Assembly: GCA_977020255.1 (NCBI GenBank)
Contig: CDROCS010002188.1
Coordinates: 124,001-188,000 of the forward strand
Direction of reading: 5' to 3'
Length of the DNA stretch: 64,000 nt
DNA from: Obrimoposthia wandeli
Lineage: Eukaryota
The notes beneath the pieces are model-generated. The model was not told where the DNA came from. It worked only from the letters and a program-made list of their open reading frames with translations, and searched no databases. Positions 1 to 64,000 of this stretch are shown here, piece by piece. Positions within the stretch are counted from its first letter, which is position 1. Each line of letters starts with the position of its first letter. Both the position numbers and the translations under genes were made by a program.

Positions 1-67
1 ATAGTATACAATATTTTTTTACATACTTTATACTATTTCAATGTTTTTATTGTTTGTAAACATTTAA

Positions 68-2565
68 CCCATTATAACCCATTTTCAATTTGTTTTGATT
101 TTTTAAATGATTTTTACAACAATTAAGTTTAAGAAACATTTTGTACTAGTCAGAATTAATTTACCTCAAAAAATAACCGAGATATGGGGTGATCTCATAT
201 GAGATCACTGGGATAATAAGGTACTAAATGTATAGTTAATTCAAACAAAAACACGAATTTTTAAAAAATGTATTGACAAGCTATTACATTCTGTGGTACG
301 GTAAAAAAACAATCGACACATTAGGTGATATTGCATTTTGAGCAATATGTTCTTGGTCGTGAAGAACATGGCTTGTTTTGACATCTTTTTTGATGATCCC
401 GTTTTCTTATAATGTGACCTTTAGAGTCGAATCGAATACTTCGTTCATTTTTTGATGGTCCTGGTACTGATCTTTTTCAACCAAGCTGACATCTAGGACT
501 TGCCAATTTTAAATATGACATGGTAATAGCTCTTCTAAAAGACAACAAATCCATAAATTCTTTTGGATCATCATGTACTTATTTGTATATTATCCATGAA
601 TTTACCACTGCCATATCAATAATACGAGTAAAAAGAGGCCAATACCACTTTTTACCTCGAATTGATGTTGAGTATTTATTTGCTAACCAATCATGTTTGT
701 CAACACCTCCCATGTAAACATTATTACGTTGTACTTTTATTAATGGCTCCATTATGTCGTAATTAGTCCCAACAATTACACATTTGTTATCAAGCCATTT
801 AACAATTAGAATTTCCTCATTCGAGTCAAATCTATAGTCGTATGACCCTCTTTTCTGTTTTTTCATTTTTTTGATTCGATCAACTGACAATTATTTAATC
901 TATTTTCACTGATTGTCCCAGTTGCTTGAAAACCAAGGTTGCGAAGGTGTACATATTATCATTTTTTACATATTATTTATATCCGGAAACAAATAATCAA
1001 AAAATACTGTATGTGATTGTGGTCTTTTTACTACATCCAACATATTTAGTACAACTTTAGAGCTCAAAAAAAGATTTGCCCTTTTATCATCGTGGTGCCT
1101 TTACCACAATACAGATCGAAATTGTAGCAGTAGCCAGACATACCACATAATGCCCAAAGTTTGTACCCAAATTTTACAGACTTTCCTTTTATAAACTGCT
1201 TAAAAGTATTGTGGCCAAAATATTTTACATATATTTTACCCTCTTCAAACATCCCAAATTTCATAAACCATTTTTGTGTTGCTGATATCAGTTTTCGGAT
1301 TTTGAATCCTTGATCATATTTATTGTTTACTGCATCATCATTGTCACAAAAATGTATAATATTTTTCAATGTTTGAAATTGGGATTTTGTCATAGCATTC
1401 TTTACAACTCGTATTCCAAAATATTTATCATTTGACCAGTAATTTTGTTCTGACGGCAACTTATGGTATCCGGAAAACATATATAAATATACCTGTAAAT
1501 TTTTTTTATGTCCTCTAAGTTTATTGAAATATCCATTTTGTTTTACATAATTTGGCATACCTAACAGTTTCTCTTATTATTAAATCATATATTTCCGTAG
1601 AAAATAATTCCTCAAACAATTCAACTGAAGTGAAAAATGCATGTTTTTCTTTCTGGTCCTTTAAATTTTTATTATATGTTTCCTCCCGTTTATATCCCTT
1701 GGTATGTCTAGGTTCCTTATATCTCTACATTGGTATTGAATCACAAAGCTTTCTTTTTTTCTATGCAAAGGCGTATTTTTAAGATTTTAATAGATTGATT
1801 AAAATTTAATTTAATATTATTTCCTATCACTTGGCTGCCAGTTGAATCATCCACATGCAATTCCAGTATACCTGGAACACCTACAATTATTGCTTCTGCA
1901 GTACATTCGTCATCGGAATCGTCTTTGTCTATTAACTCATCTACTTCGGGAGGAATAATATATCAATCTTCAACAGCGTCCTCCATCCTAACTTTGATCT
2001 CATCCAATGTCAAAGATTTGATACGTAGATGTGACATGTTTGTAAAATATTTAATTAAAAAGTAAAATTAAAAATGATAGTTTCATTTATTTATTGAGAA
2101 TTATGCAGACTTATGCAGACTTATCGTATAATATATATTTAATCCCCTATTAAAATCATTACGTAATATGACTAAATACCCTACATTATCTCAGTGATCT
2201 CATATGAGATCATTAAATTGTAACAACGTTTTGTCTTGACATACAATACATTCTCATGTATTTTAAAAAGTACATGATTACTGTGTTTCTTATTTATTAG
2301 TCGAACTAAAATTCAACTCGTTATTTTAATTTATGCTAAATACACTCTATTTATACTACCATCCATTATTTTGAAATTTTCAACATTTTAAATTCATGTT
2401 TTGACCAATTAATCTGTTTAAAATTATTAAATTAGTAACGTATATGTATAGAAAACATGTATTCTATTTGTAAAATCTATAAAAAAATACATAAATCTCT
2501 ATAGTTGCTTCACAAAGTATCCTTTTATGGGGTGATCTCATATTATATCACTGGGTTAATATGGG
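68..2565 (-). mobile_element. piggyBac DNA transposon, full length, defective
   Basis: TTAA at 64-67 and 2566-2569 flank the element. Terminal inverted repeats CCCATTATAACCCA (68-81) and the reverse complement of 2552-2565 (CCCATATTAACCCA) match 12/14. A decayed piggyBac transposase lies inside. Confidence 0.85.
284..2037 (-). pseudogene. piggyBac (PGBD/DDE_Tnp_1_7-type) transposase pseudogene
   Basis: ORF pieces 1064-1558 (KQFIKGKSVKFGYKLWALCGMSGYCYNFDLYCGK) and 579-890 (VKWLDNKCV...YMGGVDKHD...KKWYWPLF) are typical PGBD motifs. The C-terminal Cys-rich domain CQNKPCSSRPRTYCSKCNIT*CVDCFLPYH ends at TAA 284-286. Probable ATG at 2035-2037 with an acidic IIPPEVDE N-terminus. Multiple stops and frameshifts. 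Confidence 0.9.
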
Positions 2566-3624
2566 TTAAGGTTGTATCTAACATATTATAAATGCTAACA
2601 GTTTTTTCAAAATTATTATTTCCCATAATAGCCCCATCTGACAGTGACTTTATTCAAATTAATAAATTAGAAGAAGACTGAATTTAAAAATGTATAGCAC
2701 ATGCACATCAGATGTATAGATCATATGTTTACTTATCAATTTTTAAATCTTCATACAATTTATTAATGGGGTTGAAGTTATCAAACACTGTCTAAAATAT
2801 CGCCACTTTACTGTAGTAAGTTTAAGATTAGATTTTCAAAATTCATAGACAATTTTGAGAGGGATTTTATCCATCAAGTCCCAATTGATGGTTTTCTTCT
2901 GCACTTTCAGTGCAGCTCGCCTGACACAATACATATTTGCCAGAAAAGTGGCTATCATATGTAGACTGCGTTTTACTTGGGGAACAAGTTCTGCCTCAAG
3001 TAGGCGCTAAGTTGGTTCATGCACAACATCCAGATCTCGTTAATACAGCACTTTTAGTGCACCCACGGCTACAATGAGCACTTAAATATGAACTTCACCC
3101 AAATATATAGACTGTAAACGAGTGTATGAATCTTAGTTGACATCAAGTCCTGTTTTATTAAATGGAAAAGCTGGAGATGGCGTAGAAGAACTACAAGGTC
3201 AATTATCCTATCAAAGTTGGAAAAATTCATTTCAATCTTTCAGTGTTAGTTAACAGTGTCTTAGTAAAACGGTAAAGTGAATTCCTTTTAGTAATTATTA
3301 AAATAAAATATATATTTGTGTTAATGACGAATATATTGATAAAGTTTGGCTTTGAATATAAAGATGTGAAAGTTTTTTTCATATCTTTTGCCAAATTATT
3401 GAAGTTAAATAATCTAAATTTATTTCAATTCTCAATAATACTATAAATTATTATTAATAATAAATATTAACCAAATTTATTGACCTTAAGTTGTTTAAAA
3501 ATGCTAATTTATTCCTAACATATTGACAAAGTGATTCAAAGATTTTAAATTCAAGCAATTTTTTAACTCACGTTTTTTTTGAACAATTATCGACACCGAA
3601 TTCAAGTAGTTTACAAATACGAAA

Positions 3625-4111
3625 ATGACCACAAAAGCACGTCAGCGAATCGAGTCAACACATTCATACGGGAGTCAGAAGTCCAAGTACCGTAGTCTAA
3701 TCCAACTTCGCCAAGATATTGGGGTCGTTGAGGGTGTGAGCATCATCATCGGTATCATCGTTGGTTCCGGTATATTTGTGTCACCGGTTGGAGTGCTGAA
3801 GTACACCGGTGGCAGTGCCGGTCTGTCATTACTGATGTGGCTTATAGCTGGCATCTTCAGCTTGACCGGTGCACTTGTGTGGGCTGAGCTGGGCTCCACC
3901 ATTCCGCGCAGTGGTGGCGAGTACATATACATCCTCAAGACATTCGGTTCTGTGCCAGGCTTTGCTTGTCTCTGGATCACATTCGGCTTGATCGGAGCTG
4001 TATCCACGGCTGCCAATTCGATGATATTTGCTCAGTACGTTCTGCAGCCGTTCTTTGTGGGCTGTGCTGCTCCACACGCCGCTGTCATGATGATTGCTGT
4101 GTTTGGAATAC
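3625..4111 (+). CDS. SLC7/LAT-like transporter coding exon 1 (TM1-TM4)
   Basis: ATG 3625; MTTKARQ...GIIVGSGIFVSPVGVL...AELGSTIPRSGGEYIYI...LQPFFVGCAAP...VFGI; donor C|GTGAGT at 4112 (phase 1). Confidence 0.95.
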
Positions 4112-5599
4112 GTGAGTGGATCTTATGTCTATTCATATTGTAGGTGAGCCCACAAGATATATATCAATGTCGTTGTATGATTCAGCTAGATATATTTATG
4201 ATAGCAAAATTAAATTTAAAATTTTCATTTATCAATAACTTTTATTAGCTAATATTACTGCTAATGCAACTGAACTATTTATCTGTCTTTGTTCTATTCA
4301 TCTAAATATAACAGTGATAACATTACCAAAGATTATTCCGTCTAGTATTTGTGTTTATCAGTAATTATATAAAGGCTCTACTTTAAATATATGAAACTCT
4401 AAATATTTAACTACGATAATAGCTGGTACTGATGCTTTATATATTTAAATTTGGTACTGTGTTCCAATGTACCATTAAAAACCCTTGTGGATATTTATAA
4501 TATTTACCTTCGTAAAAGCTAACTTTCTAATCGGTGATATACTTTTAACTGAATTTTACTTTGCTCATTATCACCAGAAAGTTATTACTGAAACATGAAA
4601 AGAGAAATGGTGTTAATTGGCCAATATACATTAAACATATGAAACTAAATTGAGTACATATTCAGAATTCTTCATCTCCCATTTTAATAATTAAATGAAA
4701 GTCATGATTTTTACACTTTTAATAAGGACCAATAATTTTATTTTGATTTAATTGAAATTAAAATATCCGAATATATAGCAGACATAAAGTTTAAAAAATA
4801 CCGTGATAATAAAGGCGCTAACTTCGGAAAAAAATTCAATTTGATTAATATAGAAAATTTAAATAAAATTTTAATATAATAGTTTATTTGTAATTAAGCG
4901 TTTGCAGAATTCTGAATAAGTTGTACATTTTAGTGCTTCGTCAACTTTAGGTCTTTCGGAATACCAAAATTAATCTATTCCGAGAGTTGTTGCGATTATA
5001 CGGAGCCTGTTAATTGATGGAACTCAGTTTAAATTTAAGAAATCAATGATAACTGCAGCATATTTTCTTTTGAGCAACAACTGCAGTTTATAATGTTGTT
5101 TGTCTGCAGAATTGCAGTATTTTATTTTCACTTTCCAATTTAAGATAAACTGTTGTTTCTTAACTTCAAACTTCATCAATAAAAAATTATTTTTATTCGA
5201 TTTATTCTAAAAAACATTAAAAATTTCCAGCGTAAAAATTTTCCCTCGGCTTTTATAAGGCCTGGCTTGCCAACACAAGCCAATCCCCTGACCAGGCCCC
5301 AACTGCTAATTGTAGTGGTCGCTAGGCCATATCTCATCTGGGGATTGGCTTGACAAGCAACATTTTCACAATGCACTTTATATGCCCATTCCGTTCTTTT
5401 AACTGCTCTATAGAATTATGTGTTGTGACAATATTAAAAATTTAACTTAAGTTTATTGTAGAAAAAAAAGAAAAATAATACTATATATATATATATTACT
5501 ATATATAATATAGCTTAGGATTACAACCATTTTTAAGTGATTACATTTGCTAAAACAATTTAAATAGTGTACCTGTACTTGAAATAAACTGTGTAAATT

Positions 5600-6492
5600 A
5601 ATGAAAATTATTGTATTAACATAATGAGAATTTAGGAGAATTGATAAACTGAAGAAAACTTTTCAAGAAATTAACATCCTTCCATTTGAATGAATTTGCT
5701 GTTAAGTGACATAATTGCTTTACTGGAAATTCCTAGATTCAGCTCCTCTTTTTGATGCTTCCTCAGAATAGGGCAACTTATTTATGTTCCTTTTTTGTCA
5801 GTAATCCCATTTGACTCGCGAGTTATATGAATAACAATCTGATGAGGCAATATTTCTCTGAAAAATCACTCTTAAACAAACATACCAGTGTCTATATTCA
5901 GAACTAGGATTTTTTTCCCTAAAAGAGTAGTAGTCAACTAGGAGTTTAATATATCACTTGACACTGTAACCACAATTGTTTTCCTCTCAAATATACAATC
6001 GAAAATAATAATTTCTTCACAGTTACTCTAGGAATATAATAAATACATTTGAAATCCAGTATCGTTTCTATGCTGATGACAGTATTTCAGTTTATCAATT
6101 AAATTTTAATCAAATTTATAATATCAAAAAAATCAATAAAACTGTCAAAATTAAAGAAACTTTCTAGTACAAGTGAATATATAATGAAGCTACCGATCAA
6201 TGCCAGATTCAAGGTCCCATATATTATCAAAAAATATTCTGTCACGACAGCGCAAATATTTATATATGCATCGATGAAGAACGATGATGAATGTAAATTG
6301 GTAAAAGGATTCTCTAATTTCAAACAGAATGATAAAATATTTGAAAATTTTGTTTTAAATCTTTACATAAATTTACTGATGAATGGTAACTTTAACAATG
6401 TTGATAAGTTCAAGAAGCAGTTGAAGACTTTTCTATTCAGAAAATATTACGGACAATACCTACATTGGAAATCAGGAAGCTCTTTTGAGTAA
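5600..6492 (+). mobile_element. decayed non-LTR retrotransposon (CR1/L2-like) RT 3' fragment
   Basis: FYADDS (YADD codons 6069-6080); a degenerate AFDTV-like motif near 5955; C-terminal FKKQLKTFLF in ORF 6184-6492, typical of LINE ORF2 ends. The left boundary is approximate. Confidence 0.6.
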
Positions 6493-8777
6493 TAAAACAT
6501 AAATTTATTATATATTAGCGCTTTATGAAATATGTTATCATTATAAATGCTATTGTTAATTCAAGGCCAGATTTCAACAACTTATCATTGTGCAATCTTC
6601 CTAGATTTTATCAAAACATATTACGGGCAATTATGAAATAAGAGAACTAAAAAACTCTACGTATTAATTATAAATACTCGATTAGAGTATAAAATACTTT
6701 TAATAATTCAAAAATGTTTTGTTTAAAATGAACCTCCATATTTGATTAAATATTTATATGATATATTCTGGAAATAATGCAATATTATGTTCGATTATAT
6801 GTGTTTATCGCTTTTTTCATTTTTAAATTCGATTTATTAAATATTTTGAAATTACTTAATTTCACCAAACCCTAAAAGACACAATATTTAAACAATAAAA
6901 CAACGTATTAATTTAATAATTTTATGTATATTTAATACTCTTTTGGAGAGCTGTTGATATTTTACCAGTGTTGCTGACAATTATTTTTAAAAGTTTTGGA
7001 AAATAATGAAGATTTGTGATTTCCATTTCGATAACATCCCTTGAAAGTTTCCTCAAAGTAAAGCATATTTTAATTCAATAATCATTTTATCTTGTCTGAA
7101 CAATTTAACTTTGTCTTAAATGATCACAGATTGTTTAAGATTGTAAATCTTCAAATGTGCCAAAAACAAAATAATTTCTATAAGTAGTCTCCACTTCAAA
7201 TCGATCAGATTTTCCCTTGATTTCGGCCGGAGTCAATTTGACCGGGTTCCCCTGTTTCATACATTATTGTTCCAACTGACCGGCTTCTTTGATACAAGTG
7301 TTCTCAAGACCACCTAAATTGACGTATGCTGTGTATTAGTGAGTCAACAACTGTTTGGAGTGAGTCACATCGACTTGAGCTGGTAAAGAAGATGTAGCAG
7401 CGTCAACAACACCAGTCCGCCACAATTCACGTGGGTATTGCTGAAACGTGCTACAAACAAACTGGATCTTTATCAATTCGGCAAGTGGTCATTCACGAAG
7501 GCCTACACCTCTTCAATCGTCTTCAACTTGATTCATCTAATCCTGAACTCGATTTTCAGTAAACATTAAACAACAGCTTAACCTTCCAAAGTTTCAAATA
7601 AACAAATATACTTTCAATTTCACTAACATTCAGCATTAAAAAAGACTTCATTTTTAAAAAATGACAAACAGCAATATTGAAAATTATGCAAAACTAAAAT
7701 AGAAAATCTTATAATTTAATGTCCTTAAATCTAGAATTTGTGTTTTCAAAAACGCATATGAACATAACTTAATTTAAACAAATCAGAAGAAAATTAAAAT
7801 GTCATAAAACATATTTTTGATTCATAACAAAAACTATTCACATTTTTAGTGTTTCTTATAATATTCACAATTTTAGTGTTTTTTATAATATTCACAATTT
7901 TTTTATTACAAATTTTAAATGGCTATTCATCATTAGACAATGTGAGGCCGGAATGTTATAAAGCAACTCATATAGCTTTGATATTAAATCTTATTTGGAT
8001 TTAAATTTGTGTACCACCAATTCATATTACTACAATAAAAAACATTCTTGATGGGGTACATGTTTAAAGAAATTAAAATATAGCATTTTAAGTAGCACTA
8101 ATTTTAAATTCAACTTTATTTAAAGAATGTCAAGATTGTTTTGATGTTATAAGCTAAAATAAGCACCTTACATGACAGAATAATTGTATTCAATAATTAT
8201 ATAGATACCTTAATAAATGTTTTAAATGATATTTGTATAACATAAATGATGAATAGTATAAAATTTTATGCAAAAGTCTGATAAATTTCTCAACTATTTT
8301 AAAGTTTTAGTTAAGTAACATGTATTATATATAAAATTAAATAGCATCAATATAATATGTAAGTAAATTTAAAAATGAATCAAATGTGTATTTGAAAATA
8401 GAAACCAAACAAAAATAAAATGGTTACAGAAAATATAACAGCTAAACAAGAAAACTGTCCTGCTCTGTACTTGGAGATAATCCTAAAAATACAAAACAAG
8501 ACTGACAATTACCTTTATCAAGCCACGTCTTATATATAAGTTGAGCCAATCACATTACGTTTAAAATTGAGTCTCACAGGCAGAGAGTTATGTGATTGAT
8601 CCTAAAAGACATAAATAAAGCCAAAGAGAACCACAGTGTGTACAGGCAAGATGCAAAAGAATAAAAACACATAGAAATACAAAGTAAAAGGGTAAGTAAT
8701 ACCCCGAAGTTCACATTTACCCGTCACGTTATGACTTGATGCATTAGGTGGGAAAAGCTTTTATTTCAGTCAATGGG

Positions 8778-9500
8778 TTACTTTGTGAAGATGTTGCTGC
8801 TCCTGGTAGGCGCGTCTGTCGGATTACTGTCCTTACGAACGAATTGTATGCGGATTTTATTGATAGTGCACAAAACTTTGACTCCAATGAGTATCCACCA
8901 TTTTGGGTTGTTTTTGGGGATGCGACGATTCCTTGTGCTCCAAAAGAATCCCAAGTTGTCACAAAGGTTAACACAATTTTTTGCCGCAATCCAGAGGGCC
9001 CAGAGCAGGGCTTTGGCTTCCTGAATATAAATATTATTGCCGGAAACTCTCTCCGCCATGACTGTCTCTCGAAGTGGTTTTGTTTGAATTACTACAATTG
9101 CTTCTTTAGTCGCACCCGAGGCCTAAACCTTGTGCTTCTTTCTTCTCCACTGCCAAGTGGGTGCATATTTCTTGCGTGCCATGTTTCAAGTCATGTTGCA
9201 AATAATGGACAATAAAGGGCCACTTTAGCGCATGGGGTACATAATTCAAGAACCCGGGTGCGTCATCTCTATAATTAGCCTTTCCGACGATTTCATTGCA
9301 TGTTTGCCATTTTTGTGTTGGAATTCGTGACTTCTGGAAAGTGATTTGGAGATTCCATTCTCGAAAATAGTCAGTGATATGGTCCCAGTGTTGGGCTGCT
9401 GGTTTGGTAATTATCACTATATCAACAATGTGCACATGCACCATTTCGATTTGCCACAATTTCTGAAACTGCTTGATTATGCTCGTGAGAATAAAGTTTA
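8778..9500 (-). mobile_element. decayed RT-RNase H fragment, hepadnavirus/HEART-like or DIRS-like
   Basis: Frame 9459-9106: VHVHIVDIVI (YIDD degenerated to HIVD), WNLQITFQKS, PGFLNYV. After a frameshift: ASGAT (9108-9122, DAT-like), IYIQEAKALLWAL, LCDN, IQFVRKDSNPTDAPTR, then stop at 8778. Confidence 0.7.
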
Positions 9501-9539
9501 TTTATCATTTTAAAGCTTATAAAGGGGATCTAATCATCT

Positions 9540-10100
9540 ATGTCACGGGCTGCAGATACTATGTAACTATATGTATCAGAAATTTCCCACCGATAATGGT
9601 AAAGAAACAGTCATTGAAAAAAGCTCCATCCGTGAACGAGCATTAAACCATTTTAAATTTGTTGTTAAAAGTGACTAGGGATAAACATTCTATTATGATA
9701 CTGTCGAAGTTTTCATGAAACTTCAATATTTTATCTATAAACAACTACAAAGAATTACAGTCGAACTGGTGTAGTGTGAACATCAAAATTTGAGAAATTT
9801 TTATGGTAAAGAGTATTAAACCATCAACTTTTTAGTTTTCAATATTTATGGCTTAAACGTTTTCTCCTTGACAACTGCAACATAATAAAAATTATACAGG
9901 TACTTTTACAAATGTTAAAAGGGTCATTTTGTATATAAAATTGGAAATGATGACAAAGTCAGAGCTTTGAACAAATCCAATGTTCACTTTATGGGGCTTA
10001 ATTACATAACAAAATCTAAAAATAAGAATTAAAATGCCATAATTATAAACGTTTTCGTTAAGCAAGTGTTCACGTTATTCAGGTTTGTTTGTGCTAACAA
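9540..10100 (-). mobile_element. probable hAT transposase relic
   Basis: The minus strand reads ...IIIECLSLVTFNNKFKMV*CSFTDGA (xDGA motif of hAT transposases). Heavily degenerate; boundaries approximate. Confidence 0.35.
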
Positions 10101-10224
10101 CTTATATTTTTCTATTTCATAATAGTTATTATGGAGATTTTATTAACCTTTTCATACGAAAACTTTCAAATTATATGAAAGTTCGTCATGCATTGAGGGA
10201 GTTGACCTTCAAATGACCTTGCAG

Positions 10225-10350
10225 TGACCTTATCTGCTATCAATTGCTACAATGTAAGCTGGGCCACGAAGATCGCAACCTTCTTCACCATCTGCAAAGT
10301 TGCGGCGCTTCTTATCATCATCGTGATTGGTGCGGTGTACCTAATTCAAG
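10225..10350 (+). CDS. SLC7/LAT-like coding exon 2
   Basis: Acceptor TTGCAG|; (L)TLSAINCYNVSWATKIATFFTICKVAALLIIIVIGAVYLIQ(G); donor G|GTTGGT; 126 nt, phase 1 to 1. Confidence 0.95.
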
Positions 10351-12117
10351 GTTGGTGACCAAGTCTACGAAACTCTAACAATGTGACCCTACCGTTTCCC
10401 CATGAACAAATCAAGGTCTTTCAAAGTGTACATATCTAAAACATTGCTTAACAATTTTAATATCACATTATTTCCAATACGAAGCCGTGGTGTTTTATAA
10501 ATTTCAATTTGTTTTCAACAAATCTGCGAATAAAAATTGATTATTACTGTTTATGATATATTTATTAAATGTTAAACAGTTTTACTGTTGATGTTGTGAA
10601 TGGAATCCTGTTTCTTTTATTAAATTCCCTAAGGACATCTATCGGTGAGTAACCAAATAACGTAATATTCAATAATGTTTATTCTGTCTTAGATGCATGT
10701 TCTATTTATTCTAAATGCGTTGTATTCTACAACATCATATCTTCTTAACAAAGTCACATATCACGACAGCAGTTTTCCTCAATTAATCATTAAATTCATC
10801 ACACGTCGACAACGTCTATCAACAATATCACAAACTATAGCTGCAACACGATGTCTGGTTATTATATAGCCAGGCATTCACACTGGCGCACACGAATCAC
10901 TTTAAAGTGCAGAACCTGGCCTCTAATTGATCTGTCTGGTGTCTCTGTATGTGTGTTTCCCGATATTACATTGCAGTTATTGGAATTATTTTGTATTTAA
11001 TAATTGTATAGCGACCTATTGTTGATATGCAATTAACAGCTTAACATAATTAAGTATTATGAAATTTATTAATGCTAAGCATCAAAATTAGAAATTAAAA
11101 AGATAACATTAGAAACAATCCAATTAATAACAATAACCACAAGAACTTTCAAGACAATTATTATAATCAACTTTATAATTAGTGTTTCTTGAGTTATTTA
11201 TTAAATATTCTGATAATTTGTCACTTCGTCAACCTTTGTCTAGTCTGATAAATTTCAGCCTGTTTGAATTTGGTCAGCTAATTGATTGCTGATTACACTG
11301 ATTAAATTTGCTTAATCAGCAATCAATTGTCATGTGTAAAACTATAAATAGTTTTATACGGTAAAAATTGTTACTTTCAGTATAATTTATAAATACCGCT
11401 ATTTTTTAATTATAACAATTAAAATTGTATGCCATCAATTATCCTAAAAAATAAGATTATTTTAGAAATAAAATATATTCATCTTTCCAAGTTTTTGTAA
11501 TGGAAATATTTAATAAAAATATTTCTTTCATTTTATCACCAGTGCAACATTTTAAAAAATTTAAAACATGTTTTTTACTAATAAAAATATGTAGAAAATT
11601 GTAATGTATATAAAATTAAAATAATACCATATGATGTTTGTGAATGATTTTAAATTAACTCCATTTTTCAGTAGCGTTAAGTATTGAAAATGTTTTTTCG
11701 CTGCCGTTTTGCTAAAAATTATCTAAATTAGTCAACAGTTCAGAGGACCCTAAGAATATATCAAACTGAAGTCATTCAACTCGTTTCTTGTTTACATAGA
11801 CAACAATCTCTGACTATTTCATTTAACTGACTCTGAATTATTAACATAGGTTCTCTAGATATTCACTTTTCATAATCTGCATTCTTAATATCATTTTCTA
11901 TAATTATCTCTTCATTAGCGACCTCCGATATAAAAATTTACAAATTAAAGTGGTAACTTTATTAAATAAGTATAAAAATATTAAATTAATTTTTTAGAAA
12001 GTTATGGTGCAGTACAGTTATTTTTATCGTAATCAGGATGCAAAACTATTCCTAATAAACTAATTTTCATGAGGGAAAATTTACATGTTGTATTGTGTGT
12101 TTGAAAGATGATTTTGA

Positions 12118-12240
12118 TTATCGCTTAAAATTCTGTGAACATTTTATTGCACATAATGAAGAAAATCTCAACTTTATTGATGACATTTGGTGAAGTGATG
12201 AAGCATTATTCACGCTCAGTGCATTTCTTAACCCCCAGAA
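12118..12240 (+). mobile_element. Tc1/mariner transposase fragment
   Basis: RLKFCEHFIAHNEENLNFIDDIW*SDEALFH matches the RL.FC...WSDEA.FH region around the first catalytic D. Confidence 0.55.
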
Positions 12241-12721
12241 CTCACAAGGTAAACATTTGAACTTTAACGCTGTGATTTCGATGAACATTGTTGAAGATGA
12301 AAATGTTGAGAGTAAATTTTCCATCGAGGCTTTTAAATACAGGGTCTCAAGAAATTTAGTTATTATTATAATGTTAAACCTTGTGCAGTTGAAAGGTGTA
12401 TACACGTCTCAGGACATGTATATATATTTTTCACTCCACACACATGCACGGTTTTAAAGGACAGTGGTAGCCCCCTGGGGGGAGGAGGGTGGATTAGACC
12501 GGAATTAGTTTGTTAAAAGATTAACAAGAAAAATGTAGGCCTGAATACGTTTTTCTTTACAGTACAGTATCAGTATTTTTGCATTGCTTTGTTTCATGTT
12601 AATAAGATGATATTATTTTCTTAGTTACTTCATTAATAAATTCATTTGTAATATTTTTAGTAATAAATTGTACGAAACGAGAGCGTGAATTTCACGAGGT
12701 GGAGTGAGGGGTCAAAAGATG

Positions 12722-12852
12722 CTTAAAGTCAGAATGTCTGGTTCATCCCACATCGCTAGTCATGCTTACCAAAAATGGCCCACTAGGCCTTCGTATTAAA
12801 TCGTGTGACTTCAATGAAGAAAGCCTCTCGTCGTATCGATTTAAACTTTGAT
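12722..12852 (-). pseudogene. 28S rRNA-derived fragment, copy 1
   Basis: The reverse complement reads CAAAGTTTAAATCGATACGA...GCCTAGTGGGCCATTTTTGGTAAGCATGACTAGCGATGTGGGATGAACC. This matches the conserved LSU core CAAACTTTAAATGGGTAAGA...CCTAGTGGGCCAYTTTTGGTAAGCAGAACTGGCGMTGCGGGATGAACC. Confidence 0.8.
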
Positions 12853-14149
12853 AATCATATGTGGATCTCACATCTTCTCACATCTTCTGAATCAGTACTT
12901 ATCATCAATCGCTTTATCAGATACTTCAGAGGGCATTGAACAAATGGATAAAAATGTCTGGGAATATTAGCAAATGAATATACATTTTTAATTCGGTGAA
13001 AGCCCTGCTTCTGACTCGTATTTTCTATAAGATATGTATCCACACAACTGAAAAAGTTACTTTATAGTTAAACTTGATCTAAACGAACGAATGAATGTAT
13101 CGACTTTATTTTGACATATGTGATCAGTGAAGACAACAGTATCGATTTTCATTGCTGTTTGTAGAGAATTCTCTACTAGAATAATTAATAAATACATTTT
13201 TTTCATTGATTGTGATGGATTTAATTGGATCTGTATGTATATCGGATAAGTGACATCAATGTTTTGTGACGTATTAATTCTTGACAAGCCATTTATTATT
13301 GTAGTTAAAATGTGGTTCTACTCAAGTTTGTTTTGGTTTGTAAAATCGTCAAAAATAATTAATTGAAAGTATCTTAAGTTCTTCAAATTATTCAGCAAAG
13401 CATATTATATAGGAAAAAATGTTTTTGAAGGATTAATTAATATTGAAGAAAAAATTCTATAGCCCTGAGAAATGAAAACTCAGTAACTATCAGAACAAGG
13501 AGCCAGTATATTAGAAGTTTACTGTGGACAGTTTTATAACATATTTCCAAAAGGGCTTAAATATTTTTCATTACACTGTAATCCACTTAAACGGGACATC
13601 GGTTAATCCAAGCTTCTTTATTAAGTTATTTCATAAAAAAAACGAGAACATTTATACTTTTATCATATTAAAATATAAACGTTTATTTGGAACATTAATT
13701 CGTTTAATTTGGGAAGTTTTACATTAAACATTTGATATTATAATATGGGATGAAAATTAAAATTTATTAAAAGTTGAGATAATAATGATGAGACCTTTCA
13801 TATTTTAATTAGAGTCACCATATATACTTTATATCACTTTGAGTCTTAATTTTGTTTATAGAATTAAAAAAAGATTTTACAGTATAGTCTCACACAAGGT
13901 ATTTTTTTAAATCAGAGCGTTTCAAAACATTAAAGGCAAGAAATTTTCTGGATATACTTATTTTCTGTTAAATAATAAAAAATAATACAATAAAATAAGA
14001 CTTAAAATGGTATTAAAAAGTTGTTTACATATATGAAGTTAATAAATATTACCTGACAAACTTTGAAATAAAATGTTTTTTAATGAAAAAGGTTCTGCAC
14101 CTTTCCAACTATTCAATATATTTGTAAAACTTACAAACATTTGTTCAGC

Positions 14150-14230
14150 ATTTTGTCACCAAATACAGAATATATCATTCAGTCATTAGACAAAAGGAAT
14201 CATTAAGAACCTCAAGGGATTCTATGGGCC
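14150..14230 (+). mobile_element. pogo/Tigger (DDE_1) transposase fragment
   Basis: TTGTCACCAAATACA...ATTCAGTCATTAGAC...GGAATCATTAAGAACCTCAAG resembles LPPNTT..IQPLDQGIIKNLK. Confidence 0.5.
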
Positions 14231-15529
14231 AGAGTTAATGGAGTTCACACCGAACCATCTCGAATATTTAGCAGTTCAAACTGTCAAAATTCAACACGAT
14301 GAAATGTATGCTTTGGCAGAGTTCTCAAATCAAGATATGTATGTATCAATCGATAACAACGAGAACTGACATGGCGAACAAACTGACAATAGCGATGATA
14401 TCATTGAAACGTTTAAGGACAGGAACCACGTTTTAATAAGAACTATGAAGAAGACAACTATCGATCATAAGACAGCAAAGATGTATGTTGAAACTCAGGA
14501 AACATTTATGATGCAAGAGGGATTCGACTTATTTTCTTGTTTTGACCTGCTTCCTGAGATAAATAAATAAATTTCAAGCATGAACACCAACTCACAGTAG
14601 ACTCTTTTCTGCTTCAGTTAATTTTTTTACATTTTCCTTTCTTTTCTCAATAGTGAACAAAACATATGCTTGTAAAATAACATAGTATGTATTACAGATA
14701 TGATAGGTTTCATAATAATCTGGTAATCTGGTTAATAGGGTAAAATTTCATTTTACAAACCTGTCCTAATTACGCGGATTCCAACATAGAATTTTAAAAT
14801 ATCTTATACAATCAGATAATCGAATGATTTTATATTCGTGTTGTAATTATGTTTGAAATAATATTTTAAATATCATTCTTCCAAACTTTTGTCAAACCAC
14901 TGTTTTGTTTCACAGTAATTTCACGGTAAATTCCCGATTTAATTATACTCATATTATTGTTGACAATGTGTATCCAATGTACATATATCTTGAAAAAAAT
15001 GCAAAGTTATAGAAAATTCCTGTTCTGAAAAGTGTGTGTCTGTAATATATTGATCTTTACAATCAGAAAGAAATTGAACTTGTGAAGGGGTTTAATGAGA
15101 CAAATAATTTCTGTTAAAATAGGTTTCTGTAAAGGTGAGGGAAAGTTCACTTTGACTCTAATAGAAACTATTTCAAAACTCATTTTCATAAAATGAAATC
15201 AAGCGTCAAATATTACAGTTAACATTTTCTTTCGGGGAATATTATTGAAAACATATTATGTTTTAAAGTTTTTTGTTCTGCATTTATTTACTGATATTTA
15301 ACTTAAATTTATTTAATACTTTTATATTAAATTAAAAAGAAATAAATGATAATTTTCTACTTTTCGAATTAGAAACTAATAATTTGAATAAAAGTCCTTA
15401 AGCGGTTTCAAAGTGCCATAAAATGTTAATGTTTTTTAAAGTACAATAACTGAAGTTTCTATATTAAGAAATAAATACATTTTTACATAGTTTTAATCAA
15501 TCCAGCTTCTTGTTCAAAAAATGTAAAAA

Positions 15530-16200
15530 TCGCTCCCATGACAAAAATTGAATGCGTAACAGTGGCCCAGAAACAGTGGAAAAATAAATGGGATCAACAT
15601 CATCAACATACAATACATTCAATACAATCGTTCATTGTCTGAAGTCTATGTAATGAGAATTAAGGAAGATTTGGAACGTAATCCTAAGTTATCAATCATG
15701 GAGGCTTCTAATATCCTCTAATTTTCTTACAAGACTCTTAAATGCGCAATTAGAATGAAAACATATCAAACAACTAGAGTTCATAAACATTTTTCATTGA
15801 GCCCATAATTCAGTTTGGTTTAAGAAAAAGCCACGTCTACAGGAAAACTTTGTTTTTCAGATAAACACTCACAACAGCGGGATTTGGGAATATGAATCCC
15901 TCCTGAAGTTGGAAGGGTTATCGCTATGGGCTGGCATGCTTGAAGACTGTATCACGGTCTATTCTTCTTTGATGTAACTGGGAACAAGGAAAGATATCTA
16001 AATATGTCTATCGAATATTTTGACCCAATACTTCAGAGAAAGAAAGAACGTTTTACAACTTATTTGAAGGGCTTGATTTTTAAATGAAATATTATCTGAA
16101 CGTAGGATCGGGTGAGGGGATGCAATGTACTGGCCAGCAAGAACCCCAAATTTAACACATATTTTTTCTATGCACCATATGTATTTATTGTGTACAAAAA
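15530..16200 (+). mobile_element. Tc1/mariner transposase relic
   Basis: Scattered motifs: RNPKLS (~15680), an LWAG-like motif (~15925), and WPARTPNLT (~16130, from WPARSPDLT). Confidence 0.55.
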
Positions 16201-16661
16201 TCGTCCAGGACTGAAGGATAATTATGGTAAAAGACTATTGAAACAATGAGTTTTATTACTCAAAAAACATTTAAAAAAATTGTAAAATGACCTTTTCAAC
16301 ACGTTTTTTAATATTTGAAGTTTGTGATAAAATTAAACTTATTTCATTGATTTTAATTTAATATTTATTGAGTTATAGTTAAAGTCCTCAAAGATGTTTG
16401 GTTGAATCTTTATTATAGTTCTGCTACATATATAATTTTGAAGTGTGACTACAAATGTTACTAGATTGGTTCTATTTTGCTATTCTGGATTCCATAGTTT
16501 AGAGTTGATGTTTAGGATGTTAAAAATGAACAAAATGTGGTTACAAGTTGATGCAATTAAAGCTATATGAAACATTACAGCTCATAATGGGTAACGATAA
16601 AATTGTCATAAAATAAATTGACAATTTAAATTGATATATTTAAAATTATTTATCTGATCAG

Positions 16662-16761
16662 GAAAATCAGAAAGCTTTGCGGATCCTTTTGGTGACCTTC
16701 AATTCCAGTCTGGCCATCTGGCTATGGCCTTTTATCAGGGATTCTGGGCCTACTCAGGATG
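16662..16761 (+). CDS. SLC7/LAT-like coding exon 3
   Basis: Acceptor GATCAG|; (G)KSESFADPFGDLQFQSGHLAMAFYQGFWAYSG(W); donor TG|GTGAGT; 100 nt, phase 1 to 2. Confidence 0.95.
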
Positions 16762-17863
16762 GTGAGTGAACTTTTCTTCATCCCATGTCGAGCTTCCAAA
16801 ACACCTTTTAGGGTATGGAGCTTCTATAAGAACTCCTAAAAGTATATAACATACAAAAAACATTTCAGGACATTTTTTCTTCCAAAATTACAGTAGAACG
16901 TCGCTAAAATAGGATCCCTCTTGGGACAGTAGTGAAACGTGTCTGTCGAGTGATCGAAGGCAACGCAAAATTAAATAAGATACAGAGTAAGTCAAGCTGG
17001 GCGTATGCGATCACATAATTTGTAAAGAATGCTCTGCTTCTAATGACTAAAAGTGATGATAAATGCATCCTGAATGCAACAAAGAGACTCTCGAAATCAT
17101 TAAAAAGACAAAGTTCACATCCAATTATAGGTATACTGGACGTTCAATTCATTCATTGCCTATTTCTCGTTTCCAGTTATTACAGAGGGGTTGTTGGATA
17201 ATGACATTGTCGTCTACAGCCAACAATACATACCGGTATTTGTTTTGCTACTTGTTGCCTCTCAAGGCACACACACAAGATTATATCAATTAAAATGTTC
17301 TCATTCCAACTTTAATCAACCAATTAACATTTTGAATTATTTAAATCTCAGAACCGACCTTTATAACGAATAAACATACTGACATCAAATTTTACGCCAT
17401 AGCAACGTACCTTTATAGCGGTGCTTTACTATATCAATATATTTGTTACATCATTAAATTTGAACATTTGATGTGAACAATGGTTTTATTTCTCGTTATC
17501 AAATATTTTTTAATATTTGGCTTATTCTTTGAGAGTAGTATATTCACCAGCATCGGTATCATCAGGGTTTTTCAGTATTTATGATAGTGTTGTATGAAAA
17601 TCCAGTCTCACATAAGTGTTTAATGTGTACGCTATTTGTTTGTAATACCAGAATAATAGTGATTCCAATAGATCCAAAAGTTGATTGGTGATTCATTATC
17701 ATATCTTTGCTTCAGTGTGAAGTCTGAATAATGTTGATAGTTTTTTTCAGTGTAACTTGAGATAATCATTGATCATTCTTGTCTTCCAGAAAGTCCTTTA
17801 CAAAGTGTTGATTACAAAGTCCTTTACAAATTGTTCTCTAATAAGATTTTGGCAGCCCATCAG

Positions 17864-18347
17864 CAATTCCAATGAGGTCATCATGCCAGACTGATTCTGA
17901 TGAGGTCATCATGCCAGACTGATTCCAATGAGGTCATCATGCCAGACTGATTCTGATGAGGTCATCTTGCCAGACTGATTCTGATGAGGTCATCTTGCCA
18001 GACTGATTCTGATGAGGTCATCATGCTAGACTGATTCTGATGAGGTCATCATGCCAGACTGATTCCAATGAGGTCATCATGCCAGACTGATTCTGATGAG
18101 GTCATCATGCCAGACTGATTCTAATGAGGTCATCATGCCAGACTGATTCCAATGAGGTCATCATGCCAGACTGATTCTAATGAGGTCATCATGCCAGACT
18201 GATTCCAATGAGGTCATCATGCCAGACTGATTCTAATGAGGTCATCATGCCAGACTGATTCTGATGAGGTCATCATGCCAGACTGATTCTAATGAGGTCA
18301 TCATGCCAGACTGATTCTAATGAGGTCATCATGCCAGACTTATTCTA
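17864..18347. repeat. 28-bp minisatellite, 17 copies
   Basis: Unit ATGAGGTCATCATGCCAGACTGATTC(TG/CA/TA) starts every 28 nt from 17872 to 18320. Confidence 0.97.
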
Positions 18348-18714
18348 GTGTAGCATTTACAGTTAACATTCGAGCCAAGTTTGAACTATAAGATAAAATG
18401 ATAAAATGATACATTAGATCAATTTCACATCATTTTAAACCTGAAATAAGCCTTTTTAATACTCCTTAGCGTTTTAAAGATCAGGAAATTTAAATTTTAC
18501 TATAAAATTTTATAAATTTGGCGAACAATAAATGTGGCTAATATATTTGACCTTATTCCATCGTTTCAACAAATAATTTGCTGAAATTTCTCATGGACAA
18601 ATACTGATAGCTTCTCTTCAAATCGTTAGTTAGATTTAGAGTTTAGGCTTATATTTTAGAACTGTTTATTTTCATATTTAGAATCGATATACCAACATAG
18701 ATGCATCGAAACCA

Positions 18715-18990
18715 AACATTCGAATTAGTTTGTTAAATTGTTTCATACGAAATGTTTCTACAACTGAAACACAAACGAAAATGAATTCTGTTCATGGCGA
18801 TGAAGCTATAAGTCGGCGAAGGGGTCAATGGTGGTTTTCCTGGTTTACTACCGGTGATTTTAATTTGAAGGACAAGGAAGAACGAATCAGTAAATCAGAT
18901 GAACAAATTGAATGAGTTCTTACTGAAAATCAGCAGTTCAAATAGAGATTGGAAAGCGTTTTTTGCCAATCGATGGGTGCCTCACAAGTG
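18715..18990 (+). mobile_element. mariner transposase N-terminal relic
   Basis: NSVHGDEAISRRRGQWWFSWFTTGDFNLKDKE (mariner HTH: G...S.R..Q.WF..F..G.F.L.D) and RWVPH at ~18972. Confidence 0.7.
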
Positions 18991-19399
18991 AGTGAATTTA
19001 ACGAGATGACAAGAATGATAATATGGGGGTACCTGTGGAAAGATAGCGCCGACAAATTTGTTTGAACCAACATAAAACGGTTAAAGAAATATGGCTCAAG
19101 GTCATGTTCAAAGTCGGTCAGAGAGGAAATGGAGACTCGCTCGTCATGGTACCCAAAGAAACTCAATGGCAAAAAGAAAGAAAATAGCAACAATATTTTG
19201 CTGTGTTCTAGGCTGCTTTACAATAACAGCAGAAAAATACTGTGAATAATTAGGAAGGCTTAAAGTAGCGGTTAGAGCCACACACAATTTGCATCTTCTT
19301 CACAATGACACTGCTCACAGCACAGTTTAAAGCTGAATTAACTAAGTCTGAATGTTCTCTCGCAACCTCTTCTGCCAGTTTACTTGATTGACTTTCAAT

Positions 19400-19560
19400 C
19401 GAACGGCCTGCTAATCTTGTTTGTATTGTTGTAAAGTATTGATGAAATATTTCTCCATGTTCCTCATTTACATCTAGCAAAATAATAATCGTTTGTATGA
19501 TTTTGAGTCTTCCCAAATTTTTGAAAAACCGAATAGCACATGACCATTTTCTTCATGTAA
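19400..19560 (-). mobile_element. possible FLYWCH/MULE-type fragment
   Basis: RKWSCAIRFFKNLGRLKII...VNEEHG loosely resembles the FLYWCH pattern W.C......C.GRL......EH.H. Confidence 0.25.
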
Positions 19561-19925
19561 CCAAAATTGTTACAATTGAGGTGCATGAAGACATATAACT
19601 AGTGGAAACAAAGCAATAAAGAAATTTTATAGGTACATTCGATTTTGCTTTTTCATTAGGTTTGTAATTGTAAGGTAATCCTTGTTAATTTAATAAATTG
19701 TTTTAACTTAAGTGGACATTCTTGAGCCATTTTCACACAACTAAATGAAAATATTTTAAATCATGATAATGGCAAACGTTCCCGTCACGTTGCTTCATTT
19801 TTTATAACCCCATAGTTGTCTTTAATGACTTGGAAATTCTTTGTGTGAATTGTGTGTGGTTTGTTTCGTAACGGTATTGAACATTAAACCTTCTTCACTT
19901 GCTACATTGAATATCGTATATTTGG

Positions 19926-20400
19926 AAGATAAGATAAGATAAGATAAGATAAGATAAGAAAACTATATTCATAGTAAACACATGCAGGGAATTAAATTCC
20001 CTATGGAAATACACCGTAAGGTGTCTTCTACTTCATGTAGGACCGATGAATCTCCAGGGGAGATTGTTTGTGCAACACTGCTTGGTGGTTTCCCAGGTTA
20101 TGACTGCATTTTTTCCAGAGTTTTGGAAAAGTAAATATTATAGTTTTTTGTATTTCAATTTCTTCCAAAAAGAATTGGTAAGACATTTTAAATGGGTAAT
20201 TTATTTTCACAATGCATACATCCACTTTTCAATTCTCTCCAACTTGTCGGCAGTCAGAGCATCTACTCGATTAAGTATTGTATCCACAGTTTCTGAAACT
20301 CCACGTAGTCTAAAGCAATTCCACTGGGCACAAGTATGTTCTATGACGTTACTTGATATTGGTATTTTAATTTTCTTCCTTTATGCAGTTGAATATTTGT
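19926..20400 (-). mobile_element. LINE relic with (TCTTA)6 tail and 3' hairpin
   Basis: (AAGAT)x6 at 19926-19955 is a (TCTTA)n tail on the minus strand. It is preceded on that strand by the stem-loop GGGAATT-A-AATTCCC (19987-20001) and by an endonuclease-like AQWNCFRLRG further upstream. Confidence 0.45.
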
Positions 20401-21490
20401 AAACCTGGGAAAGTTGGTTGTTGTCGGTATTCCAGAACCCGAGGGTTCCTACTCTAATGACATAGAGTTCTAACATTTTGTCACTATTGTCTTTCCGCGT
20501 TGTCTTGACTAGATTCTAATATTTGTCTCTTGATTTGCTGTGACTATTTTTTTGACTCAATGTATACACGTTGTTTTACCTTGTTACATCGATAATAACG
20601 TTTATTTCCAAATTGTAACCTGATTTACTATTGCAGCAACATCATCTTTTTGTTCTGGAAAGTTTGCTCTCGTATCCAATGTTGGAATATTTTCTTTCTT
20701 CTTTAAATTTTACTTAAGTTATCTGTGAACTGTGTTTCATCATCCTCACTATTTGACGAATATTCTGAAACGATATATTTATCCATAAACCTAAAATATT
20801 AAATATCAAACTATTGTTAATAAAATACTCACTTAACTAACAAAAATGCAATATATATTTACAGCTTTATTAAAACTACTAACCTGTTAAATAATACCCT
20901 TTTAATAAAAAATTATAATATTTTCAAAGGAAACAAAGTTTGAGATTATAGTTTGACAACGCATTGAAACGAAGTCAAATTTACACATATTGAGAAATTA
21001 ATGAATTAATTATGCGCTTGCTTGCATTATCTTTCTAAAAAATCCCACACAACTTTAATCATAATCAATTCTCAGTTAAATGTCTGTCTTGACTTCTTCA
21101 CATTTCCATTTTCGGGGTAGTAATCTGACTTGCGAAGGAGATCCCCCTCTACCTGGCTGAACCAACAAAGTACATCAGACGTAGTATTGTTGATTGGGTA
21201 GTCTTCCTAGAGCGTCTAATCACCTCATTCCCGGGTCATCTTTCTGAACCGAGATGCAGTGGAAATGCTGCCCAGAAAGGCATTATCACTGATATGGTGC
21301 ATTTCTATCAAGATACAGAAGTTAACACTACAACCACTTCATTTTCTGAAATAGCCGTCAGAAGAAAGATTCTACATATTCACTAGCTCGCACATAATTG
21401 GGTCTATAGTCTATAACAAGTACCACCGCATCTGTTAAGGATACTTCTACAAAATTTCATTTTTTATACTTTGAAACCCTTCTTCCATAT

Positions 21491-21510
21491 CAGGGGTTCT
21501 CACCCTTTTT
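21491..21510 (+). mobile_element. hAT left terminal inverted repeat (isolated)
   Basis: CAGGGGTTCTCACCCTTTTT is a typical Charlie-type hAT end, nearly identical to the reverse complement of the end at 39589-39607. Confidence 0.55.
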
Positions 21511-24122
21511 TCTCTCAATGCACCCTATGTAATTCCATTTTCTAAGATTGCTTCTGAGTATGCCTATATTATTGAACATTTTTATTCGTTGTAATCATCT
21601 GCTGCTTCCCATAACTATATAAAATGCCAGAATTTAGTCATTTATGTTATTAAGTCACAAAACTATATATATAAGCACTAGAAATAGTAAAAAGGACATA
21701 CATTTTTTTTTGCCAATTTTTGTTTGTTTGAAAGAAAATACTGTTGTTTTAATGTTTTTTTTGTTTACATGTTAATTGTTTTTATTGTTGTAATATGGTC
21801 CGTTTGTATATATTTTTTGAATCTAAATTTGTTATTATTCTTTTGTTTATATTGTTCTGATTTTTTCCGATTTCTTTTATAGTAGGTCTTTTTTCTCATA
21901 CCAACACCCTGTTAAATTTTTCTTAGCAGTGGGGTTTCACTTATTTGAGCGTTCTACCCAGTGAAAATTTTTTTGGTGAAGGAGTTTAGCTTTTTTGATT
22001 AAGCTACCAGTTTTTGGTTTCCACCTTTGGTTACCAAAGGCTCATGTTGAACATATATACAATAATTATGATAGAAACGATCTTGTTTTCTCTATTTTTC
22101 TCTATTTTAAAGAAAATCCGGGTTGAAAATGATTTGTACAGGTTTTCAATAATGTTTGATTTGCACTTTTCAGTTCTTCAATGTTGTAGTAAGCGGCGCT
22201 ATTGTTTTAAATTGGTTTGACAAGTATCCTGCAGATGTTTTACTCTTATGGAATGACGCGTAATCTTGTTCAAATATCATATGATAGATGTCTGTATATT
22301 TGTAGAAATTAAATTACCACGAACAAATACAATACTCCGATAGTCATCCACAGACCAGACTACAGTTTGAAAATGTATCAGTATAAATTACTGTTCTTTC
22401 TTTCCTAAAATCGTACCAATAGTATTTCACTGCATCATTTAGACGGATTCCAGTAAAATTCCCTTGTGAAATAACATATTTAGCAATTTATATCGCTGAT
22501 TTTGGGATGTTATATGAGTTGTAGACTTTTTCCTATATTTTTACTTTGCATAACTTTTCAAACCATCTTCATAGTGTTCTATAGCAACTTGTCTGAAACT
22601 TTTGTTTATGCGAAATATCATTGATTATAGTTTTTTTATCTCCAGCATCTAATTTATTCTTTCAATCGGTATAGCAAAATATCTTTACAAATTGCGAAGG
22701 ACTTTTTAAATATCTAGATACAGTCAAATGAGACCTAAGCACCATTTTGACTATATTGAATGTATTTAATTCCTCTCTAGTATATCGAGTAATATTATCT
22801 TTTTTCATCATTTAAATATGTTCCGTACGGCATATCTACATCCAGTTTCTTTGAAACAACTAGAATGATTTATAAAATGCAAAAAATTTCTGACTCCTTC
22901 AACAACCAAAATTATTATAAACTGTTTTTAAAAAATGAAATTTATAAAAATTAATATTTTTATTAAGTATTTTCCTAGTATTTATTTTTATAAAGTTTTT
23001 GGACACACTTTTGACCATATACATTTAATAGATTATTTTTATGCAAAGTTTTACAAATTTAATTGTAACAGAAAATATTAGAACGATTTTGAACTTGAAT
23101 ACATTTACAAATTTAAAATATTCATACTAATTACTTAACATAGAAAACTAAAAAATATTTCAATAAATAAATAAAATTGACAATGTTTTGAAATAAATTT
23201 TATTCTAATGACGATTACGGGATTTTAACTGCTTTGGAAAACCGGAAACACTGGAAAAATTATTAGATATTAGCGTTAAATAATATGTATTATTGTTTAT
23301 TGAAGTCGACATTTTTAAATTTGTATTTCTGAAAAATTCTTTGTGTAGAAGAAAAAGAATTCTCTATCTAGCTCTCTTCAGTATCTCTTAAAAACAGCAA
23401 TTCGAGGACAATGTACTTTAAACATGTCCTTACAAATAGATAAATGCACCGTGGAATCAGCTACGACGATGCCAACTGGGTTTGGATTGTGACATTTAAC
23501 AATTTTGACACTGTGATTTAAATCAGTAAAGTTTTTGAAATCTGCTTAACGATGAGACAGAATTATCCTGGTTTGCAGTTTAGAAAAGTTATCATCGACC
23601 TTGAGAAACGATATACACAAACAAATACGGACTTTTAGCTCCAATTTAAAGCGCTAAATAACGACGTAACATAATTTACTACTTTTATTTGTAAGTAATA
23701 CATTTATGTTTTTATTTTAATTGTTGGGGTTTCTATACGAGACTTGTATAGATCCTCTTATGTGCGGAGGGCCCCAACGTGAGTTCGAATAGAAGCAGGT
23801 CTTAAAGTTGGTCGTGGCCTACTTAGTGTTATGGTTGCCTATCTCTCTTGCTTATCTGAAGGTGTTTGGTTTGACGTCTCTTAATCTGAAGGGTTTAAAA
23901 CCAACGTGTTCTAATGTAGGAAATCGTTTATTGGTAACTCACGAAACTAAAACACAACAATACGTTTACGTACGTATTTTCTAAAAAGTATGGTAAAAAT
24001 TCCTAAGACTTCTGTAAGTCTCTACACAAGTGGGGATGAACCACGTATCGATTTTAATTTAGGTTTGCTTGGCTTTAGAGTCCTTATTCTAAAAATGCGG
24101 CCAATTTAGCTTATAGATTCTT

Positions 24123-24247
24123 ACAGAGCTGTTGCTCTAAAATGGGGAATAAGTTACAGAGCTGTTGCTCTAAAATGGGGAATAAGTTCACAGAGCTGTT
24201 GCTCTAAAATGGGGAATAAGTTACAGAGCTGTTACTCTAAAATGGGG
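24123..24247. repeat. 33-bp tandem repeat, ~3.7 copies
   Basis: Unit ACAGAGCTGTTGCTCTAAAATGGGGAATAAGTT at 24123, 24156, 24190 and 24223. Confidence 0.95.
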
Positions 24248-24484
24248 TTACTTTTAGCTTCTTTAGTTTGGGGTAGAGTAATCACTCTAAAATATGGGCG
24301 AGTAAATACGGCAATTCAAATTGTAAATTTTACAACGATACTTTAGTCAATCGGTTCACTAATGACGATTTTGATTTTACTTTATACGAAAACAATTTAT
24401 CTAAACAATTCTTTCCTTTCGGCGTACAATTTACTTTCTTTTTATGTATTTATCAAAACAATAACTTCTTTACGTATTTAGCTA

Positions 24485-25895
24485 ATACTAATTCAAATTC
24501 TTTTTATTTATTTATCAACAATAATTCAATCCTTTCTACTGCTTTATCAATAATAATTCAATTCTTTTTTAATTATTTATCAACAATAATTCAATCCTTT
24601 TTACTTATTTATCGACAATAATTCAATTCTTTATTACTGCTTTAATCAAGAATAATTCAATTCTTTTTATTTATTTATCAACAATAATTCAATCCTTTTA
24701 ACTGCTTTATCAATAATAATTCAATTCTTTTTATTTATTTATCACAATAATTCAATTCTTTTTACTGCTTTAATCAATAATAATTCAATTCTTTTTGTTA
24801 TTTATCAACAATAATTCAATTCTTTTTTTATGCTGCTTTAAACAAGAATAATTCTATTTTTTTTAATTATTCAACAATAATTCAAATCTTTTTTACTGTT
24901 TTAATCAATACTAATTCAATTCTTTTTTATTTATTCAACAATAATTCAATTCTTTTTTACTGCTTTAATCAATACTAATTCAATTCTTTTTTATTTATTC
25001 AACAATAATTCAATTCTTTTACTGCTTTAGCAATATATTTAATTCTTTTTATTTATTCAACAACAATAATTCAATTCTTTTTTACTGCTTTAATCAATAC
25101 TAATTCAATTCTTTTTATTTATTCAACAATAATTCTAATTCTTTTTGCTACTTTAACCAATACTAATAATTCAATTCTTTTATTTATTCAACAATAATTC
25201 AATTCTTTTTACTGCTTTAATCAATATTAATTCAATTCTTTTATTTATTCAACAATAATTCAATTCTTTTTTAGTGCTTTAATCAATACTAATTCAATTC
25301 TTTTTATTTATTCAACAATAATTCAATTCTTTTAGTGCTTTAATCAATACTAATTCAATTCTTTTTATTTATTCAACAATAATTCAATTCTTTTTTAGTG
25401 CTTTAGTAATACTAATTCAATTCTTTTTATTTATTCAACAATAATTCAATTCTTTTAGTGCTTTAATCAATACTAATTCAATTCTTTTTTATTTATTCAA
25501 CAATAATTCAATTCTTTTTTACTGCTTTAATCAATATTAATTCAATTCTTTTATTTATTCAACAATAATTCAATTCTTTTTTACTGCTTTAATCAATACT
25601 AATTCAATTCTTTTTATTTATTCAATAATTCAATTCTTGCATTCAATTCTTTTATTTTATTCAACAATAATTCAATTCTTTTTTACTGCTTTAATCAATA
25701 CTAATTCAATTCTTTTTATTTATTCAACAATAATTCAATTCTTTTTTAGTGCTTTAATCAATACTAATTCAATTCTTTTATTTATTCAACAATAGTTCAA
25801 TCTTTTTAGTGCTTTAATCAATACTAATTCAATTCTTTTTATTTATTCAACAATAATTCAATTCTTTTTTACCAACTTTAATCAATGATAATTCA
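24485..25895. repeat. AT-rich satellite of ~30-bp monomers in alternating ~60-bp dimers (~45 monomers)
   Basis: The core AATTCAATTCTTTTT recurs every 28-33 nt, alternately followed by ACTGCTTTAATCAATACT or ATTTATTCAACAAT. Confidence 0.95.
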
Positions 25896-27650
25896 AAAAC
25901 GGTTCTCTCCCTTTGGGCCTCTCACCTCCTCCCGAATATCTCTAGGTCCTTCCTCGTGTGGCTGTTATCCCTCCAGCTGATCCGTCGGCGTTCGGAAGTC
26001 CTTCGAGTCCTTTGGTGCAGCGCGGATCGTGCGTTGATCAGCGTCCTCGCAATTCCTTCTGTCCTCTGTGTGCTCACGATTTAGCTTTGATTGCTTGTTC
26101 ATAACTTGTGTCTTTTCCAGTCGGTCTAATTTCTGTTTTCTTCTCTTTTTTTCGACACAACAAATTGTTTTTATACTTTTCTTAACTGAGCCTTGAGACA
26201 CGACAATTGGCCGGTTCCAAATACCTTAATGTTTGCTCAACGATTAGCGCAGCGACTAATGGATTTCTGTGCTCCGCGATAATCGAATTCGCTAAAATGA
26301 GTAATTGTCAATTCACTTAGTTTATGTTTACTCTGTGTTTCTTCTAAGTGATTTCCGTTGTTTCTTCCGGATCTCCTATTAGGCTCAAAGTTTAATCAAA
26401 TTTCCTGAAATGGATAATGTCAATTTGCACAACTTTAAATGTACTCACATTGCCCTCTATTCTTTTTCTTCGGATCTCCTACTAGGCTCGAGTTAATCAA
26501 ATTTCGGTATTTCCTCTAAGTGCTTTTCGTTAATTAATTTCTTTATTCTCTTTTTTGGGGCCCTTAATAATAATTTAAACTCCTATATATACTTACGCAC
26601 TATACATGACCTTCGTGGTCTTTAATATTTAATTTACCTTTAATTCATCAATTTTAATTTTAACAATATAAATTTTATTTAATTTATAACCTTGCTTTCA
26701 AGGATTTTATTTTGATATAAATTAGATTAATTATTTAAAATTTATCAATTCCTAAATCTAACATAATTATTTTGCAGAAATTACATAATTAGTTACAAAA
26801 AAAAATGAAAACGTTAACCGAATTAATATTATTATTACAATTTAAAAAAAATATTTGTAAAAAGCCTTTATATTTCTATAGTTTACCAGACCAATATTTT
26901 TGAAATATAATTTTTCTATTTAGTTTTTAAAAAGTGTATTGAAGAATTCAGAAGACACGTCGAGATGTTTCTGTTAAAATAAATATTACAGGTTACAACT
27001 CAAAGATGGTGATTTGTAAAGCGTCTTTGAAGAATGATTCTTACAATAATTAGGAAATTGGCACTATATTAAACGTATGTTAATAGTAAACTATATTTGA
27101 TTAAGTAACAAAAAAATTATAAAACTGTTCAAGTATACTTAGTCTTGAAATTTAATAAAACTACCATTGCCATTTTGTGTGAAATGCTAAATTAAATAAT
27201 ATTGTCACTTTATTTATATATATATCTTATACTAATTTTATGACAAAAAATCGCAACAGTAAAAACCTAAAAATAAACTGGGAATAAGGAAAATAACACA
27301 ATAGAAACCAAATGCAACAAGACAACATAATATAACAATACTTTAAACTGGGATGGAAACTCTGGTATGTGTTTTTATATAATTTAATTTTCTGAAAAAT
27401 GATATCTTTAAGCAATCTTTTACAAACTAAGGTCAATATGCAATTATACAATTTTGAGCACCCTTATATACTAATGTGTATATATTAATCGCGGTTAATA
27501 CGTGATAACATTGATTACAAATAGTAAAAAAGTTAATTTGTATATGAAGGTGTGACAGAAATTATGGATTTTTTGTTGTTGTAAAAATAGTGATTAATAC
27601 TTTTTTTTCTGATAATTTTGAAGAATATTCATATTTTCTTCTTATTTTAG

Positions 27651-27695
27651 GAATTATCTCAACTTCTTGACCAATGAAATGAAAAACCCAGAAAA
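27651..27695 (+). CDS. SLC7/LAT-like coding exon 4
   Basis: Acceptor TTATTTTAG|; (W)NYLNFLTNEMKNPE(K); donor AA|GTGAGT; 45 nt, phase 2 to 2. Confidence 0.95.
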
Positions 27696-29559
27696 GTGAG
27701 TATCATTTGATGATTTTGTATAAAAAGAGTTTGAATTTATTATTTCTTTAAACTGTTTAATATGATTTAACCCGTTGAAAAATTTATTGAAAATTCATTC
27801 AATACATAATGGATACATGTCATTTTTCAAATGTGTTAAAAGTCGAATGTCTGATAGTTATCGGACAATTTAAAGTACACGAAAGGGATAACAGACTTCT
27901 TGTATTTGTTCCAAAATATAAATAAATAAAAGCACATGACTCTTTAATTAATTTAACAAAAAATTAATCGATCGATAAATTTAAAAATAATTGTTTTAGA
28001 ATTTACTCGCATTAATATTTAAACTCCTTTTGAAAAGTTGCGGAAAACTAACGTCATATTTTTCCAGTACATACTCATATTCAGAGAAAAAATTAAAAAT
28101 ACATCAGTCACAGAAAAATTGAAATCATTGTATGGCTAAAGCAAGGCTATTTAAGTGTCACAAAATAAAATTGAAAGTATTTAAGATAGAAACATAAAAA
28201 TCCCCAAAAGTGTGCTCCACCAAGAAATTTACGATAAATCACAAATAAGATTCATAATAAAAAATATTCTAATACGATATAAATAAAAAATCATAATGTC
28301 CTTCAAGTCTATTTAGTTTTGGCAAAAGCACAGCTACCAGATGACAAATTAATATCCAATCTCATTCTTTACCTTCCCAAGATACACGTCCTCAAACCGT
28401 AATTTGTCAAAAGTGTACAACCACTGGATCTAGAAAGCTTTCAAATCCAAACATAAAGAAAAAATGGTAAGAATGAATGTTTGACGGAGATCGTATATTA
28501 ACAACAAAAATGGTACGCAAAGTTGAGCACAATACAATAGAATTCGTTGTGGGATTAAAGATTGAGGACGAAATATCTGGAAATTGCCTCAAAAACGAAT
28601 TCAAAACGGATTCAAAAAGGCTGAAATTTATAATTAAATCAATGGTTATATTTCATTTGATCCATTGGAAGAATCCACTGGTGTAGAATCAAAAATGAAA
28701 TGACATTAATTTTTGAAAATGTATTGGAAAACTTTAAAGTAATAAAGTTTTTAACAATAGATTCGATTTTTTATTTTCTCAATTTTCTCCATTTTGATTT
28801 TAAATTATTAGTTTATTTTCACATTCATTATTAATACGCACCCATTAGTTTTTGACATATTTAACTGTCTTTATTAGATAGCACGTTTGGGATTTTCATT
28901 GGGATTTCAGGATAATTATATACAATATATTAAGATACTGACACACCTTTAAATAAAACTCCAACTGAGATTTTTCCACGAAATTGGGTCTACGAAGATA
29001 AAATAAACATCAACTTCCAGCTCAACTGTGTATTTAAACCGTACTCCAAATTTACTATCAACTTTATTATAGTTAATTTTGGTAATTAAGCGTAAGAAAA
29101 AACACAATCACAACAGCAAGAAATTTTAATCTTTATCAGGCATTAGACATCATTTACGTAGACGAACAAACGGATGCATTTTGTAGCCTGTTTTGTATAA
29201 GAGTAGACATTACTTTCGAATTCAAGTCATTATTTAAACAAAACAAACATTTAAACTCATGAATTTAAGATTATATTATTCCATAAAGTTATCTGTAAAA
29301 CACTATGTACCTAAATTTCAATAAATGGAGAAAAAGTAAATTTGGGTTTTATCAAAGTTCTATGAAAATAAAATAGTATAACCGTACTGAACACAAAATA
29401 TTACTACTTTTTCACAATCTGTGGATTTTACTAATTACTTGGGTTTGCTTGAAAACTTTCGATAATTTAATCTGCATTAACGACTAAGCAATAATTCTAA
29501 AATAACAATTAGATATATTTAATTAAAATCTTCAGATACATCAATAACATAAAAATATT

Positions 29560-30170
29560 GTTACATATCTTTTTTAATAGAAAACTTTCGGTTTACGATT
29601 CGATCCACGAACTTCCTAAAACTAGAAAAGATTTGAGATAGGAAAATATCCAAAAATATTCTAGATAAAAGAGGTGGGGTCTGGTTGACAGCATTTTGTG
29701 ATTTCGAGGAAAGCCATTCAGTCACTAATCTTGGAACATGCGGTCCAGCGTTGTCATGAATCACGCCATCATTATTTCAACCAATACTTTGAGAGATATG
29801 AACAGACGTATGGTGCATCATTTGATTGAACTCGTAGAAAGAACCATCGATGTTTTGACTGTGGGAAAAAAATCTCATCATACGTATCTTCAAATGTTCC
29901 TGGCATTACCACATAAGACTTTGAATAACCCTGTTATCTACGGCCCTTTTCTTTTTTATTGTGATGAGGCACATCATGGATGACTTGTTAACTTTGTTCC
30001 AATTAAATGCATGATAAAACCATTTTTCATCGAAGTATTGGGGTCAAATATGCTAATAATTTCATAAGAAATATGTACTCGAGTTGCTTTTTTCTGTTTT
30101 GTTGGTACCCACTTTGAACCATTACCTTCCAACTTTAATCTCTGTTGTACAATGTCGTGGATTATCAACT
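29560..30170 (-). mobile_element. mariner transposase relic
   Basis: SKWVP (ORF 29974-30168) and IHDNAGPHV...QTPP (ORF 29561-29764) correspond to the WVPH and HDNARPH...PP motifs. Confidence 0.7.
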
Positions 30171-32527
30171 GTCATTGGACTATCTACTTGAACCATTTTG
30201 AAATATTTGCTCTACATTATCTTCATTTGAAGCAGTAAAATTATTTCCCACATAATTTTATGTACCATGTTAAGTGAAAGGAATTTCTTCTGTCTATGCA
30301 TTTAACAAAAATTATCGATATCAGCGGCAAGAAACTTGTTACATATCATGCTTAAAATTAAACACCGGTAATTTCGTTTGGTGCATTCCATTTATTTAAG
30401 TAACTACATGATTTTGATTTAAAACTTCCAATATGAATAATGGAAATTAAAAATATATATATTTCAAACGAAAAATATAAATTTTAATTTAGAAGAAAAA
30501 TAAATAATACAATTATTGAAACTTTTCAAGCAACCCAAGTAAAATTTTTGAAACATGTTATACTGACTTCTCCTAATAGTATGACTATCCAAATAGTATG
30601 ACCATAAAAAATAATTCAAATAAATTGTTTATATAATAGATACAAAATATAATAATCAAGTTTTAATGAAAAAAACAAACATTTTAAATATAAGTAATTG
30701 AATATACGGAGAAAGAAAAAAAATTTATAAGAATTTTTTTTTTATAAAATCTGCTGGCTTCTCAAATGTTTGTGCTGATTGGTATATTTTCAAGGTAAGA
30801 TTTGTTGAAACACAATCAAAGAATAATTCTCAAGAAATGAAAGATTAATCAGATGATTCTGACATTTTTCATATAGAAGATAAATAAATGTTAATTTTAT
30901 ACTTATATTATTTTTTAACAGTAATATCAATTTATTTAGCAATAAAATATTTTGTAAATAATTTTTTTTAAAATTATTAAAATTTATTATTTTATTTGAA
31001 TAGTATGATCATAAAAATTTATAAAAAGGTAATACTATTACAATATTATGACCCATATTATTTGGCAATATCCGTTAATTATAAACATTGGTTGCGTTAT
31101 CGATGAAAACATTACAAAAGATTGTCCAATTATAAAAGTGACAAGAACATGTAATTAGAAAATACCTTACTACTAATATAACTACAATGCTAACGCATTC
31201 ATTTATTACATCGATTTAATTTTCAAAATTCAGGAAGCAGCTGAAAATTTTACTATTCAGAAAATGTTGCTAAGAATAATAAAATATAGAAGTGATTTTG
31301 AGTAATAAATCATATTGTTATTGTATAAAAATAATTTGTTCCAGAAATACAGCCTTTGCCTCTTTACATAAAATATCAAACAAAGTATTCAATCTGTGTT
31401 GATGATATTTTTAGAAGAAAGTTTATTATGAATATGAAGCCATCCTCAGTATGTCATATTACAGACAAATTTCCCGACCATATTTATATAGTTATGTTAA
31501 AACAAATCTTTGAAATAATTTAGAACATAGAGATGGATATAAAAACCTATTTTATACAGAATTTGGAAAATTTCTATTTTATACTTACAAAATACACATT
31601 TATTGGAGTTTGAAAATTAAAAATTCAACTACCTAGTCAAATATTTACTTCTACAACGGAATATTATATTGTTGGAGAAAAATTAAGTGAACCTTGGCTG
31701 TTCATCGATTTTTTCAACTAGATATTTGACTGCAATGCGATGTTTACTCATTAGTGCATTAGCTGTTCGTTTGCTTTTTACAGCAAACATCAGTGGTAAT
31801 CACGAGGACTTTTGTTAGCTCATATGTCAGTTGATTTGTAGTTAATATCGAATTAGAATCTATAGCTACAATCTACAAATTTTTTATAATCAACATTCTA
31901 TTTGAAAATTTCTTATTGTTAAAATAATTACTTGACAAAATTAATTTACTTATAAATTATTAATGTATAATTCCCTTTGAAATTCTTAGTTGGGTTATCG
32001 GAAAATTTCACTGTTACATAAACCGAAATAAAATATAATAATCAAACAGAACCATGACTATATGGTAGATGTGACAATAATACCTCTGCACTATTTTTCA
32101 TTGAATTATTTTGAGTTATGTGCAGTTTAGTTAACTTTCAATTCACTAAAATAGAGTAACTTGCTACTAAAATGTCATATACATTTTCCTGTAGTTTGTA
32201 ATAATAATCTGAGTTTACTACGGGTAACAAATTATCCTCATAATTATAAAAAGTCAACATTATATTTTTATCTAACTGTGCTCGATTAGTTACATACTGG
32301 CGTTTGTCTTTACCTAACCTTGATACGGATTTCGTAAATAAATCTACTTTTCATCTATAGTATTTCATTTACGCGATTTATATTTTTTCTCATTTGATTC
32401 AAATGTCTGATACTATTTTTTTCTCTCCGAATAATGAATATAATATTCTAATAGAGGATACAATTTGTATTAAAATTATATATATGCATTGTTCCAGCAC
32501 GTCCAGTTCCCGAGATATATTAATGTA

Positions 32528-33813
32528 CAGGGTGCGGAGAAAGTTCCCGATCGAATTTTGAAAATTGAATTAAAGATATTATTATTTAACTAAATTATCC
32601 ATTTTTGGCTTATTTTGTTTGTAGATACATATATTTATATGTTTCAGATCCAAATTTCCTAAAATCTAATTTGCATTTGTTTAAAATGAGTAAACGTGAG
32701 GTCATTATCCAACTTCATTGCGCGGGAAAGACGAACCCAGAGATTGTTAAGATCTTAAAAGCTCCAAAATCAACAGTTCGGGAAGCAGTAAACCGATACA
32801 AAGAACTTGGGACACCAGACGATCGTCCCAGAAGTGAACGCCCCAGAACTGCTCGCACCCCAGCCAAACTAAAGGCCGTTAGGGAGCGAATAAGGAGGAA
32901 CCCCAAACGAAGAATGAGGAAAATGGCCAAGGACTTCAAAGTTGACGAAAAAACTGTCAGAACTATTGTCAAAGATGATCTCAAGTTATCCCCTTTCAAG
33001 ATGACCAACAGACAACAACTGACGGAATTGCAAAAACAGAAGAGGGTCGAAATAGTCAAGATTCTCCTGAACCGAAAGAAGGATGGCACGGATGCTGAGG
33101 TAATTGTTTTTTCTGATGAAAAAATGTTCACTGTTGAGGCCCAGTTCAACTCGCAGAACGACAGAATTTTAGCTAAGAGTGCTGATAGCATTCCCAGTTC
33201 GGTAAAATCCGTTTACCGTCGCCAAAAACCTAGCTCGGTAATGGTATGGGCTGCCATCTCTGAGAATTGGAGATCCTCGTTTTTGTTAAAGGGTGCCAAG
33301 TTAGCAAACTCGTACATCCAGGATATTTTGATTCCAGCCCATGTTGAAATGAAGAAACATTTCCAAAAATGACCCTTTCACATTCAACAGGACGGTGCGC
33401 CTCACACTACGAACAAAACTCAGGACTGGTGTGAGAATCACTTCCCAGCTTTCTGGAGGAAGGAATTGTGGCCTCCTTCATCACCTGACTTGAACCCTCT
33501 GGACTTTTGTGTCTAGTCCATCTTGGAGAGAGAGGCCTGCGCTACAGCCCATGACAATACAGAAGCTTTAAAGAAGTCTCTTAAGCGGGAATGGGCCAAA
33601 ATTTCCCAGGAATTCTTTCGTGCCGCAGTGAAGAGCTTCCGGGGGAGACTTGAGCGTGTAATTGAAGCCAAAGGCGGCCACATTGAAAAATAAATAGTAT
33701 AAATGTTAAATAGAGCTCTAACAAATTGTGTGTGTTATTTTTTGTTTAATTTCAACCTTTATTAGTTGTTAAATTTAACGTTTTATGAGATCGGGGACTT
33801 TCTCCGCACCCTG
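32528..33813 (+). mobile_element. Tc1/mariner element, maT (DD37D-like) family, full length with intact ends
   Basis: 25-bp TIRs CAGGGTGCGGAGAAAGT(T/C)CCCGATC match 24/25; TA on both sides (32526-27 and 33814-15); 1286 bp. Confidence 0.95.
32686..33693 (+). pseudogene. maT-type transposase pseudogene
   Basis: MSKREVIIQLHCAG...RPRSERPRT...VFSDEKMF...VMVWAAIS; in-frame TGA at 33370-72; QQDGAPH...WPPSSPDLNPLDF (36 aa between the 2nd and 3rd D, consistent with DD37D minus one codon); second stop TAG; final GGHIEK* at 33693. Confidence 0.92.
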
Positions 33814-33826
33814 TATATATATCAAA

Positions 33827-34230
33827 ATGCAAAAGAAAATATATCAATTATCCAAATTCGTTCTGCTATATTTGTGGACATTTGTGTTTAAACAACAACG
33901 GATGTCTATTACTCCTTTGATAAGGATTATTTCGGGATGAAACATGAAGAACAGGTTAAATGTTTTGCACCCCATTATCTATTCAAAAAATGTTCTTCCT
34001 CATTATCCATGTGGTCATTGAGAAAACTGAAGAAGTTGACATTTAGTACACCCATATCATGGAGAGATCAATTCAGCCATCTTGATGATTGTTATTTTTG
34101 TATGAAAAAAATAGCGGGTTTCAACAAAGAGAATGTAAATCATATTCGATATACTAATGTTATGTCAGATATTTGTCCAGGAAACCAGGAAAATTATGTT
34201 ACACCAATTTCAGGTAATCACAGTGTTGAG
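33827..34230 (+). mobile_element. N-terminal relic of a Cys-rich DNA transposase (probably Chapaev3-type)
   Basis: KRKYINYPNSFCYICG followed by FAPHYLFKKC...LTFSTPISWRDQFSHLDDCYFC, matching the FCYICG...APH..C..C...F..P..WR...H..DCYFC pattern. The family name is from recall and needs confirmation. Confidence 0.6.
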
Positions 34231-34620
34231 TGTTCAAAATCAAATGGAAGTAGTGAATGGTTAGGATTATTTGATAATTTTGCGGATCACTGTAATTAGT
34301 CATTGGGAAGAATCCAGTTTCTTTGTGATACTTTGTGACTACTCTAAGGTGGATCAGAATCTACAGTATCATCCAGAGACATATACCTACATAAGCCACA
34401 TGTTCTGTCTAGATATGTATTGGAAGTTATTAATTTTTTAAACCAACGACCATTGATTGACGCCTCATCTTTTGCTTTATTGATCTTTCACATGTATTTA
34501 CTGCTGATATCTTCATTTTCCTATATTGAAATTTTATTTTCATTAAAAAATATTAACAAATGTGTTCAGTTTTAATTTAATGGCCAGATATAATGCCGGG
34601 CTATCTTTGTCTGTGTCCAG

Positions 34621-34756
34621 AAACCTGCCTCTGGCCATCATAATCTCGCTAGTGCTGGTCACTGTCATCTACCTCCTCACTAATGTGGCCTATCTGGCTG
34701 TTCTGACTCCCCAAGAAATGCTCTCCATCGGCGGCAGCTCCACCGCGATCGCTGTT
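34621..34756 (+). CDS. SLC7/LAT-like coding exon 5
   Basis: Acceptor GTGTCCAG|; (K)NLPLAIIISLVLVTVIYLLTNVAYLAVLTPQEMLSIGGSSTAIAV; donor |GTGAGT; 136 nt, phase 2 to 0. Confidence 0.95.
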
Positions 34757-37234
34757 GTGAGTTTCCTCTAATTATAGCAGTTTAAATGAATTATAATTTA
34801 CCAAGAGTTTTGACTTGCAGTCACATTTTAAAATTTTCGTTCCCTAATTATAAGGTTCATCTTAAAAATTGAAATAACCTCCCTGCTTTTCTTTGGAATT
34901 ACAGAGATTTTTCTTTTACTCTTTCCTTCCTGAAGGTTTCCATATTTTTTTCAAAAGAGAGATAGACATTATTTGGCATTACAAACTTATAGATATAGAA
35001 GTTAAAATAGTAAACTTGATACAAAAAAAGTTACTTAATAATATATTACAAAGTTTAAATTTTTTTTACAAAGGCTAAAATTTTGAAACTATTATATTAA
35101 TTTAATACTAAATTTCAACGAAATTAAAGATCAGATAAATATATTTTCATAATATTTTTTAAAATATAGATATTATTGTAATATGTTCAATTGCTTTTAT
35201 AAATACCATTAATATTTCAAAAGAAACGCGAAATATATAGGTGGTGATATCAATACTAATTTATTTCTTTTTAACAACCTTAGACTTTACAGTTACTTTG
35301 AATTTATAATAAGTGTAATAATTTAACGAAATTTTATTGTAACTTTGAAAAAAATGTTTTAAAAAACTTTCAGGAATCATCCACATTTTCTGTATTAGTA
35401 TTTAAAAAATTATTTGCGGATCTTTCATGAAATAAAAATATATAAAACTTAATAGTTTTTCTGTTAGTAATTAAATTAGTTAAATAACAAATACTTGTAT
35501 TAAAACTCATTTTATGAATGTAATCATATAATTCAGCAGTTGAATGAAACATATCCAATTAGAATTATGTTCCCTAAAAACAGAAAGTTACATGTTTCGC
35601 ATTTTCATAATTTAAAAACAGATAAATATTACAAAATAATGATAAAATGAAAATTACTTTAAACGAATATGTGTTAGAGAATTTAAATAAATAGTTAGAA
35701 ATGATAATGTTAAATGAAATATAAATATAGGGATAAAAAAAATATATACTGTAAAGATTCTGTAGATAATTACATTTAAAAAAATTCTAATATTAAAAAA
35801 GCTGTTTTTTAAATTTATAAAATTTGACACTGATGCTTGTGTTAGTGGAAGTTTATCAATTACATAAAATTTGATCTGATTTGGGTGCATGAAGTAACAT
35901 TTAAACAGTGCAATATCGCATTGCTAAAATATTGTGTTAAAAATCTAAACTTTTCTTCTTTACGCTGACCAAAGTTGAATGTTATCTGCATTTGAAAGAA
36001 GGCGGAAAACATAGTGTAAAAGTGCAGTGTAGAAGTAATCGATCGGCGTCCGTAATGGTGTGTAAAGGTCTGATGATTCATGCACTTGGTGCCAGTGCAT
36101 TTGGTGCCAGTGCACCTTGGCCTGGTCTTGGTGATTGTCGATATAAGGAAGAGGCCAGATGGTATTTTGCCCGGCTTACTCAGCCTGAATCGAGACAGCT
36201 CCAATTCCACTGTGTATTTCTTGAAGAATATCTCTTTATTCCTTTCAATAATGGGGAACAGCACTTATAAGTTGGAGAGGATAAGCCAATTTCAATTTCT
36301 CCTCACAACACTTGAATACATGACTAACCAAAAGTTGTTTTTACATCTATATATTTTTTGTTCACCAATATTCAAAATAAAAGTATAATATATTATTTTT
36401 TCTCATTATAATAATATTTGATATATAAAATCTAAATTACTGTCGTATCCCAGAAAGGATTAACATTAGCGTCAGTACGGATGTTTTGAAGCACACGTTG
36501 AGATTTTATAGCCAGCTCCTTATGAAGCTGAAATGGCTTTTTCCATATATAACAGGACTAACAAGGGAAATTATCAAAGAAGGAAGTCACAGATTTCTAT
36601 ATTATTTTCAAATTTAGTTAACTATACAAATAAAACTTGGTTTGCTAAAAATTTGCTCCTCATATTCATTATTTTATTTGGAAATTTATATGTTTTATAT
36701 TTATTTATTGGCAGTGATTATTTAATAGAAATGTTTATAATACTTCGGACTTCAATAAATTATTACCGGAAAAGCTAAAAAAATCAATTATCTCTCTTAA
36801 ACTGCTGTTGTCGATTTAGTGGAAACACCTGCTAGTTCTTCACAACATGGTCATATGTCTCAAAGGGAGAGAGATTACAACTTTTAACGTGAACTGTGAA
36901 TAAGAGTTAGATAGATTCGCATTTTAAATGCTATCAAAGGATAAAATACAACAAATTATCACAAACAATGCAAACTTTACACGAGTTAATTATTATCCCA
37001 TTTATTATAATTTACCATACATTTTTGCACTTTTTTGCACTTTTAACTTCTTATTAAAATAGAAAGATTTTGTTTAAGTAAATTAAAATTAATATGGCAA
37101 ATAGGGCGTTATTTGAAAGCTTAAAATCTCTAAATAAAACCAAGGTAATTTTAATATTTACATTTAAAATGTTTATATAAAAAAATTCATATTAATATTA
37201 AATCAGAATAAGCTGGTTTAAGAAATTTTATTAG

Positions 37235-37750
37235 ATGAGTATCAACTTGGCCATACAGCAATTGAGGCAATATATAATATTTGTAAAGCCAAAGGAGATG
37301 GTGCTGTTAAAAGAAAAAATGCATTTAATTGGTATGAAAAAAATGAGAAATGGGATTTTCGCCCTGAAAGATAAGCCGCACCAAGGTAGATCAGTTCGGC
37401 TAAATTCTGAAGTTAATCCAATAACTATTATTCGAGGTGATGAGATTGGCCATTCAAAATCACAGTTCATCGTCACTTATTAGATATAAGAAAGTTCTCT
37501 AGAAGACCTAAGATTTAGCATCTAAACAAATTTACATTTGTAAAAAGCTGCTAAATTTTTTTAATGATTTTCGTTTTTTTAAAATACATTTGTGACATGT
37601 GATGAAAAGTGGATTTATCACCGTTATCCAGATACGTGAAATCAATGGATCGATAAAGGAGCAGTAGCAGAACCGGTAGCAAAACTTGGAAGATTTGAAA
37701 ATAAGTCTCTTTTATGTGGGTAGTGAAGACCAACAGTAATCCAACAATTT
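37235..37750 (+). mobile_element. mariner transposase relic
   Basis: NGIFALKDKPHQGRS (HTH end) and VTCDEKWIY (~37590, first catalytic D motif). Confidence 0.7.
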
Positions 37751-38839
37751 TGAGAAGGAAATATTTTTGTGTATATTGTAAAAGCCGAAAAGCCTAATAA
37801 AACTGTATTTAATCAAAGCATTTTATAGTTTCGAAAACTTCAGAAATTGTTCTTGAATAATTTTTTATTTTATGAGCATCCCATTGTTTTAATAGGGGGT
37901 ATCTGAAAATGTAAGCTATTTGAAGATAATTTTATCATAAAATTTAGGTAGATACCTTGACTTATTTCATGAAACGTTCTAATCTTATGGTTTAGGATTG
38001 AAAATTTTATATTAATTAGCAATTTATACATGATTTTTTTGGTGTTCACAACATCGTTCATATGAGTAATGTTAGATATATTAATAGGAGAGAATAAGAC
38101 GCTAAATTACTTTCTCTATATTTGTTATAAATTAGCACGTTAGTTTTAGTATCAAGTTCATGTTTTAATTTTAAACCAAGATTTTTTAAATTGTTGCTAT
38201 TTTTAGTGTTAAGAAATTTCGAAGATGTGTCATAGAATAGATTATATAACTATTTTTCTAATGGCGTTTGTTGAATGAAAATGCCTTAAAAATTAAAAAC
38301 AAAATATAATTTTCTTAAAAGCTAATAGTTTATTTTACGAATTTCCAGAACCTTTTCCTTTTAATATTTGATGGAAAGCTAAATTTATTACTTTTCTTTA
38401 AGGACCTGAAAATTATTTAAAAATTTTCAATTTCTTGACAATTCTATTTTTAATAAATATAATTATTATACTCCATTTAACAAAAATTACGCTTTCTGTT
38501 ATTAAAAAAAAAGTATATGAAAACAGTATGCGTATTTGGTTAGATCTTCTGGTGGTAAATGAAAGAAATTCTGGAAATACTAAAAATACAAATGCAATAT
38601 TTCTTTTATTCAGAATAATTAAAATTGGATGTTATTTTTATAATTACTATTGCTGAAGAAATGGTTTTCTAGTTTAGTTGTTGGTTAATTGCTTCTGCCG
38701 ATCCCTAAATATCAGAGATGTGATTAAATCAACAAATACTAATCCATGATTTATGGGTTGTTATGACGCTCATAAAATCAAGTTGATTTTATTTTGTATA
38801 TAGAAATGACTAGTTAATGTAAATAATTGAGTATTGAAA

Positions 38840-39607
38840 CTTGTGATTTAATACCATGTAAGGAATCTATTTCTGCGTTCCTCGCAAAACTTAAACTCTT
38901 CAGAATCAATATAGCTCGTCGCGAATTAAAACAATTTCCAAGTTTGTATTCAATCGGTAATGAACTGCACGATGATAATCTTACTGTATATGTTGAGCAT
39001 TAGAAAAGTTTGTATGAAGATATGCAAATTAGGTATAGCGACTTACTAGAAATGAATATACCGACCTGGGTAAAAATTCGTTTTCAAGTCAATGTCGCTG
39101 ATATAGTCATTACTTAGCAAGAAAATCTTGTTGAATTGAAAAAGGATGAGGTAGCTCAAGTTCGATATAAAGAAGAGAAGTATAATATATTGAAAAAATG
39201 GGAAATTGCTATAAAATAATCACTTCTTCGGGAAAAAGTCCTACCTTGTCGAGACTGGATTTAGTCGTGATTTTCATTTACAGTCTAAATCGCGTAACCG
39301 GCTTGACATTATAGAAAGAGGTGACCTTCGTTTATCTTTGACAACATCAGAACCTGATATTAAAAAGCTTGCAGATAAGCATCAAACACAGGGATCTCAT
39401 TAAATAAAACGAAATTTTATTTACCATTCTTATGTTTTTATTTATTTATGAAATATAATTTTCTTTGACATGAAATTTATTTGTATTTGACTCATTTGAT
39501 TTGTACAAAAGTAATTTTTAAAAAAATGTTACCATTAACGGCTCTGGAGGCCACTATCATTATCATTCAAAAGGGAGCCATAGATAGAAAAAGGTTGAGA
39601 ACCCCTG
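38840..39607 (+). mobile_element. hAT (Charlie/SCAN-like) element, 3' part with right TIR
   Basis: ESISAFLAKLKLFRINIARRELKQFPSL; C-terminus RGDLRLSLTTSEPDIKKLADKHQTQGSH* (~39400); right end AAAAGGTTGAGAACCCCTG (39589-39607). Confidence 0.8.
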
Positions 39608-41604
39608 ATCTATATAAATGGAATCCTAACTTTTACAGACTTACTTTCTTACAAAAACAACACATAAAATTTTAAATTGATCAAAAGTATTAATGGTAAG
39701 TTATTCTTTCCTTTCATTTTTTAATTCTTTCAGGTCCTTTAGATAACTTACGGTTAAACAACTATATTTTGATTCAATTTTCTTTTTTTAAACATTTGGA
39801 CGCGATTCAGAGAATAGCTATGGGAAAAGTTCCATTTTTAATATGTAATGATTATTTGGAACTGTCGCAATAGAACTTGAGTTTCTGAGCTACTCTATTC
39901 AATAGACCTCTTTGAGTTCTCAGCTAATTTTTCTATTCAAATTAATAGCTACAATAGTTGCATCGACTAAGTTATTTGGCAAAAACCGAGTTTCAAGTGT
40001 ATATTAAGTTATTATATGTTTTACGACCTCTACATCAATGTATTTACAATCTTCTCACGTTTTAAATGGTTGTTCTAAATCAAAAACAAGAGTACAGATT
40101 CATTCATACAGTTTACTATGACTAAATCAAGTAGCAAATGTTTTTATCGTTGTTTTCTTAATCACAAAATTATAAATTAAAATTGTAGCCGAAGTTCTTA
40201 AATCGCAAACTTGGGTTAAATATTTTATATATTGTCTAAAAATTGTTTCCAGCATTTATTTCGCCCTAACCATATATGCCTAAGCTCTACATCTAATTTT
40301 ATGAAAAATAGTCAGCACTTACTTTATATAATACAATTTTCATTACTAGATTATGACCTAACTAAACATACCAAAACACATCAGAATAAACCAAAACTTT
40401 ACAATTTTAGTTAATTTCTCTATTTATTCGATCGTCAATAATACATAAATGCACAACGGTTCCATGTATTCCAACTGTTTTTTTAAATTAATCGTTATAT
40501 TTCAATATTTTTGATACTAATATTTTAAAACGCAAGGAATTTGCAACAAAATCCAATATTATTTTATTCTATATTTGAAAAACATTTGGACTATATTTGT
40601 ATTCATCAATAATTGTAGATAATTAAACTAATTTCTTAAGAATATGTCACTTTTGTGCTTGAACCTTTTAAAGTCATGCTGAGAGTCTACTTTTCATTAT
40701 ATATTGTAGCTGTTTTCATTAAAATTGAAGCAGGTCTTTTGCTAATTTATTTCATACAAATCAAACACATAAAAACTATATAGTGATGAGTGTTTTATAA
40801 TGATGTTGATTTTATTCATTCACATAGTAATTTTGATTTAAAAAGCTGTTTTATAAAATTAGCACAATTAATTTGTAGGATTATGTTACAAAAAATAAGA
40901 TACTATTATATTGAAATTTTGATTTCTCAACACATATAAAGTTGCACATTTGTATAGAAGTGTAAAAGAGCAATTATATGATTAAATAGGTTTTATTGCA
41001 AGTAAGTCAATGACTTATTAAAATTTACTTATTTACTTATTAGCTTCCTCTACCTATCGAAGTCAATCTGTATGTCATATGAAAGGAAAGTAAAACTTCT
41101 TATTAGCATTCTTTGACTGATCGATCTCCTGAGTCAGGAAATTTGAGTTTAGTACCTGAGCATTGAGGAAGATTGCAGATTCATGCTGGTCTAAAACTGC
41201 AATTCTATATTATATCTTTGGAAAGGCATATCTAAAGGGAAGGGGAAAGTAAGACTCAATTAGAAATATAGTACTGCACTTTCAAGTTGTGATGTATATA
41301 GTAGTTATAACTGTTTAATGAGGCCAAAACCATTAGACATAATTACTTTATATCTGTGATGCTGGGTATACTGGTTATTTAATAATTGTTTTGTTTTGCA
41401 TATTGGCTTAGCAGTAATGAGCAACCTTTATTAACTTTGGCTCCTACTTTAAAGATAAAATCTAAAAAAGTAAAGAAGAAATGAATAAAATTGTAAATCA
41501 TACAAAAAAACTAATGTGAAACCTTTGCTTGGTGCAAAGAATTTATTTCGGAAATCCTAGGACAATTTTTGAACAGCTTACTTGTATTTCTTTCTAAACT
41601 TTCT

Positions 41605-41638
41605 GCTCTCTCTCTCTTTCTTTCTCTCTCTCTCTCTC
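41605..41638. repeat. (CT)n microsatellite, imperfect
   Basis: CTCTCTCTCTCTTTCTTTCTCTCTCTCTCTC. Confidence 0.85.
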
Positions 41639-42606
41639 ATCTACCAGGCTTTTCTGAACAATTCTGAATACCTTAATTGGTAGCCAATGCATTTTTGTAA
41701 GATGACATACCATAGGATTTCCCGAATGGTGTATTGTTGGCCGTAAAAAGTATATATGACACCAGATTAGAACAAAGTTTGTAATCTACAATGGAAAGAG
41801 TCATATGAAGGCTTTAAATGATTACCTGCATTATTATTTTCGTTTTTTCACAGCAACTAATATAGCTTAAAAAAATTGACTTACATTGGCGTTTTTGTAA
41901 AGAGTTTTAAAATAACCCCACATATTTTAGTTGGATGTAAATCGGAGCTGTGGGAAGGCCATTTTAATATTTTTATATCAGAATTATCTAGGAATGTTTT
42001 AGAAATATTGCTTATATGAGCGAGTGCATTATCATGCGTCTAAATAAATGAATTGCCTGTTCATTTATCTGTTCTAAGGGATCATCTGTAATAGTCATAA
42101 TTTTCCCTATTTAAACTTTATTCCACTAGTTTCACTCGAAGTATACCGTCATAAGTTATTATTCCATGTACCCACATCACCAGAATGTAGATTTTATTGA
42201 CCCAATTCCTTATCTTTACTTAATCCATTCCAATAATTATCTGGATCGTTTAACGTAAACTACTTTTTTTCAATGAATGTGACGTTATTTTCATGGAATG
42301 CTTTGCTGAATCCATTGACCTGTGACCTCAATTTTATTTACTTTTTCTTTAAACAGAATTTTCTTTAAAAAAACTGTACCGATATTTACACATTTTCAAA
42401 GCTCTTTGCAGATTTTAAAATCTTTTTTTGTGTCTTTTTGTGTAACATAATTTATAATTTGTGCAAAATATTGAAAATCTTAACTTAATTTATAAATAGA
42501 TGTATTACTTATAAATAAACTTAGTATATTATAGATAAGAAATATATAACAATTTAGTCCATTTTATTGTATATGTTCCATTGACAATTATTTTTATCCT
42601 GTGCAG

Positions 42607-42710
42607 CATTTCGCAGATAAGACAATGGGAGTAATGTCGTGGGTAATGCCTCTATTTGTGGGGATCTCTGTATTCGGGAGCATGAATGCGGAAATATTGT
42701 CTCTCTCCAG
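42607..42710 (+). CDS. SLC7/LAT-like coding exon 6
   Basis: Acceptor CCTGTGCAG|; HFADKTMGVMSWVMPLFVGISVFGSMNAEILSLS(R); donor AG|GTTAGT; 104 nt, phase 0 to 2. Confidence 0.95.
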
Positions 42711-45700
42711 GTTAGTATTTAGTTTTCTTTTTCAATATCAATCCCGACTACCACTGGACAAATCTATCTACAGCACATAATTATATATTAAAGTACCTTC
42801 AAGTAAATATCACAGAAACCGTCATTCTTCTGAAATTTCTTTTTGTTTCATTTTATAGGCCATGGGAGAGCTGTGATTTGTAAATATCAACAATTTTGGT
42901 GTCATGTCCAATCGTAAGAAATTGGTCTGATTGGAATCAGAATCTTTTTGATATTTACAGATAATTTTTACTTTTCGGCTTATCACTTGAAGAGAGTGTA
43001 CTAAGATTATCTTAGAAGAAATGACATATCAAACTATGCTGCACACGTTTACAGCACACAATTAATATTGACCTTAAATAACGCAACGATGCATGTTTCA
43101 ATGTAAAGCCAAGGGCACTCAAAGAAAAATGTATGGTCAAATATAAACTTATGAGTTTTAAATAACCAGAATTATCAATATTCTCTTGATCAGTTTTTGA
43201 CAATTGAAACCTCAGTTTAACTTACACCTCGTATGAACTGGCAACATGTAACATTACCTCAATATACCGGATATTTTGCAGAAATATTATTGAAGAATTA
43301 TCGAATGAATTAGATTTCAGATTTGTTTTAATAAAATATTTGTTTGAATACATATAATTAATTATATAAATTGGTGAAAACAAAAGGAAAATAATTTTAT
43401 TTGAACATTCACTGACAAATTTAAACTATTTGGCTTGGGGAAATGGTCTGACGGATTTATTAAATATATTGAATAATCATTTCAATTACAATGAAGAAAA
43501 AATGAAACAGAGGAAAACTATCTGGAATTTTAAACAGTAATAGTTATGTTTTTAAATACATAATCCGTGCTATTGAATTGATTCTACTATTTATGACATT
43601 TTTAGATGACGTAAAATTTACTTTCAGCTTTTACCCGGTCTGAGAAGTGTCTGCAAATCCGAGGTACTTGAGAAACGTTGCAATCCCTGCTGGGATAATT
43701 TATGTTGTTTTCACTTCAAAACATTAAGTATCGGGGAAGTTTCTGAAAGAAACTGAAAATAAGCCCTTAGATATTCTCGGTACTGAAAATGAATGAACCC
43801 GCTCTGGTTGTGCTGATGTTTGCTTCATGTTTGTATACATTATCGGAGAAACAATCTGTCGAAGACCGCAACCGCTGTGCTATGAATTCACGTTGGTTTC
43901 CATTTCAACAATTCAGACTGAATCAAAGCTCCCAAATTAAGCGACAGAGAACCGAGTTTCAAATAGCCAATCGTTTGTATTTCTTAAGTAATATGAGTAG
44001 AGTTAATTGTGCTCGTTTTTGAAATATATAAACTTTCTAATAATCTTTCTGGTATGGAATTTTGAACATGACTATTTCTTTAACATGTACATAATACATG
44101 TACAGTTCTTTTGACACATTTCCATCTAGATGTTGCTGAAGAGTTTTGTCGTTACAAATTGTCACTTTCTGTCCTAATCGCACTTTTCTGGAATGGATAT
44201 AAAAACTGGCTTCGATACTTACTAACATTCGCAGATCCAGTGTCAGCGTCTTCTGTAAAATGTGAAGATTACATAGGAGCAATTAGATGATTCCCAATAT
44301 CCACAGACAATGGATTTCCGAAATCGATAAGAGTTCGCGTCGGATTTAGTGACGGTTTCTTAATTGCTAAGAAAAGAACGAATCTTTGTCAAATATTTGC
44401 CAATCTTTATCTATGGATTTTAGTTTACATTCATTTTTGTCACCGGTTGAATAAATAAACTCATCGTTCATAATACATTTATTGAATTGTTTATTTGAAA
44501 CGTTTAATTCCATATGTTCGAATGATTATATCGACTGTGCAGCAAGTGACGAAGAGTTTCGTCTAGAAGTGTGGCAGTACATTTTTATTTCAATGCAACA
44601 TGCTGGAGAAATTCAAATGCATATTGGGAAATATGTTAACAATGGCTATAAGATACCGACAAAGACAATAAGATTACTCGGCACATTTAAAGTCTGCATT
44701 GCTGTGTCAATAAATGAATTAAATGTTTTTAAACTATGTTTTTATTAATCAATTGATAAAAAAGTTTAAATGTTGACTGTGAATGTTTGACTAATAAATG
44801 TAATTGCTTTCAACAATGTTGAGAACAACAGTCAAAAATTAAAAATAAAATTGAAAAGCATTAAAGGGAAATTATTTTAGAAATTTGTAAAAAAGTAATA
44901 ATTGTTTTCTCAACGGGTTATTTTTGTTCATTGTCAGGGCAGATCTAGGAAGAGGAGTAGAGAGTTGTACACACCCAAACGTTCTAACCATGTATGATAA
45001 ATCTATTCAGTAATATTACGAAGTTTACCGAGTTCATCATAGATATAACAAGCCTACCCCCATGAATTCAATCAATTTGCTGATATTTTTGTTTTTCAAT
45101 TACTCTTGGTTATATATATAAATAAATCACTCCTTTTGTCTGATATACATATTTGCATGTACAAAATTCTTTCAACTATACGCGTGGAGTAATGTTGATA
45201 ACTGTCCTAAACAATTTTTTCTCTTCAATATCCTATGTCATCTGGAAAAGTTTCTCCCAGCATCATACTGGTACTCCACCTATTTGCGACGAGTGGTGTG
45301 TCAGCCAGTTCAGCTGAACAATGCAACTCAGCCTTTTAATTGATAAGGAGTCGAATCACAAAAATATAAAACTAAATTGTGATACAAACATTAACTCTGA
45401 TGAATTGTATGATACATTTTATATTTAAATTGATTTATTTTCATAAAACACTGGTTAGGAACTTTCCTACATGTGAATATATTTCAATTATCGCAAACTC
45501 TCTGGTTTTCGATTCGTAATATACCTATACTATTCATCGTTGAAAATATATTACAAAATATGCTTGAAATCCACTTCATTATTTAAAGATAAATTTCTTG
45601 CAGTAATTTCTAAAATTTATTTTAACAGTCACTAATTGAAACTGCTGTGTATCTGCCTCTGAAACTCGTTGTGTTCGATAATTCTACAGAGTGAAAGAAT

Positions 45701-46429
45701 TTGTTTGTGACGGGTTTTCGATTTTGAGTTACCATTTCGTAATTTGATTTAGCACGTTTTTTTCCGTTTGAATTATGTTGCACTTTAAAGTGCATGGTAT
45801 TGTGTGAGGCTATATAATAGGCTAACATTTTGTGATTAACTTCTAACTTTAACATTAGGTTTGATTTATTGGTAGTTTTGTGAATTTGCAGTTTTGATGT
45901 TCAGGGGTATTTTACGGTTTTTTTAGTCAGTTTTAGTTGCTGTAGCTGTGGATTTTAGTGAATTTGGTGACGTGTAAAAGTTTCTTATTTAGTGTTATAG
46001 TACAGCGATGAATATAATTTTGAAGAAACTTTCAATGGCCTTTAGTAGACAATCAGATTCTGAATGAACATTTCAGAAAACAAAGGATGCATAGAGTTAA
46101 AACTAACTTTAATCAACCTGCCCGTAAATTCGAGAAGAATTTATGTTTACCAACAACAGTTACTAAACATGAAATGTCAATGTGAAATATATTTTATCCG
46201 AAATTCGACAATTTGCGGCTCAATCGTAATTGTATCTAGTTCGTGGCATTTTGACTTAGGGTCACTTTATCCGAACACTTGCACTGTTATTTCAAACTAA
46301 ACTAAATCAACTGACTATGGGTTTATTTTCGGTGGATTCTCATTTCAGACGTTGTAGTGGTTTGAAAGTGGCTCGTCTGTGTTGGGTTGTGTAATTATTG
46401 ACATTGGTATTCTTCAAATTCATAGTGAT

Positions 46430-46900
46430 ACATTTTCAGCACCAAATCAGCTGATGAATTTATAGAAAAATTTCCGAAACCTGAAAGGAAAATGATTATG
46501 ATGAAAGTTTGATTTTTATTGTTGATGATATAGGCTTTAAGTGGGAACAATTTCCTTCTAAGACATTATCTGCACACCAAGAACGTTATGTTGCAGACTA
46601 TAAAGCCAGCAAAGATCAAGTAATGGTATGTGCTAATTCAACCGGAAGATCCCGAGTTCAGCTTTTCCCTCTTGGTACATCGATAAAACCCACATGTTAC
46701 AACTATTTAAAATTTCTTCCGCTGACGGATGCAAACCAAACCAAAGCATGGAAGACTGATGATATATTTAAACAGTTGGTTGAAATTTTCCCCAGAAATA
46801 ATGAAATACCAAATGTAAATTTGCAAAGAAAGTCAAATACTGTTATAGATTGATGATGCGCCTTCACATTCACCAATTGAATTTTTGATAGATTTCAATG
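46430..46900 (+). mobile_element. pogo/Tigger (Jerky-like DDE_1) transposase relic
   Basis: IFIVDDIGFKWEQFPSKTLSA...KASKDQVMVCANSTG...NQTKAWKTDDIF and DDAPSH, matching IFN.DETGL.W...P.KTL...CANA.G...AWM...F...DNAPSH. Confidence 0.75.
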
Positions 46901-47132
46901 ATTGTGACCATAATTTGTACTTTTTAAACATCTTTGAAGTTGCACAAAAACAATACAAAATGAAGAAAAAATGTTTGAAGGTATTGACTAACACTCACGC
47001 AATCATAATATAGTAACGTGTAATGTACTATCAGCAAATCCAAAATATTCTGATACGTTACTTTTTGAGAAAAAGAAATCCGTTAAGTGTAACGCGTTAA
47101 TACCCAACACTGGTTACATAATAGCTACAGTA

Positions 47133-47875
47133 CAGTAATTATTCACCTGTAAGGGTATTCATTAAAACATGTTTTTGAGAGAGACCGACACCGAATCACT
47201 TATAGATGCATTATTTAAAAGTCTCACCTGTAAGAGTACAGTCGAATATTCAAACAAGAACTTAAAATCCTGAAAAGATGTTTACTTACATTAATTACAT
47301 ATGTTCAGATACATTTATATGTGGTGTTCAACTCGATAATTTCCTTCTCGATTTCTTGTGCGGCTAAAAAACATTTATTCTTGATCAGGTTTGCAAGTGT
47401 TTTAGCCAAACGTTGTTCTGCGTTCTTAGAAGGTTCTTGCTTTGAACTTTGATACTTTTTGTCTGTATTTGTTGATTTCATTTGTTTTGATTTTTTCTTT
47501 GAACTTTGATACTTTTTGTCTGTATTTGTTGATTTCATTTGTTTTGATTTTTTCTTTGAACTTTGATACTTTTTGTTTGTACTTGTTGATTTCATTTGTT
47601 TTGAGTGTTTCTTTTTACTTTGATACTTTTTGTCGTTTTTTTTTGTTGTTTCGCATTACATATGTGCATCCTCTAGGTCAAGAAATTTCTTTGAACATCG
47701 TTTCATACGTTATTGAAGGAGTTGTTTGCGTCGTGGATCTAAATATAATAAATATATTCAAATAAAAAATCAAGGACTTAAATCCGGTCACCGGGCACCC
47801 TTATAGGTGAAGCGTGAAATTTTCGGTGACCGGACACCCTTATAGGTGGGACCCCTTATAGGTGAATAATTACTG
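47133..47875. mobile_element. non-autonomous Tc1/mariner-superfamily (pogo-like) element, 743 bp
   Basis: 23-bp TIRs CAGTAATTATTCACCT(G/A)TAAGGG match 22/23; TA at 47131-32 and 47876-77; subterminal copies of CACCCTTATAGGTG. Confidence 0.88.
47444..47632. repeat. 57-bp tandem repeat, ~3.3 copies, inside the non-autonomous element
   Basis: Units start at 47444, 47501, 47558 and 47615. The minus strand reads KSKQMKSTNTDKKYQSSKK repeated. Confidence 0.92.
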
Positions 47876-50142
47876 TAAACTGTGCTAAAGACAAACCTTA
47901 TATATTTTTAATTTAGACTGATAAGTGATCAAATTTAAGAATTTGTATAACTATTTTACTTTATGTTAATTATATGCACCTCAATTTATATGGCTGAAAG
48001 GATTTTCAAGTTACAATTTTTCGTTATTTCCCATCTCTTTAAATATGTTCTTGTTGAGCTATACAGCTTCGTAGCTAACTTCCAAATTTGAGGCTAGAAA
48101 ATATTTTCTAGTTCTTTGCCCATAAAAAGCTCTTTTTACTGTGTTGATTTTAAATATCTACCTCTATTATAACTAAATACAACATAGATATTGCTGTTTG
48201 TTATTTATCCGTACAAATCGAAATCATTTTTTTCAAATTAAAACTTTGTTAATTTTTTGACAGTGCCAAACTGAAAACGTACAAAGATGGTTCTTAACTT
48301 TTAATAAACAACGACGGTTTATTAGGACGAATACAGTATATATATATATAATTTTGGAGCAGTTTAACATTAAGATTACAATTAATAATCTGAATATGCA
48401 CTATTACGATGTCTGAAACTATTTTTGAGGAGAGATTGGAGTTAGAACCGTTTGGAAATATTTACTTTTAAGTAAATTTAAACAATTAAAATTTGAAAAT
48501 ATTTATTATGTTTTATGTACTATTTCTATTTATTAGTAATACATTTATGTATAACTTAAATTTAACTTTAGATAATTTACAAAATATTTTATAGAAAGAA
48601 AAATAAAGGTTAACTAAATAAATTCTATTAATTTAGACATATAATTGTTTTTAAGTGCGCATTGGAAATGGTTCAGCTGATAGATCTTATGAATAACTTA
48701 GTATCTTTTGTTTTATTTTTTTTCATTTATCGGTTTGTTTTAAATCTAGTACAGTTAACATATTCGAGATTCTTCAATAATATTTTTAAACATGGAAATT
48801 AGAGGGGAAAAAACCTTTAATCCTAAACAACAATTTAAATGTCTTAGAATGTTTTTTTAAATGTTGTAGTTAGATACTGAGAAAGCCGGATTTTTAATTT
48901 GAAGTTACTTGTAATCAATATTTCAATTTGTTACAATATCTATTTTTACAAATTTAAATTTGCTTTGGTTTTAAAAGCGTCACTCAAATGAAATATTAAT
49001 TCATTTGAATAAAACAAGGAATATTAGAAGATAACATAAACTATATTTACAAAGTGTCAAAATTTAATGGAACATAACATATCAAACTTCCATACAGGAA
49101 CTCTTTTGATTTTAATTATAAATCTACATGAACTGTCCGTATTATTTCTGGATACATAAGTGTATATAATTATACAATTTTGTTTTAAAACAGATAAAAC
49201 ATAAGTCTTCTAGTTTTTGAGTTACAGTTTTTACAATCAGCTTTTTTGACTCTTCAATTCTCAATGTCATATAATTTTAATTTACAATTTTTTTCAGATA
49301 GCTTATTTTGACTTTTTTAAAATTAAGTCTTTCTGAATAATTCTGTGAATTCTAAATTCGATTTCAAAGTTTATTGGTATATATGGTGTTTTGCTATTTC
49401 TTTCCCGTAGTTGAACTATTAATCAAAAGATCATTATAAAAATATTATTTCAATCTAAGTATTTCAGTTAAAGAAGAGACACATTATTTTATACTGATTA
49501 AAGTTAGAATAATCCAAAATTCTTCTAATTATTCAGAAAGCACAATATATTAGAAACCAAGTTATTTAGAGGACCTTTGAAAACTAATGGAGAATTAAAT
49601 TACTCTGAGATTAAAATAGTGATAGCTTTGACTGTGCAACAATAATACAGAATATTTGAAGTTAAATGTGCAAAGTTATTTAAAAATAGTAAATTTACGT
49701 TCTTTTAAAATAATGGATCACTTTTCTATTTTAGAAGCATTTTTGAGAGTTCCTGTGACATATAGTTCAAGCTACAATAAATTATTCACCATTAAGTTCC
49801 AGTCTCAGAGATCATATAGAGCATTGGTGACACGCGTCTTTGAATAATGCGTATTCACTAGATTTCGACGCAACCTAATTAAATCTTATTTTATCTTATA
49901 AACCTTGGAATTTTTTTAAAGTAATTTTTAATTATTTTTATTTTGTATCAAAATTTTGTTTTTTTCTATTTACTATTTTAGTGATGGTTATTTCTAGTCT
50001 GAGATTTAAGGCTGCATCATTGTCTATTTGTAGAGAGCAAGTTCTCTGACGGCCACGATGATGATGTCCACATACAACATCGTTGATAAGCTACTTATTT
50101 TTCTTGTATTCACATGATTAGTTGTCTGAGATAATTGTCTAG

Positions 50143-50239
50143 ATTGACTCACACCGGGGCTGAAGAGAGCCAATTGCCCCAGATTCTCGCCATGGTCAGC
50201 TACCGCCATCTGACGCCTACTCCAGCAATCATTCTCATC
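50143..50239 (+). CDS. SLC7/LAT-like coding exon 7
   Basis: Acceptor TTGTCTAG|; (R)LTHTGAEESQLPQILAMVSYRHLTPTPAIILI; donor |GTGAGT; 97 nt, phase 2 to 0. Confidence 0.95.
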
Positions 50240-51499
50240 GTGAGTTTTTCCTCCAGACATTCCCTAGATAGTCTACAGTACTGCAGTAGTGGAGTCTTCC
50301 ATTTCACCTATTCGTTTCGCCTACTTCATTATTAAGATTTTCCCCTTTAGCTTACTCCAGTTTCAATATCGAGTTAACAACTAATTTTGGTTATTACTAA
50401 ACTTAAGAAAAAATGTACTATAAAGAAAAAATTCAAGAAATAAGTATTGAAAGAAACACGTAATTAAAAAAAAAAGAAGTTCCCATTGGGCATTTTTCTA
50501 CGAAATTTTGACGTTTAATCGTTTGTCATGAACAAGTATAAATTTATCTATCTTTCTTATTCAATTAATAATCATTGTAGGATATTTGTTTGATTTCCCA
50601 AATTTGTCTTATCAGATTGACTCAACTTATTAAATAAATTGAAAAAAAATGTTTGATTTACATATGGCTTTCATGTCTCAATTTTCTCTATATATGTCCA
50701 TCCTAGAAGAGCCTTCCTAATCATCGATTTTCCGCGCTTTCATCTCAATTCCTCTATACAACTGTGCTAATAGCACCTCCACAACATTTTCGCTGTTTGC
50801 TGACGAAAAATTAATATTCCTCAAATGTAGCCAAATCATTTTAACTTCAGACCAAACTATGACTCTTAGATTTTCAAGCACTTTTTTAATTGCTAACGTA
50901 CTAAATTTTTTTTCTCAAATTTCCTACAGGATCCATTCTGAGCTCTGTAGGAGCTTCTTGACAGCCTTCCATGCATTTCTTAGTTATGATTATTTATCTA
51001 TAACAATTTTACTGTCACTACACGACACTTGCTATAGTTGTAATTAAACATTTCCAAGAGATTAACCAACAGAATTTGAAATCGATACATCGCAGAACTT
51101 CGTAAAGATTTAATTTCATCGAATAAAAACGCATTTTCAATTATTTTTTGAATGAATTGAATTTTGTCAATTATATAATGCATAATGGCCACACCTAAAT
51201 ATTACTAATTCTAATTTAGACAGCGAAGAAATCATAATATTTAGTTTATTTCCATTTGTCTTCATTTATTTTTAGATATCGGAAAATAATATAAAATAAG
51301 ATGTATTAGAAGAAGTTCTGATTCAAAAATAAAATAAAATGTAGATTTAAAATCTTAGTATATTTGTTGTTTTTAATGTTGGAGTATTTATCAATATTTT
51401 GAAGTTTTGTTTTATAACAAAAGCAATACTATAAATAATTAAGCGCTAATATCTAATCAATCTATAATTTATTACTCAAAAGTGCTTCCTGTTTTCCAT

Positions 51500-52560
51500 T
51501 ATTCTTTGTAATATTTTCTGAATTGGCAGATTGTAGTCAAGATTTGGAGCATCAATTACAAGCAAGTTTGTTTTTTAAAGTTTTTTTCTGAATCTCCAGT
51601 CATAATCAGTTTTCCTAATATGCATATACACGTTCACTGTACCATGTTCGAGAAGATCAAATAAATATTTGGGCTTTAGTGAGAGAAAACATTTTTGATA
51701 ATATGTTTTATCTTGAATTTTGTCATTGATTAATAGTTAATAAAGATTCAATTAGTGTTTACTTGTACTAGAACTTTTCTTTAATTTAATATAATTCTGA
51801 CTGCTTTGTTTAAATCTTTTGAAAACGATTTAATTGATAAGCTGGAATATTAAACAGAAAATAATTTTGGAAATAAAGTCGTGATGTAATTATAATAGTA
51901 AGGTATTTTCTTATTTGATAAATCTTTTTAATATGACTGTTGCATGTTTTATTATGCTTTATTTTCTGACAAATTTTTGTAACATTTTCATTAAGAATGC
52001 AACTAATGTTCTTTATTTAGTTATTAGATTAATATGTTTTTCACTGACATGCATGAAATTATTTTTTCTTTAATACTGTTTCTATTATTCTTAGATCCAA
52101 ATAATAAAATCTCAATTTTATTTTCAATTTCAGAAAATGTTATTACATAGTCATTAGAATTAGAATCAACATAACATTGTGTGTCATCTGCGTAAAGGTG
52201 GAAATTAATATTATATTTCTTGATAATTGCTACGATTGACGAAGTTTATATCGAAAAAATGATGTGATCATGAATTTAACCTTGAGGAACACCTCATTTT
52301 AAGTCTTCAGGATCTGATAATGTAATCAAATATAACAAATTATTCGCGCAAAAGTACATACGTCTTAAAACAATTAATATTTTTTCCATCGATTCCAATA
52401 TTTTGCAATCTTTTAATAATATTGCAGTATTAACAGTGACTAATGCTGTAGATAGATCTTAAAGTATCATAAGCACGTATTTTCCATTTTTTCCCAGATT
52501 TTAATAATAAAATATCACACTAAGCAATGGCATTTTAGATCAAAGATAACTTCTACAAAC
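51500..52560 (-). mobile_element. decayed CR1/L2-like LINE reverse transcriptase
   Basis: The minus strand reads GVPQG (52280-52293) then IIKKYNINFHLYADDTQCYVDS (YADD at 52183-52194). Outer boundaries approximate. Confidence 0.75.
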
Positions 52561-53689
52561 TGATTCTTAAATAGGGAGTAAATTGTTTATTTCTAAATAA
52601 CTACTTAACTGTATCGAAATTAATTTTTGAAAAATTTTCTATAGAAATTAAATTTTGAAATCGGCTTGAAATTTTATAGATTTGTTTTATCTTCGTTTTT
52701 GACTTTTATGAATGGTTTTCATGGAATTAATCATTTATCATTGACATGTTTTACTATCTTAACAACTGGTATTATTATTTCAAGAATTACTTCAGATTTA
52801 AGCAGGAAAGATCGTATTTCAGCTTACATATTGTAGTTTTAACAATAGTTTAATTTACTTGATTCATTTTAAATGAAGTAACAAGCAGAATATTGTTAAT
52901 CGGTAAATATTAATTAGATAAAACTAAATTTTCTATTAAAAATACATTAAGGTGGCCTCTATGTGAATGACTAAATGGTTACACACAAAAGCCTATCGAA
53001 AAAAGAATACATTCACATTATATCACATTTGAAAATATTAATATCAAGGAAGAGCGTTGGAAATTCAAATGCTCTATACATAGAATAGTTGCACATTTAT
53101 GAAGCAAGCATATATACAAAGAATCTTAAACAGTGACCTACTAACATATACAGTATATTTACCAGATTTGATGTGAGATTAAATTTCTGAACTCTCCATT
53201 AATTGATATCTTCTGATCACACCAATCCTTTCATTGATTTCGTAGAAATTTCTCTCAATTGTCTTTGTCTTCGAACTCAATTTATTTCTGCTCTCATATA
53301 TGATAAATATTTCCCAATTAAAAATTTATTTTATCTCTTTTATTTTTAATTTATTGCCTAGAACTTGAATTTATATTTCTACGTATTTTAATCAGTCGCC
53401 GACAGTAACTTTGAGACAAAACCGTTTTTCGAGTGGAAAATAATTAAATTGACTTTTTATTTGTGAATTAAACTTTTGACACTTAATTTTGATATTATTA
53501 TTCCTTTTTATAAGTTTAAATTTATGTTTCTTTGCTGTATATAGTAGAGATTTTTAGTAAAGCACAAGTTTGATTTATAACTGTTATTTTAAAACTAACT
53601 TGCATTAATTTTAAATGCAAGTATCGATCAAATAATGGAGTTTATTCAAATATTTTTATTATTCTTCAACCAAGTCTCTAACGTTTTTG

Positions 53690-54050
53690 GGAGCGACCAG
53701 GCTAACTTACATTTACATGGTGAAATCAGTTCTTTAAATGGTTATGTATGGAGTGACGTCAATCTACATATTGGTATTGAAAATCCTCTAATTTCTCCAA
53801 GAGTGACTGTTTGGATTGGTTTCACAAAATTATTTGGTTGGTCGATTTTAATTTCTTTTCAAGATGAGGATTTTAACAAGAAAAAAAATCGTGAAGATAA
53901 TTTGATTTCTTTTTAAAAAACAATAACTATAAAGATATATTTATACAATATGGAATCGAGTATGCAGAAAGGGACTTTGTCGGCTTCTTCACTGAATTCA
54001 TCACCAATTTATATTTGGTTTTGGGATCATCTAAAGAAGAAATTTAAATA
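53690..54050 (+). mobile_element. Tc1/mariner transposase relic
   Basis: QANLHLHGEI (EA.FHL.G.V), PLISPRVTVWIG, and FWFWDHLKKK. Confidence 0.5.
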
Positions 54051-54479
54051 CTTTATATGAACTTTCAAAAATAATAAACGTGAAGTTTCCAATTGAAATG
54101 GTGTGATATATTATACAATCTGTTCGGGCATGAGAAGGCATTATAGAAGAAAATTATGTAAATATTTAAAGGAATAAAATAATTTTAATGTACGTTCTGG
54201 AATATTCATTTACTTTCGAAGTTGTATATACAGTGTGTCTGAAAATTCCTTAAAATATATTTTTGTATAACAAAACCTGAGTTAATGAATAAACAACTTA
54301 AAAGAATTGAATAATGTAGAAATGATAAAAAACCTTCGATAGACCAAGAACCAATTTCAGGGAGAAGATTTTCAAATTAAGTGTAAGTGTCTAAGTTGAA
54401 CGAATTCTCACTCTTTCAAACCGGTGTACTATCTAGAAATTCGGGATGGTAACGACGATCTCAGATTATGAAAGAAAAG

Positions 54480-54580
54480 TTAAGATTTAGCTTCACGTAT
54501 CTCTGAAAAAGTAACATTCAGTGTTGGGTTCACTGCCCACTTAGACGGGACAGTGAACAAGCACAACCTACATTTTTACA
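54480..54580 (+). mobile_element. Tc1/mariner transposase fragment
   Basis: VTFSVGFTAHLDGTVNKHN resembles VWFSDESTFHLNG.VNKHN. A TA-CAGTGTGTC TIR-like start lies at ~54230. Confidence 0.4.
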
Positions 54581-56567
54581 CAACAAAAACATTCATTTTG
54601 GAACTTGTTAGCCTTCGAGGTAGCACAGTTCATTGTTTTTGTTTCATTAGTTTGTAGTTTTAAATGAAAACAAACTTTATAATATATTTGTATATCAATT
54701 AAGAAAATGTGTTAAAATTTTAATTCAGAAACGCAATTTATAGATCTATGGCTTTATTGTGAATCCCTCTGTATATATTCCTTGCTGACGTGGGAGTTGG
54801 TGTGTTGTGTATTCTAATAATTGTTGTGTGCTAGAGCGATGAGTTTAATAATAGGGAAAATTAAAAACAAATGTATGGAAAATCAAAAAGTCAAAGAAGA
54901 AAAGTAGTCAAAATAGTATCTACTGATTTCTCATCATCAGACTGCTTCAGCACAGTTTGAATTATCCAACTATTATTTACATAACAGACACCATAAATTT
55001 ACATATCTATTTCTGTGACAAATGTGACCATACTCGATACAATTTACATTCCAATGTATTTCATTTCGAAACTTATCGTATTTTTGGTCATTATGACAAA
55101 CAGATGAAGTGTCTTTTTGCAAGATTTACAACTTCTTCTATAATTATTGAAACTTATTTTAATGTGTGAATAGTTGTCAGGCATGCGGTATCAATATTTG
55201 TAACTGTTTCCGACTTTTTGATTGGGTAACTGTAGAAAACATGGAACCATTGATAAGAACCACTTCAAATATGTACATGATCCACCTTTTTCTTCAGAAC
55301 TTATTCTAAAATGACAGTTACTTTTAAACAAATATGTTAAGACTGTTTAGCCTCAACTGTGATGAACACCAATAGGATAATTTATATGGAGATTGTCATT
55401 GAAAATTTTCATCTAATTTTGATATATTTTATAAAGTAACTCTATGGCTTGCTGAAATGATCTGAAAAATAGAAAGAAAAACAACTCATATGACATAATA
55501 GAAAAAAATTAGATAATTTCAATATATATTAAAGGTTCGTTGAAAAAATTAATTCAGACTAAAAGACAGTGATAAAAAAGAATGTCAATAACAAAATTTA
55601 ATCGCAAAAATCAATATGCATCTCTGAAACACGATTTGGCTATTATATATAAACACAATCCAATTTCCCAACTTAATAGATTTCGGGTGCTTGACGTTTT
55701 TTATTGACAAAAATGAAGAATTATAATTTATTTTTTCTTAAATATCATTTAAGCGATACATAAATCTGATTTCTTAAAAATATTTCAATTTTGTAATAAA
55801 TTAAATACAAACATCATACTCCTATCACCTTTAAGTAGTAACGTTTAGCTAAAAATGTAAAATAAAATTGTAAAATTTTGGAAAGAAATATAAGAAATCC
55901 ATTTTAATATTTTTCTCGAATTACTTTATTTTTAGTCTAATTTAATCATTTAAAATTTATGTGGTTAATATATTGAATTTGTTATTTTCTTGTTTCTAAT
56001 CGACAGTGAGATTTTAGTAGAAAACATTTATAGAATGTTTTCGTAACAATGTAAATATTTATCGAGTGATGCAAATTAATTCTGCAAAATATTTTGTTGA
56101 ATGGGTCAAAATGAAGTTAATTTTATCGAAAAACATATGAAATGCAAATTTTATGTCTATTAACATAATTTTTATAAATTGGAAAAAGTTTACAGTGAAT
56201 TACTAGGAAGTTGTAAGTTTTAATTGGTATTTTATGTATAAAAAGTTATTTCTGATGGTTATAGATAATTTTTTTCAAATTATCTTGAACATTTTAAAAT
56301 ATGGCGGATTCTTAAGGAAGATTATTTTAAAAAAGTCTTCCATAAATCGTTGAATATTGTAGCCATTTTAATTTTTCAAGAAAGATTAAATAAATAAGTC
56401 AATAGTAGAAATATGGATTATGGATTATTAAATTTTTTAAAATATTATATTTTGGATCTAAAGTTGGTTGTAGAAAGATTCTTTCTTATTTTTTGTTCTC
56501 GGTTTTAGATAACAGATTTTATTTTATCTAATGTTGAATATTTCCACTTATTAGTTAGTGTTTAAAG

Positions 56568-56804
56568 CAGCGGTTTCCAAAAGGGTCGCGTTAAAAATAT
56601 TTCGATACTTTAAATAATTTTTTTGAACATTACCATGAAAGAGTAATCTTCAAAAATTTCACAAAGCTATTTTTAAGTTAGAAATTTGTTTATTAAAAAA
56701 GCTTTTGAATTCATAAATATAATTGTGTTACTATTTTTTTATAGGCGGCGTGAAAGTGTCCCCTTTTTTACTGGGGCGCCTTCAAAAAAATTTGAAAACC
56801 GCCG
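56568..56804. mobile_element. hAT MITE, 237 bp
   Basis: TIRs CAGCGGTTTCCAAA and CGGCGGTTTTCAAA (reverse complement) match 12/14; perfect 8-bp TSD GTTTAAAG at 56560-56567 and 56805-56812. Confidence 0.92.
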
Positions 56805-57690
56805 GTTTAAAGTATGATGTATGGATTTGGGTTATTTTCTTAGAACTAGAGTTTTCCAGTTTCTTAATTTTGATTTCCATTCATTTACTATTGTTGGAAT
56901 TGATGCCAACTTGTTTTTCTCATGAATTCATTTAAGGCATCCGTAGTACTATTCGCAATAGCGCGTGGGTTACAAAATCATTTTCTTCAATGCTACACTC
57001 AGTGTCTTTACTCATATAGCTTATAAATGAAATGCAGTTTTTAAAATTAATAATATAACATATAAAATTATACTTATAGTAACGATGACTTACGATCACT
57101 CTGTATTTCTGCATTTTCTTTGATTTTAAATTATAGTGCTATAAATTACCGATACAATTGAAATTGTCTGATAACTGCAATTTCTGAATAGTCAAATGGA
57201 ATAGCGTCGAAACAAACTACTCTTAATTTGGAAGCAATTCTCTAGTATTAGCTTGGATTCTATCATATAATGACAGGCAATTATTAATAAAATCCGCTAA
57301 TGTTTAAAATTAATGACAATTATTATTTTTGAATATATATTCGCCTAGTTTAAGGTGCTGGGAGTCAATTTTAACCTAATATGTTAATTTTGTGATATTT
57401 TTTTCAAAAAATCTTTGACACAAGCCTCTCAAACATCTCGTAATTTCTTCTTTTTATTTTTGGATCTGATATTTTCCAAACGATATCACAACTCATTAAT
57501 TTTGACTTTATTGTTAAACTTTGCACACCTGAGATTGTGTTTTGTAAATCTTCGGTGTAAAAGCTGAATATATTTTTGTTTTGTCTTTAGTTCTGTTCAT
57601 TCTTAAATTTTGATTTTGATGTTTATAAAGATGTTTACAATTTCTTCTTAAAATTTAGTAATATTTTCACGCATTATAACTTCGTATTAC

Positions 57691-57828
57691 ACGTCCTAAA
57701 CTTATTCTAACTTTAAATGGGTACGATGTGTGGCTTGCTTCATTGAAGTTGCACAATTCAATAAGCATGCATAGTCGGCCATTTTTGGTAAGCAGAACTG
57801 GCGATGTGGGATGAACTAAACATTCAGT
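57691..57828 (+). pseudogene. 28S rRNA-derived fragment, copy 2
   Basis: ACGTCCTAAACTTATTCTAACTTTAAATGGGTACGA...TAGTCGGCCATTTTTGGTAAGCAGAACTGGCGATGTGGGATGAAC matches the conserved LSU core. It is the same interval as copy 1 at 12722-12852. Confidence 0.85.
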
Positions 57829-58505
57829 AATAGCGAATCATTTTCTATCTTTTTTGTTTATTTCTTTATCTTTAGGAGCATATTTAAATATGATTCTGAT
57901 GCATAAAACATTCATTTTGCAATTGATAAATTCAAAATTTACCCTCCAACTTCAATTTCTGTTTGATGTAAAAATCTATAAAGAAAAACCTTAATCAACT
58001 CCTTTTACTTTTAAAGTATTCAAAGATGTTAGAAAAGAAGTAGTTAAAAATGAATCTTTGTCAATCTTGTGTGTGGTTATTAGGGTAGTAAGTACTCCTC
58101 GGATCGAGAGTTCATAATTACACATAATTGCACAATTACTCGCGTCAAATAGACCAATTTTTTCATTCAATTATCTCCAGAAATAGGATATAATCTAACA
58201 TGGTATTCCAGGCAAGCCGCGGAATTTTAAGCTTTCGAATTATTTATTCCTCCCCGATATAGAAGATATACTTATCGTAACATGACTGCAAAAATGGAGC
58301 TAATTCTCTTTCAATGTAGTTCATAACTGGCAAATTAAAAAAGCAATTAGTGAATTTCATTCTCTAAATGTTATTCTACATCTATTCTCTAGTTATGTAT
58401 GTTTTTAACAGTTATCCGATTATCCGATCTGAAATAATTGCTTGTTACACGGTAATTTTATCTGGTCAGACGTGTGCAATAAAAATGTGAAAATCATATA
58501 TAGAC

Positions 58506-58661
58506 GAAAAGTCACGCAACCAGATGTTGTCATTCCTTATTGTTGATTGTAATTCATTTGATTTCTGCTCTCTCTGTACCCTTTATCAATTTTAGACCAG
58601 GAATCAAATGAATTACAATCAATAAAAACGAATGACAACATCTGGTTGCGTATAACTTTTC
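58506..58661. repeat. long inverted repeat (foldback), ~62-bp arms with a 30-nt loop
   Basis: 58506-58567 versus the reverse complement of 58598-58661: 57 of 62 positions identical, with one 2-nt gap. Confidence 0.93.
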
Positions 58662-60125
58662 AAAATTTTATTCTCATTAAATTATTAAATAATTTATTTG
58701 CGTTTGGCCTAGCGCGTTTTTGCCATTTGGGCTAAATTTTAAATTAAAAAAAATCGGTATCTTTTGTCAAATTCTAATCATCAATAATAAACTAATAATC
58801 TAAAAATACATTAGATAACTTTATCACTAAAATAAAGTAAATAAATTCAAAACAGTAATTTTAAATTTGAACTTAACATGAAAATCAGAGTGGTAGAATT
58901 GATATTTAAATGAATACCTATTTAGTAGATTTTCATTTATTTACCAGTTTTTTGAAAAAAGAATTTCCAATGTATCATTACGCTGTGCCTGTAGCTTGAA
59001 AATGTTCTTGGATTACGTGTTTCTTTTCATGTTTTCTTTTTAAATCATTTTTTTTAATATATGTAAAAGTTAAAGTTAGTTATTGAGTAAACGTTAAAAC
59101 TGGAGTAAGTTAAATAGGAAAATAATAATTCTTAATAGTGAAAGTGAAAAAAGTGGGCATATAAAATTGAAATTTGTGATGAAATAAAAATGTTCTCCAA
59201 CAAATTTTCCAATATGAAAGAAGAAGCAAAGTTTGAATTGAACTTTTATGTGTTAAACACTGAAAAATATCATGACAAGTCTAGGTAATAGTAAACTTTG
59301 CAGGATGTTTCTGAGTAGCGAAATGATGGAAAATTACTTGGCAGCATCTGTCTTATACTTAATTACCACCGAAAAGAGGCACACCTGAATGAAAATGGCC
59401 AGTAGTAAAACCAATAAAGCTGCACAGAAGAAATATTATAAATCGTAAGTATTCCAAAGAATTTAGGAAGAGGGCTGGGAAATTGGATGGGAATTAAATT
59501 ACTAAAAACAATTATTGCCGAATATTATTCAAAATTTGTGAGAGAAACAAAAACCGCCTCATGCAACAACAACAAAAACTCATAAAAACTTTTACATCTG
59601 AATCAAAAGATTTTATGCAAGGTAAATACAGAAACAGAAGAAGAAGTTATTCAATTTCTGTAGGCTTATCCGGACTTTGAATTCTTCAGAAATTTCTTTG
59701 ATACATTTATCCACAGATGCCAGAATTTTGTTGAAGACTAACAATGTTTTGCTTAAATCTTTTCATATATATTTTTATCCGTGCTACATTTATCATTTAC
59801 ACATTGGCACAGGTTAAGATTGTCTTTTTAGTCAGTCACAGACTGTAATAAAACAAGAATAAAAATGGGAAAGTTAAATAATTCATTGAGTCACAAGAAA
59901 TGTAGCAACATTAATGAAGTTCGCTTGCTTTGAATTGTCGCCAGCTAATCTACTTTAGGTATTTGATCCTCATAAAGTATCGTCAAGATTCTATCGCGTC
60001 ATTTTGAATAATAAATACCTGTTTTTATTTTACGAAATTGTTTTAATAACGTTCTCTCACTTTAATTTAGTTTTTTTGGTGACTTTTTACCAACTACATT
60101 TATTATGAATGTATCTTGCTTCCAG

Positions 60126-60275
60126 GCAGGACTTACAATCGTATTCCAAGTTTATCAAGACGCGTTTTACTTGATTGAACTAAGCGGCTTCGCATTCGCA
60201 GTGATAGCCGCGATGGCAGTTATCAGCTTGTTATACCTTCGATACAAGTTTCCCGACTACAACAGACCCCTCAAG
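60126..60275 (+). CDS. SLC7/LAT-like coding exon 8
   Basis: Acceptor GCTTCCAG|; AGLTIVFQVYQDAFYLIELSGFAFAVIAAMAVISLLYLRYKFPDYNRPLK; donor |GTGACC; 150 nt, phase 0 to 0. Confidence 0.95.
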
Positions 60276-60929
60276 GTGACCGCTTGTTGTTATTATTAGC
60301 AGCAGCTGTAATAGAAGAAGAAGTAGTAGTATTAAATCCCAATAAATTGTTTTACATCGATATAAAACTGAATATCTACAACTGTATCAAGAAGGAAAGA
60401 GAAATGTACAAAATAATTATTATGAAAGAAGGTTTTCTTGGAACGTTTCGGATCAATTATACATATATATATATATAAAACCTACGCTTTCTTATTTCAT
60501 TCACGAAATGGAATGGTTTCCACCTTATCAACCTGACTCATTTTCTGCTCTATTTATGTCTAATCTTTGTAAAAAGTATTACCTAAATTAGCTTTTTGTG
60601 ATCATATTTGCGTCCAATCCAGCTGATAGAACGTAGATAAGTGCATTTTTATTAGTTTCTATGTTTATATTCACTTTGGTTCTCAGTTCTATATAGATAT
60701 ATTCCACAATTTCTTTCAATGCATGTTTGTGTATGTATATGCCCATATATTTGTGGAATTGATTTTTATTTATGTTATCATTTATGTTGAATGGTTGGAT
60801 TTTGTTAGTGAGCACTTGTCATTAATTTTATTTTACTATAGGCGATGAAATTCAATTTGCTATATATGTTAATCAGTTCTCCCGAGTGTAGTATCCATAA
60901 TCACCATCACCAGCATAATCCCTATGCAG

Positions 60930-61107
60930 CTCCCCATTGTGATCCCGATCGTGTTTCTCATCGCTGATCTATTCATTGGAGGTCTCACCGTCTATCAGCA
61001 GCCTAAAGAGTCTCTGTTCAGTATTCTAATGATGCTCGCCAGTTTCCCAGTGTACGCCGTTTTCATTGGTTGGCGCCACAAACCAAAATCAATGACCCAT
61101 CTCATCA
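60930..61107 (+). CDS. SLC7/LAT-like coding exon 9
   Basis: Acceptor CCTATGCAG|; LPIVIPIVFLIADLFIGGLTVYQQPKESLFSILMMLASFPVYAVFIGWRHKPKSMTHLI; donor A|GTGAGT; 178 nt, phase 0 to 1. Confidence 0.92.
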
Positions 61108-64000
61108 GTGAGTTGGCCTATTCTCTGTCTATTTTAACTAGTCGCCTCGTCAAGTTTTATTTTTAAATGCACTATTCGATTTTATGTACCTAATCTCACG
61201 TGTAAATAAAATATTTTCGGTTTTTAATTACGGCATGTGTCAATTTTAAATGTTAAGATTTTATGCAGTTTCTATATAATTTAAATGAGATCATTCCCAA
61301 AATTGTTAACCTGTGTCATTTTACAAACAAGATCACAGTATCATCGGACACAAATATAATTCATATTACTTTAAACATTTAGTAGTATATATTTGAGTTT
61401 TTCTAATAGTAGTTGATCTAGAAAACCTTCTTAGATTTGTAACGATAAATTTGAGGAAGATGTTAATCACAAACTGCATTCCACGTCTCTGGAGATTACA
61501 ACTAAGCTAGAAGTAGTCATTATAATCGTGTCTATACACTTGAAGAATTTTGAGATAGTATCCAATTACTGCTTACAAAACCTGTGAAGAAAATTTTCCA
61601 ATTTTGAGGCTGATGTTCAGTAGAGATGAAAATGTGTACAGTAAAGAGCGAAAACAATAAAAAATCACACTTTTATCGTCACTAGAAATTAATTAAGAAC
61701 CTGCTAAGCTTTGTCGAATAATCTATAGATACCATCCGCGATATAATACGTGTAGTATCTCAAACTAGTTTGTCGCTTCATTTATGTTCAACAACACACC
61801 GATCACTCGGAATATGGGGAAATTGTTAATGGTTTCATGGGAGAAAACATAAGTTCATGGGAAAGAAATTTCACCAGAAGTTTTTCTTTGCACTCAAATC
61901 AAAGTGAGTTTCGTATTTCAAAGACTATTACAATACATGGAGATCTTTTTATATTTGAGTTTAATAATGGGAAGACTTTATTCAAAATAATTTCGATGCA
62001 CAGTGACTGTGCTATAAAATATAAAATAGAGTCGAAACCGTCAGATGTAATTCTTCAGATATGCCCCTTTCGTTTAGAATCGGATTAATTTAGATCTACA
62101 CAAAAATCCACCGAAATATCGTATTGCATGAAAATGATTAAGTATATATCAACCTATAAATGTAAATAGTGATTTAATAATTCGTTAATTATCTTTTCGG
62201 TTTTACTTAAAAAATGCAAGATCCTTCGAACTGGTCCAAAGAGATTTGATTTCTACTTTTTCGAAAAATGGACAAAAGTACATCATTCAGAAGCTTCAAA
62301 TATCAAACGAAGTTCCTTGCAAATTAAACATTTATAAATGGCAGCAACGAAAAATTATCTTGAGCAGTTAAATGAATGAGATAAATGAAATATACCGAAG
62401 AAAACAATGAAAAGCTTGTGGCTGACGAGGAAGAATTCCAATATTCAGTTATATTTGCCTTTAGGGTTTGAGTAAAAAGTGTATAATATTTCCGTAAAAG
62501 TAATAATCACTTTCTTGAAAGAATATTTTTAATTTAAAAAATCAAATTCACTCAAAATTATTACTATCTTCAAAATATTTTTAATTATATAAATAATCTA
62601 CTTAAGTTACTGGTAATTTTTATTGTTTCCTTAAGGAAAGTTTATGAGATGCGTTAAATAAAACATTTTCTAAAAAATAATCTATTTCCTTTACTTTTAC
62701 TTTTTCATGATTACTTATTTAACTTAACTTATTTAATTACCTAATATAATATCTAAAGTTTTATATTTTTTTATTTAAGATCCTAAAGGAAAAGTTCAAA
62801 TGCTAACGCATGGAATTTTCTTTTTTCCCAGAAAATATTATTATTATTCTAATTTGTGCTAAAAATCAGTATGATATTTCATTAGAATTACACTTATTCA
62901 TTTATTTCATAGAAAATGTAAAATCAAAGTTTTCGAAAAAGAAATTAATGAGTAATCACAAACATAACATAATTTTTAACTTTATAATTTATATATATAT
63001 ATGTATAATTTCAAAAAGTAATTTTATGATTGATATGCAAAGTATACCTGTAAATTCCAACAACAAAAATTGGCATCATGCAATTCTGTACATTAAATAT
63101 TAAAAATGTTATTATTATGTTATTTAATTTTTTATTTAATTAAAGGGTTTCAGGGTATTTATGATTTTAGATTAAATACAATTTTCTGCTTTATATTTTT
63201 AATTAAACGTCTAAAAAAGTTTAATAGTGTGTGACCCATCGGTTACCAGAGCAAGGTTGTTACTACTGTTAAACTTCTACATAACTACTTATCTCAGTTT
63301 ATATGATATCAGCCATTTGATCAAAGTTTCTGTGATAATACATATACACTGTAATCTGTAAATATACTTATTTATTCCACATAACTATTTACCTAGTTCT
63401 TAATTTTGTGACCGTTTGTACAGTGTATTGCCACATTAGTTAGGTTGAGGTTTTTTTTAGAAAACACAAATCCCGTTTGTGAAATACTGGTTGCATGAAC
63501 CATTTTGCCGAACCTTTTCTTAAGGAAGATTCATGAACACGGCATCAAGGCGCGTATACGCGTTTAAAGTTTTGTCTTGCTACAATATTATTCGAGCTTG
63601 TTACTGTTATGCCTAAGAAAGTAGATAACTTCAAAAACATATATCTGTGTGCATCGAGTAAACTTCATTGTAGTATCGAGTCCAGTATTAGCTATGTAAC
63701 GGTTTGTGTTTCTAGTTTAGTTTATTATGCACAACTTTGCATAAGAATGAAATGTGCTGTCTGCGCGCGAAATGTAGTGAGAAAAGATATCTACCTCCAA
63801 GTGCTTCTATGCTACCAAGGAATTCTATGTGATTCATAATTGAGAAATCCTGCAAATTGCATACTAAAGATAAACATTTACTTACATTTATAAATTTTCA
63901 AGCAAAATATCAACTCAAATGGGTTTATTGACGTTTTTGTCGTATACTATGCCCGTCATAACTTTGGCAACGTCTGTAAAAATGGGACATTAAGATTGTA

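Follow-up and report, generated by a model that had tools for sequence, protein, structure and literature searches.

A HEART-like retroelement family of the flatworm Obrimoposthia wandeli with putative hepadnavirus-like priming signals at its ends

The window analyzed, a stretch of 64,000 nucleotides from the assembly of Obrimoposthia wandeli (contig CDROCS010002188.1, positions 124,001 to 188,000), contains one SLC7 gene that spans positions 3637-61148 on the plus strand and has at least eight coding exons. The best named matches of its first exon are flatworm proteins (52-59%), in line with the flatworm host suspected from the letters alone, and its exons at about 3637-4110 and 10224-10352 (+) flank a retroelement copy, for which an intron setting had also been proposed. 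Two further frames of the window, at 579-1573 (-) and 32590-33372 (+), resemble what we take to be remnants of piggyBac and Tc1/mariner transposases. The retroelement copy, located at 8477-9501 of the minus strand, is dead and 5'-truncated, and its parts are listed in Table 1. A previous sequence-only reading, made without database searches, had described it as a hepadnavirus- or HEART-like fossil of a reverse transcriptase (RT) plus an RNase H at 8778-9500. All the motifs that it quoted lie where it had placed them, on the minus strand and in two frames; its limits proved too short, since the frame reaches 8724 and non-coding 3' parts extend to 8477.

Table 1. Features of the relic copy and of the intron that contains it (window coordinates).
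Position	Strand	Feature	Basis
4111..10223	+	Intron of the host SLC7 (L-type amino-acid transporter) gene, with the copy in antisense	Flanking exons; borders approximate
9163..9501	-	RT palm and thumb remnant, 5'-truncated, with a 22-codon internal deletion and a degenerate catalytic motif	35% to unbroken family polymerase
8724..9173	-	Next frame: end of the thumb, remnant of RNase H and tail at the C-terminus, with in-frame stops at 9123-9125 and 8778-8780	43-50% to family RNase H
8603..8723	-	Non-coding 3' stretch, rich in T	Sequence; family counterparts
8543..8602	-	3' stem-bulge-stem hairpin, about -101 to -41 of the family map	Family covariation; z -2.1 in this decayed copy
8529..8536	-	TATA box; the start-like site follows 31 nt downstream	Kept across subfamilies; putative function
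8500..8505	-	Second start-like (CAGTC) site, opening the 30-nt terminal redundancy	Motif at which full-length copies begin
8477..8484	-	Terminal motif, DR1-like and decayed; the relic's 3' end	Family 3' ends stop here

The relic pieces alone gave no match in Pfam or PDB. Searched against the 1.35-Gb genome, the RNase H piece gave 1,947 candidates, 150 of which were scored and all 150 matched; besides the match to itself, these show 42-60% identity and E values down to 2e-34, while the RNase H region reaches at most 35% (41 bits) with any non-family row. The relic aligned with an unbroken polymerase of the family over 9501-9163 and 9173-8727 (E 9e-56), and its DNA matches to the family end at about 8494-8475. 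It lacks the 5' two thirds of the element, has a frameshift near 9170 in addition to the in-frame stops given in Table 1, and its RT and RNase H catalytic motifs are degenerate. Because its DNA is only 60-75% identical to that of other family copies, it is either old or a member of a rare subfamily. The internal deletion suspected after the residues KS is real and in frame; the motif lost with it is a primer grip of the YCG type and not FLG. The palm motif had been derived from YIDD, which does not hold for the family, where the first residue is His and not Tyr: HIDD was found in 44, HVDD in 10, HIND in three and YIDD in one of 58 matches, so that H[IV]DD is present in 54, and the YMDD of Blubervirales was not found among them. 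The spacing from DN to the last D is 48 residues in the relic, as had been noticed, compared with 40 in the hepatitis B virus (HBV) row. The copy is indeed a fossil, but it does not stand alone: the family has very many copies, a part of which have unbroken frames, and its informative part is the non-coding ends.

A set of 140 element loci and 20 control stretches was taken from the genome. Genome-wide, 2,201 RNase H and 1,196 ORF1 candidates were found, which are candidates and not copy numbers; the lower count for ORF1 indicates that 5' truncation is frequent. The full unit has 2,724-2,755 nt (approximately 2.73 kb), and seamless arrays show the same spacing. It contains ORF1 and, overlapping it in the +1 frame, an RT-RNase H polymerase (Pol) of about 740 amino acid residues, without a conserved AUG. 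ORF1 has 250-270 residues from stop to stop, with an acidic N-terminus, a helical middle and an RG-rich tail. An ORF1-Pol fusion was considered and discarded, given that the one long frame of two copies arose through the loss of single bases, at a different place in each; overlap in the +1 frame is the usual layout. Pol matched RVT_1 (E 6e-19), and two of the three unbroken Pols matched the hepadnaviral RNase H profile PF00336 weakly and below the cut-off (E 6-8e-4), while a search of the genome with this profile gave four matches, two of which are family members. Since eight full units hold no plus-strand frame besides pieces of ORF1 and Pol and no minus-strand frame longer than 187 amino acids, the element has no integrase, recombinase, protease or envelope gene. 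A tyrosine recombinase or an integrase in intact copies had been named beforehand as a finding that would speak against kinship with hepadnaviruses; the full units encode neither. Furthermore, no endonuclease, poly(A), target duplication or RT of the non-LTR or Penelope class was found in the family, the tree described below being built without these RT classes. Pol is under purifying selection, with a dN/dS of 0.04-0.05 in the two pairs with measurable dS and saturated dS in two more pairs. Very recent copies, with identical terminal redundancies, are also present. A search of the genome with PF00589 gave 104 bacterial-looking matches, and many unbroken phage-integrase genes were seen on contigs such as C253, C506 and C1802, several of these genes on multi-megabase contigs, which suggests that the assembly includes bacterial contigs.

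Reference rows for the RT plus RNase H phylogeny were 17 hepadnavirus records, Toolik virus and tick-HEART-type proteins (one from Ixodes persulcatus), together with DIRS- and Gypsy-type proteins labelled by motif. A total of 83 rows were aligned; 60 entered a larger tree and 34 a smaller tree and the AU tests, fragments and near-duplicates being dropped, and the relic was placed by BLAST, outside the tree. The 34-row tree groups the family with hepadnaviruses, Toolik virus, tick HEART and metagenomic rows (99/98), with the DIRS-type rows separate at 99/95 and the Gypsy rows also apart, and the 60-row tree shows the same split between hepadnaviruses and DIRS (98). The nearest neighbors of the family are metagenomic rows (91/94), and in the free tree it is not the sister of the tick HEART rows. 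None of the forced groupings was rejected by the AU test, with p values of 0.148, 0.294, and 0.30 for the family with DIRS, hepadnaviruses and tick HEART, respectively. The relationship to Blubervirales advanced in the sequence-only reading is supported by the 99/98 branch, the PF00336 matches and the lack of a recombinase. The phylogeny which that reading had called for sets the family on the hepadnavirus and HEART side with the DIRS-type rows apart, although the AU test does not reject a grouping with DIRS. About 40 metagenomic RT-RNase H proteins (among P0001-P0158) belong to the same broad clade; they show DAT and NPADxPxR motifs and acidic N-termini, and several of them sit on contigs of 2.5-3.8 kb. 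Judged by these sequences, the metagenomic relatives form a wide, undescribed HEART-like radiation, and the family appears among them as a lineage of its own, not as the direct sister of hepadnaviruses or tick HEART.

The predicted model of Pol has a pLDDT of 86 and matched many RTs. Compared with a model of HBV P, it gave an rmsd of 5.7 across 400 columns, and none of the other listed matches with 400 or more columns had a lower one; when the Foldseek results were sorted by E-value, the top rows were caulimoviral or unnamed and HBV P ranked 12th, and the best TM-score was 0.55, to a target of 634 residues. The N-terminal extension of Pol, upstream of the RT, is confidently folded in the model and shows an invariant Tyr, which a T3-like helix follows after approximately 65 residues. 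In the duck-virus rows, the distance from the Tyr of the GLY motif to the T3 helix is about 80 residues. In a profile comparison with the terminal protein (TP), the T3 helix alone aligned, over 16 columns and with a probability of 1.3%, which is not significant. PF00242 gave no match to the family Pol, and the candidate priming Tyr is not kept in the metagenomic relatives. Homology of the extension with TP is only suggestive. ORF1 shows an SxTIGW turn followed by the RG tail, which by eye resemble the core motif regions of proto-nackednaviruses. Its profile score against hepadnaviral cores was 14.5, a value reached by 4 of 100 block shuffles; no sequence homologue of ORF1 was found, nor any fold match in BFVD with its model (pTM 0.35). 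Homology with cores is likewise suggestive, and ORF1 is probably a core- or Gag-like packaging protein.

To map the element ends, the conserved CAGTC site was set as position 0. On this map, a hairpin extends from -101 to -41, the position of the TATA box is -31, and the last letter of a GATAAT-type motif falls at about +29. Between subfamilies, this end block shows 75-85% identity, compared with about 65% for coding DNA. The 3' hairpin is supported by covariation across 40 rows (89.5% of cells paired, 78 double changes, many G-U pairs, 0/500 shuffles). Of 83 3' termini with TATA box and start site retained, 82 do not pass +34, and 53 fall within +23 to +34, in a mapping with four mis-anchored rows, with extensions under-called in copies without close relatives, and with loci chosen by RNase H matches, which biases it toward intact 3' ends. 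The single terminus beyond +34 is a fold-back junction, and 3' ends are often nibbled by 5-25 nt. At the 5' side, 26 rows retain the start motif ahead of the stem-loop; the first position is 0 in 17 of them (12 independent) and -60/-62 in three (two independent), while six are over-length, running seamlessly on from an upstream 3' end. The mapped 5' and 3' ends therefore define a typical full copy that extends from 0 to +29 and has a terminal redundancy of 30 nt. The starts at -62, where CCAG is located and two independent copies begin, fall inside the 3' hairpin. No exact DR2 was found: upstream of the TATA box, the terminal motif does not recur. A class of copies ending in the 3' hairpin was also considered and is weak; five of the loci (L025, L138-L140 and probably L099) share one flank and count once.

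Empty sites were obtained for 10 of 43 loci: nine show target deletions of approximately 4-680 nt and one shows a 3-nt overlap. Neither poly(A) nor a fixed target duplication was found at the element junctions examined, and together with the target deletions this fits the capture of linear DNA at breaks. Self-comparison of seven copies showed only direct redundancy and junction fold-backs; terminal repeats of the inverted or split kind were not seen, nor was an internal complementary region. Arrays of two or more units are present, as are redundancies of 84-372 nt. At three over-length junctions, the joined halves are 80-89% identical, and because some are only this similar, joining of separate linears explains the arrays as well as circles do. 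Copies of different subfamilies adjoin or join seamlessly head to tail at L079, L081, L121, L122, L082 and L376, a pattern that suggests either joint capture at a single break or joining across the terminal redundancy. Inverted, fold-back duplications are frequent right at the element ends (L033, L037, L040, L071, L088, L137 and L382). Contigs of four runs from one sample cover the element, with loose ends at the junctions of L030.

Targeting of Maverick/Polinton elements was rejected: Maverick genes are present in 10 of 20 and in 49 of 100 element loci, and equally in 10 of the 20 controls (L141-L160, arbitrary 10-kb stretches). The genome is extremely Maverick-rich. The five loci with a shared flank represent one element insertion multiplied along with its Maverick flank, so that Mavericks can carry the element passively. 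The summed contig depth of a Maverick flank is hundreds of times that of the element. A Gypsy-type element at L024 and L038 shows additional frames, putatively assigned by their motifs as dual-specificity-phosphatase-like, long membrane-protein-like and RING-like.

A conserved element about 70-100 nt downstream of the start forms a 5' stem-loop (about +80 to +150). It consists of a GAGG/CCTC stem on the outside, a stretch without pairing and an upper stem. The upper stem shows double changes in seven of its eight pairs (25 rows, 89% paired, 0/500 shuffles), the two-pair lower stem as drawn is 56% paired, and the stem-loops of single copies fold weakly (z -0.7, -1.5, and 0.0). The unpaired side carries the 3'-terminal motif: a common string of at least 7 nt was found between the DR1-like and stem-loop windows in 17 of 20 copies, compared with 1.8% of 4,960 background windows. 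Furthermore, two copies of subfamily B have a T-rich form of the motif at both sites, one B copy has an extra T at both, L382 has an A-to-T change at both, and L374-L376 show a 10-nt match between stem-loop and terminal motif; in L384 the match is absent. As read from the DNA, the ends appear laid out like those of a hepadnaviral pregenome, with a TATA box, a start-like site, the 30-nt redundancy and a motif-bearing stem-loop. The HBV primer is templated by the epsilon bulge and then moved to DR1 at the RNA 3' end (PMC8454683), and a rotifer proto-nackednavirus has a redundancy of about 33 nt with DR1, and epsilon downstream (PMC12691608).

We consider it fairly probable that the family uses epsilon-templated priming and transfer to the DR1-like terminus, giving mainly linear DNA that is captured at breaks by end joining. 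The RNA would start 31 nt after the TATA box and have a length of one unit plus at least about 30 nt. The polymerase would bind the 5' stem-loop and copy a few bases of the GATAAT-type motif, probably onto a tyrosine of its N-terminal extension; the primer would then shift to the same motif at the RNA 3' end (DR1-like, +22 to +29), and the minus strand would be made back to the cap site, the RNA being removed by RNase H. The usual product would be linear DNA from 0 to +29, often 5'-incomplete, which host end joining would insert into breaks, leaving target deletions, nibbled ends and fold-backs. The promoter, predicted to lie at the 3' end, would be regained before a full unit only by circularization or by head-to-tail joining over the 30-nt redundancy. 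The few copies starting at -60/-62 resemble cohesive-end linears and may reflect the circularization route, and new RNA would come from the over-length and tandem copies. More tentatively, the family may be an intermediate between retrotransposons and hepatitis B viruses, integrase-less and primed on its own protein from an epsilon-like stem-loop, with ORF1 forming a core-like shell and with over-length or tandem copies in the chromosomes.

Alternatively, the copies would be dead-end endogenous relics of infectious, non-enveloped, hepadnavirus-like worm viruses, with the same chemistry of epsilon priming and circular templates, but with replication only in episomes and particles and no progeny from integrants. 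The genome size and the two-ORF layout are like those of nackedna- and proto-nackednaviruses, whose cores ORF1 resembles by eye in its GW turn motif and RG tail, and the short contigs of several relatives, an integration pattern equal to that of HBV linear DNA and the strong purifying selection also agree with a viral past. We nevertheless regard this explanation as unlikely, since in our judgement about 2,200 candidate matches in many subfamilies, recent copies and promoter-restoring arrays exceed what accidental relics would leave. Moreover, no core fold was found for ORF1, and scans of viral, metagenome and genome contigs showed no free genome of the family: they yielded Toolik virus, 17 hepadnaviruses and one HBV contig, and none of 171 screened loci was a family member. 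Less probable still is reverse transcription primed at breaks from a chromosomal 3' end, as in endonuclease-less Penelope elements, with the stem-loop acting only as a binding or packaging signal. Such copying would leave the identity and co-variation of stem-loop and terminal motif unexplained, and the enzyme has an RNase H, of hepadnaviral type; the fixed 3' wall, frequent 5' truncation and inversions are what it would produce, but the 3' ends are often nibbled and fold back, and poly(A) is lacking. It also agrees with a 3' promoter driving a downstream tandem unit and with the lack of a significant TP. An origin as a DIRS/PAT-type element whose tyrosine recombinase was lost, and which is mobilized in trans or accidentally, is very improbable, for although the AU test does not reject a grouping of the family with DIRS and the helix-GW-helix of ORF1 presumably recalls a DIRS-type Gag, the DAT and NPADxP motifs of RNase H and its PF00336 matches, the 99/98 branch away from DIRS-type rows, the lack of a recombinase-sized frame in the unit, the lack of inverted or split terminal repeats or an internal complementary region in the copies compared, and the imprecise junctions all stand against it.

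The proposed priming from the stem-loop and capture of linear DNA can be set beside known systems. Gong and Han are said to have defined HEART elements in 2018 as lacking an integrase and LTRs, and the family has neither. It also shares with HEART an RT and RNase H on the hepadnavirus side and many genomic copies, and differs in its full units with a second ORF and defined cis-elements. Tick HEART rows (PMC12691608, supplement S4) have His at the first palm position in five of seven rows and, as in the family, upstream HLTxHLP and LTxF..YxFTRLP stretches; however, they show LPFG and DN, whereas the flatworm family shows LPMG and H[IV]DD and is a separate lineage. The nackedna- and proto-nackednaviruses (Toolik, Pliego, RTPV, RMPV and RNDV) resemble the family in a size of about 3 kb, overlapping ORF1 and Pol, the lack of envelope and spacer, a redundancy of about 30 nt, a DR1 after the TATA box, a stem-loop downstream of DR1 and an RG-rich ORF1 tail. 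They differ in YMDD, a recognizable TP with GxY, DR1 equal to DR2, a recognizable core and an episomal life; in the flatworm family TP and core are only suggestive, no DR2 is evident, the TATA box has an additional 3' hairpin before it and many copies are integrated. Integrated HBV and DHBV linears (dslDNA and cohesive-end) likewise have their ends at the start of the RNA and at DR1, the redundancy being longer in a minority, and show NHEJ/MMEJ-type junctions with deletions (PMC8454683); HBV integrants are somatic dead ends, whereas the over-length and tandem flatworm copies would keep a promoter before a full unit. DIRS, PAT and Ngaro elements share a Gag-like ORF1 overlapping RT-RNase H and the lack of protease and DDE integrase, and differ from the family, which has no recombinase, other RNase H motifs, other termini and imprecise junctions. 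The family is best described as a new HEART-like lineage, the priming of which is most likely hepadnavirus-like; it is not placed in Blubervirales, as DR2 and YMDD were not found and the homologies with TP and core are only suggestive.

It is a current proposal that hepadnaviruses arose from HEART-like retroelements (PMC12691608), and in a 2025 paper the mechanism of HEART mobilization is given as unresolved, and HEART samples as few and often mutated (PMC12440569). No report of a flatworm HEART, or of an epsilon-like element in HEART, was found in the literature searched, which left Gong and Han 2018 and Repbase outside. The family extends HEART-like elements to flatworms, and its many full-length and subfamily-diverse copies lead to concrete predictions on the start and end of the RNA, the first bases of the minus strand and a protein-linked 5' end. 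If the proposed mechanism is true, protein-primed reverse transcription would be older than hepadnaviruses, and animals would have a route of retrotransposition without integrase, recombinase or endonuclease. If the family is in addition an intermediate between retrotransposons and hepatitis B viruses, epsilon/DR1 priming would predate Blubervirales and be common to a wide radiation of elements of about 3 kb. The mechanism would also explain the spread of this puzzling class of elements.
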